Assembly (NCBI RefSeq): GCF_963921235.1
Contig: NC_086111.1
Coordinates: forward strand, 37,448,001-37,512,000
Length of the DNA: 64,000 bases
Source: Mobula hypostoma
Taxonomy: Eukaryota
Direction of reading: 5' to 3'
In this document: positions 1-64,000 of the stretch, piece after piece
Layout: each line of letters opens with the position of its first letter
Numbering within the stretch: position 1 is the stretch's first letter
Program-made: the position numbers and the translations under genes
The notes under the pieces: generated by a model
Databases searched by the model: none
What the model saw: only the letters and a program-made list of their open reading frames with translations
Told to the model about the DNA's origin: nothing

Positions 1-624
1 GTGCATTTGCATTACTCTTTTAGCATTTTACTGATCACAGGTATTTTTGCATGATCCCTTGAGGAATGTATGAGGTCAAGCAATGACTATGTGAAATCAA
101 TCAAACTGGCACACTGAAAGTGCTTTTGAAATTGGAATGTCCACAGGGAGTGCAGTGCCTGGAAGACCTAAAGAGACAGATGGTAGTTACTGTCTGTAAG
201 AAGAAAAAAATAAGCCAGATGGATTGTTAGTCACAGGATTTACTAATGGGCAGACTTTTGCTGCTTGTTTTAATTTGGAAAGTGTTGCTTAAGCACTGCT
301 GGCATTCTAGATGTCACTATGGCCTTTAGAAATATCAGCAGAGATGTCAACTGATAGTGACAGGGAAGCCTTTCCCTTCCTATTTTAAGAGCAATGCTCT
401 TCCTAAAATAAGCTACTGAAGAGGTCTGATGAAGAATAATTTTCATAACATTGCAAAACAGGGTGGCATCATCAAAGCAACTGTAATTGGACTTCAGAGA
501 CAATAAAGAGGGCAATTTTATCTTACTAAGCAGGCAGAACGGACATGATTATGTGGTTAAAGGTGGAAAGTTGAAAACAAATCTGGTACCTCTTCACATT
601 CTGTATCCTTTTATGTCCTGCTCA

Positions 625-780
625 TTCACGTAGCTCTCCAGATGTCTTTTGAACATTATTGCTGTTTCCAACTCCACTACCTCCTCTTGCATCTCATTCC
701 AGATACCATCTACTTCTTGTGTGAAAAATTAACTCCTCAGATCCTCTTTAAATCTTCTTGCCATCACAATAATCCTCAAG
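625..780 (-). mobile_element. CR1 LINE 3' ORF2 remnant
   Basis: Reverse complement resembles the CR1 ORF2 C-terminal region (FTQxVxxxWNxLxEEVVE-like) seen intact at 21540-21660; boundaries approximate. Confidence 0.6.
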
Positions 781-809
781 TTTAGAGACTCCTACCACAG
801 AAGGCAGAT

Positions 810-1078
810 AGCGATTTTTCTAACTTTCTGTAATTTCTACAACCACAACCCCCACCCCCAGCCTTCTTACTCCTTCCCATCCCCCAGTTCTTATTCTGGC
901 TTCTATCCCCTTCCTTTCCATTACTGATGAAGGGTCTCAGCTTGAAACGTTGACTGTTATTCTCCTCCATAGACACTTACACTTGCTGAGTTCCTTCAGC
1001 ATTTTATGTGTGTTTCTCCCATTGAATTTTTTCAAAATAGCATTGCATATATTCCTGTAAAAAGTGCATTTTCAATGT
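810..1078 (+). mobile_element. Penelope-like element 3' end / pseudo-LTR with hammerhead core
   Basis: CTGATGA(924-930)-agggtctcagctt-GAAACGTT(944-951) followed by ctgagttccttcagcattttatgtgtg; near reverse complement of 8525-8800. Confidence 0.75.
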
Positions 1079-1117
1079 GAAGTGGAAAATCAGGGGGAGT
1101 ACACTAATTAGATAGAA

Positions 1118-1375
1118 CTGATAGCCTGATGGCATGGACATCGATTTCTCTAACTTCCAGGAAATTCTCCCCCCTCCCTCCTTACTCTTCCTCCTCACCC
1201 CACCTTCTTATTCTGGCTTCTGCCCCCTTCCTTTCCCATCCTGATGAAGGGTCTTGGCCTGAAACATGGGCTGTTTATTGTCTTCCATCAGTGCTACCTG
1301 ACTTGCCGAGTATCCTCCAGCACTTTATGTGCGTTGCTCTAGATTTACAACATCCGCATAATCTCATCTGTTTAT
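1118..1375 (+). mobile_element. Penelope-like element 3' end (GIY-YIG C-terminal residues plus pLTR)
   Basis: cctgatggcatggacatcgatttctctaacttc reads PDGMDIDFSNF, typical of the Penelope/Neptune ORF end; CTGATGA at 1241-1247 and GAAAC at 1261-1265, with the cleavage triplet mutated. Confidence 0.75.
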
Positions 1376-1760
1376 AATTTTTAAAAGAGAATTATTTGTA
1401 TGGGGAAAAACAAATGCGACATCAGTCTGGTATATCATTGTGTTCCAGACACACAATGAGTGCTTCTGAAATAATATTTGTCTTGAGGTCTACTAAAATT
1501 CTGTTCTAGAATAACAAGGTTTAGATGTCCTTCATTTGGGGTTCTGTTTTAGGATTCCCAGCAGCAGATATAAAGTCTGCTTGTTCTCACAAATTCATTG
1601 TCAGCAGAAAAAAAAGAGAGCAATCCAAATTTAAATATATCTCAAAAGTGCAGAATGTTTCAAGTAGGGGACAAAGAATATCATCACTTTTGGAGTGCAT
1701 TCAACAGCATCTCAGCTCCTCCACAATCATTTTCAAAGTTGAAGGCTCACAGGGTATTAT

Positions 1761-1910
1761 AGAAAATGCTGGAAATAATTAGCAGGTCATGCTGCAGTGA
1801 AGAGATATGATGGATGGCCTTCAACCTGAAATAATAATTCCTGTTTTTCTTGTCATAGATGCAGCATCATCTGCTGAATATTTCCAGCATTTTTCTGTTT
1901 TAATCTGGAA
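1761..1910. mobile_element. Old fold-back Penelope pLTR remnant
   Basis: agaaaatgctggaaata...agcagg at the left and atctgctgaatatttccagcatttttct at the right are inverted copies of the same pLTR end. Confidence 0.55.
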
Positions 1911-2264
1911 ATTAAATGTTTCTTTCCTAAACACTACATATTAAGAGTTTTCATTGCTTGTAGAACATTGATGATGCTGGCGTTCCACCACTGCACTGAA
2001 GCGTGGAAAGAACTGCATAGTGTTGGACAGAAATTACTTGTAGGCAGAACAGGAAAAGACTGCTTGCATGGGTTAACTTAAGCAATAACACTTGCAGATG
2101 GATTTCCTTCTGAACTTGGCTAGATCTATTTCAAAGATCTAGGCACTCATTTTAAACAAAAGATGGAATTTGAAATTTTATATCAAAACAGAAAATGCTT
2201 GATGAATACTACCTCACTATTTTTATTTATATTTTTTGCACTATATATGTATGTATGATTATAG

Positions 2265-2865
2265 GTTGATTGGTTGGTTGGTCGGCATCTATCTGTCTCA
2301 AAAGCCAATGGGTGATGATGATCATCATCACAAGCCTGGGTGGAAGGTATGGAGAATGGAGAACCTGTGATACCCAGTCATCAAGGTCCCCCTCTCGGCC
2401 TCACCAGTGTAGTCCAAAGGGATGTTCATGAAGCAATACGTTTGGCACCAGCTTGTCTACAGGAGCTGCCGGATGGATGTTCAGTGATGTCCAGCTGCCT
2501 CAGGGGCTCCACTCCGAATTTGCTGTCTGGTTTTACTCCCGTAGCTTTCATCTCCCCCAAGGCTGCCACAACACAGTGGCGCTATTTACTCATCTGGTTG
2601 ACGAGCACCAGGGCGTGTGTACACGCTGGTGGGCTTGCGTGCTACTTGTGCAGGGGCCAGACCACCCCCACCCCCCAGCCCCGTCCTCTGTAGTTCACCC
2701 TGAGTCCAAAAGGTGTTCAGTTTCCGTGTGTCGCCAGTGAGGGGGCACCACATGAGGCTTGCTGTTGGAGAGGCTGTGTACTGGCAGGGAGAGACTTACA
2801 CATTCAGCTCTCCTTTTCACAAGACTGCTAGCCAGCGGTGGAAGCTGAACATGACAGTGAGAGTG
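2265..2865 (-). mobile_element. Non-autonomous RTE-derived retroposon (RTE 5'UTR joined to 3' tail)
   Basis: Minus strand ends ccattggcttttgagacagatagatgccga + (ccaa)n tail, like RTE 3' ends; internal gtttggcaccagcttg...ggagctgccgga resembles an RTE 5'UTR; no ORF. It appears to interrupt a Rex1-like tail. Confidence 0.55.
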
Positions 2866-2867
2866 AA

Positions 2868-2990
2868 TACTTACTGTAATTCACAGTATCTTTTCCCCTA
2901 TATTATCATGTGTTGCATTGTACTGCTGCCTCAAAGTTAACAAATTTCATGACATATGCCAGTGATATTTAACCTGATTCTGATTCCGAT
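2868..2990 (+). mobile_element. Rex1/Babar-like LINE 3'UTR
   Basis: ...caaatttcatgacatatgccagtgatatttaacctgattctgatt tail, same as 5100-5185 and the reverse complement of 44362-44450. Confidence 0.65.
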
Positions 2991-3151
2991 CAATCTGAGA
3001 AGTTCTTCGTGTTTCTCTCTCCAAAAATACTGTCTGACCTGATAAGTTCATGAATCATTTCCAGTTTTTATTTTGAATTTCTAACACTTTTGAAATATTA
3101 AAGGTATTGCCAATACCACTTGGTTAATCTTTTAACTCCTTTGAACTATTT

Positions 3152-3254
3152 CAATTTTTATTTCCAATATATGTGGAGCCATAATATTAATGGTGTGTGC
3201 ATGAGTGTATACATACAATACACATACGCAATATCTATGCATATTTCTGTATTC
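3152..3254. repeat. ~100-bp direct repeat, copy 1
   Basis: Matches 4098-4200 with about 3 mismatches; the two copies flank a solo LTR. Confidence 0.9.
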
Positions 3255-4099
3255 TGTGACAAGAATACACATAAATTAAGATGTTAACTGTCCTGTGGAA
3301 TCAGCAGTTGGTCTGCCACCTGTCTTCAGGAGAGAGAGAGATAAGGAAAACAATGGAGCAGCATTTGGAGATGTGTAATGAAGGGACGGGAGAGAGAGTA
3401 ACAGAAAGAGAGCTGTCAAGAGCGGCTCCCCCTTTGAACCCTGAACTGTTTGAAGTGATGGACAGGCGATACCCCAGCAGGGGGATAAAAAGGGACAGGT
3501 TTGCTGAGGCAGGACACACATGACACCCAAGGTAACGAGACCCTGGAAGTGGTGCGCCTCTCACAAGTTGGTGGGAAGCTTTTGGACGGCTGATCGCGGG
3601 ATCAAGCCATAGACGCTCAGGGTGGAAAGGCACGATCGGCGGGAACCTGGTGTGTGTCCACCCTTGCCTGGGTGCCAGGTTCAGCGCAGGGAAACGATCG
3701 TATCTGGAAACGGAGGGGTCACGGTCGGTGACCTCAGATGACATCACAAAGGGCTCGCCCGAAAGCTGACTGCGAAGGTCTGTGTGTGGAAGCCGTTTGA
3801 ATATTCATTCGTTTTGCTCTCTCTCTCCTTCCCCCCGCTGTCTGCGAACTGAACTGAACTAAAATTGAACTGAACTTTGCGTCACTTTGAAATTGGTCAT
3901 TTACCCCTAGACAACGATAGAGCTTGATTGATCCTGTTATCTTAATTCCGTGCACATGTATGTTTATCATTGCTGAACTGTTGCATTTATTACCCTTTTG
4001 ATTAGAGTACTGTGTTGCTTGTTTCTTTAATAAAACTTTCTTAGTTCTAGTAATCCAGACTCCAACTGAGTGATCCATTTCTGCTGGTTTGGCAACCCA
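3255..4099 (+). mobile_element. Solo LTR family A, 3'-truncated
   Basis: Starts TGTGAC, has AATAAA at ~4029 and shares long blocks with 60176-60990 and the reverse complement of 6496-7353; lacks the terminal gttacggggtacgtaaca. Confidence 0.85.
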
Positions 4100-4200
4100 A
4101 TTTTTATTTCCAATATATGTGGAGCCATAATATTAATGGTGTGTGCGTGAGTGTATACATACAATACACATAAGCAATATCTATGCATATTTCTGTATAC
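4098..4200. repeat. ~100-bp direct repeat, copy 2
   Basis: Matches 3152-3254. Confidence 0.9.
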
Positions 4201-4494
4201 ATATATGTGTATGTATATACAGGTGCATTTGTGCACATGCACGTACACAAACAGGTATATATTCATACTCATCTGAATGTGTGAGTCTGTGTGTGCATGT
4301 GTGGTTGTATGTGCATGCGTGTTTGTGAGGGGGAAAGAAAGAAATAGAAGATTAAGCTGAAGCTTGCTGGCTGGTGTTGATGGTTCTAATCAGAATTGCT
4401 TGTGTTCATCCCTTTCAGCTTATTGAAAGACAGATTGTGCCACGCTTCTCGCTATTCTGCTTAGTTGGAGTGGAGCCAAATCATGCTGGAGCTG

Positions 4495-5185
4495 TAGCGA
4501 CTTTCTACAGATATTCAGTGAGAGCATTCCGACTGGTTGCCTCACAGCCTGCCGTGGAGGTTCAATGCACAGGACTGCAAGAGACTGCAGAGGCTTGTAG
4601 CCTCAGCCAGCTCCATTGGGGCACAACCCTTCCTGATATCGAGCTCAAGAAAGGAGGCGTCCATCAATAAAGATCCTCGCTATCCGGTACATGCCCACTT
4701 CATGTTATTCCCATTGGGCGTGAGGTGCAGGAGCTTCAAACCCCATACTAAACATTTTAAGAACAGCTTCTCCCACTGTGGTAAACCATGTATATATGTT
4801 GTAACTGGGTTACCTGTCTGGACACACCCCTCTGCTGACTGCCCCTGTGGCTCCTCCCACAGAGTCCTGTATAAAGGTGTTCGCCTTGCCCCTCCCCCTC
4901 AGTCCGGGGGCAGACACTCACTGTGGAGGTCGTATTGTACAGCGAATAAAAGCCTTTCAGTATTTTACCAAACCTCAGTCTTTTGGAGTAATTGAAGGTG
5001 CTTCACCCACTCCACTATCATATTTTCAAAAGGTCTATCAGCCCATGGATGCTACCTCATTGTCTACCTTTTGCATTATTTATTTATCTATTTTATAACA
5101 TATAATCTTGCACTGTAGTACTGTCACATAATGACATATTTCATGACATGTCAGTCATATTAAACCTGATTCTGATTCTGATTCA
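4495..5185 (+). mobile_element. Rex1/Babar-like LINE 3' fragment (interrupted by a solo LTR)
   Basis: ORF 4537 NAQDCKRLQRLVASASSI...KDPRYPVHAHF...FKNSF is a Rex1-type RT C-terminus; ends in an aacctgattctgattctgat tail. Confidence 0.75.
4777..5005 (+). mobile_element. Solo LTR (229 bp)
   Basis: TG...CA termini, TATAAA at ~4870, AATAAA at ~4945, 5-bp TSD CCCAC (4772-4776 and 5006-5010). Confidence 0.85.
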
Positions 5186-6495
5186 CATATCCAACAGGTT
5201 ATGAAGCACTGTTAACTTCAATGGTGATTGTAGGTCTGTGAGGGGTAGAGGTAGACAGGGAGAGGTAGAGTATTTTTTTAAATTATACTTTGGTTTTATG
5301 GCTTAATTATTCCTAAGCATTTTGTGCTTTACTAAATATTGTACCTAAATTTTTGAATTAGTTATTTCCTTTGTAATAGCTTTTAACTGACTTTGTAAGT
5401 CAGTGATATTTAAAGATGTCAAAGCTATTGACAACTTTGGCAAGTCAAAGCTCCACCCCTAAGCACAGATAGGAGAGACACATCCCAGGCAGGGCGATTG
5501 AGAATGGAGGACTGAGGCACCCATTTCCAGGTGGTCGCAGAGCAACACAACCCTACTTCTGCAGCAGTCACCTAAGAGGTAAGTTCAGCTTTCAGCTCTA
5601 TCCTTGGAACTTTCACATCTGACTTCCCTAGATCACCATTCCTCCTCTCACCCCCTCAGATGTCTGTGGTCCTTACTTCTCAGCAGTCATCTTGTCTTCC
5701 TCCTCTGATGCTTTGAGTGTCTTGGCCTTTGCACCCCAGACAAACTTCCCCCAACTATTCAGCTGTCTTTCCTCCTCCCTATCCAACTGCAGGAAGATAA
5801 ATTCTTCCTGTTCTTGCCAATTGTTTGTTGGTCCATCATGCTCTGAATCCTCAGCAGTCCATTGATCCACCATTCCCCAAGCCCCCCAAAATACGCAGAA
5901 CTTTGCTCATCCAATTTACTTCCTAAACTTTTTCTTTGGTTGTAAGGTTACACCGATAACAGCTCTGCTTTGTAATAGTTTGCTGACTTGTTAAACTTCC
6001 GTCAAAACAGTGTTTCTCTGTGACTAGCACTCATACTTGGAATGTGAAAGCTTGAATGGTGAAATCTATTATAAGTAACCTGTTTTCCAAAGCTACATAA
6101 GGCTGCATATTTAACTAAGAGTATTATTGAAGTGAGGATATAACTTACACTTGGAATGTCTGGTTGCAATCTCTGCAGTGTCTGTAGAAACAATTAATAT
6201 GGGTTGTTCTTTTATTACAATACTGCTGAAGAAGCCTTTGCCTATTAAGCTATGTATTAACTTTATTGTTGCTTGGATGTTAGCTGTAGAGAACCATCCA
6301 ACAAATATTACCAATGGGCAAGCCTTCCAATGAATAGGTAATTTACTTTCTCAGTTTGTCACCCAGTGCTGGAGATGTCTATTGCTCAGTTAATAGAAAT
6401 CAAGTCAGTGAAGTGAAATTCATCAAATAGATAATTTCAAAAGAACAGAATTCCTATCTGTTCATTCTGATAGTTCTATTTGAAACTCTGCCTAG

Positions 6496-7353
6496 TGTTA
6501 CGTATCCCGTAACTGGGTTGCCAAACCAGCAGAAATGGACCACTTAGTTGGAGTCTGGATTACTGGAACTAAGAAAGTTTTATTAAAGAAATAAGTAATA
6601 CAGTACTCTAAACATAAGGATATAAATGCAACAGGTGAGCAATGATAGAACACACATGTACACAGAATTAGGATAGTAGGATCAATCAAGCTCTATCGCA
6701 GTCTAGGGGTAAAATGATCAGTCTCAAGTGACACGGAGTTCAGTTCAGTGTAGTTCAGTTCGCAGTAATCGCTGTTGTGCCATTGGGGGGAGAGAGACAG
6801 AGCGAATGATGATATTCAAATTGGATTCAAACAGACCTTTGATATTCCTCGCAGTTAGCTTTCGGGCGAGCCCTTTGTAATGTCTTCTGAGGTCACCAAC
6901 TGTGACCCCTCCATTCCGGATATGATCGTTCTTCTGCGGTGAACCCGGCACCCAGGCGAGGGCAGACACACACACCAGGTTCCAGCCGATCGTACCTTTT
7001 CACCCTGTGCGTCTATGGTCGGTCCCGTGATCAGACCTCCAAAAACTCCCACCAACTTGTGGGGGGGGGGCACAACGCACTTCCAGGGTCTCGTTATCTC
7101 GTGGTGTCGTGGTGTGTCGCTTGCCTTAGCGAACCTGTTCCTTTTATCCCCCTGCTGGGGTATTGCCTGTCTATCAAACTTCAAACAGTTCAGGTTCAAA
7201 GCAACCAGTCTAAACAATACTTGGAACTGTGTCTCTTTTCGTTAATCTCTCTCGTCTCTCTCTCTTATTAGCATTTTGAATGTTTCCCCCATTTGTCTCT
7301 CTCTTATCTCTTTTATCGGCATCAATCTTCTGATAACTTGGTCAGTTGTCACA
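6496..7353 (-). mobile_element. Solo LTR family A
   Basis: TGTTAC...GTCACA termini, 4-bp TSD CTAG (6492-6495 and 7354-7357); reverse complement of 60176-60990. Confidence 0.92.
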
Positions 7354-8524
7354 CTAGATTGACTGGAAATAGCTAATATCTAGTTCACATGGTGTTTCTG
7401 CTTTCTTGTGAATCTGGTAATTGGATGTTAGCCTGGCAATGTTTTGCTTTTGTTGCATTTGTTTACTTTTTAATCAGTAATAAAAATGAATTTTCTGACA
7501 TGAAGTAAATATGTTCCAAAGAGAAGAAACGGGGCCCAATTTTACTATAGTATTAATAATTATTTTATTATATCCTGATGCAAGTTTGTTTTGCTTCTTA
7601 ATACCGTAAAAACAAAATGATGCCACATTCTGTTCTGTAAACTGCTCTTGCAGGCAAGGATTCGTCAGAACTGGCTGCTGAATATCAGGTGTATGTATGC
7701 CAAGTTAGCTCTGAGTCATAAAACTACATGTGTCTGCAAAAGAAATGATGATCTGAGATATTTCAATTGAATTTTCTATTTTCTATGTTTCTATAAACTT
7801 CATCAGTCACTGATTATCGAATACTCTGCTCAGGTTTTTGACATTTTCTGATCTCAAGTGCGAGAGTCAGTAGTTGTTTAAATTCCTTCTGTTTAGGCAG
7901 AATTAAGTTATTTACAGCAGCAGTTTGTTGAATTGACACAGAATATGAAAATGAAATTGATTTATCATGTTTGTACAGCCTTAGCTCAATAGCTCAATTT
8001 TGAAATGAATGGAGTACAACGGTAATGTATTTCTGAATAGTTGCCTAATCTCAGATAAATATTTGCACTACTGATATGTTCTATTTGTGTGTGCTGAACT
8101 GCTATGATTGTCAGCATACTGTGCTCTGAAGAACAGATGTCTTTGCTTCAGTCACAGCACAAGTCTTTACTCAGCCACAGAATTTTGACATATTCCGTTA
8201 TTCAAGTTCTGCAGAATGTTTTGTATCTCCAAGAAGTTTTTTTGCTTTCCAAGGATATTAATGAGTCTATTGCTAACATTTTTTGAGGGATTTACGGTGT
8301 CACATAGCGTAGCTGTTTTGTGTAATCATGGAATCCCATATTACAGAGCAAGAACATTTTAGTTTCATTGACCTGAAATGTTAATTTTGTTTCATTCCTC
8401 ACAACTGCTGCCTGACCAGCTACCACCATATGTCAGACTTCAGCGTCTGCTGTTATCTGCCCTTCAATAGCAAATGTAAGCATTTGATCCATCCAATTAG
8501 TATGCTTCCCTATCTTTCTATTTA

Positions 8525-8830
8525 GCTTTGAAAATATACGTTTTACAGGAATACACTGAATGCAATGCCATTTTGAAAATATTCAACAGGAGAAACAAAT
8601 TGCTGGAGGAACTCAACAAGTCAGACAGTATTTATGGAGGAGAATAAACAGTCTACGCTTCAGACCAAGACCCTTCATCAGGACTGGAAAGGAAAGGGTC
8701 AGAAACAAAAATAAGAAGGTGGGAGGAGAGGAAGGAGTAAGGTGGGAAGGGGAGAAATTACTGGAAATTAGAGAAATCGATGTTCGTGCCTCCAGGCTGG
8801 AGGCTACCCAGACAGAATATGAGATATATA
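8525..8830 (-). mobile_element. Penelope-like element 3' end / pLTR
   Basis: Minus strand has LGSLQPGGTNIDFSNF-like ORF end and ccagtcCTGATGAagggtcttggtctGAAGcgta (hammerhead core with one mutation); same 3' extension as 1020-1078. Confidence 0.75.
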
Positions 8831-10209
8831 CCCTTCCAACAAGAGTCTGGCTGTCAATAATATCCTAAATTTCCCTCTTAATTCATTAAGATTTTTTTTT
8901 GTTGTTGGCTTCAGATATCCTTTATCAACAGTAATACCCTGAAGCATTGTGCTGGCTTTCATTATATACCCGCTTCTCTATTTTCCTCATATCCTCATTC
9001 CTTTCCATGGGTATAGAATTTTTCCCTGTTATCATGAGACACATTAAATACCCACTGACAAAGGCGGGGGAGATCTTAAGCTCAAAGTTAATAGTAATTA
9101 AATGTATTGCTTTTCATTGAGAAACATACATAAGAATCAGAGGCAGGGCTAGGCTCCACTGTTCAGTAAGACCGTGGCTAATCTTCTACTTCAGTAAACC
9201 CACATCCCTTGACTCCCTTAATATGTTAATGAATGGATAGACCTAAATCTTTTTAACTTGGATTTGAGGGAACTGCCTGATGATCTTATGTATGTCTGTT
9301 AAATATTTGAAAAAAATACTCAAATTTAAATTATGAAATAGAACTAAATGCGAAGTAGCAAGAAGTAATTTTTAGAGCTAGTATTGGGAAATTATTCATT
9401 ACAGTATGATTAATGTGTATAATTTCCAGGTATGGTATCGGAGACAAAAGTACTGTATTTTCAATATTCCTCCTGTCCAAACTTTCATGAAAATGTTGAT
9501 CTTGTTTGTGTTTATACAGCATAGATACAAACAACCCTCTATTTATAACCCTAGAGTAGATTCTGCAGACGCTGATGCTAATCAGGGGTGGCATTAACAC
9601 TGATCACAATTCTGTGAGCAGCACAAAAGCACACTCCAGCTGGCAACATTTAATAGGGATCAGGAACCTTGACTGATCTTTTCTAACCTACCTCTCCCCA
9701 ATTTCTTACAACAAGTCCAATTATGATTATCATATTGCCATCCAAGTCATGATCAACCAACTCACTTCAGGCTGCAGATCAAAATTGCAATCTTTCATTT
9801 CAGTAGAATTCAGTACCACAGCTGAGAGATGTATTGGAGTGATCTTTATTCCACTAATAATACTGAATGCTCCAATTGAGTAATTAACATTTTCATGAAT
9901 TGAATTCTAATTATATCGAAGTTTTCACATTTTGTTCAATATCATCACTGGACTTATTTTTAATTTGAATTGTAGATTTGTCTTTTATATTGCTGGAATA
10001 AGAATGTAACAAGTGACATCTGTCAAGAGCAGAGCAGGAAGGGTGACATTCAGCAATGTGAAAAAACTTTAGTATGTGATTAACGCAGTCCAGCATCTAG
10101 GTTTAGGTATAATATCCAGTTTATACATGTATATGTTGGGACTTCAGCTCACATATTTCTGTATTGGTAACATGCGGGTGCTTGAATGATTCTGGACAAT
10201 CAGCTGGAT

Positions 10210-13200
10210 TGTTGCATCTCTGCAACTACATATCAAATAAATAAAAACACACACTTGGAGATGAAGTTAACTCCTATACTCACTTTGCAGAGAGAGCTAC
10301 AAATCAAAGCATATGGCTAAGTTATCAGTCAATAATTGGTGTTAAGGGGAGTCATTTCACTAAAAGAAATAGATCTGTACACTATTCTTCTTCCCCCTTT
10401 ACATTAACGTAACATAAAACTGTAGATGTAATGACACATTCAATTTCCCTTAACAGACCATGTTCAAATAAGCATGCTTTTGCAATAACAGTGTTTGATT
10501 GATATTTTTCTTAAATAAGAGTCCATAATTAACTTCACTATACTAAAGACCCAGTCTTTTGGGTGGCGCTCTGTTTCTTTGAGGATAGTACCTCTGGATC
10601 TGTGGGGTTGCATCAGGTTTGGCAGGTGTCTTGTCAAAGGCAACTTTCTCTGGTGTCACATTGCTGTTAGTGATGTGATCATCGCTGAGAGGTAAGTCCA
10701 GTGGACGCAATGTGTCCGTCTTGTTGGATGCATACGACCCAGGTGTGTTCTTTGGCTGTGAATCCAGTATCTGGTCTACATGACGTCTCCATGTATGATC
10801 TCCAACATCCACTGTGTATATCGGTACTCCGGTTCTTGTAGCTAGCCGACCGGGTGTCCAATTGTCTTCTCAGTAATTATGTGTTTCCTGCCCAACCTCA
10901 AAGCTCCTTGCTGATTTCCTGCTCATGAACAGCATTACAAGTGTTTGATTTGTCATCATATGAACAGAGTTCCGATTCACAAAAAGGAAGTTGTTCACCT
11001 TATGCTGAAGAGTAATGTCCCTCTTGTCCATAGCTTTAAAGGGCTTCTTGAAGGTTTGGATAAACCTTTCAGCTAACCCATTCGTTGCTGGACGGTAAGG
11101 AGCTGACTTGAAATGTTTGATGCCATCTATCTAGTCTGCACTCTTCTGATGTGTACTGTGGTCCATTGTCATTCACAATTTGTTCATGTAAGCCATTTAT
11201 AAAGATAGTCCTCGGTGCGGAAACAGTATTTTCTGATGTGGTTGACTTCATTAGAGTGACCTCAGGCCACTTCGAATGAGATGCCACACCAATCAGAAAC
11301 ATGGAGTTCATGAATGGCCCAGCAAAGTCAATACGTACTGATTGCCATGATGAAGACGGCTTCTCCCATGGGTGTAAAGATGCTTGTGGGAGTGGATTTT
11401 GAACTTTGTAGCAACCTGAACAACTCTTGGCCAAGTCTTCGATCTGTTTATCCCTTCTCGGCCACCACATGTAGCTCCAGGCAAGACTTTTCATGTTGAC
11501 TGTACTCAAGTGTCCTTCATGCAGTTCCTGTAGCACTCTGGTGCACAGTTTAGAGGGAACCGCAACACAAGATCAACACATCAGCGTTCTTTGGCATACA
11601 GACAGTTGGTCTTGTCTCACTGAGATCTCTGGAAACATCAGGTTACCATGATCCAGCCATCCTTAAATGATGACGTCATACACTTTTGACAATGTCAGGT
11701 CATTCCTTGTTTCTCTTTGTATTTCAGAATTTGTTACCGGTTGCTGGTTGGTCCACCTCTGCTGTGTGGAACACCTCTGCTGGGTCACAGAATGAAGACT
11801 TTTCTTCTTCAGTTGTCAGTGGAAGATGAGACAAGCCATCAGTGTTGCTGTGTTGTTTGGGACCCTTGAACTCTATGTCAAGGGTCCTAGGAAATGGGCT
11901 CCTAGGAAATAGCGAGCTCTTAGTGGGCTCCTTGGAAATACGCCCAACATTGCAACTGGGTAGCAGACAGCACTGAGATCTCCCTCCTGGGATTGAAAAT
12001 GGAAACAGGGACTGGTGATCAGTCACTAGAGTAAACTTTTGTCCGTAGAGGTAGTGGTGGAACTTCTTTAATCCCTATACTGGACTAAGGACTTCTCAGT
12101 TGATCTGTGTGCAGTTGCGTTCTGCGCTTGTCAGTGATCCTGAAGCAAATGCAATCTGACGTTCAGGCCCATCCTTCATAGTATGTGAAAAAACAGCACC
12201 AATGCCATAAAGGGACGCATCGCATGCTAGTCTGATGGGCAGAGATTGGTCATAATGGGTGAGCAGTTCATATGGTGTTATTAGTCTCTTTGTTTTCTTG
12301 AATTCTCTTTCACAGCTTTCTAAGCACTCCTATTTTGCTACTGTCTGCAACAATGCTTTCAATGGGTGTAGCACCGTAGCAAGATTTGGGAGAAACTTAG
12401 GGTAATAGTGTACAAGGTCCAAGTATGACATGAGTAATGGCCCATTTTCCAGTTTGGCTTCCTGCAGCATTGTTTCAATCTTCTCTTGTGACATATATGA
12501 GCCATATTTGTCAATGACATGTACACAATATGAGATTTCATTCTTGAAAGCTCATATTTGTCTCTTGTTGTGCACAGACCATACTCACTCATCTTGGTAA
12601 GTTCTTTACCAAGGTCCAGATGTGTTCTTCATTATTCCTGCCAGTCACAATGATGTCATCAAGGTAATATTGTGTTCCTGGGTTATCTTGGCGCATTTGG
12701 TCCATTGGTCTTTGCCAAATTGCTAGAGCTGATGCGACGTCAAAGATGAGACGATTATACTGGAACAGTCCCCTGTGAGTATTGATTGTGAGGAACTTCC
12801 TGCTTGACTCCTCAATCCCCATTTTCAGATAGGCTTGTGACAAGTCAATCTTTGAAAACCTCTCTCCACCTGCTAAAGATGCAAAAATGTCTTCTATTCG
12901 TGGCAGGGGACTCTGCACAGCACGCAGCACAGGGTTGATGCGCACTTTGAATTCCTGCATATGTAAACAGCTCCAGCCTTCCTTTGCTTAATCACCAGGA
13001 CAATGGGTGTGGCCCAATCACTCCATTCACCCTTGGAAAGAATGCCAGATGCCTCCAAGTTCAGCATCCATCAAGCGCACTTTATGGAATCTTTCATTCA
13101 GTTCAATTCTGGCCTTCATTCCTTTGAGTTTACCAATACCCTTCTCAAACACCTTCTCATTAGCATTAAGCAGTTGTGACAGTCTCTGGTTAGTGCTGCT

Positions 13201-13720
13201 GTTTGGGCTGCAGTTGCCTGTTGATGACATATTGAGAGCTTTGATTGTGTGCCAGTCTAGTTGGATTTTTCTCAACTATTCATGTCCGAAAAGTGCTGGC
13301 CTTCGTACTTCACATTCACTTTCAGTTTGCCTTTGGGAGACAGTTTGTCGCCTGTGTAAGTCTTTAGCATCACCAACGTCTTTTCTAATGGTAGTTTAGA
13401 AAGCACTCTGTTGTAGGCAGCCTTTGAAATTATAGACAAAGCTGGCCCTGTATCCAGCTCAGTTTTCAGTTTTACACCAAACACATCTCTTTCCATCTGC
13501 TTCAGTAATGCTATGCAGTTCTAGGCATGACAGCTCTCCTTTGTCAGAATCAGTGTTGTCTGATTCAGTTTCGCATTCAGTCACTTTAATGCATTTGTTT
13601 GGTTTTTTTTGTTTGAAACTTGCACCTTGCATGTGTTTTCTCTTTGGTTGTGCTTTTTTGTCAGACTTGCAAGCTCTCTCTATGAGGCCTTGTCTGTGAC
13701 ACTTTCCGCAAGCTTATTCT
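10210..13720 (-). mobile_element. Degenerate Gypsy LTR retrotransposon (gag knuckle, protease, RT, RNase H, integrase, PPT, probable 3' LTR)
   Basis: Fragments: ELDTGPALSII (protease, 13272-13496), FSKIDLSQAY...YLDDIIVTG (RT, 12589-12960), HEGH...WWP...CSGC...IDFAGPF...DNGPQY (integrase, 11069-11536), RNRAPPKRLGL tail, polypurine tract at ~10387-10400; many stops and frameshifts; LTR limits approximate. Confidence 0.9.
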
Positions 13721-13784
13721 ATGAACCAACAGTCATTTACATCATGGGAGGATTTAACAATTTTAGCATTTTCTTTCTTGTAAC

Positions 13785-16350
13785 ACCATGGGCTCTTAAT
13801 TTGTTAAGCAGCTTCATGTCAAAGGCCTTTGAAAATCCAAGTACACTACATCAACCAATTATCCTTTGACTATCCTGTTTATTATTTCTTCAAAGAATTC
13901 CAACAGATTTGTCAGGCAAGATTTTCCCTTGAGGAAACCATATTGACTAAGGCCTTTTTTATCAAGTACCTCCAAGTACCCCCAAGTACCCCAAACCCAC
14001 ATCCTTAACAATCGACTCTAACATCTTCCCAAACACTAAGATCAGACTAACAGGCCGATAGTTTCCTCCTTCTGCCTCTCTCCCTTCTTGAAGGGTGCAG
14101 TGACATTTGCAATTTTCTAGTCTTCTGGACACATTCCAGAATCTGGTGTTTCTTGAAAGATGATTACCAATGCCTCTACAATCTCTTCAGCCACCTCTTT
14201 CTGAACCCTGGGATGTACACCATCTGGTCCAGCTGACTTACGTACCTTCAGACTTTTCAGCTTCCCAAGAACCTTCACCCTATTAATGCCAACTTCACAA
14301 ACTTCTGACTCTTGACACTTCTGGAACTCTGGGACTTCCACCCTACTGATGAAATGATTGTGGAGGGATTAGTAATGATCTTTCAAGAATCATTAGATTC
14401 TGGAGTGATTCCAGAAAACTAGCAAATTGGGAAGCTTTTAAAAACCAACAGTGAAGACTGATGCAAAATACTTATTCTGTTTGGCTGCCATCACTATTTC
14501 CTCATTCACCATTACTACCACTCCAGTATAATTTTCCAGCAGTCTGATATCCATTCTCACCTCTCTTTTACACTTCATATATCTGAAGAAACGTTTGGTA
14601 TCCTCTTTAATATTATTGGCTAGCCTACTTTTGTATTCCATCTTTTTCTTCTTAATGACTTCTTTAACTGCCTCCCATTGGTGTTTAAAAGCTTCCCAAC
14701 CCTGTAACTTCCCACTAATTTTTGCTCTATTATACGTCCTCTCTTTGGCTTTTATGTTGGCTTTGACTTCTCTTGTTAGTTACAGTTATGCCATCCTTGC
14801 TTTAGAACACTTCTTCCTCTTTGGGATGTATATATCCTGTGCCTTACGAATTGCTTCCAGAAATTCCAGCCATTGGCGTTCTGACATCATCCCTGCCAGT
14901 ATTCTTTTCCAATCAATTCTGGTCAACTTCTCTCTCATGCCTCTGTAATTCCCTTTACTCCACTGTAATACTGATACTGTACATCTGAATTTAGTTTCTC
15001 CTTCTGAAATTTTAGGGTGAATTCGATCATATTATGATCACTTCCCCTGTGGCCTCTCTTATCTTATGCTCTAATCAATTCTGGTTCATGAGCCTCAACT
15101 ATGAGCTGCTCTAAAAAGCCATCTTTTAGGCATTCTCGAAATTCCCCCTCCTGTAATCCAGCACCAGCCTAATTTTCCCAATCCACCTGCATATTGAAAT
15201 CCCCCATGACTATTGTAACATTTCCCTTTTGGCATGCATTTTCTATTTCCTATATTAATTTGTAGACCACATCCTTACTAGTGTTTGGGGGTTGGTATAC
15301 AACTCCCATCAGAGTACTTTACCCTTGCAGTTCCTTAGCTCTATCCACAATGATACAACACCTTCCAATCCTATGTCACCTCTTCCTAATAATTTGATTT
15401 CACCAATAGATCCATCTCAACATTCCCCCACCCCCACCCCCCACCCCACTTAGCTGCTTGTCCTGTCGATACGATGTGTATCCTTGGATGTTGAGCTCAC
15501 AATTATAATCTTCTTTCAGCCATGATTCAGTGATGCCTACAACATCCTACATGCCAATTTATAACTGTGCTACAAGGTCATCTACCTTATTCTGTATACT
15601 GTGCACATTCAAATATAACACCTTAAGTGCTCTATTCACCCTCTTCAATTTTGTTTACTTTTTACATCCTGTTGACTGCAATTTTGTCCTATCATCAGCC
15701 ACTCCTTGCTAGCAGTCTCACTACACACTGCCTCTGTTTGTAAACCAACTACCTCATCCTCAGCACTATCACTCTGGTTCCCATCCCCCTGACAAATTAG
15801 TTTAACCCTCCCAAACAATTCTAGCCATCGTGCCCACAAGGATATTGGACCCCCTCAGGTCCAGGTGAACCCCATCCATTTTGTACAGGTCATACCTTCC
15901 CCGTAAGAGATCCCAATGATCCATGAACCTGAACCTCTGACCTTACACCGGATCCACAGCCATGCATTCACCTGCCAAATCATCCGATTCTTACCCTCAC
16001 TGGCATGTGGCACAGGCAGCAATCCAAAGATTACTACCCTGGAGGTCCTGTTTCTCAGCTCTCTACCTAGCTCCCTAAAATCTCTTCAGGATCTCCTCAC
16101 CTTGCCTGCCTTTGTCATTGGTGCTAATATGCACTTAGACTTCTGGCTGCTCACCTTCATCTTTGAGAATGCCATTGACCCGATCTGAGACATCCCTGAT
16201 TCTGGCATCAGGGAGGCAGCATACCATCCAGGTGTATCTATCGCACCCACAGAATCTCATCTCTATGCTTCTGAGTACGGAATATCCTACCAACACTGCA
16301 GTCCTCTTCACTTCTCTGCTCTGCTGAGCCACAGCACCATACTCAGTGCC
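13785..16350 (-). mobile_element. CR1 LINE, degenerate (ORF1 SGNH esterase, ORF2 endonuclease and RT N-terminal half)
   Basis: VLVGYSVLR...VCCLPDARIRDV (ORF1 esterase), LANNIKEDTKRFFRY, KSAGPDGVHPRV, and GKSCLTNLLEFFE / DFQRPLT RT motifs at ~13820-13940. Confidence 0.9.
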
Positions 16351-17326
16351 AGAGACCTCTTCACTGTGACCCCCCCACCACCCCCACCCCGTGGTAGGTC
16401 GTACCCCTCAACTGTATCTAAAGTCGTATTCTTATTATTGAAGGGAACGGCCACAAGTTTACTCTAAAACTGGCGGTGTATTTACCCTCCTTCTCCTAGA
16501 GGCTCCTAAAACTTGGGGGCCACAGGTCATTATAATTTTTATCCTTATCTAAATGTAGTAGAGCTTGTGCTACCCATTGCTTATAGGAAACATCTTATTA
16601 GAGAATTGATTTGTATCTTTGAGAAATTGAGAGGACTACAAAAAGGAGGGACATAACAGATATAGGCAGGTAGGAACAAATGAGGTGCTTATGGAGTATA
16701 AGAAATGCAAGAGAACATTTAGGAAATAAACCAGGAGGGCTGAAAGAAGGTACGAGGTTGCCCATAGCAGACAAGGTGAAGGAGAACCTTAATGGATTCA
16801 ACAGCTATGTTAAGAGCAAAAGGATTGTAAGGGACAAAATTGGTCCTCTGGAAGAACAGAACAGTAATAGTTATCTCTTTTGTGCAGCCAAAAGAGATGG
16901 AAGAGATCTTAAGTACATTTTTTGCATCTGTATTTACTCAGGAGAAGGACACAGAATCTATAGGTGTGAGGCAAAACGTCATCAACTTCATGGACCCTAT
17001 ATGGATGGTGTTTGCTGTCCTGAGGCAAACTGGGGCCTGACAAAATGTTCTCTTAGACCCTAGGGGAGGCAGGTGCAAAATTGTTGGGGCCCTAGCAGAG
17101 ATATCTAAATCACTCTTACTGACAGGAGAGGTACCAGAGGATTGAAGGACAGCCAAAGTGGTTCCACTGTTTAAGAAAGGCTCTAAACATAAACCAGGAA
17201 ATAACAGGCCAGTTAGTCTGACATCAGCTGTGGGAAAGTTATTGGAAGGTATTTTAAGGGATTGGGTATATGAATATTTGGATAGACGTGGACTGATTAA
17301 GGATAATCAGCATGGCTTCATACGTG

Positions 17327-18045
17327 TGTAGCCCCCTGGTAAGCCTCAGGCTCGCTCAACTCGCTTTCATCTAGGGGGAATAGCCCTCAGCCCCGCCAAA
17401 CCGAGTAATCAAGTTTGTGTGGATGCTGTGTGATGTACCCCACCCTGCCAAATAACAGACAATACACCATATGCGATTTAATGATTACATTTTAGAGATC
17501 TTGCTGGAACTATGTAATTAATAGAGATAAAATATAAAGGGAAAATAAAAGGCGCCAGACTTATCAAAGTTCAGCCACTTCGTGCACAACAGTTGGAGCT
17601 CAATGAACGGAGTCCTCTTCCCACCATTCGATCCCCTCCGATCCCCTCGACCCTCTACCTGGGACCAACCACAGTGGTCGACCAGACGCTCCACATGAGT
17701 CTGTCTTCATCTCCTCTCCTCGCCGAAGACCCCAGGCCTCGGACTCCCACTCGGGGTTGGTCCCGCCGCCCAGGGCCACAGCATTGCGTCCCCTCTCTCT
17801 GTCCCCATCGCCTTCTGAATCAAAACCCGTGAAACACAATAGCTTACAGACACACAAAAAAGAATAACATCTATCCCAATTGGTTCGTTCCTTCTCTTAT
17901 CAATAATATAACCCAAACAAGCAGAGAGAGAGGGAGAACTCTTTACATCGCAGTTATTATTACAGAAAAGCCATTTTAATTATAACATAATAAAGAAGCC
18001 ATTTTGTTAGCCTTCGCAGTAACATAAAAGAAGAAACTCCTTACA
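17327..18045 (-). mobile_element. Solo LTR family B
   Basis: TGTAG...TTACA termini; 4-bp TSD CGTG/CATG (one CpG-type change); reverse complement of 18429-19088 plus 21403-21444. Strand is relative to that copy. Confidence 0.9.
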
Positions 18046-18096
18046 CATGGAAGGTCATATCTAACCAATCTCATAAAGTTTTCCGAAGAAGTTATC

Positions 18097-18185
18097 ATGA
18101 AAGGTCTCACTCTGAAACGTAACTGCTCTCTTTTCCTTCGATGCTGCCTGACTTGCTGAGCTCCTCCAGCATTTTGTATGTGTTT
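18097..18185 (+). mobile_element. Penelope pLTR fragment
   Basis: atgaaaggtctcactctgaaacgt...gatgctgcctgacttgctgagctcctccagcattttg; sits where several hundred bp of CR1 RT are missing. Confidence 0.7.
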
Positions 18186-20279
18186 ATTGAGTACAAGAGC
18201 TGGGATGTTATGTTGAAGTTGTCTAAGACATTGATGTGGCCTAATTTGGAGTATTGTGTGCAGTTTTGGTCACCTACCTACAGGAAAGATGTAAATAAGG
18301 TTGAAAGAATATAGAGAAAATTGACAAGGAAGTTGTTGAGACTGGATGACCTGAGTTATAAGGAAAGATTGAATAGGTTATGACTTTATTCTTAGAACAT
18401 AGAAGACTGACGGGAGATTTGATAGAGGTGTAAGGGGTTTCTTCTTTTATATTACTGCGAAGGCTAACAAAATGGCTTCTTTGTTATGTTATAATTAAAA
18501 TGGCTTTTCTGTAATAATAACTGCTGAGAAAGTTCTCTCTCTAGCAGCTTGTTTGGGTTATAAAGAGAATTGTATTCATTTGCTAACTAATTGGGATAGG
18601 TGTTATTCTTTCTTGTGTGTCTGCAAGCTATTGTTTGCGGGCTTTGAGGGAGAAGGTGCGATGGGGAGAGAGAGAGTGGACACGATGCTGTAACCCGGCC
18701 GATGGCGCGGACCCCGAGCAGGATCCGAGGCCCAGGGTCTTCGGCGAGGAGAGGAGATGAAGACAGACTCGTGTGGAGCGTCTGGTCGACCACCATGGTT
18801 AGTCCCAGGCAGCGGGTCGAGGGGATCGAATGGTGGAAAGAAGACTCCATTAATTGAGCTCCAACTGTTGTGCACAAAGTGGTTGAACTTTGATAAGTTT
18901 GGCGCCTTTTATTTTCCTTTTATATTTTATCTCCATTAATTACATAGTTCCAGTAAGATTGATCAAATGTAAACATTTAATCGCATTTGGTGTATTGTCT
19001 GTTATTTGGCGGGGTGGGGTACATCACACAGCATCCATACAAACTTGATTACCCAGTTTGGTGGGGCCAAAGGCTGCTCTCCGTAGACTAGTGGCCCAAG
19101 ATCCCCTACCTCGACCGCAGTGAAAGGCAAGATCTACCTACTAAATTGTTTAGAGAAAAAACAGCTCAGATTGTACTTCCAATTTGAGACCTTTTATTTG
19201 GGCAAATTGTATTTGAATTACACAAAATACTTTTGTCAAACTTTCAAATTAATTCAAAGAACACTGTAAATAGCATATCAAACAGGCCATAGCTGTCTTT
19301 CTTTAAGAATATTACATACTTCACACCTTTAATTCTAAGTTTCATTATTTAATTTTATTTCAACACGAAAAATAAATGAATAAGAATTGACTGTTGCACT
19401 CAGTGTGATGACTGGGGCTGAATACTTTCTGCTAGTTCCCTGAAATTTGGCTCATAACTACAGACAGCCAGTCTGAGGCAGTCTGTGAGGAGTAGGGTTG
19501 CCAGCTGTCCCGTATTTCCCCTGCTAAGGTACAGCGTTCCTATGAAACCTTTCATGCCGAAATGCTTTACGCCGAAGAAGCAATTACTATTAATTTATAT
19601 GGAAAAAATTTTGAGCGTTCTCAGACCCAATAAAAAACCTACCAAATAACACATAAAACCTAAAATAACACTAACATATAGTAAAATCAGGAATGATATG
19701 ATAAATACACAGTCTATATAAAGTAGAAATCATGAAGATTAAGCCAAAAGCGATTTGTGGGGTAAAGCAAAAAAAAAATCGGCACATCACGCATGCGCAC
19801 ACAGGTGCCCGCGCAAGGCTTCATGGTCATGGTAGTCCTTCTTGGGGTGAACAGAAATGTCCCAGGATTTGACTGCTACTTTTGTCCCATCAGTAGCAAT
19901 TGCCATCAGTTTATGAATGGGGATGTCATTTTCACGGACATTTTTTAAAAACTCATTGTAAATATCCTCACCTCTCGTTCTTTACTTTAATTGCAAAAGA
20001 GTGAGGAAGTCCTCCTTTGTTGTAAAATCCTGGAAAGCCATTCTGACAAATGCAACAAGCTGAGCTGTTTGCATTACATCCAGGGATTCATCGAACTGTA
20101 GTGAAAAATATCCACGTTCTCTGACGGTGACTCTACCCTCCTTGTCACTGTTGCAGGGCCAAGCGGTATATTATCTATTGCAAACAACAGGAATTCTGCA
20201 GATGCTGGAAATTCAAGCAACATACATCAAAGTTGCTGGTGAACGCAGCAGGCCAAGCAGCATCTATAGGAAGAGGCGC

Positions 20280-20315
20280 AGTCGACGTTTCAGGCCGAGA
20301 CCCTTCGTCAGGACT
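20280..20315 (-). ncRNA. Minimal type I hammerhead ribozyme motif
   Basis: Minus strand agtc-CTGACGA-AGGgtctcggCCT-GAAA-CG-TC-gact: stem I agtc/gact, conserved core, stem II, vestigial palindromic stem III, GUC cleavage triplet. Confidence 0.75.
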
Positions 20316-20329
20316 AACTTCCTTCAGTT

Positions 20330-20365
20330 AGTCCTGACGAAGGGTCTCGGCCTGAAACGTCGGCT
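20330..20365 (+). ncRNA. Minimal type I hammerhead ribozyme motif
   Basis: agtc-CTGACGA-AGGgtctcggCCT-GAAA-CG-TC-ggct; the single arm mismatch gives a G-U wobble in stem I. Confidence 0.72.
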
Positions 20366-22524
20366 GCGCCTCTTCCTATAGATGCTGCTTGGCCTGCTGC
20401 GTTCACCAGCAACTTTGATGTATGTTGCTATTATCTATTGCAGTTGTGATGCCATTTTTGTTTTTAAAGTCATTAAAAACAGTGTCTGCGGTAATGACCA
20501 TTGCTTCCTTGAATAAATCACCATCTGTAAAAGGCTTCTTGTGTTTAGCCAAAAGGTGACTTACACGAAATGATGCTTCAATAGCAGCCTTATTTTGAGC
20601 AGCATGTTTTGTGAAAAACGATTGCTGGGCCTTCAACCCCGATTTCAGCTCAACTTTCCAGGCACGACTTGCGCTCTTTGGGGGGTAGGTGTCTTTAAAT
20701 TCCTGGTGTTTGGTGTTGTGGTACCGCTCCAGATTCCCTCTTTTAGTCAGTGCTTGTGTTTGGTGGCACAACATACATACACACTTGTCTTTCACCAAGG
20801 TAAATAGAAATTCCTCTTCCCATTCTGGATGGAATTTGTATGTTTTCACCTTCTTTCGTGGAGCCTCCGCCATGCTATGAGGGTATCACGAGCGATTGCC
20901 GATTGCGTCACCTCTGATCTGGGCTGATATTCACCTAATTAATTAGCTTGTTTATTTCAGCTGTTTTTCTTAAAGATGTGCTGTGTGCATCCCGACTACC
21001 GCTGCATCCCTGCATGCTTCGCAGCCCGGAGGTTGGGGACACTGCCGTATATTGATGTTTGCGACAGTCTGTACTGTTACCTAATCTGATTAGTCACTTT
21101 GATGCAGCACAGGCTACGCTGAAAATGCAGTGCATGGCGGGGGCACTACACACATGTGCACTGGGCAGAAAGAACAGAACTAAACCCCCGCAACCCGGAA
21201 ACAATCTCTCTTCACAAACAGCTTTTTAGCGAAAATATTGCTATTTTACCATTATCCTAATTAGTATTACTTACTTTTATAATGCTTACATTACAACAGT
21301 ATTTGTATATTTATTTTTGATTTTTCTTCGGGATCTACTGGGAAAGTCTCAAAGATCGACTGGTCGATCGTGATCGACAGGTTGGCAACCCCTACCCTAG
21401 ACGAAAGCGAGCTGAGCGAGCCTGAGGCTTACCAGGGGGCTACAGGGGTAAACAAAATTATGATGGGTACTGATAGAGTAAATGCAAGCAGGCTTTTTCC
21501 ACTGAGGTTGGGTGGAACTACAATCAGAGGTCATGGGTTAAGGGTGAAAGGTGAAAAGTTTAAGAGGAACATGAGGAGAAACTTCTTCATTCAGAAGGTC
21601 GCGAAAGTGTGGAACGAGCTGCCAGCACAAGTGGTGCACATGAGCTCGATTTCAATGTTTAAGTGAAGTTTGGATAGGTACATGGATGCTAGGGGTATGG
21701 ACAGCTATGGCCCTGGTGCAGGTTGATAGGAGTAGGCAGTTTAAATGGTTTCAGAATGGACTAGATGGGCTGAAGGGCATGCTTCTGTCCTGTATTTCTC
21801 TATGACTCTATTAGCCAATGAAGTCTACCAATGACATTTAAGTATATTTGTGCAAGTATATTCATTTTATTCTTGCTGACTGGCTATTATGAAGTATAAT
21901 GAGCAGCAACTGGATGTGTGGTTTGAGAAGAGCTGGTGGCCTTTGCCTCATTGGTATAGGGAGTGGGTGTGGTGTGAGAGATCGTAGAGATTAATCACGG
22001 TCTGCTGTTGCTGGTGTTAGAGAAGCAAAATCAGCCTGGACTGGGAGTTTGGAGGAGAGTATGTGAGGCCTTGGATTAGGATTGGATATTAGGGAATGGG
22101 GAATGGTGAGGGTTGGGACCACCATTTGCGTTTGAGGAGGATTGGTGAAGCTATTGGGAATTGGGATGAATGGAAGAATTAAGGGGTCAAATCAGAGGGC
22201 CTTGACAACTGTCTAATTTCCTCCTCAAAACCGCAAAAGGAGCTTAATGCAACAAATATGTACCAGACAAGGAAGGTGGCAATACCGATTCATAGCAAAG
22301 GACTGCCTAGTCGAACACAAGGAGAGATGCAGAGAGGCTGAGAAATGGTCAAATTGCATTTCAGTCAAGGTTAATTCTTAATTGCATAATGCTTTAAAGA
22401 AGTGTAACACAAAATTAAAATTCTAGACAGATTGAAGATAACTTCTACTGAAGCTCCTGAAGCAGCATCAGCATTCATGAATAGTTCTGCTCTCGTGCCT
22501 TAAGAAGTTAAGAAAGAAGGAAGC

Positions 22525-22880
22525 TGGAATTGTACACTGCCTTACATTGCCTCAGGATACCCTGCAGTGCTTAACTGATTACTGAAAATGATTAAGTCTC
22601 TTTTTCAAACTATGATGAATATTGTAATTAAGGAAATGTTGTAGCTTTTTTATGCATGGTAGGTTTCCTCAAAGAACAACATGAAAATGAACGGATAATA
22701 TGTTTCAATGTTGTTCATTGAGGAATAGGTATTGAGCAGATTCTTTACATTAATCTGGCATGGAAAATTCTTGGGTTTAATGTTTGATTCTGATAATGTT
22801 GCACCCTCAGTATTACACTGGAATGCCAAGCAGTTTTGGTTGGTGTCCTGATGAGTCAGAAGTATAGTGATGCCCATAGG
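22525..22880 (-). mobile_element. Ancient SINE remnant (Deu-domain / SacSINE-like)
   Basis: Degenerate motifs gggtttaatgttt...gataatgttgcaccctcagtattacactggaatg resemble the Deu-SINE core by recall; highly diverged. Confidence 0.4.
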
Positions 22881-23315
22881 CAGAATTTGTTTCTTTCCAA
22901 TTCAGCACAGAATTATAACTCGAGATTGAAATTCAGCCTCGACTACAGATTACATACAGTATTTAATTTTCAGTCTTCTCTGCACTTGTTTTACATTTGT
23001 GTTTCACCCTAATGGACTCTCCAATCAGTTTCTTACGTTTTGGGTGAAGGGGTTAAGGAAGAATGTAATATTAAGAATCTTTGTGATGTTTGTCTCCATG
23101 ACTCTAAGAAGGCATTCAAGACCAACTATTTGCTGGGTTTGGTTCCCCCCCACCGCCCCCCCATTGTAAAGGAACGTTAAAAGACCATTGAATTGTTTGA
23201 CTTCTGCTACCTCTTGTCACATCCTTCAACTACATTCTGCTGTGAAATTCAATATGCTGTATCAGCACATAAATATGAATCTAGTTTTTTAAAACTGTAT
23301 TTATTTTGAAGATAA

Positions 23316-24401
23316 CAGGTGTCCCCCGCTTTTCGAACATTCGCTTTACAAAACCTCACTGTTACGAAAGACCTACATTAGTACCCTGTTTTCGCTTTCA
23401 GAAGGTGTTTTCACTGTTACGAAGAAAGGCAGCGCGCGATAAAAAATCAGTGCGCGAAAAAATCCGCGCGCGATAAAAGGCAGTGCGCGTCCCGAGCAGC
23501 CGCTCTCCCCCGGATTCGGAACGGCATTGCTTAAACACGTGCCTATGAGCAGCCATTAGCAAGATGAGTTCTGAGGTATTGGAAAAGCCTAAAAGAGCTT
23601 GTAAAGGTGTTACACTTAGCGTAAAACTAGACATAATTAAGTGTTTCGATTGTGGTGAACGAAGCAAGGACAAGATGAGTTTGGCTTGTGGAAGGTGATG
23701 AAGATGATGTTGAAGAGGTTTTGGCCGATTTCCGATTGCATCGCCTCTGATCTGGGCCGACAATTACGTGTCGGCAGCACCTAATCAATTAGCATGTTTA
23801 TTTCGGCTTTTTTCTTAAAGATGTGCCGTGTGCATCCCGGCTACTGCTGCGTTCTTCATGGCAATGTATCAGGTCGGCAGCCCGGAGGGTGGGGGGCCAC
23901 TGCACCACCCAAACTGCGATGACTCAGCCTAACACACCATCATCAGTTTGCTCGGCAAGCTGTCTTCCCGATTCTGGTAAGTGATACTACACTGTGCATA
24001 TATTATTTCTATTTTATATAGGCTGTGTATTTTTACATGTTATTTGGTAGATTTGGCAGCCTCATAGCTTAAAGGTTACTGGCGAGCGCGTTTATGCCAA
24101 CAGCGCTTGCGTGAGATTTTCTGCCGAGAGCGCTTGCATGAGATTTTCGCTACGGAGGCAATCGTTGTAGAGAAGTATTTCTACTTTATATAGGCTGTGT
24201 ATTTATCATATCATTCCTGCTTTTACTATATGTTACTGTTATTTTAGGTTTTATGTGTTATTTGTCATGATTTTTGGGTCTGCGAACGCTCACAAAATTT
24301 TCCCATATAAATAAACGGTATTTGCTTCTTCGCTTTACGACATTTTGGCTTACGAACCATTTCATAGGAACGCTCTACCTTCGGATGGCGGGGGAAACCT
24401 G
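23316..24401 (+). mobile_element. Non-autonomous Tigger/pogo (Tc1-mariner) element
   Basis: Imperfect TIRs caggtgtcccccgc...gcgggggaaacctg, TA at the right flank, N-terminal transposase stub MSSEVLEKPKRACKGVTLSVKLDIIKCFDCGERSKD at ~23564-23675. Confidence 0.85.
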
Positions 24402-24732
24402 TATACCGTTATTTTATCCAACGCAAAAAATTCTTCAATTAAGGCGATGAGCTGAAAACTATCCTCTGCAACTCAGCTTTCTATTGTCAGCCATCATGTG
24501 TCAAAAGGATTTCTTAATCTGATTTCCTCCTCCTCCAATCTTACCACCTTTTTGGTACTGTGTATGTTATTCACCAAAGCTGACATGGCGTGAACTCATT
24601 TTGAACCTAATTGGGCTTTTGGAACTGTGACACAAGTGCAAACATTGTATTGCCACAATCCCATAACTGCAGGAAGTTAGAACAATATAATTTTAAAGAA
24701 AATGGGAAACCTCTTTGATCACTTGATGTGAA

Positions 24733-25311
24733 TGTAGCTCACTGTAAGGTTTCACTGCTAATGTAATGGCTTCTCTGTAACGATCCACTGCTAAGGTAAT
24801 GGTTTTTCTTTAGCAGCAATGTTTGGGTTATGACTAGAGATAATGGGGCATGTTAGCCAATGAGCAGGATGTTGTTCTTTCTTGTGTGCCAGGGAGCAGG
24901 GAGTTCGCGGTCTTTTATCCGGAGCAATGAAGAGAGAGGATGTGAATGGAGAGAGCTAGTATACCGCCAGACTGAATGGATTGAGGAGCATGGGTCCAAG
25001 CATCGGCTACGCTCGGAGGAGGTTGACGGGAACAAATGGACGACGCTGTGAGCTCCAGTGTTGCGCATTAGACTGTTTCATGAGAAGGGGTCCTTTTCTT
25101 TTTTTTGTTTCTTTACTAACCATATAGTTAAATTAAGAATTATTAAGCTCAATAGTTTAATCACATATTGTGTACTGTTTGTTATTTCGTGGTACCGATT
25201 TGTAACAGGGGACACATCGCGCAGCATCCTGCCAAACGAGATTTCTTAAATTTGGCCGGGCTTGGTGCTATCATCCTCTAGATTAAGCTGCTAGCCGAAC
25301 CGAGGGTTACA
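24733..25311 (+). mobile_element. Solo LTR family C (related to family B)
   Basis: TGTAGC...GTTACA termini, 4-bp TSD TGAA (24729-24732 and 25312-25315). Confidence 0.88.
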
Positions 25312-28300
25312 TGAATATAATTGGGACCTGCTGTGTGTTTTGGGAGAAGAAATGGCTTGAAAACTCCAGGCTTACCTATAATTTAAGTTATGTTTCCCAT
25401 GAATGTAACAGTGTTCATAAACTAACTTCAGAAGTTATCAAAATCTGATTGCTTCCCAAGCAAAATTTTAACTTTAAAATGACTGCTGCTGTAATCTTCT
25501 TACATTTTTCTAAATTACTAATTAAAATTTAACTTGCTGTATTGTGGACAACATTAACCTGCAAAGTGTAAGTCTTCCCAGATCATGGGGATAAGGCTTT
25601 ACATTAAAAATGAGTCAACTTGGAAACATTAAACACAAACACAATATCAATGGAAAATCCACAGCCAGGGAAACGAATTGTGCTGGAAATAGGGGAAAAG
25701 GGTTGGGATTATTTTGTTGTTGATGTACATTTGATAATTAATTAAGGTGGAAATGTTATTCTGTAAAGTATTCTGTTTGGTAACTGTCTTAATGTTTTTC
25801 AATGTGTGTGTAGGAGGAATTTGCCTCCAGCAAAAACACATATGTTTGCTAATTGGCTCGCACTTTGATCATTTCAAACAAATAACTTGAATTCTATGCA
25901 ATGTAGGATGTAATTTTATCAAAACTTTCTGAAAGAGTTATCAGCAATGTAACAACCGAATAAAGCCAATATTATACAATTTTGCAGGAAAACTTAGCTT
26001 TCAATTTGAAGTAGTTGATCACAGAGAGCAGACAGCACGGATTAGATAGTGTGATGGGGAAAACTGGAAATGTTTGGACTTACAATGGATTGGGATTTTG
26101 TCCATTCCAAACCACGTAAGTCTGGCCCATTGTAATTTTAAGGTCCTGGCATCCAGGTCTCTGACCCTACATTAATGAGTTCTCCTTAATCATGTACATT
26201 GGACTTTGATTGATACCATCACCAAAACCTAGTCAACTAATTTAACCTAATAGATGTTCGAGAACCTCGCCTTCAGGGAATACTAGTCAGGTCCAGAAAA
26301 GTCTCAACAAGGATTATCTGCCAAACGTTCTTTGTCAGTCAAAATGATCAGGAATGCCCTTCTGGGCTCCTCGAGAACACTCGAATCTCTCTTGGTCCAA
26401 GTATTTCACTGAGGGTAAAGCACTTTTAACCCTCAAGCTCGTGAAATACACTATATGATCACGTTTACCCTTTCTTTCGGTTTATCCCACTGACTTAATT
26501 AAGATATGGAATGCAAAAGGTGTGAAAATAAATCTATCTTTAGTACCAGTCTTCTTTCTCCATTACATTGCTCCATTACAATGTTGAAATTGAGAAATGT
26601 GACGTTTTTAATTTGGATGTATCTAGATTCAGTGGGAATTAAGGAATGGTGATAGTCAGACCACCAATAAGTAAGTATCAGTTTGCAGACAATGAAATGA
26701 CCCAAATTGAATATATTTAAGGATGAGTATGTTTAGTTTAAATAACTGAGACACTGCAAGAGATATTTTAAATGAGTTAATGAAATTAATGTGTATAAAG
26801 TAATCCATAAACTTTTATGTAATGCTATCTGCTCCCAGTCAGAGACTTTGTCTAGACTACATTTCAGTACAGTATTTCGCTATCATAAATGCCAGATTTG
26901 TGATGAAACAACAACTATAACCATCATCTGCCTCTCCAGGTGGTTGGAGAGGATTGCATTGTAATTTTAGCTGAGAGCAGGTGATCTTCCCAGCAACCAA
27001 ACTAATCAAATTCCTCAAATGGCTTTCAAAGCTGATGGGTTTGCAGGGAACTATTAGCTAGCTGTATTGAACATGTCAGCATGTTCTAGAGTGCCATGCT
27101 TGTATATTACAGTTCAAAGATAAAGAATTTATTGAAGGTCAGATCCAGCATGTAACAGGTAAAAATAGTATGTCCTCATTCATTGAAACGGGGTCACTGT
27201 TTATTTAAACTTTATTTTAAGTAGTATTAATAATTTAAGTTACATCAGTTAATTGTTTTCAGATGAATTGATTATTTATTGATTTACTAATATTTTATAA
27301 TTAAAAATATTTTAACATTCTTCAACTGTTTCTAAATATCCTAGTGGTTAGTTATGTTTTCTGAACCCAGCCAATGTTCGCTGCGTACTCCACTAAGAAC
27401 AGACCCCTAGTAGGAATACATCAGGATCGTTGTTCATCAACCACCAATACAATATCGATAAACTGTGGGGTGGGGGCGGTGAAGTGGTGCCAAGTCCTGC
27501 CACTTCCAGCCGATGATGAAATTTATCTGATTGCTATAAAGCATGCAAATTGCTTCTGCAATGTTCTGAAAGATTACGTTTGAAAATAGTTAGTTTGGTG
27601 TGAAATGCTTTGCTATTCTGCGTTAACATCTGCCAAGACGGATCACAGCATATGAAAGAATGTTGAACAGCCATAGATTCATACAACATGGGAGGAGGTC
27701 CTTCAGCTCGACTTGTCCATACTGACCAAGATATCCATAAAAGCTAGTCCCCTTTGACTGAATTTGACCCAGATTCCTCAAAGCATGCACATTAATCTTT
27801 TGAAAGCTTGTTCGATTTATATAAAATTTTCTAAGGACATCATCAATCTTTTTCTTTTATTTACTCTAACCTATAGTTATCCTTTCGACTTAAGGGGATT
27901 ATTATACTGAGTGAAAATCTTAGCACCATTTTTTTTCCTTAAGCTTCAAAAATAACTGCTATTACAAATATAAGGTAACTTTTTTCTACATTCCATTTTG
28001 TGTGATTGTGATGCTACAGCTAGGACTTGAAAAAGTTAATAACTTAGGATGAAAGGATTTGGTGCCAAATTATTTTTATATTCCATAAGTTAATCACATT
28101 GATCTGCAGAAAGGAAATTCAGTAGACACTCACAAGTGTTTTGTTTCACAGAAAGTATGCCAGCTTAATTATTCAATTACAACTCTTGTGTTTAGCTATG
28201 TCATAAATCCCTTATGCTTTTCCACTTGTGTAATTAATAATTAACCTGTTGGTGCAGCACACAAATAATGTCAGTGTCTGTTTGTTTGTAAATGTTCTGC

Positions 28301-30184
28301 ACCATATTGAGTTTTTGTTAGTTTGTCACCAGTTCCTAGTAATCTTAGCATTGCTTGTAAAAACTGAGCTTAAGTGTCTTGAAATGCTTGATTATACTGT
28401 GCAATTAAGTTACCACATTTATGTTTAGGCAGATGCTATTTACAAAGACTTATTTTCTTCTGTGTTTATTAAAATCATCTGAGTTTGCATCAAAATTAAT
28501 ATATGAGTGACAGCACGATCTTAAGCAATTCAGTCTTCTATCTTAACACACTCTAAGCTAGACTATTTTAAGTGTACTTGGATATACAGTTCAGCAGAAT
28601 TAGACGATTATTTTCAAAAGCAATGCTTATTTATACCAGAAGAGAGTCTAAAAACTTTAATTCTACTGTCATTCTACATCAGCTTCTGCCAATACTGTTC
28701 TCAGCATACCAAAGAATGTTGTGCATCCACATTTTTTGAAAAGTATATTTTCATACTCAAATTCATATATGCATTTTTTTGGAATCAGAATTTGATGTTG
28801 CTTCTCATGCACTGATGTACCATGAAGAATCCATTACTATGCCTTAACCTAACTCAAATAGCCAGGGAGAATTGTGCCCTTCACTAATACAGTATAATGT
28901 GAATTTCTTTATTCCCATACCAGAGTTTGCCATAGTTTGTTGTGTGTGTGCGTGCTTGTGTGTATAATTTTATTAAGTGGGAGAAAGGTGTCAACACGTA
29001 AGCCCAACTTATTGGGTACTATGTATAATGCCAGACATTTTTTCCTATCGCTATGTAATTTTTTTGACACTGGAATCTTTTTATGGTGGTCTCAGATGTT
29101 AAGTTTAGAGTGGATACAACAGAGGAAGGCTTTAGATGTAGAAGGCTATCCAGTATTCCACACCTTCATAAATAATTCATACTTGAGGGATGAGATTATG
29201 AATGATTTGACTGACTAACAGCAACTTTGTCAACTGCATGAAACCTATGGAGTGAAAATGGATACCACTGGGTATGTGCTTGAGATGTTGTTTAATTATG
29301 CCTTGCCCATTTCTTCCACCACATGATGAATATAAAATATGCCATAGCAAATATTTGCATGATCTAATTTTAAGAGTGAAAACATGTAATGAAAATTTGA
29401 TTTCCATTTCTTCATATGGCAAATATGGAACAATCATTATAAATCCAGTTGCTTAGTTGATCAGAACCCATTGAAGAAAGGAATGTTTCCATCAATAGAT
29501 CACTAGGAATGAATGTGATCTGATGTTCCACTGGTAAAGTTTAAATAATCATCCTCTATCATCCTTGGGAGGACCTCCTTGAGATGTTGCAGCTTGCAAA
29601 CTTACTGAATCTATGCACATGTTGCTTTTGGACCATACAGAGGAGGACATATTCATTTTCCCTCAAGTGGAGAAACTCCAAAGATTTCCACAGATGGTAG
29701 CATCCCACACATTCCTAATGTTGCTGGAATAATTTTGATGCAAAGAAATTGAGGTTCATTGTCTCATGCAGAACCACAGGCAAAATAAAACCTTGCATGT
29801 CCCTGGAGATGCAGTTCCAGATTACCTTGGTTATTAACACAATTTTGTGACTGAATTTCCATAGTAATCTCTCCTCACAGGTGCAGAAAGGAAAACTGCT
29901 CTTCAATAATGCATTAATTGTACATTCATCTAAAATCAACTCACTCACCACCGATGAGGACTCTTCTTCCCCTCCTTCCCCATCCTCTACTTTTTAGGCT
30001 GGTTGTCCAGGTTATCTGCCCTTTCTTGATCCTCTCGGTCATGTTGGAAATCTAGAAACATGGTAATCAACTGAATAATCTCAATTATTGGTGTCCCTTT
30101 AAATGTACTGTAGATGTGTGCATGGGTATGGATGTTGGGGGGAGGGGAAGGGGGCAAGTAGGGTCTTCAGCTGCTAAACATTGC

Positions 30185-30208
30185 TCTCTCTCTCTCTCTC
30201 TCTCTCTT
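30185..30208. repeat. (CT)n microsatellite
   Basis: Run of ct dinucleotides. Confidence 0.9.
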
Positions 30209-30483
30209 TAACACAAGCTAATTTGGCAGGAATAAGGACCAACATCACTAACTATCCACTCTGCATACTTTCCAGATGAGCGAGAAAGCTAATTTGCTTG
30301 ACGGCCTCAGTCTAGTTAAGTGCGTATGCACACAATTCATACAGCATCTTACAAACAAATGTTTTCAAGTAACATCAAGTGAAAGCACTGCAGAGCCAAG
30401 TTCTCGTCACATAAAATTTATGTTGGTTTGGTTCGTGTGATGATTAAAATTCATGGCAAATGTATCTGAAGTTACTTTGCATA

Positions 30484-31044
30484 CAGTACTGTTCAAAAGG
30501 CTCATATGTATAGCTAGGGTGCCTAAGACATTTGTACAGTACAATAGTAATTTAATGCATTGCACTGTATTGCTGCTGCTGCAAAAAATATAAAATTGAT
30601 GACCTACTGTATGTGAGTGATGACAAACCTCATTCTGATTTGGGTTTCTATTGTGGATAGAGAGTGGGAAGGGGACAAGGAGAGGGGAATTATGGTTGGG
30701 AAAAGGGGAAAGAAGAGGGGAGGGAGCCAGAAGCACCCAAGGGATATTCTGTAGTGGTTAATAAACCAATTGTTTGGAATCAAATTATTTTTGCCTGGTG
30801 CCTCATTGCTGGCTGTGTCTGCATTGGTGCCATCCCCCACCCGTCCCAGTATCCTTCTCTGCCACCTGTCCCACACCCCTCCCTCGGCCCTCCATTCTCA
30901 CCATGCCCAACATCCTTTGCTCCTGCCAGATTTAAAAACTCGCTCTCTGCTCCACATTGACGAATACAGTGCTGTGTAAAGTCTTAGGCACCATATATAT
31001 ATATATATATATATATCTATGCCTGAGACTTTTGCACAGCACTA
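30484..31044. mobile_element. Tc1-like non-autonomous composite bounded by two mini TIR-pair hairpins
   Basis: TA-cagtactgttcaaaag...gtgcctaagacatttgtacagtac (30484-30543) and cagtgctgtgtaaagtcttaggcacc-(AT)n-gcctgagacttttgcacagcact-TA (30967-31044). Confidence 0.7.
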
Positions 31045-31529
31045 TATCTCTCAAAACTGTAGGCTCAAGTACATCATTTATATATACTACTTTGTTTATA
31101 TATTCATCCTTAGGATGAGTATATTGCTGGGTAGCTCAGGGGTTATTTATTTTGCTTACTATACAAATTGTTTCTACTTTTAAATCTAATCTGACAACCA
31201 GTCCAGCTCTCTAATGTGCTTCAGCTCCTCTCATTAGTCTCTCCCTGACAACATTAATAGGTCACTCTTCTTCTTAATCAGCCGAGTCTTGTTTTATTTC
31301 AGTGCTGCAGTCCTACTGGTAGTCATTATCTGGACAGATTACGTTCAGTGTACTGATATTCCTCAGTGATGAATTTGCTGAACTTTTTTTGCCCACTTCC
31401 GGAAACTCCTTCCTTTCTGCCAGTCTTTCAGTTGAATCCAGCCACTGGTGGAGCTCCAAACCTCCTGATCCCCACTTTGATAAAACCTAAATTGATTTTA
31501 TTATTTAATCTCAACTTTATTCTCAGCAG

Positions 31530-31995
31530 CTTTCCTGCAGATGTACAGTGGAGATTATATTGACTGGTTGCATCACAGCCGGGTATGGAAACACCAGTGC
31601 CCTTGAACGGAAAAGCCTACAAAAATTAGTGGCTACAGCGCAATCCATCACAGGTAAAGCTCTCTCCACTACTGAGCACACCTACGTGGAGCTCTACTGC
31701 AGGAAAGCAGCATCCATCATCAAGGACTCTCACCATTAAGGCTATGCGCTGTTTTCCCTGCTGCTATCTGGAAGGAGGTATCTGGAACCCACAGCACCAG
31801 GTTCAGGAAGTTATTACCCCTCAACCATCAGGCTCTTGACCCAGAGGAGATAACTTCATTCAACTTCACTCACCCCAAAACTGAACTTTTCCCACAACCT
31901 ATTGACTCACTTTCCAAAGACTCTTCATCTCATATTCTCAACTTTTATTTAATATCATTTTTTAATTTTTTATTTACTGTGAATGACTGCTAGAA
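31530..31995 (+). mobile_element. Rex1/Babar-like LINE 3' fragment
   Basis: EIILTGCITAGYGNTSALERKSLQKLVATAQSITG...RKAASIIKDSHH. Confidence 0.85.
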
Positions 31996-32087
31996 CACAA
32001 CAAAAAAGATATATCTATAAAGGAAGAATATGATATTTTGTTGTTCAAATGTTGACTTCTCATATAATCTTCCTGCATATCTGTTTA

Positions 32088-32612
32088 TAGAGTCATAGAA
32101 CACTACAGCTCAGAAGCAGGCTATTTGGCCTATCTAGTTCATGCTGAACCATGAATCTGCCTAGTTCCATCGAGCTGCACCCGGACCATAACCCTCCACA
32201 CACCCGACACCACCCCCCATCCATATACCTATCCAAATTTCTCTTAAGTGTTATAATCAACCCGACATCCACCACTTGTGCTGGCAGCTTGTTCCACACT
32301 CTCACCACCCTCTGAAGTTTCACCTCATTTCACCTTTCATCCTTAACCCATGACCTCTGGTTGTAGTCCCAACCAATCTTATAATTTTGTATACCTCTAG
32401 CTTCTACGTTCCTGGGAATACAGTCATAACCAATTCAGCATTTCCCCATAACTCAGATCCTCAAGTCCTAGCAATGTCCTTGTAAATTTTCTCTGCACTC
32501 TTTCAGCCTTATTTACATCTTTCCTGGAGGTAAGAGACCAAAACTAGATTCAATACTCCAAAATAGGCCTCGCCATCGTCTTATGCAATTTCAACATAAC
32601 ATCCTAACTCTT
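32088..32612 (-). mobile_element. CR1 LINE 3' fragment
   Basis: QRVVRVWNKLPAQVVD...LKRNLDRYM; ttctatgactctat tail. Confidence 0.85.
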
Positions 32613-33829
32613 GTGGTATTTCCAGTGTTCTTTTAATTCATACATTTCATTAAATGGAAAAAATGATTAATGATGATTACAGGTGCATAAAATAATGCTG
32701 CAGCATAGAATTAAGGAGTTATTTTGCATTACTAATTGATTTGAAGGGCTCTAATGACATTGTCAACAGATTTCAATTACTTGCATCAACTGAGGCAAAA
32801 GGTAACACATGTGGGTTAAATTGATTGTTTTGGGTGCTTTGTTGCAAATATTGAATGATTAATGTTTTACAGCAAAGTTTGTTCACAAGATTGGTGTTAA
32901 TGAACAAGGAGGTGTAAATTTATTATGTGTTTAGCCTACCATAAACTCTTTACAAAGTGACAAATGCTGAAGACTCTGATGTGTAAAAAAACACGCAGAA
33001 GAAAAATCTCCAAAATTATTGTCACATATTTTGGTCACCTTTATATATCTTTAGGTATTTCCCCCTTGCTCAAACTATTCACCATTCTATAAATGATACG
33101 ATCACCAAACAGCATCGTCCCTATTTTGCAGATATTTTACACCATTCTTAAGCAAGTTCTCTGAAAGTGAACACTCTGATGCATACTGTAGGCCTTTATT
33201 CTGTCTTCGTTTCTCTGTTTTGTTATCCGCTGTGACCATGAAGGTACATTTTGACATGTAAGATCTCTGCAATCCTGTGGATTATGAACATTAGGAAGGC
33301 CTGTGGTTTATTGAGGATGTGTGTTACCAGTTACCTGAAGCATTTTTCCCCTTGTTCGTCGTCCACCTCAGTGCTAATAAATTACAAAACAGACATAACA
33401 ATTGGTTTAAATGTGCCACAAATGTGTTACAAACTATAGTTTGTAATAGAGTGAAAACATGTCTGGCTTTGAGTTCATCATTAATAATAGCTTCCAAATT
33501 TTAGTCCAGAAATACCTTGAAATATGACAACCTTTGAGAATAGCCAAATGGAAATGTTCAGAAATGCGTCTTGATCTGCTTTACCTTTGTTTTCCCAGAC
33601 CAGATAAAATCTTGAATGTTATATTATAAGTAGACCATTCAACCCATTATACAATGTTAACAGTCTTCCATGCTCAGTCCCTAAGCCCTGAAAATATTAT
33701 GTCCCTTTAGAAATATATTCATTTCTCTTACTAAAAGTCTTGTTTGTTTTCTTCCATTATCTCTTCCAATATTTGGTTTTGCAAGTGACAAAAGGCATGT
33801 CCTTAAGCTAGCCATGAGCAAGGATATGA

Positions 33830-35583
33830 GTCAATGGTATGGGAAAGTATTTAATTAGGAGAGGGTTATTTATGAGGGTGTCAGACAGGAACTTGAGCCC
33901 ATAAGTTGGGAGCAGATGTTGTCAGGGAAATGCACAATGGAAAAGTGGACGGTGTTTAGGGAACACATGCATGATGTTCTAGATAGGTTTGTCCCATTGA
34001 GACAGGGAAAGAAAGGTAGGGTGAAGGGACCATTGTTGTCAAGAGAGGTGTAACTTCTAATTAAGATGAAGAAAGATGCATACTTAAGGTTTAGGAAGCA
34101 AAGATCAGCAAAGAGCATAAGAAGCAACAAGAGAGCTGGAAGGGACCATTAGAAGGCCATTCTATCCCATGTTGTATTAGCCAAGAAGGGCCAAAAGGCC
34201 TGTTTCTGTGCTGTAGTTTTTCTATGGTTTCTATTCCGTGTGCAGGTCAGTGGGACTAAGCAGAAAATGGTTGGGCACAGCCAAGAAGGGCCAAAAGGCC
34301 TGTTTCGTTGCTGTAGTTTTTCTATGGTTTCTATGGTTTTCTAAGGCTTTGATGAGTAAGATTAAGGAAAATCTCATGGTGTTCTATATGCACATGAAGA
34401 ATAGGAGGAAGACCAGAGTAATGATAGGATTGCTGAGGGATAAAGGGGGAAACTTGTGGCAGGGTCAGAGGGCATGGAGAGGTCATTAATAGATGCTTCA
34501 CTTCAGTAATCATGAGGGAAAGGGACTTTGGTGAATGAGAGATCAGTGTAGAACAGAATAATGCACTGGAGCATGTTGAGGTTAAGAAAGAAGATGTGCG
34601 GGAACTTTTAAGAAACATTAGGATAGGTAAGTCCCCGGGGCCGGATGGGATATACCCCAGGTTACTATGGAGGTGATGGAAGAGGTTACTGCACCTTTGA
34701 CGATGATCTTTGTGTTCTCATTAGCCACAGTAGAGGTACCAGAGGATTGCAGCATGGCAAATGGTGTACATTTGTTGAAGAAGGGTAATAGGGTCAATAA
34801 TGGGAACTATAAACCTGTGAGTCTTATCTCAGTGGTAGGCAAACTAATGGAGAGGATGCTTAGGAACAAGATTTACAAATATTTGGAGAGGCATAGCCTT
34901 ATTAGGGATATTTGGCATGCTTTTTTTGAGGGGCAGGCCATACCTCACAAGCTTGATTGTCTATTTCAAGGAAGTGACTTAATAGATTGTGGGAGGTTTT
35001 CCCCACTACCAACCCCGCCTATAATAACCTTAAAGAACCTTTGTGTTTAGAGTACACTTGGAGTATGTGTTCAGTTCTGGTCACCTCCTTATGGGAAGCT
35101 TGTGGAAGTATAAGAGAGCATGCAGAAGAGGTTTACCAGGTTGTTGGCTGGATTATAGAACATGTCTTATGAGTAAAGGTTGAGCAATCTATGGAGTGAA
35201 GGAGAATAGGAGGTGGTTGATAGAGGTGTATAAGATGATAATTGATAAGAGTGGACAGGCAGTGCCATGTCCCCAGGGTGGCAATGGCTAATACTAGAAG
35301 ACATCCTTTTAAGGTGAGTGGAGGAAGGTATACAGGGAATATCAGAGATTCCTATTTTTCACCGATAATGCTAAGTACCTGCAATGCACTGCTGGGAGTA
35401 ATTGTTGAGCCTGATACATTAAGGACATTTAAGAGACTCTTAGACACAAGAATGAAAGAAAAATGGAGGGTTATGAGCTATGTAGAAGGGAAGGGTTTAT
35501 ACTAATCATGGACTAGGTTAAAAGTTCTGCACAGCACCATGAGCCAAAGGGCTTGTGCTGTGTCGTACTGTTCTATGTTCTAC
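33830..35583 (+). mobile_element. CR1 LINE ORF2, degenerate and internally deleted
   Basis: KIKENL..FY.HMKNRR, KSPGPDGIYPRLL, NYKPVSLISVVGKLME, TRRHPFKV; ttctatgttcta tail. Confidence 0.88.
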
Positions 35584-35689
35584 AATTCACAAACTGGGCA
35601 AATATTTGTGGAAATACCATTCACAGTATAATGTGGGAGGACATAAATTTAAAATCCCAATGAAGATTAAGTTTATTTCCACCTTTTTT

Positions 35690-36010
35690 TATGGCACAGA
35701 GGAAGCTATTTCAGTCCATGAAGTCTATGCCAGCTCACCGAGCAATCCCATTCCCTCACTAATTCTCCCTGTAACAGATTTCCCCCACAGCAACCCCAGA
35801 TTCTATTGTGGACTCACACAATGAAGACAATTTACAATGGCAAACTAACCTACAACTTTAAGTCTTTGGGATGTGGGGGGAAACCAGAGTACCAGAAGAA
35901 GTCACAGTATGAATGTGCAAACTCCAAAGAGACAGCATCAGGGGTTTGAATTGAACCTTGGTTGCTGCATCTGTAAGCAGTAGTTCTACTGCTGCACCAC
36001 TGTGTTGTCC
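35690..36010 (-). mobile_element. tRNA-derived V-SINE (HE1-like)
   Basis: Minus strand ggacaacacagtggtgcagcagtagaact...ggttcaattc (A/B-box-like head), then ggagtttgcacattc...ctctggtttcccccacatcccaaagac (V domain) and a CR1-like tail. Confidence 0.75.
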
Positions 36011-36036
36011 ACTGATTACATGAACACATTTTATTC

Positions 36037-36104
36037 ATCTATAGCCTTATGATTTGTATAAATGCTTTAATTAATCTATAGCCTCGTGATTTGTATAAAT
36101 GCTT
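36037..36104. repeat. Two-copy tandem duplication, 37-bp period
   Basis: atctatagccttatgatttgtataaatgctt / atctatagcctcgtgatttgtataaatgctt. Confidence 0.85.
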
Positions 36105-36295
36105 ATACAAATATGACCCCATAGGTTGTTTCAAAGCCATCTCTACCATCTCATAGCCATTTTATAACTGGCTCTAGATGGTATCCATTATATGGTCAAA
36201 GAATCTGCCAAAGTTACTGCAGTGACCACAACTCCAGATGCTTGATGTAGGTTGAGGGTGAACATCGAAGCTCACTTCAGTTTGTCAGCATTGGG

Positions 36296-36945
36296 GTGTT
36301 TAACTGCAAAGAAGGTACTCTCAAGACCATAAAGAATGATACCATTAAGAAAGTCTTTGACTACAAGTATCTCAGGTCAAGAATGATGAGTTCGGAGAAG
36401 GACATAAAGATATGGAAGGCGCTGGCGTGGAGGGCTATGATCGACATGAAGGAAATCTGGAAGTCAAACCTGAACAGAGGACTTAAAAGGAGGATTTTCA
36501 TAGCAGTCATTGAGTCCATTCTCATGTACGGATGCAAGACGTGGACACTCACCAAGACTATGTGTAAGTCTCTAGATGGTTGCTGTACACAAATGCTTTG
36601 GATGGCTCTTGATGTGAGTTGGCAACAGCACATGATGAACGTCAAGCTCTATAACAACCTACCGATGCTCATCACTAAAATCGAGGCGAGAAGACTGCAA
36701 CTAGCGGGGCACTGTCTACGCCACCCCGAGCTACCTGCCAGCCCAGTCATCATATGGGGGCCCAAGCATGGGAGGATGAACCCTGGGCGCCCTCCCAAGA
36801 CTATGGTCAACACGCTCCTAGAAGACAGCGGCGCGGCTAATGTAGATGAACTGAACACACTGATGAGGGAGAGGGAGAAGTGGAGAGTCCGTCATTGTGC
36901 CTGACGCCAGCCCCCTCGGCCTGAGTCGATGTACTAGTAGTGGTA
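36296..36945 (+). mobile_element. RTE-clade LINE 3' fragment (202-aa open RT C-terminus)
   Basis: DYKYLRS...IESILMYGCKTWTLTK...RRLQLAGHCLRH...GRPPKT..., followed by a short (tag)-like tail. Confidence 0.85.
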
Positions 36946-37879
36946 TGGCCATGTGTGGAATTCACTCTTAGTTTATCAGTCACTCTTATTTATCCACTTT
37001 ACTGGGTACAAATTGACAACCTCATGGAAATCACGATGAAGGACAGAATTGATATAAATTAAATAGCTTCTTTTAAAATGAGTCAGCTTATGGTAGTTGG
37101 ATTGTGGGCATCAGTTTTTTTTTCCCTATGGAGAACACAGCAGTAATTTGGATATTTATACACTAAATATTTTAAAAGATACAACTACAGATATTAATTT
37201 ATCAATACAGATATCGATTTCATGGTAAAATTACCAGAACTCTTTTGATAGTGAAACTGATGGAATTGTTTTGCTGGCTGGGTTTTCTTAAAAAGAACAT
37301 ACTGCTCTCTTTGTGAACTCTTCTTTCTGATCTCCCTGATGACATATTTGGCTGCATTCCAATACCATCTCCCTTTCTTCCTAATTGTAGTTCAGGATGT
37401 TAGCAATCAGATGATGGTACAGGACTAGCAATTAGAAATGTAGTTACATCTTCAGACTGTGCTGATGCTGTCCTGTTCCTGAGATTTGTATTTGGCTTAG
37501 TACATTGTGCTTCATTTTGAACATTATCAGTTGGTTACGATGAGAAAATCCACCGTCATCCTGTCAAATTTTATTGGCTAATACGTGTGCATACAAACCA
37601 AAGAAAATGTGTTGTAATAAGTAAATTATATTGTGGCTGCATTGCATTGTGTGACTAACTTTTACGATTTTTAATGGTGAATATCTGACAGGGAATTGGT
37701 TTTAAAGATAAACGATGTTGGGTTGCACGCAGTAAGGTTTTTTATTGAATAAAATTCTTTTGCTGTTAGTTTGAATAACTATTTCCAAGTACCTGGCAGG
37801 ATGAATGGAAGTACAAAAATATGACAAAACACAATAATGAGCTCCAGCGGATTCACCCCTCCCCCACCAATCCCTCCAC

Positions 37880-38225
37880 AAAGTTGAGATAGATAGGGCA
37901 GATGATCCGAATCATTTTCTTGTGGTAGGGGAATCAAAAACAAGAGGACACAGGTTTAAGTTGAGAGGGAGGAGTTTTATGGAGGTTTTAGGGGGGACAT
38001 TTTTACATAGGAAGTTGCGGATATATGGAACACTGTGGCAGAGGAGGTGCGAAGCCAGATACAATTATGACTCTTTAAGAGATATTTAGCAAACACTTAA
38101 ATAGGCGTGGCACAGAAGGATATGGACCCAGTGTTGGTAAATGGGATTAATGTAGATCTGCACAAAGGTTGTCGTGGACATCATGGGCCAAAGAGTCAAT
38201 TTCTCTGTTGTCCATCTCCTAACTC
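37880..38225 (+). mobile_element. CR1 LINE 3' fragment
   Basis: SKTRGHRFKLRG motif and CR1 3'UTR (tgggccaaagag...ttctctg). Confidence 0.75.
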
Positions 38226-40459
38226 CAGACCACATAGACAAACACTGAGAAGCAGCAAGTTGTAGTATGCAGTTGAGGTATTACTCAATGGAACAAAGGG
38301 AATTTGGGGCAAATATTTCACCTAATATTTGGGCAAAAATGGAATTAAAAGAATGCACAGTCTGCTAAAAAGTAAAATCAGAGTAGACAAAAATAAAGAT
38401 GTAACAGCATCCCATTGGTCACAAGGGAAGAGAATAAGTCAAGCTGTTCACATGAACTCCAAGTCAGCTCTGTGACAAAGAGCAGAGAGAATCCATTGAT
38501 TCTTTTTCTTAACTGACTTAAGACTATTAATAGATATTTGAATTTGCTTTGATTTGAAGAAATCACTTAACAGATGTCAGTTTGTGTTTGGAACCTAGCA
38601 GTTGAACCGAGAGAGTGTTTACTATATAAGTCAGAGTTAGAAAGGTGCAAAGCTATGCAAAACCAGGCTAGAAAGGTAGGATAGTTGAGAGCAGGAATTC
38701 ATCTCGTGAAGAGAGAGACAAAAGGAAGAACAGAGAAAGCATAGGCAGAGTGACATTCACGCTGGAATTGAAGCGGATAGTGATGTGATTGCTCAGAAGG
38801 AAACGTCCTGCCTATGGGAAAGAATTTGAAAAATATGGATTGGAAAATCATTTCTAGAACAGTGCATGATGAAATAGGTATCAAAAGCCCATGGAGTTGA
38901 TGGAATAAGCCATGAAGGGACAGGACAGGGTGTGATTCAGAGTACTATTTGAAATGAATGGCTCAAGATGGACGTACTCCATTTGTCTTTGTCTTTCCTT
39001 TGGATTGTCACCACATATCAGTTTTTGTAACTAAGCAGTCCCAGCACTCTGACAACACCAGTGCTGTCGTATTACTGTGAGCCTTGGGCAGTGAGCTGAC
39101 TACAGGGGGAGTATGCGGATAGGAAGTAAGGGCTTGCTTCTAGTCTGCCCTTGAGCCCCCCTGACATCCTCTACTGTTGAAGGCCTTTATACTGTTTCCA
39201 AATCTGTCCAATCATCATTAAACAGTGACAAAGGCATTAAAATAATTTTTAAAATAAGAACGATAATTTAACTCACCATTGGCTGCATAAATTAATTAGG
39301 ATCATTATTAATTAAATTAATGTTAAAAATACTTGAATTAATTTACTATGCTAATGAAGGTCAGTGGTCTGTTTTGAAATGAATGGGGCTATGCCAGTTG
39401 TGTCTATTGAGGCTGGTGGAAGATCTGGAGTCCAGATGGGAAGGATATTTTGGTGTTCAGCCCAGTACACCATGAAGCAAACACCAGACACAGTGCTGAG
39501 TCCAGTGATAGATAGGGACTTCACTGTTTAACAAACACCCATGCTTAGAGCCACAGTAAACATGGCTTTGGATATGAGAGTGTATTATCTCTCAGGCATC
39601 TTGGCCAATTCATTGACAGTCCTGAGGATATCTCATAGACATTGATCAAGATATGCAATGTTTGTACATAAATTCTGCTTGTCTTGTCCTTCTTCCACAG
39701 GGTAACTTGGCATCTCTGTGATGGGGTCTGAATGGCACCCATGCCCTTCGTTTTGTGTAAACGGACAAACATCCGGCAGACCTTTGGAAGGTCAGTGCCA
39801 CAGTTTTGCTATGACTGTACTTGTAATGGTCAGCCAGGAGACTTTCAGTAACCATCAATCAGTTGGTCAAAGGTCTTAAAATATACGTGATTAGTTTTTC
39901 ATTTCTGTACATGTAGAATCTAAGCAAATGAACAGGTCTAACACATGCCAGATGTAAATGCATTACTGTGTGTGAGAGAGATTAACATTTTTCAACAAGC
40001 TTTTATTAATCAGCAATTGTCTTTACCATTTCTAACAGAACATAGAGAATCCCTGTTATTTAACAAGCTCCAATGTATTTTTCTGTTCTTTTCTCTCCTC
40101 ACCTACCTTTCCACCCACATCCATAAGTAGTGTTTCTCCTTAGGTATGAGCTCTGTGGTGCCCATTGCTTAAAAGGCTATATATTTTTCCAACTCTGTCA
40201 GCATTTTGTGTAAATTGCTCTGACAATCATGCTGAATATCCATTAAGTCTCTCTGAATTCAGTGGCTTTAATTGTTGTCCACTGAGAGCTTAATGCTGTT
40301 ACTGTAACACAATGCTTTGCAATAAAATCTAATGAGTTTTAAGTGGTAAACTTTTCCAATGGATAATGAAATCTCTCTGCTTGAAAGGTGATTAAAGGTT
40401 ATGGTTGTATTTCTAAGTTCTCTTTATATTCCTGAAAGTCTAAAAAATATCTGCTGATG

Positions 40460-40580
40460 CCGGAATACTGCAAAAAAAGCAGAAAATGCTGGAAACATGC
40501 AGCAGTTCACTGTAGACAGAGAGCGAGAGAAAGTTAACATTTCAGATTGACTACCAATCACCAGTATCAGGGCTGGAAAA
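40460..40580 (-). mobile_element. Old Penelope pLTR remnant
   Basis: ctgctgatgccggaa...agaaaatgctggaaacatgcagcag matches the pLTR end on the minus strand; hammerhead core decayed. Confidence 0.55.
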
Positions 40581-41639
40581 GAGGATAAACAATTTGGGTT
40601 GAAATTGCTGAGTGGATGGGGATGTATGGAAAAAGCAATGAGAATATCTCTGATTGGCTGAGGCTATGATTGCCATTGGGATAAATTGTAAATGAAAAAG
40701 TGGAAGTGAGTTTTAGTCAATGCCTTCAATCCTTAAAGCATTTACTGATTTTATTTATGAGCAAATATTAGCTTGGGTCCCTGTGCTTCTCTAAATATTC
40801 TTTGCATTTGATTTATTAGAATGGGCCACTGCATTTTCTTTGGATTAATCTTTGTACTTACTGTGTTGATAGTGAAATATCAGAAGGAAACATCCTGAAT
40901 AAAGATATTAATCATGCTGCTATCAACTCCAAGTCACAAGACTTCAACCACTAGATGAAAGACATTCTACACATTAGCCATTGATTTTAATGGGCTAGTG
41001 CAGTTGTGATAATTAAGTATTCAACATTGTTTAGCTAAGACCTCTCTGCAGCAATTTAACAGTCCCAGCGAACTATGGCACTATGTCAATCACACCACTA
41101 TTTCGTAAGGTATCTGCACCACAATGATGGAATATGTAATAGAAGCATCATACTATGGTGCAACATTTAATCAAATTCTGGCCTGTAAATTAATTGTATT
41201 GGCCTTAATAACTTCTTAAAATTTTATGAAGGTAAGAAAAAAATGAAATGATGCAAATAGATGTTAATGTAACAGAATTAATATTAATAAAGAGGAGAAT
41301 TTGCATTTATATTCCATCAGATGGAATTTAAATATTTAGTTTTCTAAATTATCACCGCATGTGAAGGGTTATATTAAATCAAAGGATTAAACTTGGAATT
41401 TTCACCAAACAGTACACAAAGAAAATTTTCATGTTATGTAAATCCCCATGTGTGAGCTCGTTAATTTTTGAAGTCAAGGGTGGTACATTAACCCACTATA
41501 TCAGAAATCCTATTTAATTAGGCTTAAATGAATCAATCATTTCAATGTGTGCAGCCTTAAAGATATCGTGCATGCCAGTGCATACTGAATGTTCTAAATC
41601 TTGACATCTATTATTTATGTTAGAACAAACAAATCTGGA

Positions 41640-42280
41640 AGCGAAGCTCTGCTGTCTCTTATGTTGCAAGATTTAATTTTGTAGGAGATTATGGTTTTCC
41701 AACCCTGCTACAGCTGTTGAGCATCTTTCGTTGATCCCAATCTAGTGCAGTCCAGATCTCCACTTTGCCTGAGAGGCTGCTTTCCAGAGATCATACCTGC
41801 ACCTCTTGCAGCATTCTTGATCTCTAGACTTGAATGTCTCTGATCTGGCTCTCAGCAAATTCTGGACTTTGTTGTTCATCCAGGACTTCTGACTGGGGAC
41901 ATACTCATCCACAGCTGTCTTAATAAAGTCTGCAATGACCCTGGTGTCGTCATTCAGGTCCTCAAATGAGTTCCTGAACATGGCCCAGTCTACTGACTCA
42001 AGGCAATCCCGTAAACGTTCCTCTGCCTCCCGTGACCACATCTTGGTTGTCTTGATCTCAGGACCATTGCCCTTTACGCCCTCTCTGTATGCAGGTAGTA
42101 GGAGTACAGCCAAATGATCCAATTTGCCAAAATGAAGTCCCGGGGAGGAACAATATGCATTCCTTATCATAGTGTAGCAGTGGTCTAGTGTGTTGGGATC
42201 TCTGGTGCAACAGGTTACGTGCTGGTGATAATTGGGCAAGATTTTCTACAAACAGGCCTGGTTAAAGTCACTGACTATAA
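41640..42280 (-). mobile_element. Rex1/Babar-like LINE internal fragment (endonuclease end and linker)
   Basis: NYHQHVTCCTRDPNTLDHCY...FGKLDHLAVLLLPAYR...LRDCLESVDW...KSWMN. Confidence 0.85.
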
Positions 42281-42719
42281 AGCAAGGACCTAGCTGAAAA
42301 GCTTGTTTATATAAAAATACATAAAGATTTTCTGACTTAAAGCCTGATTAAAAAATTCAGCATTATTATTGCGTTCCCCGTAGTAACCCTAGATACAAAT
42401 TTTTGTTAATTTTTGGTTTGTGAATTATGTATTTTTCATATCTTATTCAACATTAACAAGGTTAATACTAAGTTGAACCACTGGGTAGTTTCTTGAATTT
42501 GTATTCTTAGCTTTGATGAAGTTAGAGACCCTCCATTGGTCAAGGTCAGCCATGGATGTCGCATCCTAGCTGTCTGTGTGATATGCAAGCCTGATCTTGA
42601 GGCTTTAGCTCTTCAAGGCTTCAGCAAAGCGAGGCTTCAGTCAGAGAAAGCAAAAAAACAGAAAAGCTCAAGGTTAGGCTTTTTTTTTCTCCTTCCCTTC
42701 TTTACATCTGCTCAGCTAG

Positions 42720-44361
42720 GACATCAGTGATGCCAGGCAGAATAGTTGAGCGCTCCTCTTGCAGGACGTGGTGAGGCAGGGAGACCTCCAGTGTTCCTGA
42801 TGACTATGGCTGCGAGAAATGCATCCAGCTGCAGCTCCTAAATATCTGCATCAAGGAGTAAGAGCAGGGACCGGATGAACTCGAGATTATTCGGGAGGAT
42901 GAGGGATTGATATATAGAACATATGGAGAGGTAGTTATACCCAAGATGCAGGACACAGAAAAGTGGGTGATAGCCAGAAAGGGGAAAGTGCTTAATGAGC
43001 CATTGCAGAGTACCCCTGTGGCCATTCCCCTCAACAGCAGGTATATCACTTTGGATACTGTTGGCGGGTGGGGGGGGGGGGAGTGGTCTAACAGAGGAAA
43101 GTCACAGTGTTTAGTCTCTAGTACCGCGTCTGCCTCTGTGACCCAGGAGGGAAGGGGGAAGAAGGGGCACACTGTGATGATAGGGGATTCATTAGTTCTG
43201 TGGATGAGAACAAGATTCCCAGTTGGTATGTTGCCTCCCATGTGCCAGGGCCTGGGATACCTTGGTTTGAGTCCTCAGCATTCTTAAGTGAGAGGGTGAG
43301 CTGCCAGAAGTCATGGTCTGTGTAGGTACCAATGACATGGGTAGGATGAATGATGAGGCTCTGCATAGAGTTCAGGGAGTTAGGTGCTTAGTTAAAGGGC
43401 AAGACCGCAGGGTTGTGATCTCAGGATTGCTACCCGTGCCACATGCTAGTGAGGCCAGAACTAGGAAGATTATACAGTTTAATAGGTGGCTAAGGAGTTG
43501 GTGTAGGAGGGAGGGCAAAATATTTTTGGAACTTTGGGCTCTCTTCCAGGGAAGCTGGGACCAGTACAGAAGGGACAGCTTGCAACTGAACTGGAGGAAG
43601 ATGAATATCCTAGCGGGAAGTTTTGTTAATGCTCCATGGTGGGGTTTAAACTAGACTTTCAAGGGGATGGGAACCAGAATGCCAGAACAGGTGGTGGAGA
43701 CATTGTGGAGGCAGATGTTGGTAAGACCTCAGACAAAGTTATGAATCAAAAGGATGAGCATGGTGTGACTAGTGTCCTGAGCTGCCTATATTTCAAAGCA
43801 AGAAATATCACAGGAAAAGCAGATAATAGTGCAGAAGATGAGGTAGCTGGTTTACAAACAGAGGCAATGTGTAGTGAGGACCGGCTATTGATAGGGCAAA
43901 ATTGCAGTCAACAGGATGAGCTGCAACATAAAAGGCAGACAAAGTTGAAAAGGATGAATACAGGATTGAAGGTGTTATACTTGAATGTGCGCAGTATATG
44001 GAATAAGGTAGATGAACTTCCAGCACAGTTGCAGATTGGCAGGTATGATGTTGTAGGCATTATTAAGTCACGGCTGAAAGAAGATTATAGCCGGGAGCTT
44101 AATGTGCAAGGATACACATTGTATTGAAAGGACAGGCAGGAAGGTAGATGGGGTGGCATTGCACTGTTGGTAAAAAATGAAATCAAATCATGAGAAAGAG
44201 GTGACATAGGGTCGGAAGGTGTTGAATCATTGTGGATAGAGCTAAGGAACTGAAGAGTAAGGAGACCCTGATGGGAGTTGTATACAGATCCCGAAACAGT
44301 AGTAAGGATGTGGCCTACAAATTACAACGGAAGATAGAAAATGCATGCCAAAAAGGCAATA
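42720..44361 (+). mobile_element. CR1 LINE 5' part (ORF1 zinc finger and SGNH esterase, ORF2 endonuclease start)
   Basis: CEKCIQLQLL; VMIGDSLV; VCVGTNDMGR...VVISGLLPVP...RRDSLQLN; LKVLYLNVRSIWNKVDEL. Confidence 0.88.
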
Positions 44362-46818
44362 TCAGAATCAGAAATAAAGAACAGGTTTATTATCACCGGC
44401 ATGTGTCGTGAAAATTGTTAACTTAGCAGCAGCAGGTCAATGCAATACATGATAACATAGAAAGAGGAAAATAAATAAATAAATAAACAAACAAACAAAC
44501 AAACAAACAAACAAATGCCATACTAGATCTAGTACTAGGTAATGAACCGGGTCAGGTCACAGATCTCTCAGTGGGTGAGCATCTGGGGGACAGTGACCAC
44601 CGCTCCCTGGCCTTTACCATTATCATGGAAAAGGATAGAATCAGAGAGGACAGGAAAATTTTTAATTGGGGAAGAGAAAATTATGATGTTATAAGGCTAG
44701 AACTTGCGGGTGTGAATTGGGATGATGTTTTTGCAGGGAAATGTATAATGGACATGTGGTCGATGTTTAGGGATCTCTTGCAGGATGTTAGGGATAAATT
44801 TGTTCCGGTGAGGAAGATAAAGAATGGTAGGGTGAAGGAACCATGGGTGACAAATGAGGTGGAAAATCTAGTCAGGTGGAAGAAGGCAGCATACATGAGG
44901 TTTAGGAAGCAAGGGTCAGATGGGTTTATTGACGAATATAGGGTAGCAAGAAAGCTTAAGAAGGGGCTGAGAAGAGCAAGAAGGGGGCATGAGAAGGCCT
45001 TGGCGAGCAGGGTAAAGGGAAACCCCAAGGCATTCTTCAATTATGTGAAGAACAAAAGGATGACAGGGGTGAAGGTAGAACCAATTAGAGATAAAGGTGG
45101 GAAGATGTGCCTGGAGACTGTAGAAGTGAGTGAGGTCCTCAATGAATCCTTCTCTTCGGTATTCACCAATGAGAGGGAACTTGATGACGGTGAGGACAAT
45201 ATGAGTGAGGTTGATGTTCTGGAGCATGTTGATATTAAGGGAGAGCAGGTGTTGGAGTTGTTAAAATACATTAGGACGGATAAGTCCCCGGGGCCTGTCG
45301 GAATATTCCCCAGGCTGCTCCACAAGGCGAGGGAAGAGATTGCTGAGCCTCTGGCTAGGACCTTTATGTCCTCGTTGTCCACGGGAATGGTACTGGAGGA
45401 GTGGAAGGAGGCAAATGTTATCCTCTTGTTCAAAAAAGATAGTAGGGATAGTCCGGGTAATTATAGACCAGTGAGCCTTACGTCTATGGTCAGAAAGCTG
45501 TTGGAAAAGATTCTTAGAGATAGGATCTCTGGGCATTTAGAGAATCATGGTCTGATCAGGGACAGTCAGCATGGCTTTGTGAAAGGCAGATCATGTCTAA
45601 CAAGCCTGATAGAGTTCTTTGAGGAGGTGACCAGGCATATAGATGAGGGTAGTGCAGTGGATGTGATCTACATGGATTTTAGTAAGGCATTTGACAAGGT
45701 TCCATATGGTAGGCTTATTTAGAACGTCAGAAGGCATGGGATCCAGGGAAGTTTGGCCAGGTGTATTCAGAATTGGCTTGCCTGCAGAAGGCAGAGGGTT
45801 GTGGTGGAGAGTGTACATTCGGATTGGAGGGTTGTTACTAGTGGTGTCCCACAAGGATCTGTTCTGGGATCTACTTTTCATGATTTTTATTAACAACCTG
45901 GATGTGGGGGTAGAAGGGTGAGTTGGCAAGTTTGCAGATGACACAAAGGTTGGTGGTGTTGTAGATAGTGTGGAGGATTGTCGAAGATTGCAGAGAGACA
46001 TTGATAGGATGCAGAAGTGGGCTGAGAAGTGGCAGATGGAGTTCAACCTGGAGAAGTGTGAGGTGGTACACCCCAGAAGGACAAACTCCAAGGCAGAGTA
46101 CAAAGTAAATGGCAAGATACTTGGTAGTGTGGAGGAGCAGAGGGATCTGGGTGTACATGTCCACAGATCCCTGAAAGTTGCCTCACAGGTAGATAGGGTA
46201 GTTAAGAAAGCTTATGGGGTGTTAGCTTTCATAAGTCGAGGGATAGAGTTTCAGAGTCACGGGGTAATGATGCAGCTCTGTAAAACTCTGGTTAGGCCAC
46301 ACTTGGAAGTACTGTGTCCAGTTCTGGTTGCCTCACTATAGGAAGGATGTGGAAGCATTGGAAAGGGTACGGAGGAGATTTACCAGGATGCTGCCTGGTT
46401 TAGAGAGTATGGATTATGATCAGAGATTAAGGGAGCTAGGGCTTTACTCTTTGGAGAGAAGGGGGATGTGTCATGGTCCCTTCTGGCAATCCCCCAACTT
46501 GCCATTTGCCTCAAGAATTGGGCCTCAATCACCTCATTTAGATTCCAATCTTTCCCAGTTTCCACTAACTACACGCACCTGCTTCCCATCAGAAATGGCA
46601 GGATAAAAACCCTGTGACCACCTTAAGAAGCTGCCAGTTTGTTGGTTGACTCTTGTGAGAGTAAACCTTGTTTCCTATTCCTGAGAACTGTTAGTTCTAA
46701 GCTTCGCATTGTCTCCTGGATATCGGCTCCCCGTTTGCGGAGGTGCTACATCTAACGATTCTGCTTCAGCATCTGTGTCCTGCACTTGGGTTCGTCCCCA
46801 GCCACGTCCTTGCAACAG

Positions 46819-46829
46819 AATGAATTGGC
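46819..46829 (+). promoter_or_regulatory. Self-priming primer-binding site
   Basis: AATGAATTGGC pairs 11/11 (three G-U) with LTR 46633-46643 GCCAGTTTGTT, about 25-30 nt downstream of the TATA-like GATAAAAA; no TGG tRNA-type PBS follows the LTR. Confidence 0.65.
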
Positions 46830-48178
46830 CAAGCATAAACCCAGCTGACATGGACTCCGTGCAACAGGCCCTGGTCAGCCAGGGCTACCTATTGGGCGCC
46901 CAGGACCAACTACTTCAGGAGATCACAGAAAACCTTTGGACACTGTCCCTGAATGTACAGAAGATCAGTGAACAAGCAGACTGGCTCGCTGCTTCTTTTC
47001 TTCTGTTCCCTCCAAGAACCCTGGCTACCCAAACCGCACCGCTCGGGATGACTTCACCCCTGGAAGCAGCAACACCACGCCCTCGAGAGCCGTATGTACC
47101 CGAGCCCGAACCCTACACCGGGGACCTAGGTAGGTGCCGGGCTTTCCTGTTACAATGCCCCCTAGTCTTTGAGCTGCAGCACGTACCTCCACTTCTGATA
47201 AATCAAAGATTGTGTACATCATGGGGCTGCTATGCGGGGATTCCTTGGCTTGGGTAACCGCGATATGGGTCAACTGACCAGAGATTTGTTCCTCCTACTC
47301 CTCCTTTGTCGCTGAAATGAGGAAATATTCGAGCAATCCATTCGGGGTAAGGACGCCGCGAAATGGTTGCTTACTCTTCACCAAGCTTCGTGAAGTGTGG
47401 CCAAGTATTCCATTGAGTTCCAGACCTTGTCATTCCACCTGGAGTCTGCAGCTGAGGCCCTACGGGAGGTGTTCCGACAGGGCCTCTCGGACAAGATAAA
47501 GGATGAGTTGGCCGCGAGGGACGACACAGACGGTCTGGACTTGTTGATATCACTAGCCGTTCGATTAGATTATTGACTTCAGGAACGTCTGAGAGAAAAG
47601 CCCAGTTGCCCCGCTCCTCGGGTCAGTACATGTCCCACCTTACCATCTTCTATCAGCACTAACCACTCTCTTCCCCCTGTTCCTTACAGAAAACCTGCTC
47701 CTACTGTCCTGGTGAATCAAATGACCCTCCCTTCAGCAACCAAGACTCGGATGCAGATCCCAACAACCGTGAATTACCAACAACTGTCCCTGTCCCTATC
47801 AGTTTTGGTGGATTCCGGTGCTGAGGGCAATCTGCTGGACGAAGAGATAGCCACCCAGGCCAGAATACCTCGTGAGCTGCTAACCACCCCCTGGAGACCT
47901 GGGCCTTGGACGGAAAACTACTGGCTCAGGTGACCCACCGTACGCCGCCCCAGACCTTGATCCTATCCGGCAACCATCGGGAAGAGGCAAGATTCAGCCT
48001 CATTCATTCACCTCAAGCCCCGCTAGTTCTAGGGTATCCATGCCTGACCCAACACAATCCCCATATCGACTGGTCTATCGGGAGGATAGCAAAATGGAGC
48101 CCATCTTGCCATGCCAACTGTCTGCGGTTGGCCCCATCCCCCCCAGAGAGGCTACTGTGACCCTGCCTGTGTTGGAAC

Positions 48179-48727
48179 TATTGGAAAATGTAAATGCACG
48201 CATTGTAGTTTCAAAATGTAAATGCACATATTGTATTTTCTACAGTATTTACTATGTAACCACTGTTAGCCCATTAGAAGGTATTCACTATGCAGCCATG
48301 ACTTTTGACCTGTTCACTATTAATTCATGAGAGAACTAGAATGAAATCAAGTAGAAAGATAATGGTGGCGGGTAAGATGATGAAATATGTGGCAGTATGT
48401 CAATGCAAGACTAATTAAGAAATAACTGTGGTTAGAGATGAGAAGACATATAGTCTAAAATGTAAACTAGGACATAATTAACTTGGGGCGTAAAACAATA
48501 GTAGAAAGTCAAGAGCGAATATATTGATGATATGTAATCACAGGCCAATTGGATATGATAATGTAGCTAAGATAGAAGAATAGCTATGAAATGTTATGTA
48601 CAAGAATCGGCGGGCAATCAGCGACTAGCTCACTGACTGTCTCAGCTTTGATTTGCAAATTAAAGTTTGAAACTTCCTGAATTTTCTGCGTCTCCTTGTC
48701 GTTTGTGAGAAACGAGAAACCACGACA
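48179..48727 (+). mobile_element. Solo LTR nested in the Gypsy protease-RT linker
   Basis: 4-bp TSD GAAC (48175-48178 and 48728-48731); TA(TG)...CA ends; removing it restores VTLPVLE|PLNLSRVP. Confidence 0.8.
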
Positions 48728-49136
48728 GAACCCCTCAACTTGTCCCGCGTCCCCACAGAGTACCATGACTTGGGACTGGTGTTCAGTAAACAACGGGCCC
48801 TTTCCCTGCCTCCGCACCGCCCATAGGATTCTGCCATCGACCTTCTCCCCGGGGCCCCGCTTTTTCAACCTATCCCGACCGGAGAGGGAGGCCATGGAGA
48901 AATACATTAGCGAGTCTCTCGCGGGCGGGCATTATTAGACCTTCATCCTCGCCGGTAGGCGCCGGGTTTTTTTTGTAGAAAAGGACCGGACGCTTCGCCC
49001 TTGTATCGACTACCGAGGCTTAAATAACATAACAGTTGAGAACAAGTACCCTCTACCACTCATTAGTTCGGCTTTTGAGCCACCGCATGGAGCCACTATC
49101 TTTTCGAAGTTGGACCTTCGCAACGCCTACCTTTGA

Positions 49137-49232
<96 letters not shown>

Positions 49233-52200
49233 TGACGTACTGAGGGACTTTATCAATCGATTCGCATTTGTCTACCTTGACAACATCCTGATATTTTCTA
49301 GCAGCCCCCAAGAACACGTACGCCATGTCCGTCAAGTTCTCCAAAGACTATGGGAAAACCAGTTTATTTGCTGAGGCGGAGAAATGCGAATTCCACGTTC
49401 CTTCGGTCAGCTTCCTAGGCTATAATCATTGAAAGCGGGCGGGTAAAAGCAGACCCTGAGAAGATCAGGGCAGTGGAAGAATGGCCTCGACCCACGACAC
49501 GCAAACAACTTCAACGATTCCTGGGGTTTGCAAACTTCTATCGTAGATTCATCAGAGACTCGTCGAGTGGCGGCACCCCTTACCCGGTTTACCTCGCCTA
49601 CCACACCGTTTTGCTGGGACTCAGAAGCGGACTCGACATTCACCGAACCGAAGAGGCGTTTTACCACCGCTCCCATTCTGGTCCATCCAGACCCGTCACG
49701 CCAATTCATCTTTGAGGTGGACGCCTCTGACTCCGGGGTAGGAGCGGTCCTATCCCAACGGTCAAGGTCGGACGGAAAGCTTCACCCCTGCTCCTTCTAC
49801 TCCCGCCGAGCGGAATTACGACTTGGGAATCGGGAACTGCGGGCGGTCAACCTAGCACTGGAAGAATGGTGGTTAGAGGGGGCACAGCACCCGTTTGTGG
49901 TATGGACTGATCATAAGAACCTGGGGTATATTCAGACCGCCAAACGATTGAACTCCTGCCAGGCACGTTGGGCATTGTTTTTTGGGCGGTTGAGGTTTAC
50001 GCTCACGTACCGTTCGGGATCCAAGAACGCGAAGCCGGACGCGCTGTCCCGCCAGCATGACTCCAAGGATGACACCTCCAGTCCCGAGACGATCTTCCCA
50101 CCTTCCTGCGTGGTTGTCACTCTCACTTGGGAGATCGAGGCTAAAGTAAAGGAAGCCCAGCGGGCCGACCCCGACCCGGTTAATGGACCCGGCGATCGCC
50201 TGTACGTGCCCACCTCCGTCGGGTTCCAGGTTCTCCAATAGGGGCACACATCCCGGTTCGCCTGCCACCCCGGGAGTGATCGGACCCTGGCTCTCCTAAG
50301 GAAGCACTTTTGCTGGCCGTCCATGGAGGGGGACACCCGTTCTTATGTCTCAGCTTGTTCCATGTATGCCCGGGGAAAGGTCTCTCATTGACCACCTGCG
50401 GGGCTACTTTGTCCTCTTCCTGTCCCTGGTCGCACATCGCCTTAGACTTCGTCACCGGTCTACCCCCTTCCCGCGGAAACACCACGGTCCTCACCGTGGT
50501 AGACCGATTCTCTAAGGTGGTGCACTTTGTGGCGCTCCCTAAACCTCCTTCTCTCAGGAAACCGCAGATATTCTGTCCGCCACGCCTTCCACCTCCATGG
50601 AATCCCCGCGGACATCGTCTCCGATCGAGGTCCCCAGTTTGTCTCGCAAGTATGGAAGGCCTTCTGCTAAGCCTTGGGCGCATCTGTCAGCCTGTCTTCC
50701 GGCTTCCGCCCCCAGACGAACGGGCAGACGGAACGGGCAAACCAAGACCTGGAGGCGACGTTTCATTGCGTAATGGCAAACAACCCATCGACCTGGAGCG
50801 GCCACCTCCCGTGGGTTGAGTACGCCCACAACTCTCTGGTGAGCTCTGCCATTGGGAGGTCTCCGTTCGAATGCTCCCTTGGGTACCAACCCCCGTGTTT
50901 CCCGCGCAAGAAGAGATTGCAGTACCGTCAGTTCAGGACCATATTAATCGGTGCCTTAAGATTCGGGAGGAGACAGGCACGGCCCTACTCAAATCAACAA
51001 ATCAAAATAAGAAGACAGCCGACCGACACTGCATCCCGGCGCCGGGAGTACCAACCTGGGCAAATGGTGTGGCTGGCCTCCAAGGACATCCGGCTCAAGA
51101 ACGAACATAGAAAACTCGCCCCTCGCTTCCTGGGACCATTCAAGGTTGAAAGGGTAATCAATCCCACAGTGGTCCGCCTAAAGCTGCCTAGATCCATGCG
51201 CATCCACCCAACCTTTCATATGTCTCAGTTAAAGCCAATTTCCATCAGTCCTCTGTGTCCCCCTGCCGAGAATCCCCCACCTGCCCGTATCATCGGCAAC
51301 CATCCAGCGCAGGGGTTTCCAATACCTGGTGGACTGGGAAAGGGTACGGTCCAGAAGAGCGTCCTGGGTTCCCCGCTCCTTCATCCTAGACCCTTCCCTC
51401 ATCCAGGATTTTCATCGGGACCATCCAGACAGGCCAGGAGGATTGCCTGGAGGCTCTCATTGAGGGGGGATACTGTCATGGTCCGTTCTGGCAATCCCCC
51501 ACCTTGCCATTTGCCTCAAGAATTGGGCCTCAATCACCTCATTTAGATTCCAATCTTTCCCAGGTGCCACTAACTACACGCACCTGCTTCCCATCGGAAA
51601 CTGCAGGATAAAAACCCTGTGACCACAGTATAAAGCTGCTAGTTCGTTGGTCGACTCTTGTGAGAGTAAACCTTGTTTCCTATTCCTGAGAACTGTTAGT
51701 TCTAAGCTTCGCATCGTCTCCAGGATATCAGCTCCCCCCCCCCCATTCGCGGTGGTGCTACGTCTAATGACTCTGCCTCAGCACCTGTGTCCTGCACTTG
51801 GGTTCGTCCCCAGCCACGTCCTTGCAACAGGATGATAGGAGACATCATAGAGGTATACAAGATATTAAGAGGAATAGATAGAGTGGATAGCCAGCGCCTC
51901 TTCCCCAGGGCACCACTGCTCAATGCAAGAGAACATGGCTTTAAGGTAAGGGGTGGGAAGTTCAAGGGGGATATTAGAGGAAGGTTTTTTACTCAGTAGT
52001 TGGTGTGTGGAATGCACTGCCTGAGTCAGTGTTGGAGGCAGATACACTAATGAAATTTAAGAGACTACTAGACAGGTATTTGGAGGAATTTAAGGTGGGG
52101 TGTTATATGGGAGGCAAGGTTTGAGGGTTGACACAACATTGTGGGCTGAAGGGCCTGTACTGTACTATTGTGTTCTATGTTCTATAAATAAGTTACAATG

Positions 52201-52669
52201 CATCCATATTGAATAGATTAAAATAGTGCAAAAACGAATAATATGTATTTTAAAAAAAGGAGTTGGTGTTCATGGGTTCAATGTCCATTTAGGAATCATA
52301 TGGCAGAGGACAAGCTGTTCCTGAATCACCAAGTGTGTACTTTCAAGCTTCTGTACACTCTCCTGATGGTAACAATGAGAAAAGGATATGCCCTGGGTGA
52401 TGGGCATCCTTAATAATGGACGTTGCCTTTCTGAGGCACCGCTCCTTGAAGATACCTTGGGTACAATGGAGGCTAGTACCTAAGATGGAGATAACTAATT
52501 TTACAACTTTCTGCAGCTTCTTTCGATCCTGTGCAGTAGTATCCCCATAGAAGACAGTGATACAGCCTATCAGAATGCTCTCCATCGTACTTCTATCAAA
52601 GACTTTGAGTGTTTTAGTTGAAAAAGCAATCTCTTCAAACTCCTAATGAAATATGGCCACTGTTTAGGA

Positions 52670-53030
52670 ACATATTAGAGCTGATTGTTAAGGATGAGGT
52701 CTGAGGGTGCTTGGAGGCACATGATAAAATAGGCCAAAGTCAGCCTGTTTTCCTTAAGAAAACATCTTGCCTGACAAATCTGTTGGGATTCTTTATAGAA
52801 ATAACGAACAGGATAGGCAAAGGAGATTTGGTAGATGTTGTGTACTTGGATTTTCAGAAGGCATTTGACAAGGTGCCACACATGCAGCTGATTAAGATTT
52901 ACAAGATGGATATGAGCATGGGTGGAGGATTGGCTGATCAGCAAAGGGAAAAGAGTGGGAATACAGAGCCTTTTCTGGTTGGCTGCTGATGACTAATGGC
53001 TTTCTGTAGGAGTCAGTGTTGAGAACACTT
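52670..53030 (+). mobile_element. CR1 RT fragment
   Basis: SCLTNLLGFFIEITNRI...VVYLDFQKAFDKVPH. Confidence 0.85.
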
Positions 53031-53339
53031 CTAATTTGTAATTCCCTGGTTAAGATTTCTACTGCTGTAAGATATTTCATTTCCTGAAAAAGCCGTGTGT
53101 CCTGCTAGTAAAATGTTTCGGCTTTGGCTAAAGATAAGGGACTATGGTGTTCAACTTAGGAATGTTGTGTCACTCAATCAGGGTGGTGGAATTCAGAGAA
53201 GGATCTAGCAAGAGCTGGGAAGAGCGATTTGTGACGGACACTGGAAGTCTTATTGGTAGGCAATGCAACAAGGAGAAGATCAAGAGAGATGGCCGTAGGA
53301 TTTGATCGAATGGAAAGACATGATTGCAAGGTGTGCTTT

Positions 53340-53957
53340 GTGAGTCAAAGGATTCACATATAGCAGACCAATACATGTTTAAAGGCAAAACTTGCAGAAA
53401 AGGCAACAAAATAAGACACATACAAAGACCATATTATGTAGAGAAAAATAAATGCACTGCACAGGGAAGAGAAAAAGACAAAATCAAGTTGCAGTTTCAA
53501 AAGAGAACTAATCTGCAAGCTTCTGATGAAAAATCATAATGATGAGAGTGACACAGGACTGAGTAGCCTTGGGATTTATAATGTGAAAACTAACAAGAGA
53601 CCAGAAATATTGCTTACAGCATGTGAACAGCAAATTAATTAAAATGGAATTGAACACTAGCTTGGCGATTTCAGTCCTTCCACAAAATGAGTCTTAATAG
53701 CATTTCAAAGATACAGAACTAAAGTCTGCAAAGATCTAAGAATTTATACTGCTGAAAAGGTAATTCCTGAGGGAATGAGATTTCTTACGGTGAAAGCCAC
53801 ATTGGTCTTGTATGTTATAAGAACAGGAGGACCAGCTTTGTGGGGTCTTGATTGCCTGAGACAATTACAACTTGAATGGAGAGCCATCCACTATTTGCAT
53901 GCCACATCTCTGCAATATGGTCAAATGAAAATGAATTAAGAAAGACTGGCTGATGCC
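53340..53957 (+). mobile_element. Gypsy gag-protease remnant
   Basis: FKGKTCRKGNKIRHIQR (decayed CCHC), MELNTS (decayed DTG), YTAEK.IP.G, GGPALWG..CLRQLQLEWR; similar to 13250-13700. Confidence 0.7.
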
Positions 53958-54560
53958 ACATTGAGTAAGAGGTTATTGTTGTGGTGCAACCCAGCCAGAT
54001 TTTCAATCTATATGTTAATTTGTCACCACCTTTGATTTGGCTTCTAAATATGGTGTCATCAGCAAATTTAAATATTTCTTTGGAGCTATGCTTAGCCATA
54101 CAGTCACAAGTGTAAAGGAGTAGAGCAGGGGGTTAAGCACACAGCCCTGTGTTGCACTTGTGCTGGTGGAGATTGTGGAGGAGATGTTGTTGCCAATCCA
54201 AACTGACAAGTGTCTGCAAGTGAGGAAATTGAGGACCCAATTGTACAATGAAGTACTGAGGCCAAGGTCTTGAACCTTATTGATCAGTTTTAAGGTTATG
54301 ATAGTATTGAATGCTGATCTGTAATCAATAAAAATCATGATGTATACATCTTTACTGTCCAGATGTTCCACAGTTTAGTGAACAGCCAATGAAAAGGCAT
54401 CTGCTGTGGACCTGTTGTGCTGGTAGTCAAAATGGAGTGGATCAAAGTCACTTCTCAGGCAGGAGTTGATGGGCTTCATTACCAACCTCTCAAAATACTT
54501 CATCACAGTAGATATGTGCTACTGGACTATAATCATTGGGGCAGTTTACCATGTTCTTCT
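53958..54560 (-). mobile_element. Rex1/Babar-like LINE RT fragment
   Basis: FIDYRSAFNTI...LYNWVLNFLT...TQGCVLNPLLYS; KFADDT. Confidence 0.85.
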
Positions 54561-54599
54561 GAATGATGAATTCTGATTTTGATTTTGATTATGATTTTG

Positions 54600-54974
54600 A
54601 TGGATGCTGCCATTAGGAAGAAGGTAAAGGAACCTCAGAACCCACACCACCAGGTTCAGCAACAGGTATTATCCCTCAACCACCAGACTCTTGAACTAGA
54701 GGGGATAACTTCACTCAACTTCACTTGCCTTGTCACTGAATTCACTTTTAAGGAGTCATCATCCCACCTTCTCAATATTTATTATAATATACTTTTTGTT
54801 TCTGTATTTACAAACTTTTTTCTTTTTCACATTGGTTTTGTTCCTTCTGTTGCATGTGGTCTTTCTATTTTGTGTTTCTTGTATTCATTGTGAATGGCTG
54901 CATGAAAATAAATTTCAAATTTGCATATGGTGAGAGATGTATGTACTTTGGTAATAAATTTCCTTTGAACTTTG
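54600..54974 (+). mobile_element. Rex1/Babar-like LINE 3' end
   Basis: Similar to 31770-31990; ends aataaatttcctttgaactttga. Confidence 0.75.
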
Positions 54975-55240
54975 ACCATCCGTGACCAATCCCTGCCTTT
55001 TCAAGTGTGAATTAAATCCGCATTTTAGGATTATTTCAATAACTTTCCTACTAGTGACATTAAATTCTTGCCTGTAATTACTATACTTAACCCTGCTTCG
55101 CTTTTTGAATATAGGAACCACATGTTGATCTCCAGTCATGAGGTACTCCAGTTGTGGCCAACAAGGTTTTAAAAAAAAAATCTTCTTCCTCCCATAGGAG
55201 CCTGGGATACATCCTACTAGGATATTCTTTTAAGTGCCTA
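54975..55240 (-). mobile_element. CR1 RT remnant
   Basis: YPRLLWE...TGVPHDWR; VVPIFKK...NYR. Confidence 0.7.
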
Positions 55241-55959
55241 GAGTTGGAGTTAGAAACAATGAAATGCCTGAAAACATACAATAAATTGACATGACACTGT
55301 GATTCATGCCACTTTTTGGGCCATAGGGGAAAGATTTTCATATGGGCATGATCTGCAAGGACTTGTGTGCTTATCTAGTCAGGTCCTAGATCTTCAGCAT
55401 GGTATGTCAACAATTATGGGTAACCTCAGGAGATTAGCAGTAAGTTTCATTCTTCCTGTACAATATTCTGCTGTGCCAGAAGCTCTCAATAGGAATGGTT
55501 TTTAATAGGAAATATTGCTTCATGAAATAGAGTGAGATCTGCTGAGGCAACCAGATAGAAGGGTAAGATGGATTATAATGGATCACAACATTTAAATTGG
55601 ACGCTGAGGAAAGCGTTGAAGCATTTGGGTACTCAGCACAATGAAGTAGAAGGACCCTATGCAGACACGACACCTAGTTTGTTCGGATTTTTCCAATGAT
55701 GGGCTCTTCTGTGGTGGTCCAGCAAATAACAGCACTAGCTCCTCCTACTCAACCAGAACATTATGGTCAGTGCTGAGATCCCCGAATACTTTAGGGGAAA
55801 ATATATAAAGTGGTATTTGTATTCCAGAGTTGTTAAAGCTTACAATTCTTGACACCTGCATGGAAGAAGCAAGTTTCTTGTTGGTTGAGGCAGACAGTGG
55901 AAGGAATGCAGGCACCAGGACAGCTGCACATGGAAAGCAAGTATTCCGTTTCTAGATTG

Positions 55960-56150
55960 TCCATATGTTTATTTATTCAGAAGTACAATGCGGACAGGAC
56001 CTTTTGGCCCACTGAGCCATGCTGCCCAGCAACACACCAATTTAACCATAGCCTAGTACCAGGACAATTTACAATGAACAATTAATCTATTAACAGCTAT
56101 GTCTTTGGACACCCAGAGCTGAAACAGCCACTACGCAATTGTGCTACTCT
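55960..56150 (-). mobile_element. V-SINE remnant with internal deletion
   Basis: Shares caatttacaatg...tctttgga and the CR1-like tail with 35690-36010. Confidence 0.55.
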
Positions 56151-57303
56151 ATTTTGAACTTGGGGTTTTATACTTCTATTAATTTGGGTCGTGCATGAAG
56201 GACAAGCTCAGCGACTGAATATGTAGGACCACAGCTTCATTTTTTTTATATAAGGCTCAGATCTATCACAAATATTAGGTGACCTACTGAATATTTTCTG
56301 CATTATTTCCATTCAGAGTTCCAGTATTTTTCTTCTGGTTAATTCAATGTTGCTTCACTCACAGAAGTGATCACCTTGAAGTAGCTCTGTTGTCTTTCCA
56401 TTGGCCCCTTCTACTTATCTATTTAATGTGAGCACCTTCGTCATTGCTTGTCTCTATTTTCATCTTTGACTGCCAAAACTTGATTTCAAATCTTCATCTG
56501 GTGCTGGTCCTGATTTATTCCACATACATTCCAATATACAAGTGGATATCCGACACATACAGCATTACTCCTAGGCTAAGGCCATTCTCCTACACACAGA
56601 GTGGAGTTAGTAACTCATTAATTTTCTACTCCTGCCCTGCAGCTCTGATATGACTCTTCTGTTTGCTGTGTGGGAGACCATGAAGGTACAGTGATTGAAA
56701 CCTGAGCATCATCCTGTTGTCCATGTTGAGTTGGGGAAGGAATGGATCATCCCCATTTTGACCCCCATTCGTATTAACCTCAGAACCACAAACCAACATG
56801 TGGTTGCATGTCACTGCACTCTCCTTCATGTGAATTTGCTGCCAAATGTAAAAGCATGTTCTAAGGATGTCTATTGTCTCTGTAATGTGTTGTGATTCAA
56901 TTTCAGCAACAGAAAATAAATTCCTGTCAAGTTTAAATGTCAGTTTGCATTCCTATTATTTCTATTATACTATAGTTTAATATTTACTTTATTTAGCAGA
57001 TTAGGACACAAAAGGATGATTCAGTTAATATCAAAGTGGAAAAGGTAGAAACAACTGTCAAAATGAATGTGGCTTTAACTGATTTTTAATACAATTGAGG
57101 GGGGGGGGGGAAGCAGAACTTGTGAAAGCCTAAGCTATGTAGTCAGAAATATATACAAGTTGAGCACTCCTTATCTGCAAATCCAAAGTCTAAAAACCTC
57201 TGAAATCCTAATTTCGTCACCACAAATGGAAAATTCCACAAGGCGCTGGGAAGGTTCCCAGGTGTGAGAAGAGACCTCACAAACCCTGAGTGGACTCTTT
57301 TGG

Positions 57304-59395
57304 TGTTGCATTTGTTCTTAATAAAGACAAACTTGGCATGGGTATACACTAGAATGTTTTATTACTGAACTCTGTTCAATGCTGAGCACGTGCAACCAGG
57401 TCACCATCGAACCTTTCTGATCCAGGGGAACCGCCCGCATTGCCCACTGCAAACTGAAGTTCCTTTATTATGCACACGAAATAACACATCTTCCCCCTTA
57501 AAAGAAAAACACAGGACTATATCCTCGTAAACTTGTAAGGAACAATAATCCTTTCTAAGAAAGGTATCTACATTTTGTAGCCAGTTCTTTTATCACTCAT
57601 CAATATTCAATTGCTCTCTAAGGTGGTATAATGGACCCTTTTTGTCTGCTATTTGCTTCCACAGGTGTGTTCCTTGTATTTGGTGCACTATTATTAGTGT
57701 CTTTCTGAGAACTCTGATATTGTTCATTTCTTTCACATCCTTCTACCAAGAACCTATCTGTTTGTCTCTATTTTTGTTCTTGCTGCGTGACAATAATTTG
57801 CTCCATGTGCCTCAAAATGGAACCCTGGACCGCATCCATGTGATCAGTGAGTCTTCGCACAAGCTCCAATTGATTCTGTCTCAATTCACAGAGCTCCCTG
57901 TGTTGACTGTGTATCATAGATAGCAACTCCTCCTGTTGGTTTGTGTTGAATTGTTGCTTTTGTTCTGACCTTGGGGACTGTGTGGTCTTCCCATCTTCCT
58001 GTTTATTCTTCCTCTTTAACTTCAGAGAGGATGGTGGAGATACCTTTGACATCTAGTCTTTAACTGGAAGTCAATGAGAGGCTGATTTTGAACCAAAGCT
58101 GCATGATGTGGAAGCAATACTGACAACTTCTTCATCATGATCACTGTTCAGCACTGGCATCCTGATTGTCGTGCTGGTGTAGTCGATACAGAAGGTGGAG
58201 TTTTTGTGCTTCTCTTGCATAACCTCTATGGAGCTCTCATGGATACTGTTTCATGAGGTATAGTAAGCAGACAAACCCCTAAGAGACATCTGTGTACTCT
58301 TCCATGAGTGTTGGTGGTTATCTTTCATCTGTGAAGCCACTACAGCAACTTTTCATGAGGATGTGCTTTTCACATGCACTCAAACCTAATATTATCTGTA
58401 CTTTCTCTTCTACAACCAGTAGCCGCACCTTTAGGTGCTGTCCCTTGTGCTTGAAAGTCCCTTTTACTGAGTCTCTCCAGTATGGCCTGCTACTTTTTAA
58501 CTTCACTGGGTAAATCCTGCTCTCTACTTTGAGAGTTTTGTAATCACCAGTGGATAACAGATTCACTTGGGCTCCTATGCTAAGCTTGAATGAAATTGCT
58601 GTCTCATTCACAGTCACTGGAACAATCCATTCTGTTTTACCAGCACCAGGCGTTTGTAGAGAATTGACAAAGACTTCCTCCATTTCCTTATCAAATGTGT
58701 GCACCTTTCCCTTGGTAGCCCCAGCTTTACAGCTCAGCTAAGTATTGGTCAAAACTAACAACTTGTTTCTGGACACAGGAAAAGATCTTGTCTCTCAAAC
58801 ATGATGTTTTTGCTTGCGACAAAATACTCCTCAAATTTTCTCATCAGAGTAAAAGCTGTCAGTTCAAATTGAAAGCTGTTATAGATATCCAAAGCTTCTT
58901 CACCAATTAAATGCAGGAAGATACACACTTCAAATTTTTCATCTGTCCCTCCTGCTCCACTAGCCACTAAATATATATTGAATCGCCATTTGAAGCATTT
59001 CCAGTTATCTGTTAGATTTCCAGTAAATTGCATAGGTGCAGGAGGACTTAACTTATCCATGATGGCAACTTTCGGTCTTCCACCTGAATTTCTTGGTGAA
59101 TCCGGTGAACTTCTAAAACACTCGCTTCTCTCTGTCACTGGCATCTCTTTCTCAGTCGCTCATGATATTCATTTAGTCTCTGTGTTTAGATCTCCCACCA
59201 GATTCTGACACCATATTATGTTTGTTCTTAATAAAGACAAACCTGGCATGGGTATACGCTAGAATATTTTATTACTGAGCTCTGTTCAACACTGAGCACA
59301 TGTGACAAGGTCACCATCGAAGCTTCCGGATACAGGTGAACCACCCAGATTGCCCACTGGGAATTGAATTTCTTTATTATGCACACATAATAACA
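57304..59395 (-). mobile_element. Non-autonomous Gypsy LTR element carrying a captured host mRNA fragment
   Basis: LTRs 59214-59395 and 57304-57486 (~86% identical by manual count); PBS TGGTGTCAGAA 59203-59213; PPT 57489-57500; gag N-terminus TGNLTDNWKCFKWRF, protease FKLSIGAQVNLL...ILGLSAC; RT, RNase H and integrase core absent. Confidence 0.92.
57718..58262 (-). pseudogene. EDC4: Processed fragment of EDC4 (enhancer of mRNA decapping 4 / Ge-1) inside the LTR element
   Basis: Translation ESSIEVMQEKHKN/HLLYRLHQHDNQDASAEQ/DHDEEVVSIASTSCSFGSKSASH*LPVKD*MSKVSPPSSLKLKRKNKQEDG...SQHRELCELRQNQLELVRRLTDHMDAVQGSILRHMEQIIVTQQEQK*RQTDRFLVEG is collinear with human EDC4 as recalled (ESPRNGLQEKHK...DSQDASAEQSDHDDEVASLAS...RLPAKDWKTKGSPRTSPKLKRKSKKDDG...QQRELAELRHSQEELLQRL...RHEQEQRRLERALAEG); three stops and frameshifts. 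Confidence 0.88.
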
Positions 59396-60175
59396 CAGTT
59401 AGCACCAATTTGTTTTCAGCAGTCATCATAGCCAGACATTTGTGCATTACTCACAGTGATTACCATGTGTTCTGCGCTTCTTCTCTGCTCTGGGCTGTGA
59501 AGACATTGTTCAAAATGTCAAAAAGGCCACAGTCACCCCTATGGGTAATAGTGAAAAGAAAAAGAGGAAGCATTTATATTTATCTATAACAGAGGAAGTC
59601 AAGTTGTTGGAAATTCTTGACAGTGGTGTGAGTGTGAAGTATCTGACAGAGGAGTATGGTGTTGGAACAACCACCATCTGCCACCTGAAAAAACAAAAGG
59701 ATAAGCTGTTAAAGTTTTATGCTGAAGATAATTTAAGAATTTAATGAAAAATAGAAAAACACTGCAAAAAGTGAAAAATGAAGATTTTGATTGTGTATTG
59801 ACTGAATAGATTTGTCAGCTTAATGGTATGCTTATGAAACAAGTAAAGATTCTATCAGAATGCACTGAAAATTGAAGGTAATTGTGCATATTCAGCAGGC
59901 TGGTTGAATAACTTAAGGGAAGGTACGGGAATATCTTTTAAAAGATTTCTGGTGATAATGCGTCTGCTGATCACAAAACAGCAGAGAAATTGAAAGGTTA
60001 GAGCAGCTTTCATTCACAAGCGATCATGATAGTTTATAAAATCAAAGAAAAATTGTTAATGAGGCAGATGATAATGAAGAAACATTTTAAGTCATTCAGC
60101 ACAGTGCCTCCGCCTCCCGTGAACATCTGCTTCCAAGTCCCTCAACCTCTTCTGATGTTCCTCCTCACAATGATG

Positions 60176-60990
60176 TGTGATGAAAAACTAAGTTATCAGA
60201 AGATTGATGCTGATGAGAGAGTTAAGGGAGACAATGGAGAAACATTCAAAATGCTAATAAGAGAGAAGAGAGAGATTAATGAGAAAGAAACACATTTCAG
60301 ATATTGACAGACCGATTGCTTTGAACCTGAACTGTTTGAAGGACAGGCAGGGGGATAAAAAGAACAGGTTCGCTAAGGCACGACACACACCACGAGATCA
60401 TGAGATAATGAGACCCTGGAAGAGCGGTGTGCCCCCACAAGTTGGTGAGAGTTTGGAGGTCTGGTTGCGGGAACCGACCATAGACTGACAGGGTGAAAAG
60501 GGTACGATCGGTGGGAACCTGGTGTGTGTGTCCGCCCTTGCCTGGGTGCCGGGTTCACCGCGGAAGAACGGTCGTATCCGGAACGGAGGGGTCACAGTCG
60601 GTGACCACAGAAGGCATAAAAAAAAGGGTCCACCTGAAAGCTAACTGCGAAGAACATCGAAGGTCTGTTTGAATCAAAATTTGCATTCTCTCTCTCTCCA
60701 ACGGCACAACAGCGATTACTGCGAACTGTACTAAGCTGAACTGAACTCTGCGTCACTTGAGACTGATCATTTTACCCCTAGACTGCGATAGAGCTTGGTT
60801 GATTCCTATTACCCTAGTTCTGTGTACATGTGTGTTTTATCATTGCTAACCTGTTGCATTTATATCCTTACGATTAGAATACTGTGTTACTTATTTCTTT
60901 AATAAAACTTTATTAGTTTCTGTTAAACCAGACTCCAGCTAAGGGGTCCATTTCTGCTGGTTTGGCAACCCAGTTACGGGGTACGTAACA
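60176..60990 (+). mobile_element. Solo LTR family A
   Basis: TGTGA...GTAACA termini, AATAAA at 60901, 4-bp TSD GATG (60172-60175 and 60991-60994). Confidence 0.92.
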
Positions 60991-61544
60991 GATGTCAATG
61001 ATGATGTGCCCTCTCCCTCCAGTTTCTCAGACCTGCTGCACTTGTAGAGTTTGGTGTTGCATTTATCTTCCGGTAGCACATAAATTCAGAGTCAGGAATG
61101 ATGGTGATGCCAAACAGCCACTGAATGTCCACCTGGGTGGCTAAGGTATTGATGGGTTACCTTTCTGATGGTTCAATGTACATATTATTGTTTCATGCAA
61201 AAATAATTTAATAATATCATATGAAACTACCTTCAGGGTGTACTGTAGGTAAAAGCTCTATATGTAAAATAAATAGATATCATGTTGAGATTTGGGGATG
61301 TCCCATCCCCAAGACATCTCATTATAGGAATGCAAATATTCCAAAATCCCCCAAACAATCCAATATCTGAATTACTTTATCTGAAACATCTCCAAGCACT
61401 TAAGATAAGGAGTGCTCAATATAGGTTTCTTTTCATAGTGATAAAGTCAGTTGGGTTTCCACCTGCCAGCATTTAGCAACCTGGCAGTGAGTTATGTTTA
61501 AAACTGTCCCAGGTTTCCAAAATGAACTCAGAATCACTTATTTT

Positions 61545-63368
61545 AGACTTTAAGACCATAAGATATAGGAGCAGAATCAGGCCATTTGGCCCATTGCATT
61601 TGCTCTGTCATTTCATCATGGATGATCCAATTTTCCTCTCAGCCCCAATCTCCTGCTTTCTCCCCGTGTCCATGCCCTGACCAATCAAGAATCTATCAAC
61701 CTCTGCCTTAGATATACTTAAAGACTTGGCCTCCACAGCTGACTGTGGCAGAGAATTCCACAGATTCACCACTGTCTGTTGAAAGAAATTCCTCCTCCTC
61801 TCTGTTCTAAAAGGATGCCCCTCTATTCTGAGTACATGTCCTCTGGTCTTAGACTCGCCCACCATAGGAAGGATCCTCTTCACATCCACTCTATCAAGGC
61901 CTTTCACTATTTGTTAGGTTTCAAGGAGGTCAGCCCTAATTTTTCTGAATTCTAGTGAATACAGGCCCAGAGCCATCAGACACTTTACATGTGACTAGCC
62001 ATTCAATCCTGGAATCATTTTCATGAACCTCCTTTGAACTCTCTCCAGTTTCAGCACATCTTCCTAAGATAAGGGGCCCAATCCTGTCCAAAATACTCTA
62101 AATGAGGCTTCACCAGTGCTTTATAAAATCTCAATGTTACATCCTTGCTTTTATATTCTAGTCCTCATGAAAAGAATTCCACATCACATTTGCTTTCCTC
62201 ACCACAGACTCAACCTGCAAATCAGCCTTTAGCGAATCCTGCACAAATACACCAAAATTCCTTTGCACCTCTTTTGTATTTCCTATCCATATAGAAAATC
62301 GTTAACCCTTTCATTTCCTCTACCAAGTGCATAACCATACACTTCCCAACACTGTATTCCATCTGTCATTTCTTTGCCCATTGTGCTAATCTGTCCACAT
62401 CCTTCTGCAACCTCTCTACTTCCTCAAAGCTACCTGCCCCTCCATCTATCTTCATATCATCAGCAAACTTTGCAACAAAGTCATCAATTCTATTATCCAA
62501 ATCATTGACAAAAGAATTGGTTCCAACCCAGCCCCCTGTGGATCACCACTAGCCACTGGTAGCCAGCCAAAAAAGGCTGCCTTTATTCCCACCCTTTGCC
62601 TCCTGCCAATCAGCCACTGCTTTATCCATGCTAAAATCTTTCCTGTAATACCACGGGTTCATAGCTTGTTAAGCAGCCTCACATATGACACCTTGTCAAA
62701 GGCCTTCTGAAAACCCAAGAACATAATATCACCCAATTCTCCTTTGTCTATCCTGCTTGTTACTTCTTCAAAGAATTCCAACAGATTTGTCAGGCAAGAT
62801 TTTCCCTTGAGGAAACCATGCTGACTATGGCCTACTTTATCATGTACCTCCGAGTACCCTGAGACCTTATCCTTAACAATCAACTCCGACACCTTCCCAA
62901 CCACTGAGATCAGACTAACTGGCCTATAGTTTCCTTTCTTCTCTCTCTCTCTCCTTTCTTGAAGAGTGGAGTAATATTTGCAATTTTCCAGTCTTCCGGA
63001 ACCATTCCAGAATCTAGTGATTTATGAAAGATCATCACTACTGCCTTCACGATCTCTTCAGCCATCTTGTCCAGGTGACATAGCTACCTTCAGACCTATC
63101 AGTTTCCCAAGAACCTTTTCTCTAGTTATGGTAACTTCACACCCTTCATGCTCTGTGACACCTGGAACTTCCACCATGCTGCTAGTGTCTTCCACAGTGA
63201 AGACTGATGCAAAATGCTTATTCAGTTCATCCACCATTTTGTTGACCCCCATTACTACCTCTCCAGAATCGCTTTCCAGTGGCCTGATATCCACTCTCAC
63301 CTCTCTTTTACTCTTCATGTATCTGAAGAAACTTTTGGCATCCTCTTTAATATTATTGGCTAGCTTAT
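61545..63368 (-). mobile_element. CR1 LINE, 5'-truncated and degenerate
   Basis: HGFLKGKSCLTNLLEFFEEVT...FQKAFDKV, KFADD at ~62455, SKTRGHVLRIEG...LWNSLP; tcttatggtctta tail. Confidence 0.9.
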
Positions 63369-64000
63369 TTTACATTATATTAAATGATCCATGAATAAGC
63401 TCAATCATTGTACTTATAATACAATGTAATTACCTCCTAAACTTCCTGAAATGTATTCCTTAATATATATTGGAATAATAATTGATGTAGAGGTTATCAC
63501 AAAATAATAAGGCTTTTTTTTTTATAAAGTATTAGATCATTGCCAATTGAGCAAACTGTTCATAAAAAGCTGAAATAATTTTTTATAAAAGCAAGGGAGA
63601 ACGATCGACCATTCTCATCAGTTGGTGTTCAGTCGTTGGTTTCTTTGATGTTTTCTAAATATTTAAAGCCTTTTAAAGGATTATTGGCTTTGCTTTCACA
63701 ACCAGTTAAATCATTACTGTAATGATTAATAGATTTTAGGTGTGGTCAGTCCTATATGCTGGCTGGCTCCTGGGGGACAGAGTTGGAAATTGTAGCCCAT
63801 TGTGGTTATTTGGTGGCTGATGTGCAGAGTTTTAAATGGTGGCACAGTGGCTCCTCACAAACTGCAGGCCCCCTCTTTCTATCCTGAGCACTGGTCCTGT
63901 TGAAGGACACCACACTACATCCTCTATCTCCATCCTGTTTGCCCGCTGCAAGACCGGGAGCTGTCACTAAAAATCTTTGATGTTGAACCATGAACACAAC

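What the first reader, a model, noticed from the sequence alone, without database searches (positions are those of the whole stretch)
57304..59395. Gypsy element that has captured part of the host mRNA for the P-body scaffold EDC4
Seen: between intact cis signals (two LTRs, PBS, PPT), gag and protease remnants end at the start of the RT region (EEYTDV..G..CL, ~58265), followed by ~540 bp in sense orientation that translates collinearly to EDC4 (about human residues 835-1010 by recall: the DASAEQSDHDDEV acidic patch, the KLKRKxK basic motif and the start of the helical coiled-coil domain), then the integrase tail. No intron interrupts ~180 codons of a gene with many small exons, so a spliced mRNA template is inferred. 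Established: LTR elements can capture cellular mRNA by RT template switching; EDC4 scaffolds the decapping complex in P-bodies; yeast Ty1/Ty3 particle assembly is linked to P-body components. Inference: a transduced host RNA-decay gene fragment in a non-autonomous LTR family, which may have been amplified. This copy is dead (stops at 58071-58073, 58053-58055, 57768-57770).
Basis: partly seen in the sequence, partly recalled or inferred. Interest (0 to 1): 0.85.

Follow-up and report, generated by a model that had tools for sequence, protein, structure and literature searches.

The report
Stingray retrotransposon carrying spliced EDC4 fragment
A dead, enzyme-less Gypsy-type jumping gene in a stingray genome carries an intron-free piece of the host decapping-scaffold gene EDC4 in place of its own polymerase, and this chimera spread to many copies in several related species; the process is already known, and nothing shows the EDC4 piece does anything.

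Summary
On the minus strand, window 57304-59397 is a 2.1-kb non-autonomous LTR element. It has two ~180-bp LTRs (87% alike), a PBS, a PPT, a truncated gag, a protease remnant and the first ~15 codons of RT. Then come 537-553 bp (57714-58250/58266) that match EDC4 residues 836-1018 (tblastn E 7e-69 against stingray EDC4).

Against the skate EDC4 locus, this stretch splits into six consecutive exons with all five introns (0.4-2.4 kb each, about 9 kb in all) absent. The template was therefore spliced mRNA. There is no poly(A).

The "integrase tail" (57509-57713) found no support.

The chimera is amplified. Thousands of diverged contigs from three species, and some from a fourth, lie on it, including the EDC4 part. 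Summed depth there is about 100 times the single-copy flank. A second species holds a ~96-97% identical copy with the same flank.

This copy is dead: three stops, two frameshifts and a lost protease active site. Its EDC4 part looks neutrally decayed.

The mechanism, LTR-mediated retroposition by RT template switching, is already published for yeast, maize, flies, fish and mice. This is a new member of a known kind.

The scan has not noted EDC4 elsewhere. It has noted captures of other host genes by Gypsy elements in this genome, which argues against an EDC4-specific or P-body story.

The parts
59219..59397 (-). 5' LTR (179 bp, TG...CA)
   Evidence: Direct repeat. 86.6% identical to the 3' LTR, K2P 0.149. 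The LTR end is conserved in L003 and L004.
59196..59213 (-). Primer-binding-site-like sequence (TGGTGTCAGAATCTGGTG), 5 nt after the LTR
   Evidence: Read from the sequence. The core TGGTGTCAGA is identical in relatives L003 and L004. The primer tRNA was not identified.
58730..59144 (-). Gag remnant: N-terminal ~115 codons, with one frameshift. The C-terminal capsid part and the CCHC knuckles are missing.
   Evidence: ORF 58755-59144. 66% identical to L002 gag residues 4-102, and a second piece in another frame (58795-58730) matches residues 94-115. Four gag relatives at E 1e-29 to 1e-33.
58730..58731 (-). Internal deletion breakpoint: about 350-390 bp present in relatives L002 and L003 (gag C-terminus plus zinc knuckles) is absent here
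   Evidence: L002 gag residue 115 abuts L002 pol residue 37 in the window. Spacing compared in L002 and L003. A pile of loose ends at 58731 in run X12.
58318..58731 (-). Aspartic protease remnant. The active site DTG reads SIG in this copy.
   Evidence: tblastn of L002 pol residues 37-207, E 2.8e-36. Weak Pfam Asp_protease_2, E 0.04.
58264..58317 (-). Stub of the RT N-terminus (..LMEEYTDVS*GFVCL), where retroelement homology ends
   Evidence: Aligned to L002 ..LMTEFKDVFEGLGCL. L002 continues into RT; the window does not.
57714..58266 (-). Captured spliced EDC4 mRNA fragment (residues ~830/836-1018). Certain from 58250; 58251-58266 is a possible extension with TTAC microsimilarity.
   Evidence: tblastn E 1.7e-65 and 7.5e-69. 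Five blastn HSPs, each to one consecutive exon of the skate gene, 77-86% identity. About 15 nt of a sixth, upstream exon.
58236..58250 (-). EDC4 exon piece a: last ~5 codons of the large exon encoding residues 689-840
58146..58235 (-). EDC4 exon b (residues 841-874). It has a 10-nt gap against skate and the two frameshifts of this copy.
   Evidence: Many other copies carry extra letters at 58143 and at 58182-58190 (table 4).
57990..58145 (-). EDC4 exon c (residues 875-926). Stops at 58071-58073 (CGA to TGA) and 58053-58055 (TGG to TAG).
57957..57989 (-). EDC4 micro-exon d (residues 927-937)
57770..57956 (-). EDC4 exon e (residues 938-1000)
   Evidence: Other vertebrates' genomic fragments run into an intron right after QQEQE.
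57714..57769 (-). EDC4 exon f, first 56 nt (residues ~1000-1018). Stop at 57768-57770.
57509..57713 (-).
   Evidence: No Pfam hit. No match elsewhere in the window. Not EDC4. Summed depth is about a third to a half of the insert's, and some copies join 57508 to 57721 without it.
57489..57499 (-). Polypurine tract AAGGGGGAAGA, abutting the 3' LTR
57304..57488 (-). 3' LTR. The outer end is uncertain by about 3 nt (57304-57307).

Best explanation
This is one old, dead copy of a non-autonomous Ty3/Gypsy-type LTR retrotransposon family of stingrays. Its pol gene, from about codon 15 of RT onward, was replaced by about 540 nt copied from a spliced host EDC4 mRNA.

The most likely origin is inferred, not shown. 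Inside a virus-like particle, reverse transcriptase was copying the element's RNA from the 3' end. It switched template to a co-packaged EDC4 mRNA at about codon 1018, copied back to about codon 830-836, then switched back to the element's RNA at the very start of RT, possibly through a 4-nt TTAC microsimilarity.

The resulting chimera kept both LTRs, the PBS, the PPT and the 5' leader and gag region. Enzymes supplied in trans by autonomous relatives could therefore copy it again. That accounts for its spread to roughly 100 or more diverged copies in at least three species.

The copy in this window inserted long ago (LTR K2P 0.149) and is also present in a second species. Since then it has decayed neutrally.
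For: Shown:
- EDC4 identity.
- Six consecutive exons joined with no intron, 77-86% nt identity to skate exons.
- Closest proteins are stingray EDC4s, 81.6% over 141 aa.
- Sense orientation, an internal CDS piece, no poly(A).
- Retroelement homology ends at RT residue ~15 of relative L002.
- L002 carries a Ty3-like RT (4OL8, E 1e-40) and RT_RNaseH_2.
- Intact-looking cis signals, conserved in relatives.
- Amplification: 3930, 2596 and 3498 contigs of runs X1, X5 and X12 lie on the element at 80% identity or more. Summed depth on the insert is 1544-3729 against 18.8 on the unique flank in X1, and 50-84 distinct contigs differ from this copy at single insert positions.
- Contigs of organism B cover flank, LTR, tail and insert (57235-57930) and the 5' junction (58091-58523) at about 96-97% identity (records 25, 26, 32).
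- Neutral decay: 26 of 141 residues differ from stingray EDC4, plus 3 stops. dN to skate is 0.105. About 0.03 of that is my rough estimate of skate-stingray protein divergence, counted by eye from the alignment. The remainder matches half the LTR distance, about 0.075.

Established knowledge: microsimilarity-driven RT template switching creates such chimeras, and they can undergo further rounds of retroposition (PMC5131818).
Against: - The template-switch step itself cannot be observed.
- The microsimilarity at the 5' junction (TTAC) is short. It rests on a skate EDC4 sequence and a distant relative (L002), not on the true parents.
- The 3' switch point cannot be examined, because no autonomous 3' end of the family was obtained.
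- Summed contig depth is not a copy number (tool warning).
- Depth dips to about 10 times the flank exactly at the 5' junction (58270-58275). So I cannot say what fraction of copies share this junction.
- The target-site duplication is not recognisable.
Confidence: 0.8

Rival explanations
1. Oncogene-style transduction. An element integrated in or upstream of EDC4, and a read-through or deletion-derived chimeric transcript was packaged. Only one non-homologous RT switch, at the 3' side, joined it back to the element.
For: The end product would be the same: sense orientation, spliced host sequence, pol replaced. This is a well-established route for acutely transforming retroviruses (general knowledge).
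Against: The 5' junction lies inside an exon, 5-11 codons from its 3' end, and inside the RT coding region. It is not at a splice site or an LTR boundary. This route needs a rare prior insertion in EDC4. The same genome reportedly holds captures of several unrelated genes by Gypsy elements (unchecked), which fits promiscuous co-packaging better.
Confidence: 0.1
2. A DNA-level event. A LINE-made processed EDC4 pseudogene was inserted into, or recombined with, an already deleted LTR element, and the composite was then amplified.
For: It would also give an intron-free insert.
Against: There is no poly(A), no 3' UTR and no 3'-end bias. The insert is an internal 13% of the CDS. It exactly replaces pol in the correct orientation and order. 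No duplication flanks the insert.
Confidence: 0.05
3. The EDC4 piece was kept because it works. It would be expressed as a Gag-PR-EDC4 fusion or as RNA, and would steer the element to decapping or P-body factors, or blunt host RNA decay. That would explain why the chimera outnumbers its autonomous kin.
For: - Insert depth is about as high as gag depth, so the EDC4-bearing form dominates the family at 80% identity or more.
- Many copies carry the letters that this copy lacks at its two frameshift sites (table 4).
- The fragment includes the start of the proximal helical region that mediates EDC4 oligomerisation and DCP2/XRN1 binding in human (PMC4005699).
Against: - By human domain bounds, and assuming stingray and human numbering roughly coincide (not checked by alignment), only about 45 residues of that 290-residue region are present. 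The rest is disordered linker.
- In this copy the EDC4 frame is offset by one from the PR/RT frame at the junction.
- This copy's changes look neutral.
- No RNA run was listed as holding it.
- Non-autonomous LTR families often outnumber their partners without any cargo function (general knowledge).
Confidence: 0.05

Closest known systems
LTR-mediated retrocopies of animals (Tan et al. 2016, Genome Res 26:1663; PMC5131818)
   Same: A partial, spliced, sense-oriented host mRNA piece replaces part of the internal ORFs of an LTR retrotransposon. There is no poly(A). Both LTRs are retained, and the chimera behaves as a pseudo-LTR element that can be retroposed again.
   Different: Those cases are young and have one or a few copies. 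Here the chimera is old (LTR K2P 0.149), is shared by several species, and is present at roughly 100-fold the single-copy depth. Microsimilarity at the switch points could not be established here.
Maize Bs1 (Elrouby & Bureau 2001, 2010, as cited in PMC5131818)
   Same: A non-autonomous LTR element with gag and protease remnants that carries transduced host exon sequences and has been re-transposed with the same switch points.
   Different: Bs1 carries pieces of three genes and has 1-5 copies per Zea genome. This element carries one identified gene piece, plus an unassigned 205 bp, and has far more copies.
Acutely transforming retroviruses (v-onc capture)
   Same: Spliced host coding sequence replaces pol/env in a replication-defective LTR element that a helper mobilises.
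   Different: There is no evidence of selection for the cargo's function. The captured piece is not a functional domain. The carrier is an endogenous Gypsy-type element, not an infectious retrovirus.
Other captures noted by this scan in the same genome (RABEP1+SH3KBP1, RBM25, myosin heavy chain)
   Same: Gypsy LTR elements with pol replaced by spliced host mRNA, according to those notes.
   Different: Different host genes. I could not check whether they share this element's LTR and gag lineage or its RT breakpoint.

Membership tests
Ty3/Gypsy (Metaviridae) LTR retrotransposon | Two direct LTRs with TG...CA ends | tested here: met
   179 and ~182 bp, 86.6% identical, TG..CA.
Ty3/Gypsy (Metaviridae) LTR retrotransposon | PBS just inside the 5' LTR and PPT just before the 3' LTR | tested here: met
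   The PBS core is conserved in L003 and L004. The primer tRNA was not identified.
Ty3/Gypsy (Metaviridae) LTR retrotransposon | Target-site duplication of 4-6 bp | tested here: inconclusive
   the flanks CTAAC and ACACC/CCAAA match at only 2-3 of 5 positions. The element is old.
Ty3/Gypsy (Metaviridae) LTR retrotransposon | Gag and retropepsin-type protease | tested here: met
   strong homology to the gag and PR of relatives. Pfam on the window copy alone is weak. The active site is mutated in this copy.
Ty3/Gypsy (Metaviridae) LTR retrotransposon | Ty3-type RT and RNase H, with integrase after RNase H | tested here: inconclusive
   Absent from this copy by deletion. Relative L002 has an RT closest to Ty3 (4OL8, E 1e-40) and RT_RNaseH_2. 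The contig ends before any integrase, so the gene order is untested.
LTR-mediated retrocopy / gene-transducing pseudo-LTR element | Host sequence replaces part of the internal retroelement ORFs, with retroelement sequence on both sides in normal order | tested here: met
   The 3' side is certain only for PPT plus LTR; the 205-bp tail is unassigned.
LTR-mediated retrocopy / gene-transducing pseudo-LTR element | Host sequence lacks introns (RNA template) | tested here: met
   five exon-exon junctions of the skate gene are crossed, and introns of about 0.4-2.4 kb are absent. The host species' own locus is over 100 kb and could not be fetched.
LTR-mediated retrocopy / gene-transducing pseudo-LTR element | Microsimilarity at the switch points | tested here: inconclusive
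   a possible TTAC overlap at the 5' junction, based on non-parental sequences. The 3' junction is untestable without an autonomous 3' end.
LTR-mediated retrocopy / gene-transducing pseudo-LTR element | Further retroposition: many copies sharing the same junctions | tested here: inconclusive
   multi-copy status of the insert is clear. Contigs in four runs cross 58270-58275, and a ~96% identical contig of a second species spans the 5' junction. The short contigs do not let me count how many copies share both junctions.
L1/LINE-type processed pseudogene | Poly(A) tail, 3'-end-anchored copy, and a flanking target-site duplication around the retrocopy | tested here: not met
   an internal CDS fragment (residues ~836-1018 of 1398), with no A-run at its 3' end and no flanking repeat.

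The most novel reading that the evidence does not exclude
The EDC4-bearing chimera did not merely hitch-hike. The linker plus first-helix fragment of the decapping scaffold, made as a Gag-PR-EDC4 fusion or acting as RNA, helped the element reach or disarm P-body and decapping factors. That would be why this form dominates its family in several stingray species.

A weaker but likelier version: this stingray Gypsy lineage is unusually prone to swapping pol for host mRNAs, and has produced a whole set of amplified chimeric families, of which EDC4 is one.
Probability: 0.06. Interest if true: 0.8.

Novelty: new member of a known kind. Interest (0 to 1): 0.38.

Why it matters
This is a clean vertebrate example of LTR-mediated capture of a spliced host mRNA. 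It has well-defined exon junctions and a defined breakpoint at the first codons of RT, and it shows later amplification to high copy number across species, a stage rarely documented in animals.

On its own it adds a case, not a principle.

It becomes more interesting in two situations. First, if the several capture families noted in this genome prove to stem from one Gypsy lineage with a recurrent RT-start breakpoint, which would point to a mechanistic hot spot for template switching. Second, if hundreds of EDC4-sense and antisense copies feed small-RNA pathways that touch the parental EDC4 mRNA.

Tried and rejected
- PDB sequence search, Pfam and the ESM Atlas on the 94-aa ORF gave nothing. 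This EDC4 region has no domain model and no solved structure.
- A word-index protein search with the 94-aa ORF found no candidate, because of the tool's length window. So no other captured copy could be fetched as a protein.
- The short hits P0004-P0014 looked like possible extra captured copies. They are single genomic EDC4 exons of other vertebrates that run into the intron.
- There is no second copy in the 64-kb window.
- The stingray EDC4 loci (Hemitrygon, Hypanus, Mobula) are over 100 kb and were not delivered. Exon structure therefore rests on the skate gene.
- The tail 57509-57713 was tested as integrase and as a continuation of EDC4. Both tests were negative.
- A protein tree places the insert among batoid EDC4s but does not resolve where. 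Site patterns conflict: N is shared with dasyatids, while S and Q are ancestral where all four sampled stingrays have T and H.
- Rfam found nothing in the window.
- The first read-laying run was lost to a filter at 59550-59591.
- No RNA run was listed as holding the stretch. This is not evidence of silence.
- Whether EDC4 was originally in frame with PR/RT cannot be told from this copy. The two frames differ by one at the junction.

Full report
**What is there**

All features lie on the minus strand. Window 57304-59397 is bounded by two direct repeats. Aligned end to end (59219-59397 against 57305-57490), they are 86.6% identical, K2P 0.149, and begin TG and end CA.

Five bases inside the 5' LTR lies a TGG-initiated PBS-like site (59196-59213). 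Its core and the adjacent LTR end are conserved in two related contigs, L003 and L004. A purine run, AAGGGGGAAGA (57489-57499), abuts the 3' LTR. No target-site duplication can be recognised.

**The retroelement part**

Pfam alone barely sees the coding remnants (Asp_protease_2, E 0.04). A search with the 129-aa gag ORF found four relatives (E 1e-29 to 1e-33).

One of them sits on a 2.6-kb Logan contig, L002. That contig carries a 196-aa gag, a 497-aa PR-RT ORF and the start of RNase H. The RT of L002 is closest to yeast Ty3 RT among solved structures (4OL8, E 1e-40).

Against L002, the window shows the following:
- It keeps gag residues 4-115, with one frameshift.
- It then lacks about 350 bp: the gag C-terminus and the CCHC knuckles. 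The breakpoint is 58730/58731.
- It keeps protease, with the DTG active site reading SIG.
- It stops matching exactly after the motif ..DVFEGLGCL at the very start of RT, at window 58264.

**The host part**

The 94-aa ORF at 57771-58052 hits EDC4 of the skate Amblyraja radiata at E 2.8e-35, out of 1.8 billion proteins. Pfam (Ge1_WD40, EDC4_C) and the source names confirm the hit as EDC4.

The full collinear match is EDC4 residues 836-1018 = window 58250-57714. The E-value is 1.7e-65 against skate and 7.5e-69 against the stingray Hemitrygon akajei. The closest proteins are the dasyatid stingrays (81.6% over 141 ungapped residues), then Mobula, then skates. A tree only places the insert among batoids.

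In the skate gene (locus L001), these residues lie on six consecutive exons separated by introns of roughly 1.1, 0.4, 2.4, 1.6 and 2.4 kb. A nucleotide BLAST of the window against that locus returns one HSP per exon, abutting in the window, at 77-86% identity. About 15 nt of the upstream exon are also present.

Genomic EDC4 fragments of other vertebrates run into an intron right after QQEQE, exactly where the window continues into the next exon. The template was therefore spliced mRNA.

The piece is internal to the CDS and is in sense relative to gag and PR. It has no A-run at its end. Downstream similarity to EDC4 ends at 57714, give or take about 10 nt. Upstream it may reach 58266, where a TTAC is shared by the L002 RT stub and the skate mRNA. 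That would be a possible microsimilarity, but it is based on non-parental sequences.

**The 3' tail**

There is no Pfam hit, no match to the integrase of the other Gypsy element in the window, and no match to EDC4. It remains unassigned. Some family copies join 57508 directly to 57721 and so lack it.

**State of this copy**

Each is one base away from the EDC4 codon: CGA to TGA, TGG to TAG, CAG to TAG. There are also two frameshifts in exon b. At those places many other copies carry extra letters (table 4).

The window's EDC4 residues differ from stingray EDC4 at 26 of 141 positions. Against skate, dN is 0.105 and dS is 0.58. About 0.03 of that dN is my rough estimate of skate-stingray protein divergence, counted by eye from the alignment. 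After subtracting it, the excess nonsynonymous change roughly equals half the LTR-LTR distance (about 0.075). That is what neutral decay since insertion predicts.

**Amplification**

Logan contigs of four runs from four coded organisms were laid on 56800-59540 at 80% identity or more.

- 3930, 2596 and 3498 contigs of X1, X5 and X12 lie on the element, against 118 contigs of the small run X10.
- On the EDC4 part, summed depth is 1544-3729 (X1), 296-593 (X5) and 1033-2837 (X12). The single-copy flank gives 18.8, 3.2 and 4.56.
- At single insert positions, 50-84 distinct contigs per run carry a letter other than this copy's.

The tool warns that summed depth is not a copy number. I therefore read this only as about two orders of magnitude above single copy.

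Insert depth is about as high as gag depth, so the EDC4-bearing form dominates the family at this similarity level.

Organism B has contigs that join the same unique flank to the LTR, tail and insert (57235-57930). Another of its contigs spans the 5' junction (58091-58523). Both are about 96-97% identical, so this very insertion probably predates the split of the two species.

Depth dips to about 10 times the flank at 58270-58275. The share of copies with this exact 5' junction is therefore unknown.

**How it most likely arose**

The anatomy is the one described for LTR-mediated retroposition: a partial, spliced, sense host mRNA replacing internal ORF sequence between retained LTRs. It is created by two RT template switches in the particle, and the product is then re-mobilised as a pseudo-LTR element (Tan et al. 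2016, PMC5131818). Bs1 of maize is the classic amplified case, at 1-5 copies.

What is shown here: the chimeric structure, the spliced origin, the RT-start breakpoint and the multi-copy status. What is inferred: the template switches, trans-mobilisation by an autonomous partner, and a single capture event.

**Meaning of EDC4**

In human EDC4 the Ser-rich linker is residues 538-973. The helical domain is 974-1401, and its proximal part (974-1265) mediates oligomerisation and DCP2/XRN1 binding (PMC4005699 and PMC12265941).

I did not align the human protein, so I assume human and stingray numbering roughly coincide (both proteins are about 1400 residues). On that assumption the captured residues ~836-1018 are mostly linker, plus about the first 45 residues of the helical domain. 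That is not a complete functional unit.

In this copy the EDC4 frame is offset by one from the PR/RT frame at the junction. No RNA run was listed as holding the stretch, which is not proof of silence. Unchecked notes of this scan list Gypsy captures of RBM25, RABEP1/SH3KBP1 and myosin in the same stingray genome. That fits promiscuous capture rather than an EDC4-specific story.

**Verdict**

This is a new member of a known kind. It is of moderate interest, mainly for the degree of amplification and as one of several such captures in this genome.

Noticed in passing
window 57168-57264: A very high-copy short repeat lies just outside the 3' LTR. Summed contig depth is 7579 against 18.8 on the neighbouring unique flank in X1, with sharp loose-end piles at 57221 and 57262-57264 in all four runs. 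It is unrelated to the LTR element and may be a SINE-like repeat.
   Followed up: no
window 59541-59744 (+): A 67-aa ORF directly beside the 5' LTR has a CENP-B N-terminal DNA-binding domain (Pfam E 2.7e-4, just under the cut-off). It looks like a pogo/Tigger-type transposase remnant, and the frames downstream are decayed.
   Followed up: partly
window 48966-51546 (+), 12084-12939 (-) and 44571-45722 (+): These are other retroelement remnants. One is a Gypsy-type element with RT, RT_RNaseH and a Tf2-1-type integrase SH3 domain. A second is an RT/RNase H remnant on the minus strand, about 30% identical to L002 pol. A third is an RVT_1 ORF. None shares gag, PR or LTR with the EDC4 element.
   Followed up: partly
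window 58730/58731: Besides losing pol, the element lacks about 350-390 bp that relatives L002 and L003 have between the gag N-terminal part and protease. This includes both CCHC zinc knuckles. A pile of loose ends at 58731 in X12 suggests that related copies with the missing piece exist.
   Followed up: partly
window 57508-57721: Some family copies (3 contigs in X1, 1 in X5) join 57508 to 57721. They lack the 212-bp unassigned tail and put the EDC4 end next to the PPT region. Summed depth on the tail is about a third to a half of that on the insert. There may be two subfamilies, or the tail may be a later addition.
   Followed up: no
window 57957-58000 (EDC4 residues ~920-940): The insert reads S and Q (PRSEQKQQ) where all four sampled stingray EDC4s read T and H (PRTEQQHQ) and skates and sharks read S and Q. 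Yet it shares N in KRKNK with the dasyatids only. These are conflicting hints about whether the capture predates the dasyatid-mobulid split.
   Followed up: partly
L002 (Logan contig, 2640 bp): This is an apparently open autonomous-type relative (gag 196 aa, PR-RT 497 aa, then RNase H) from an unidentified public run. It is only 49-66% identical in protein to the window element, so it is not its direct partner.
   Followed up: partly
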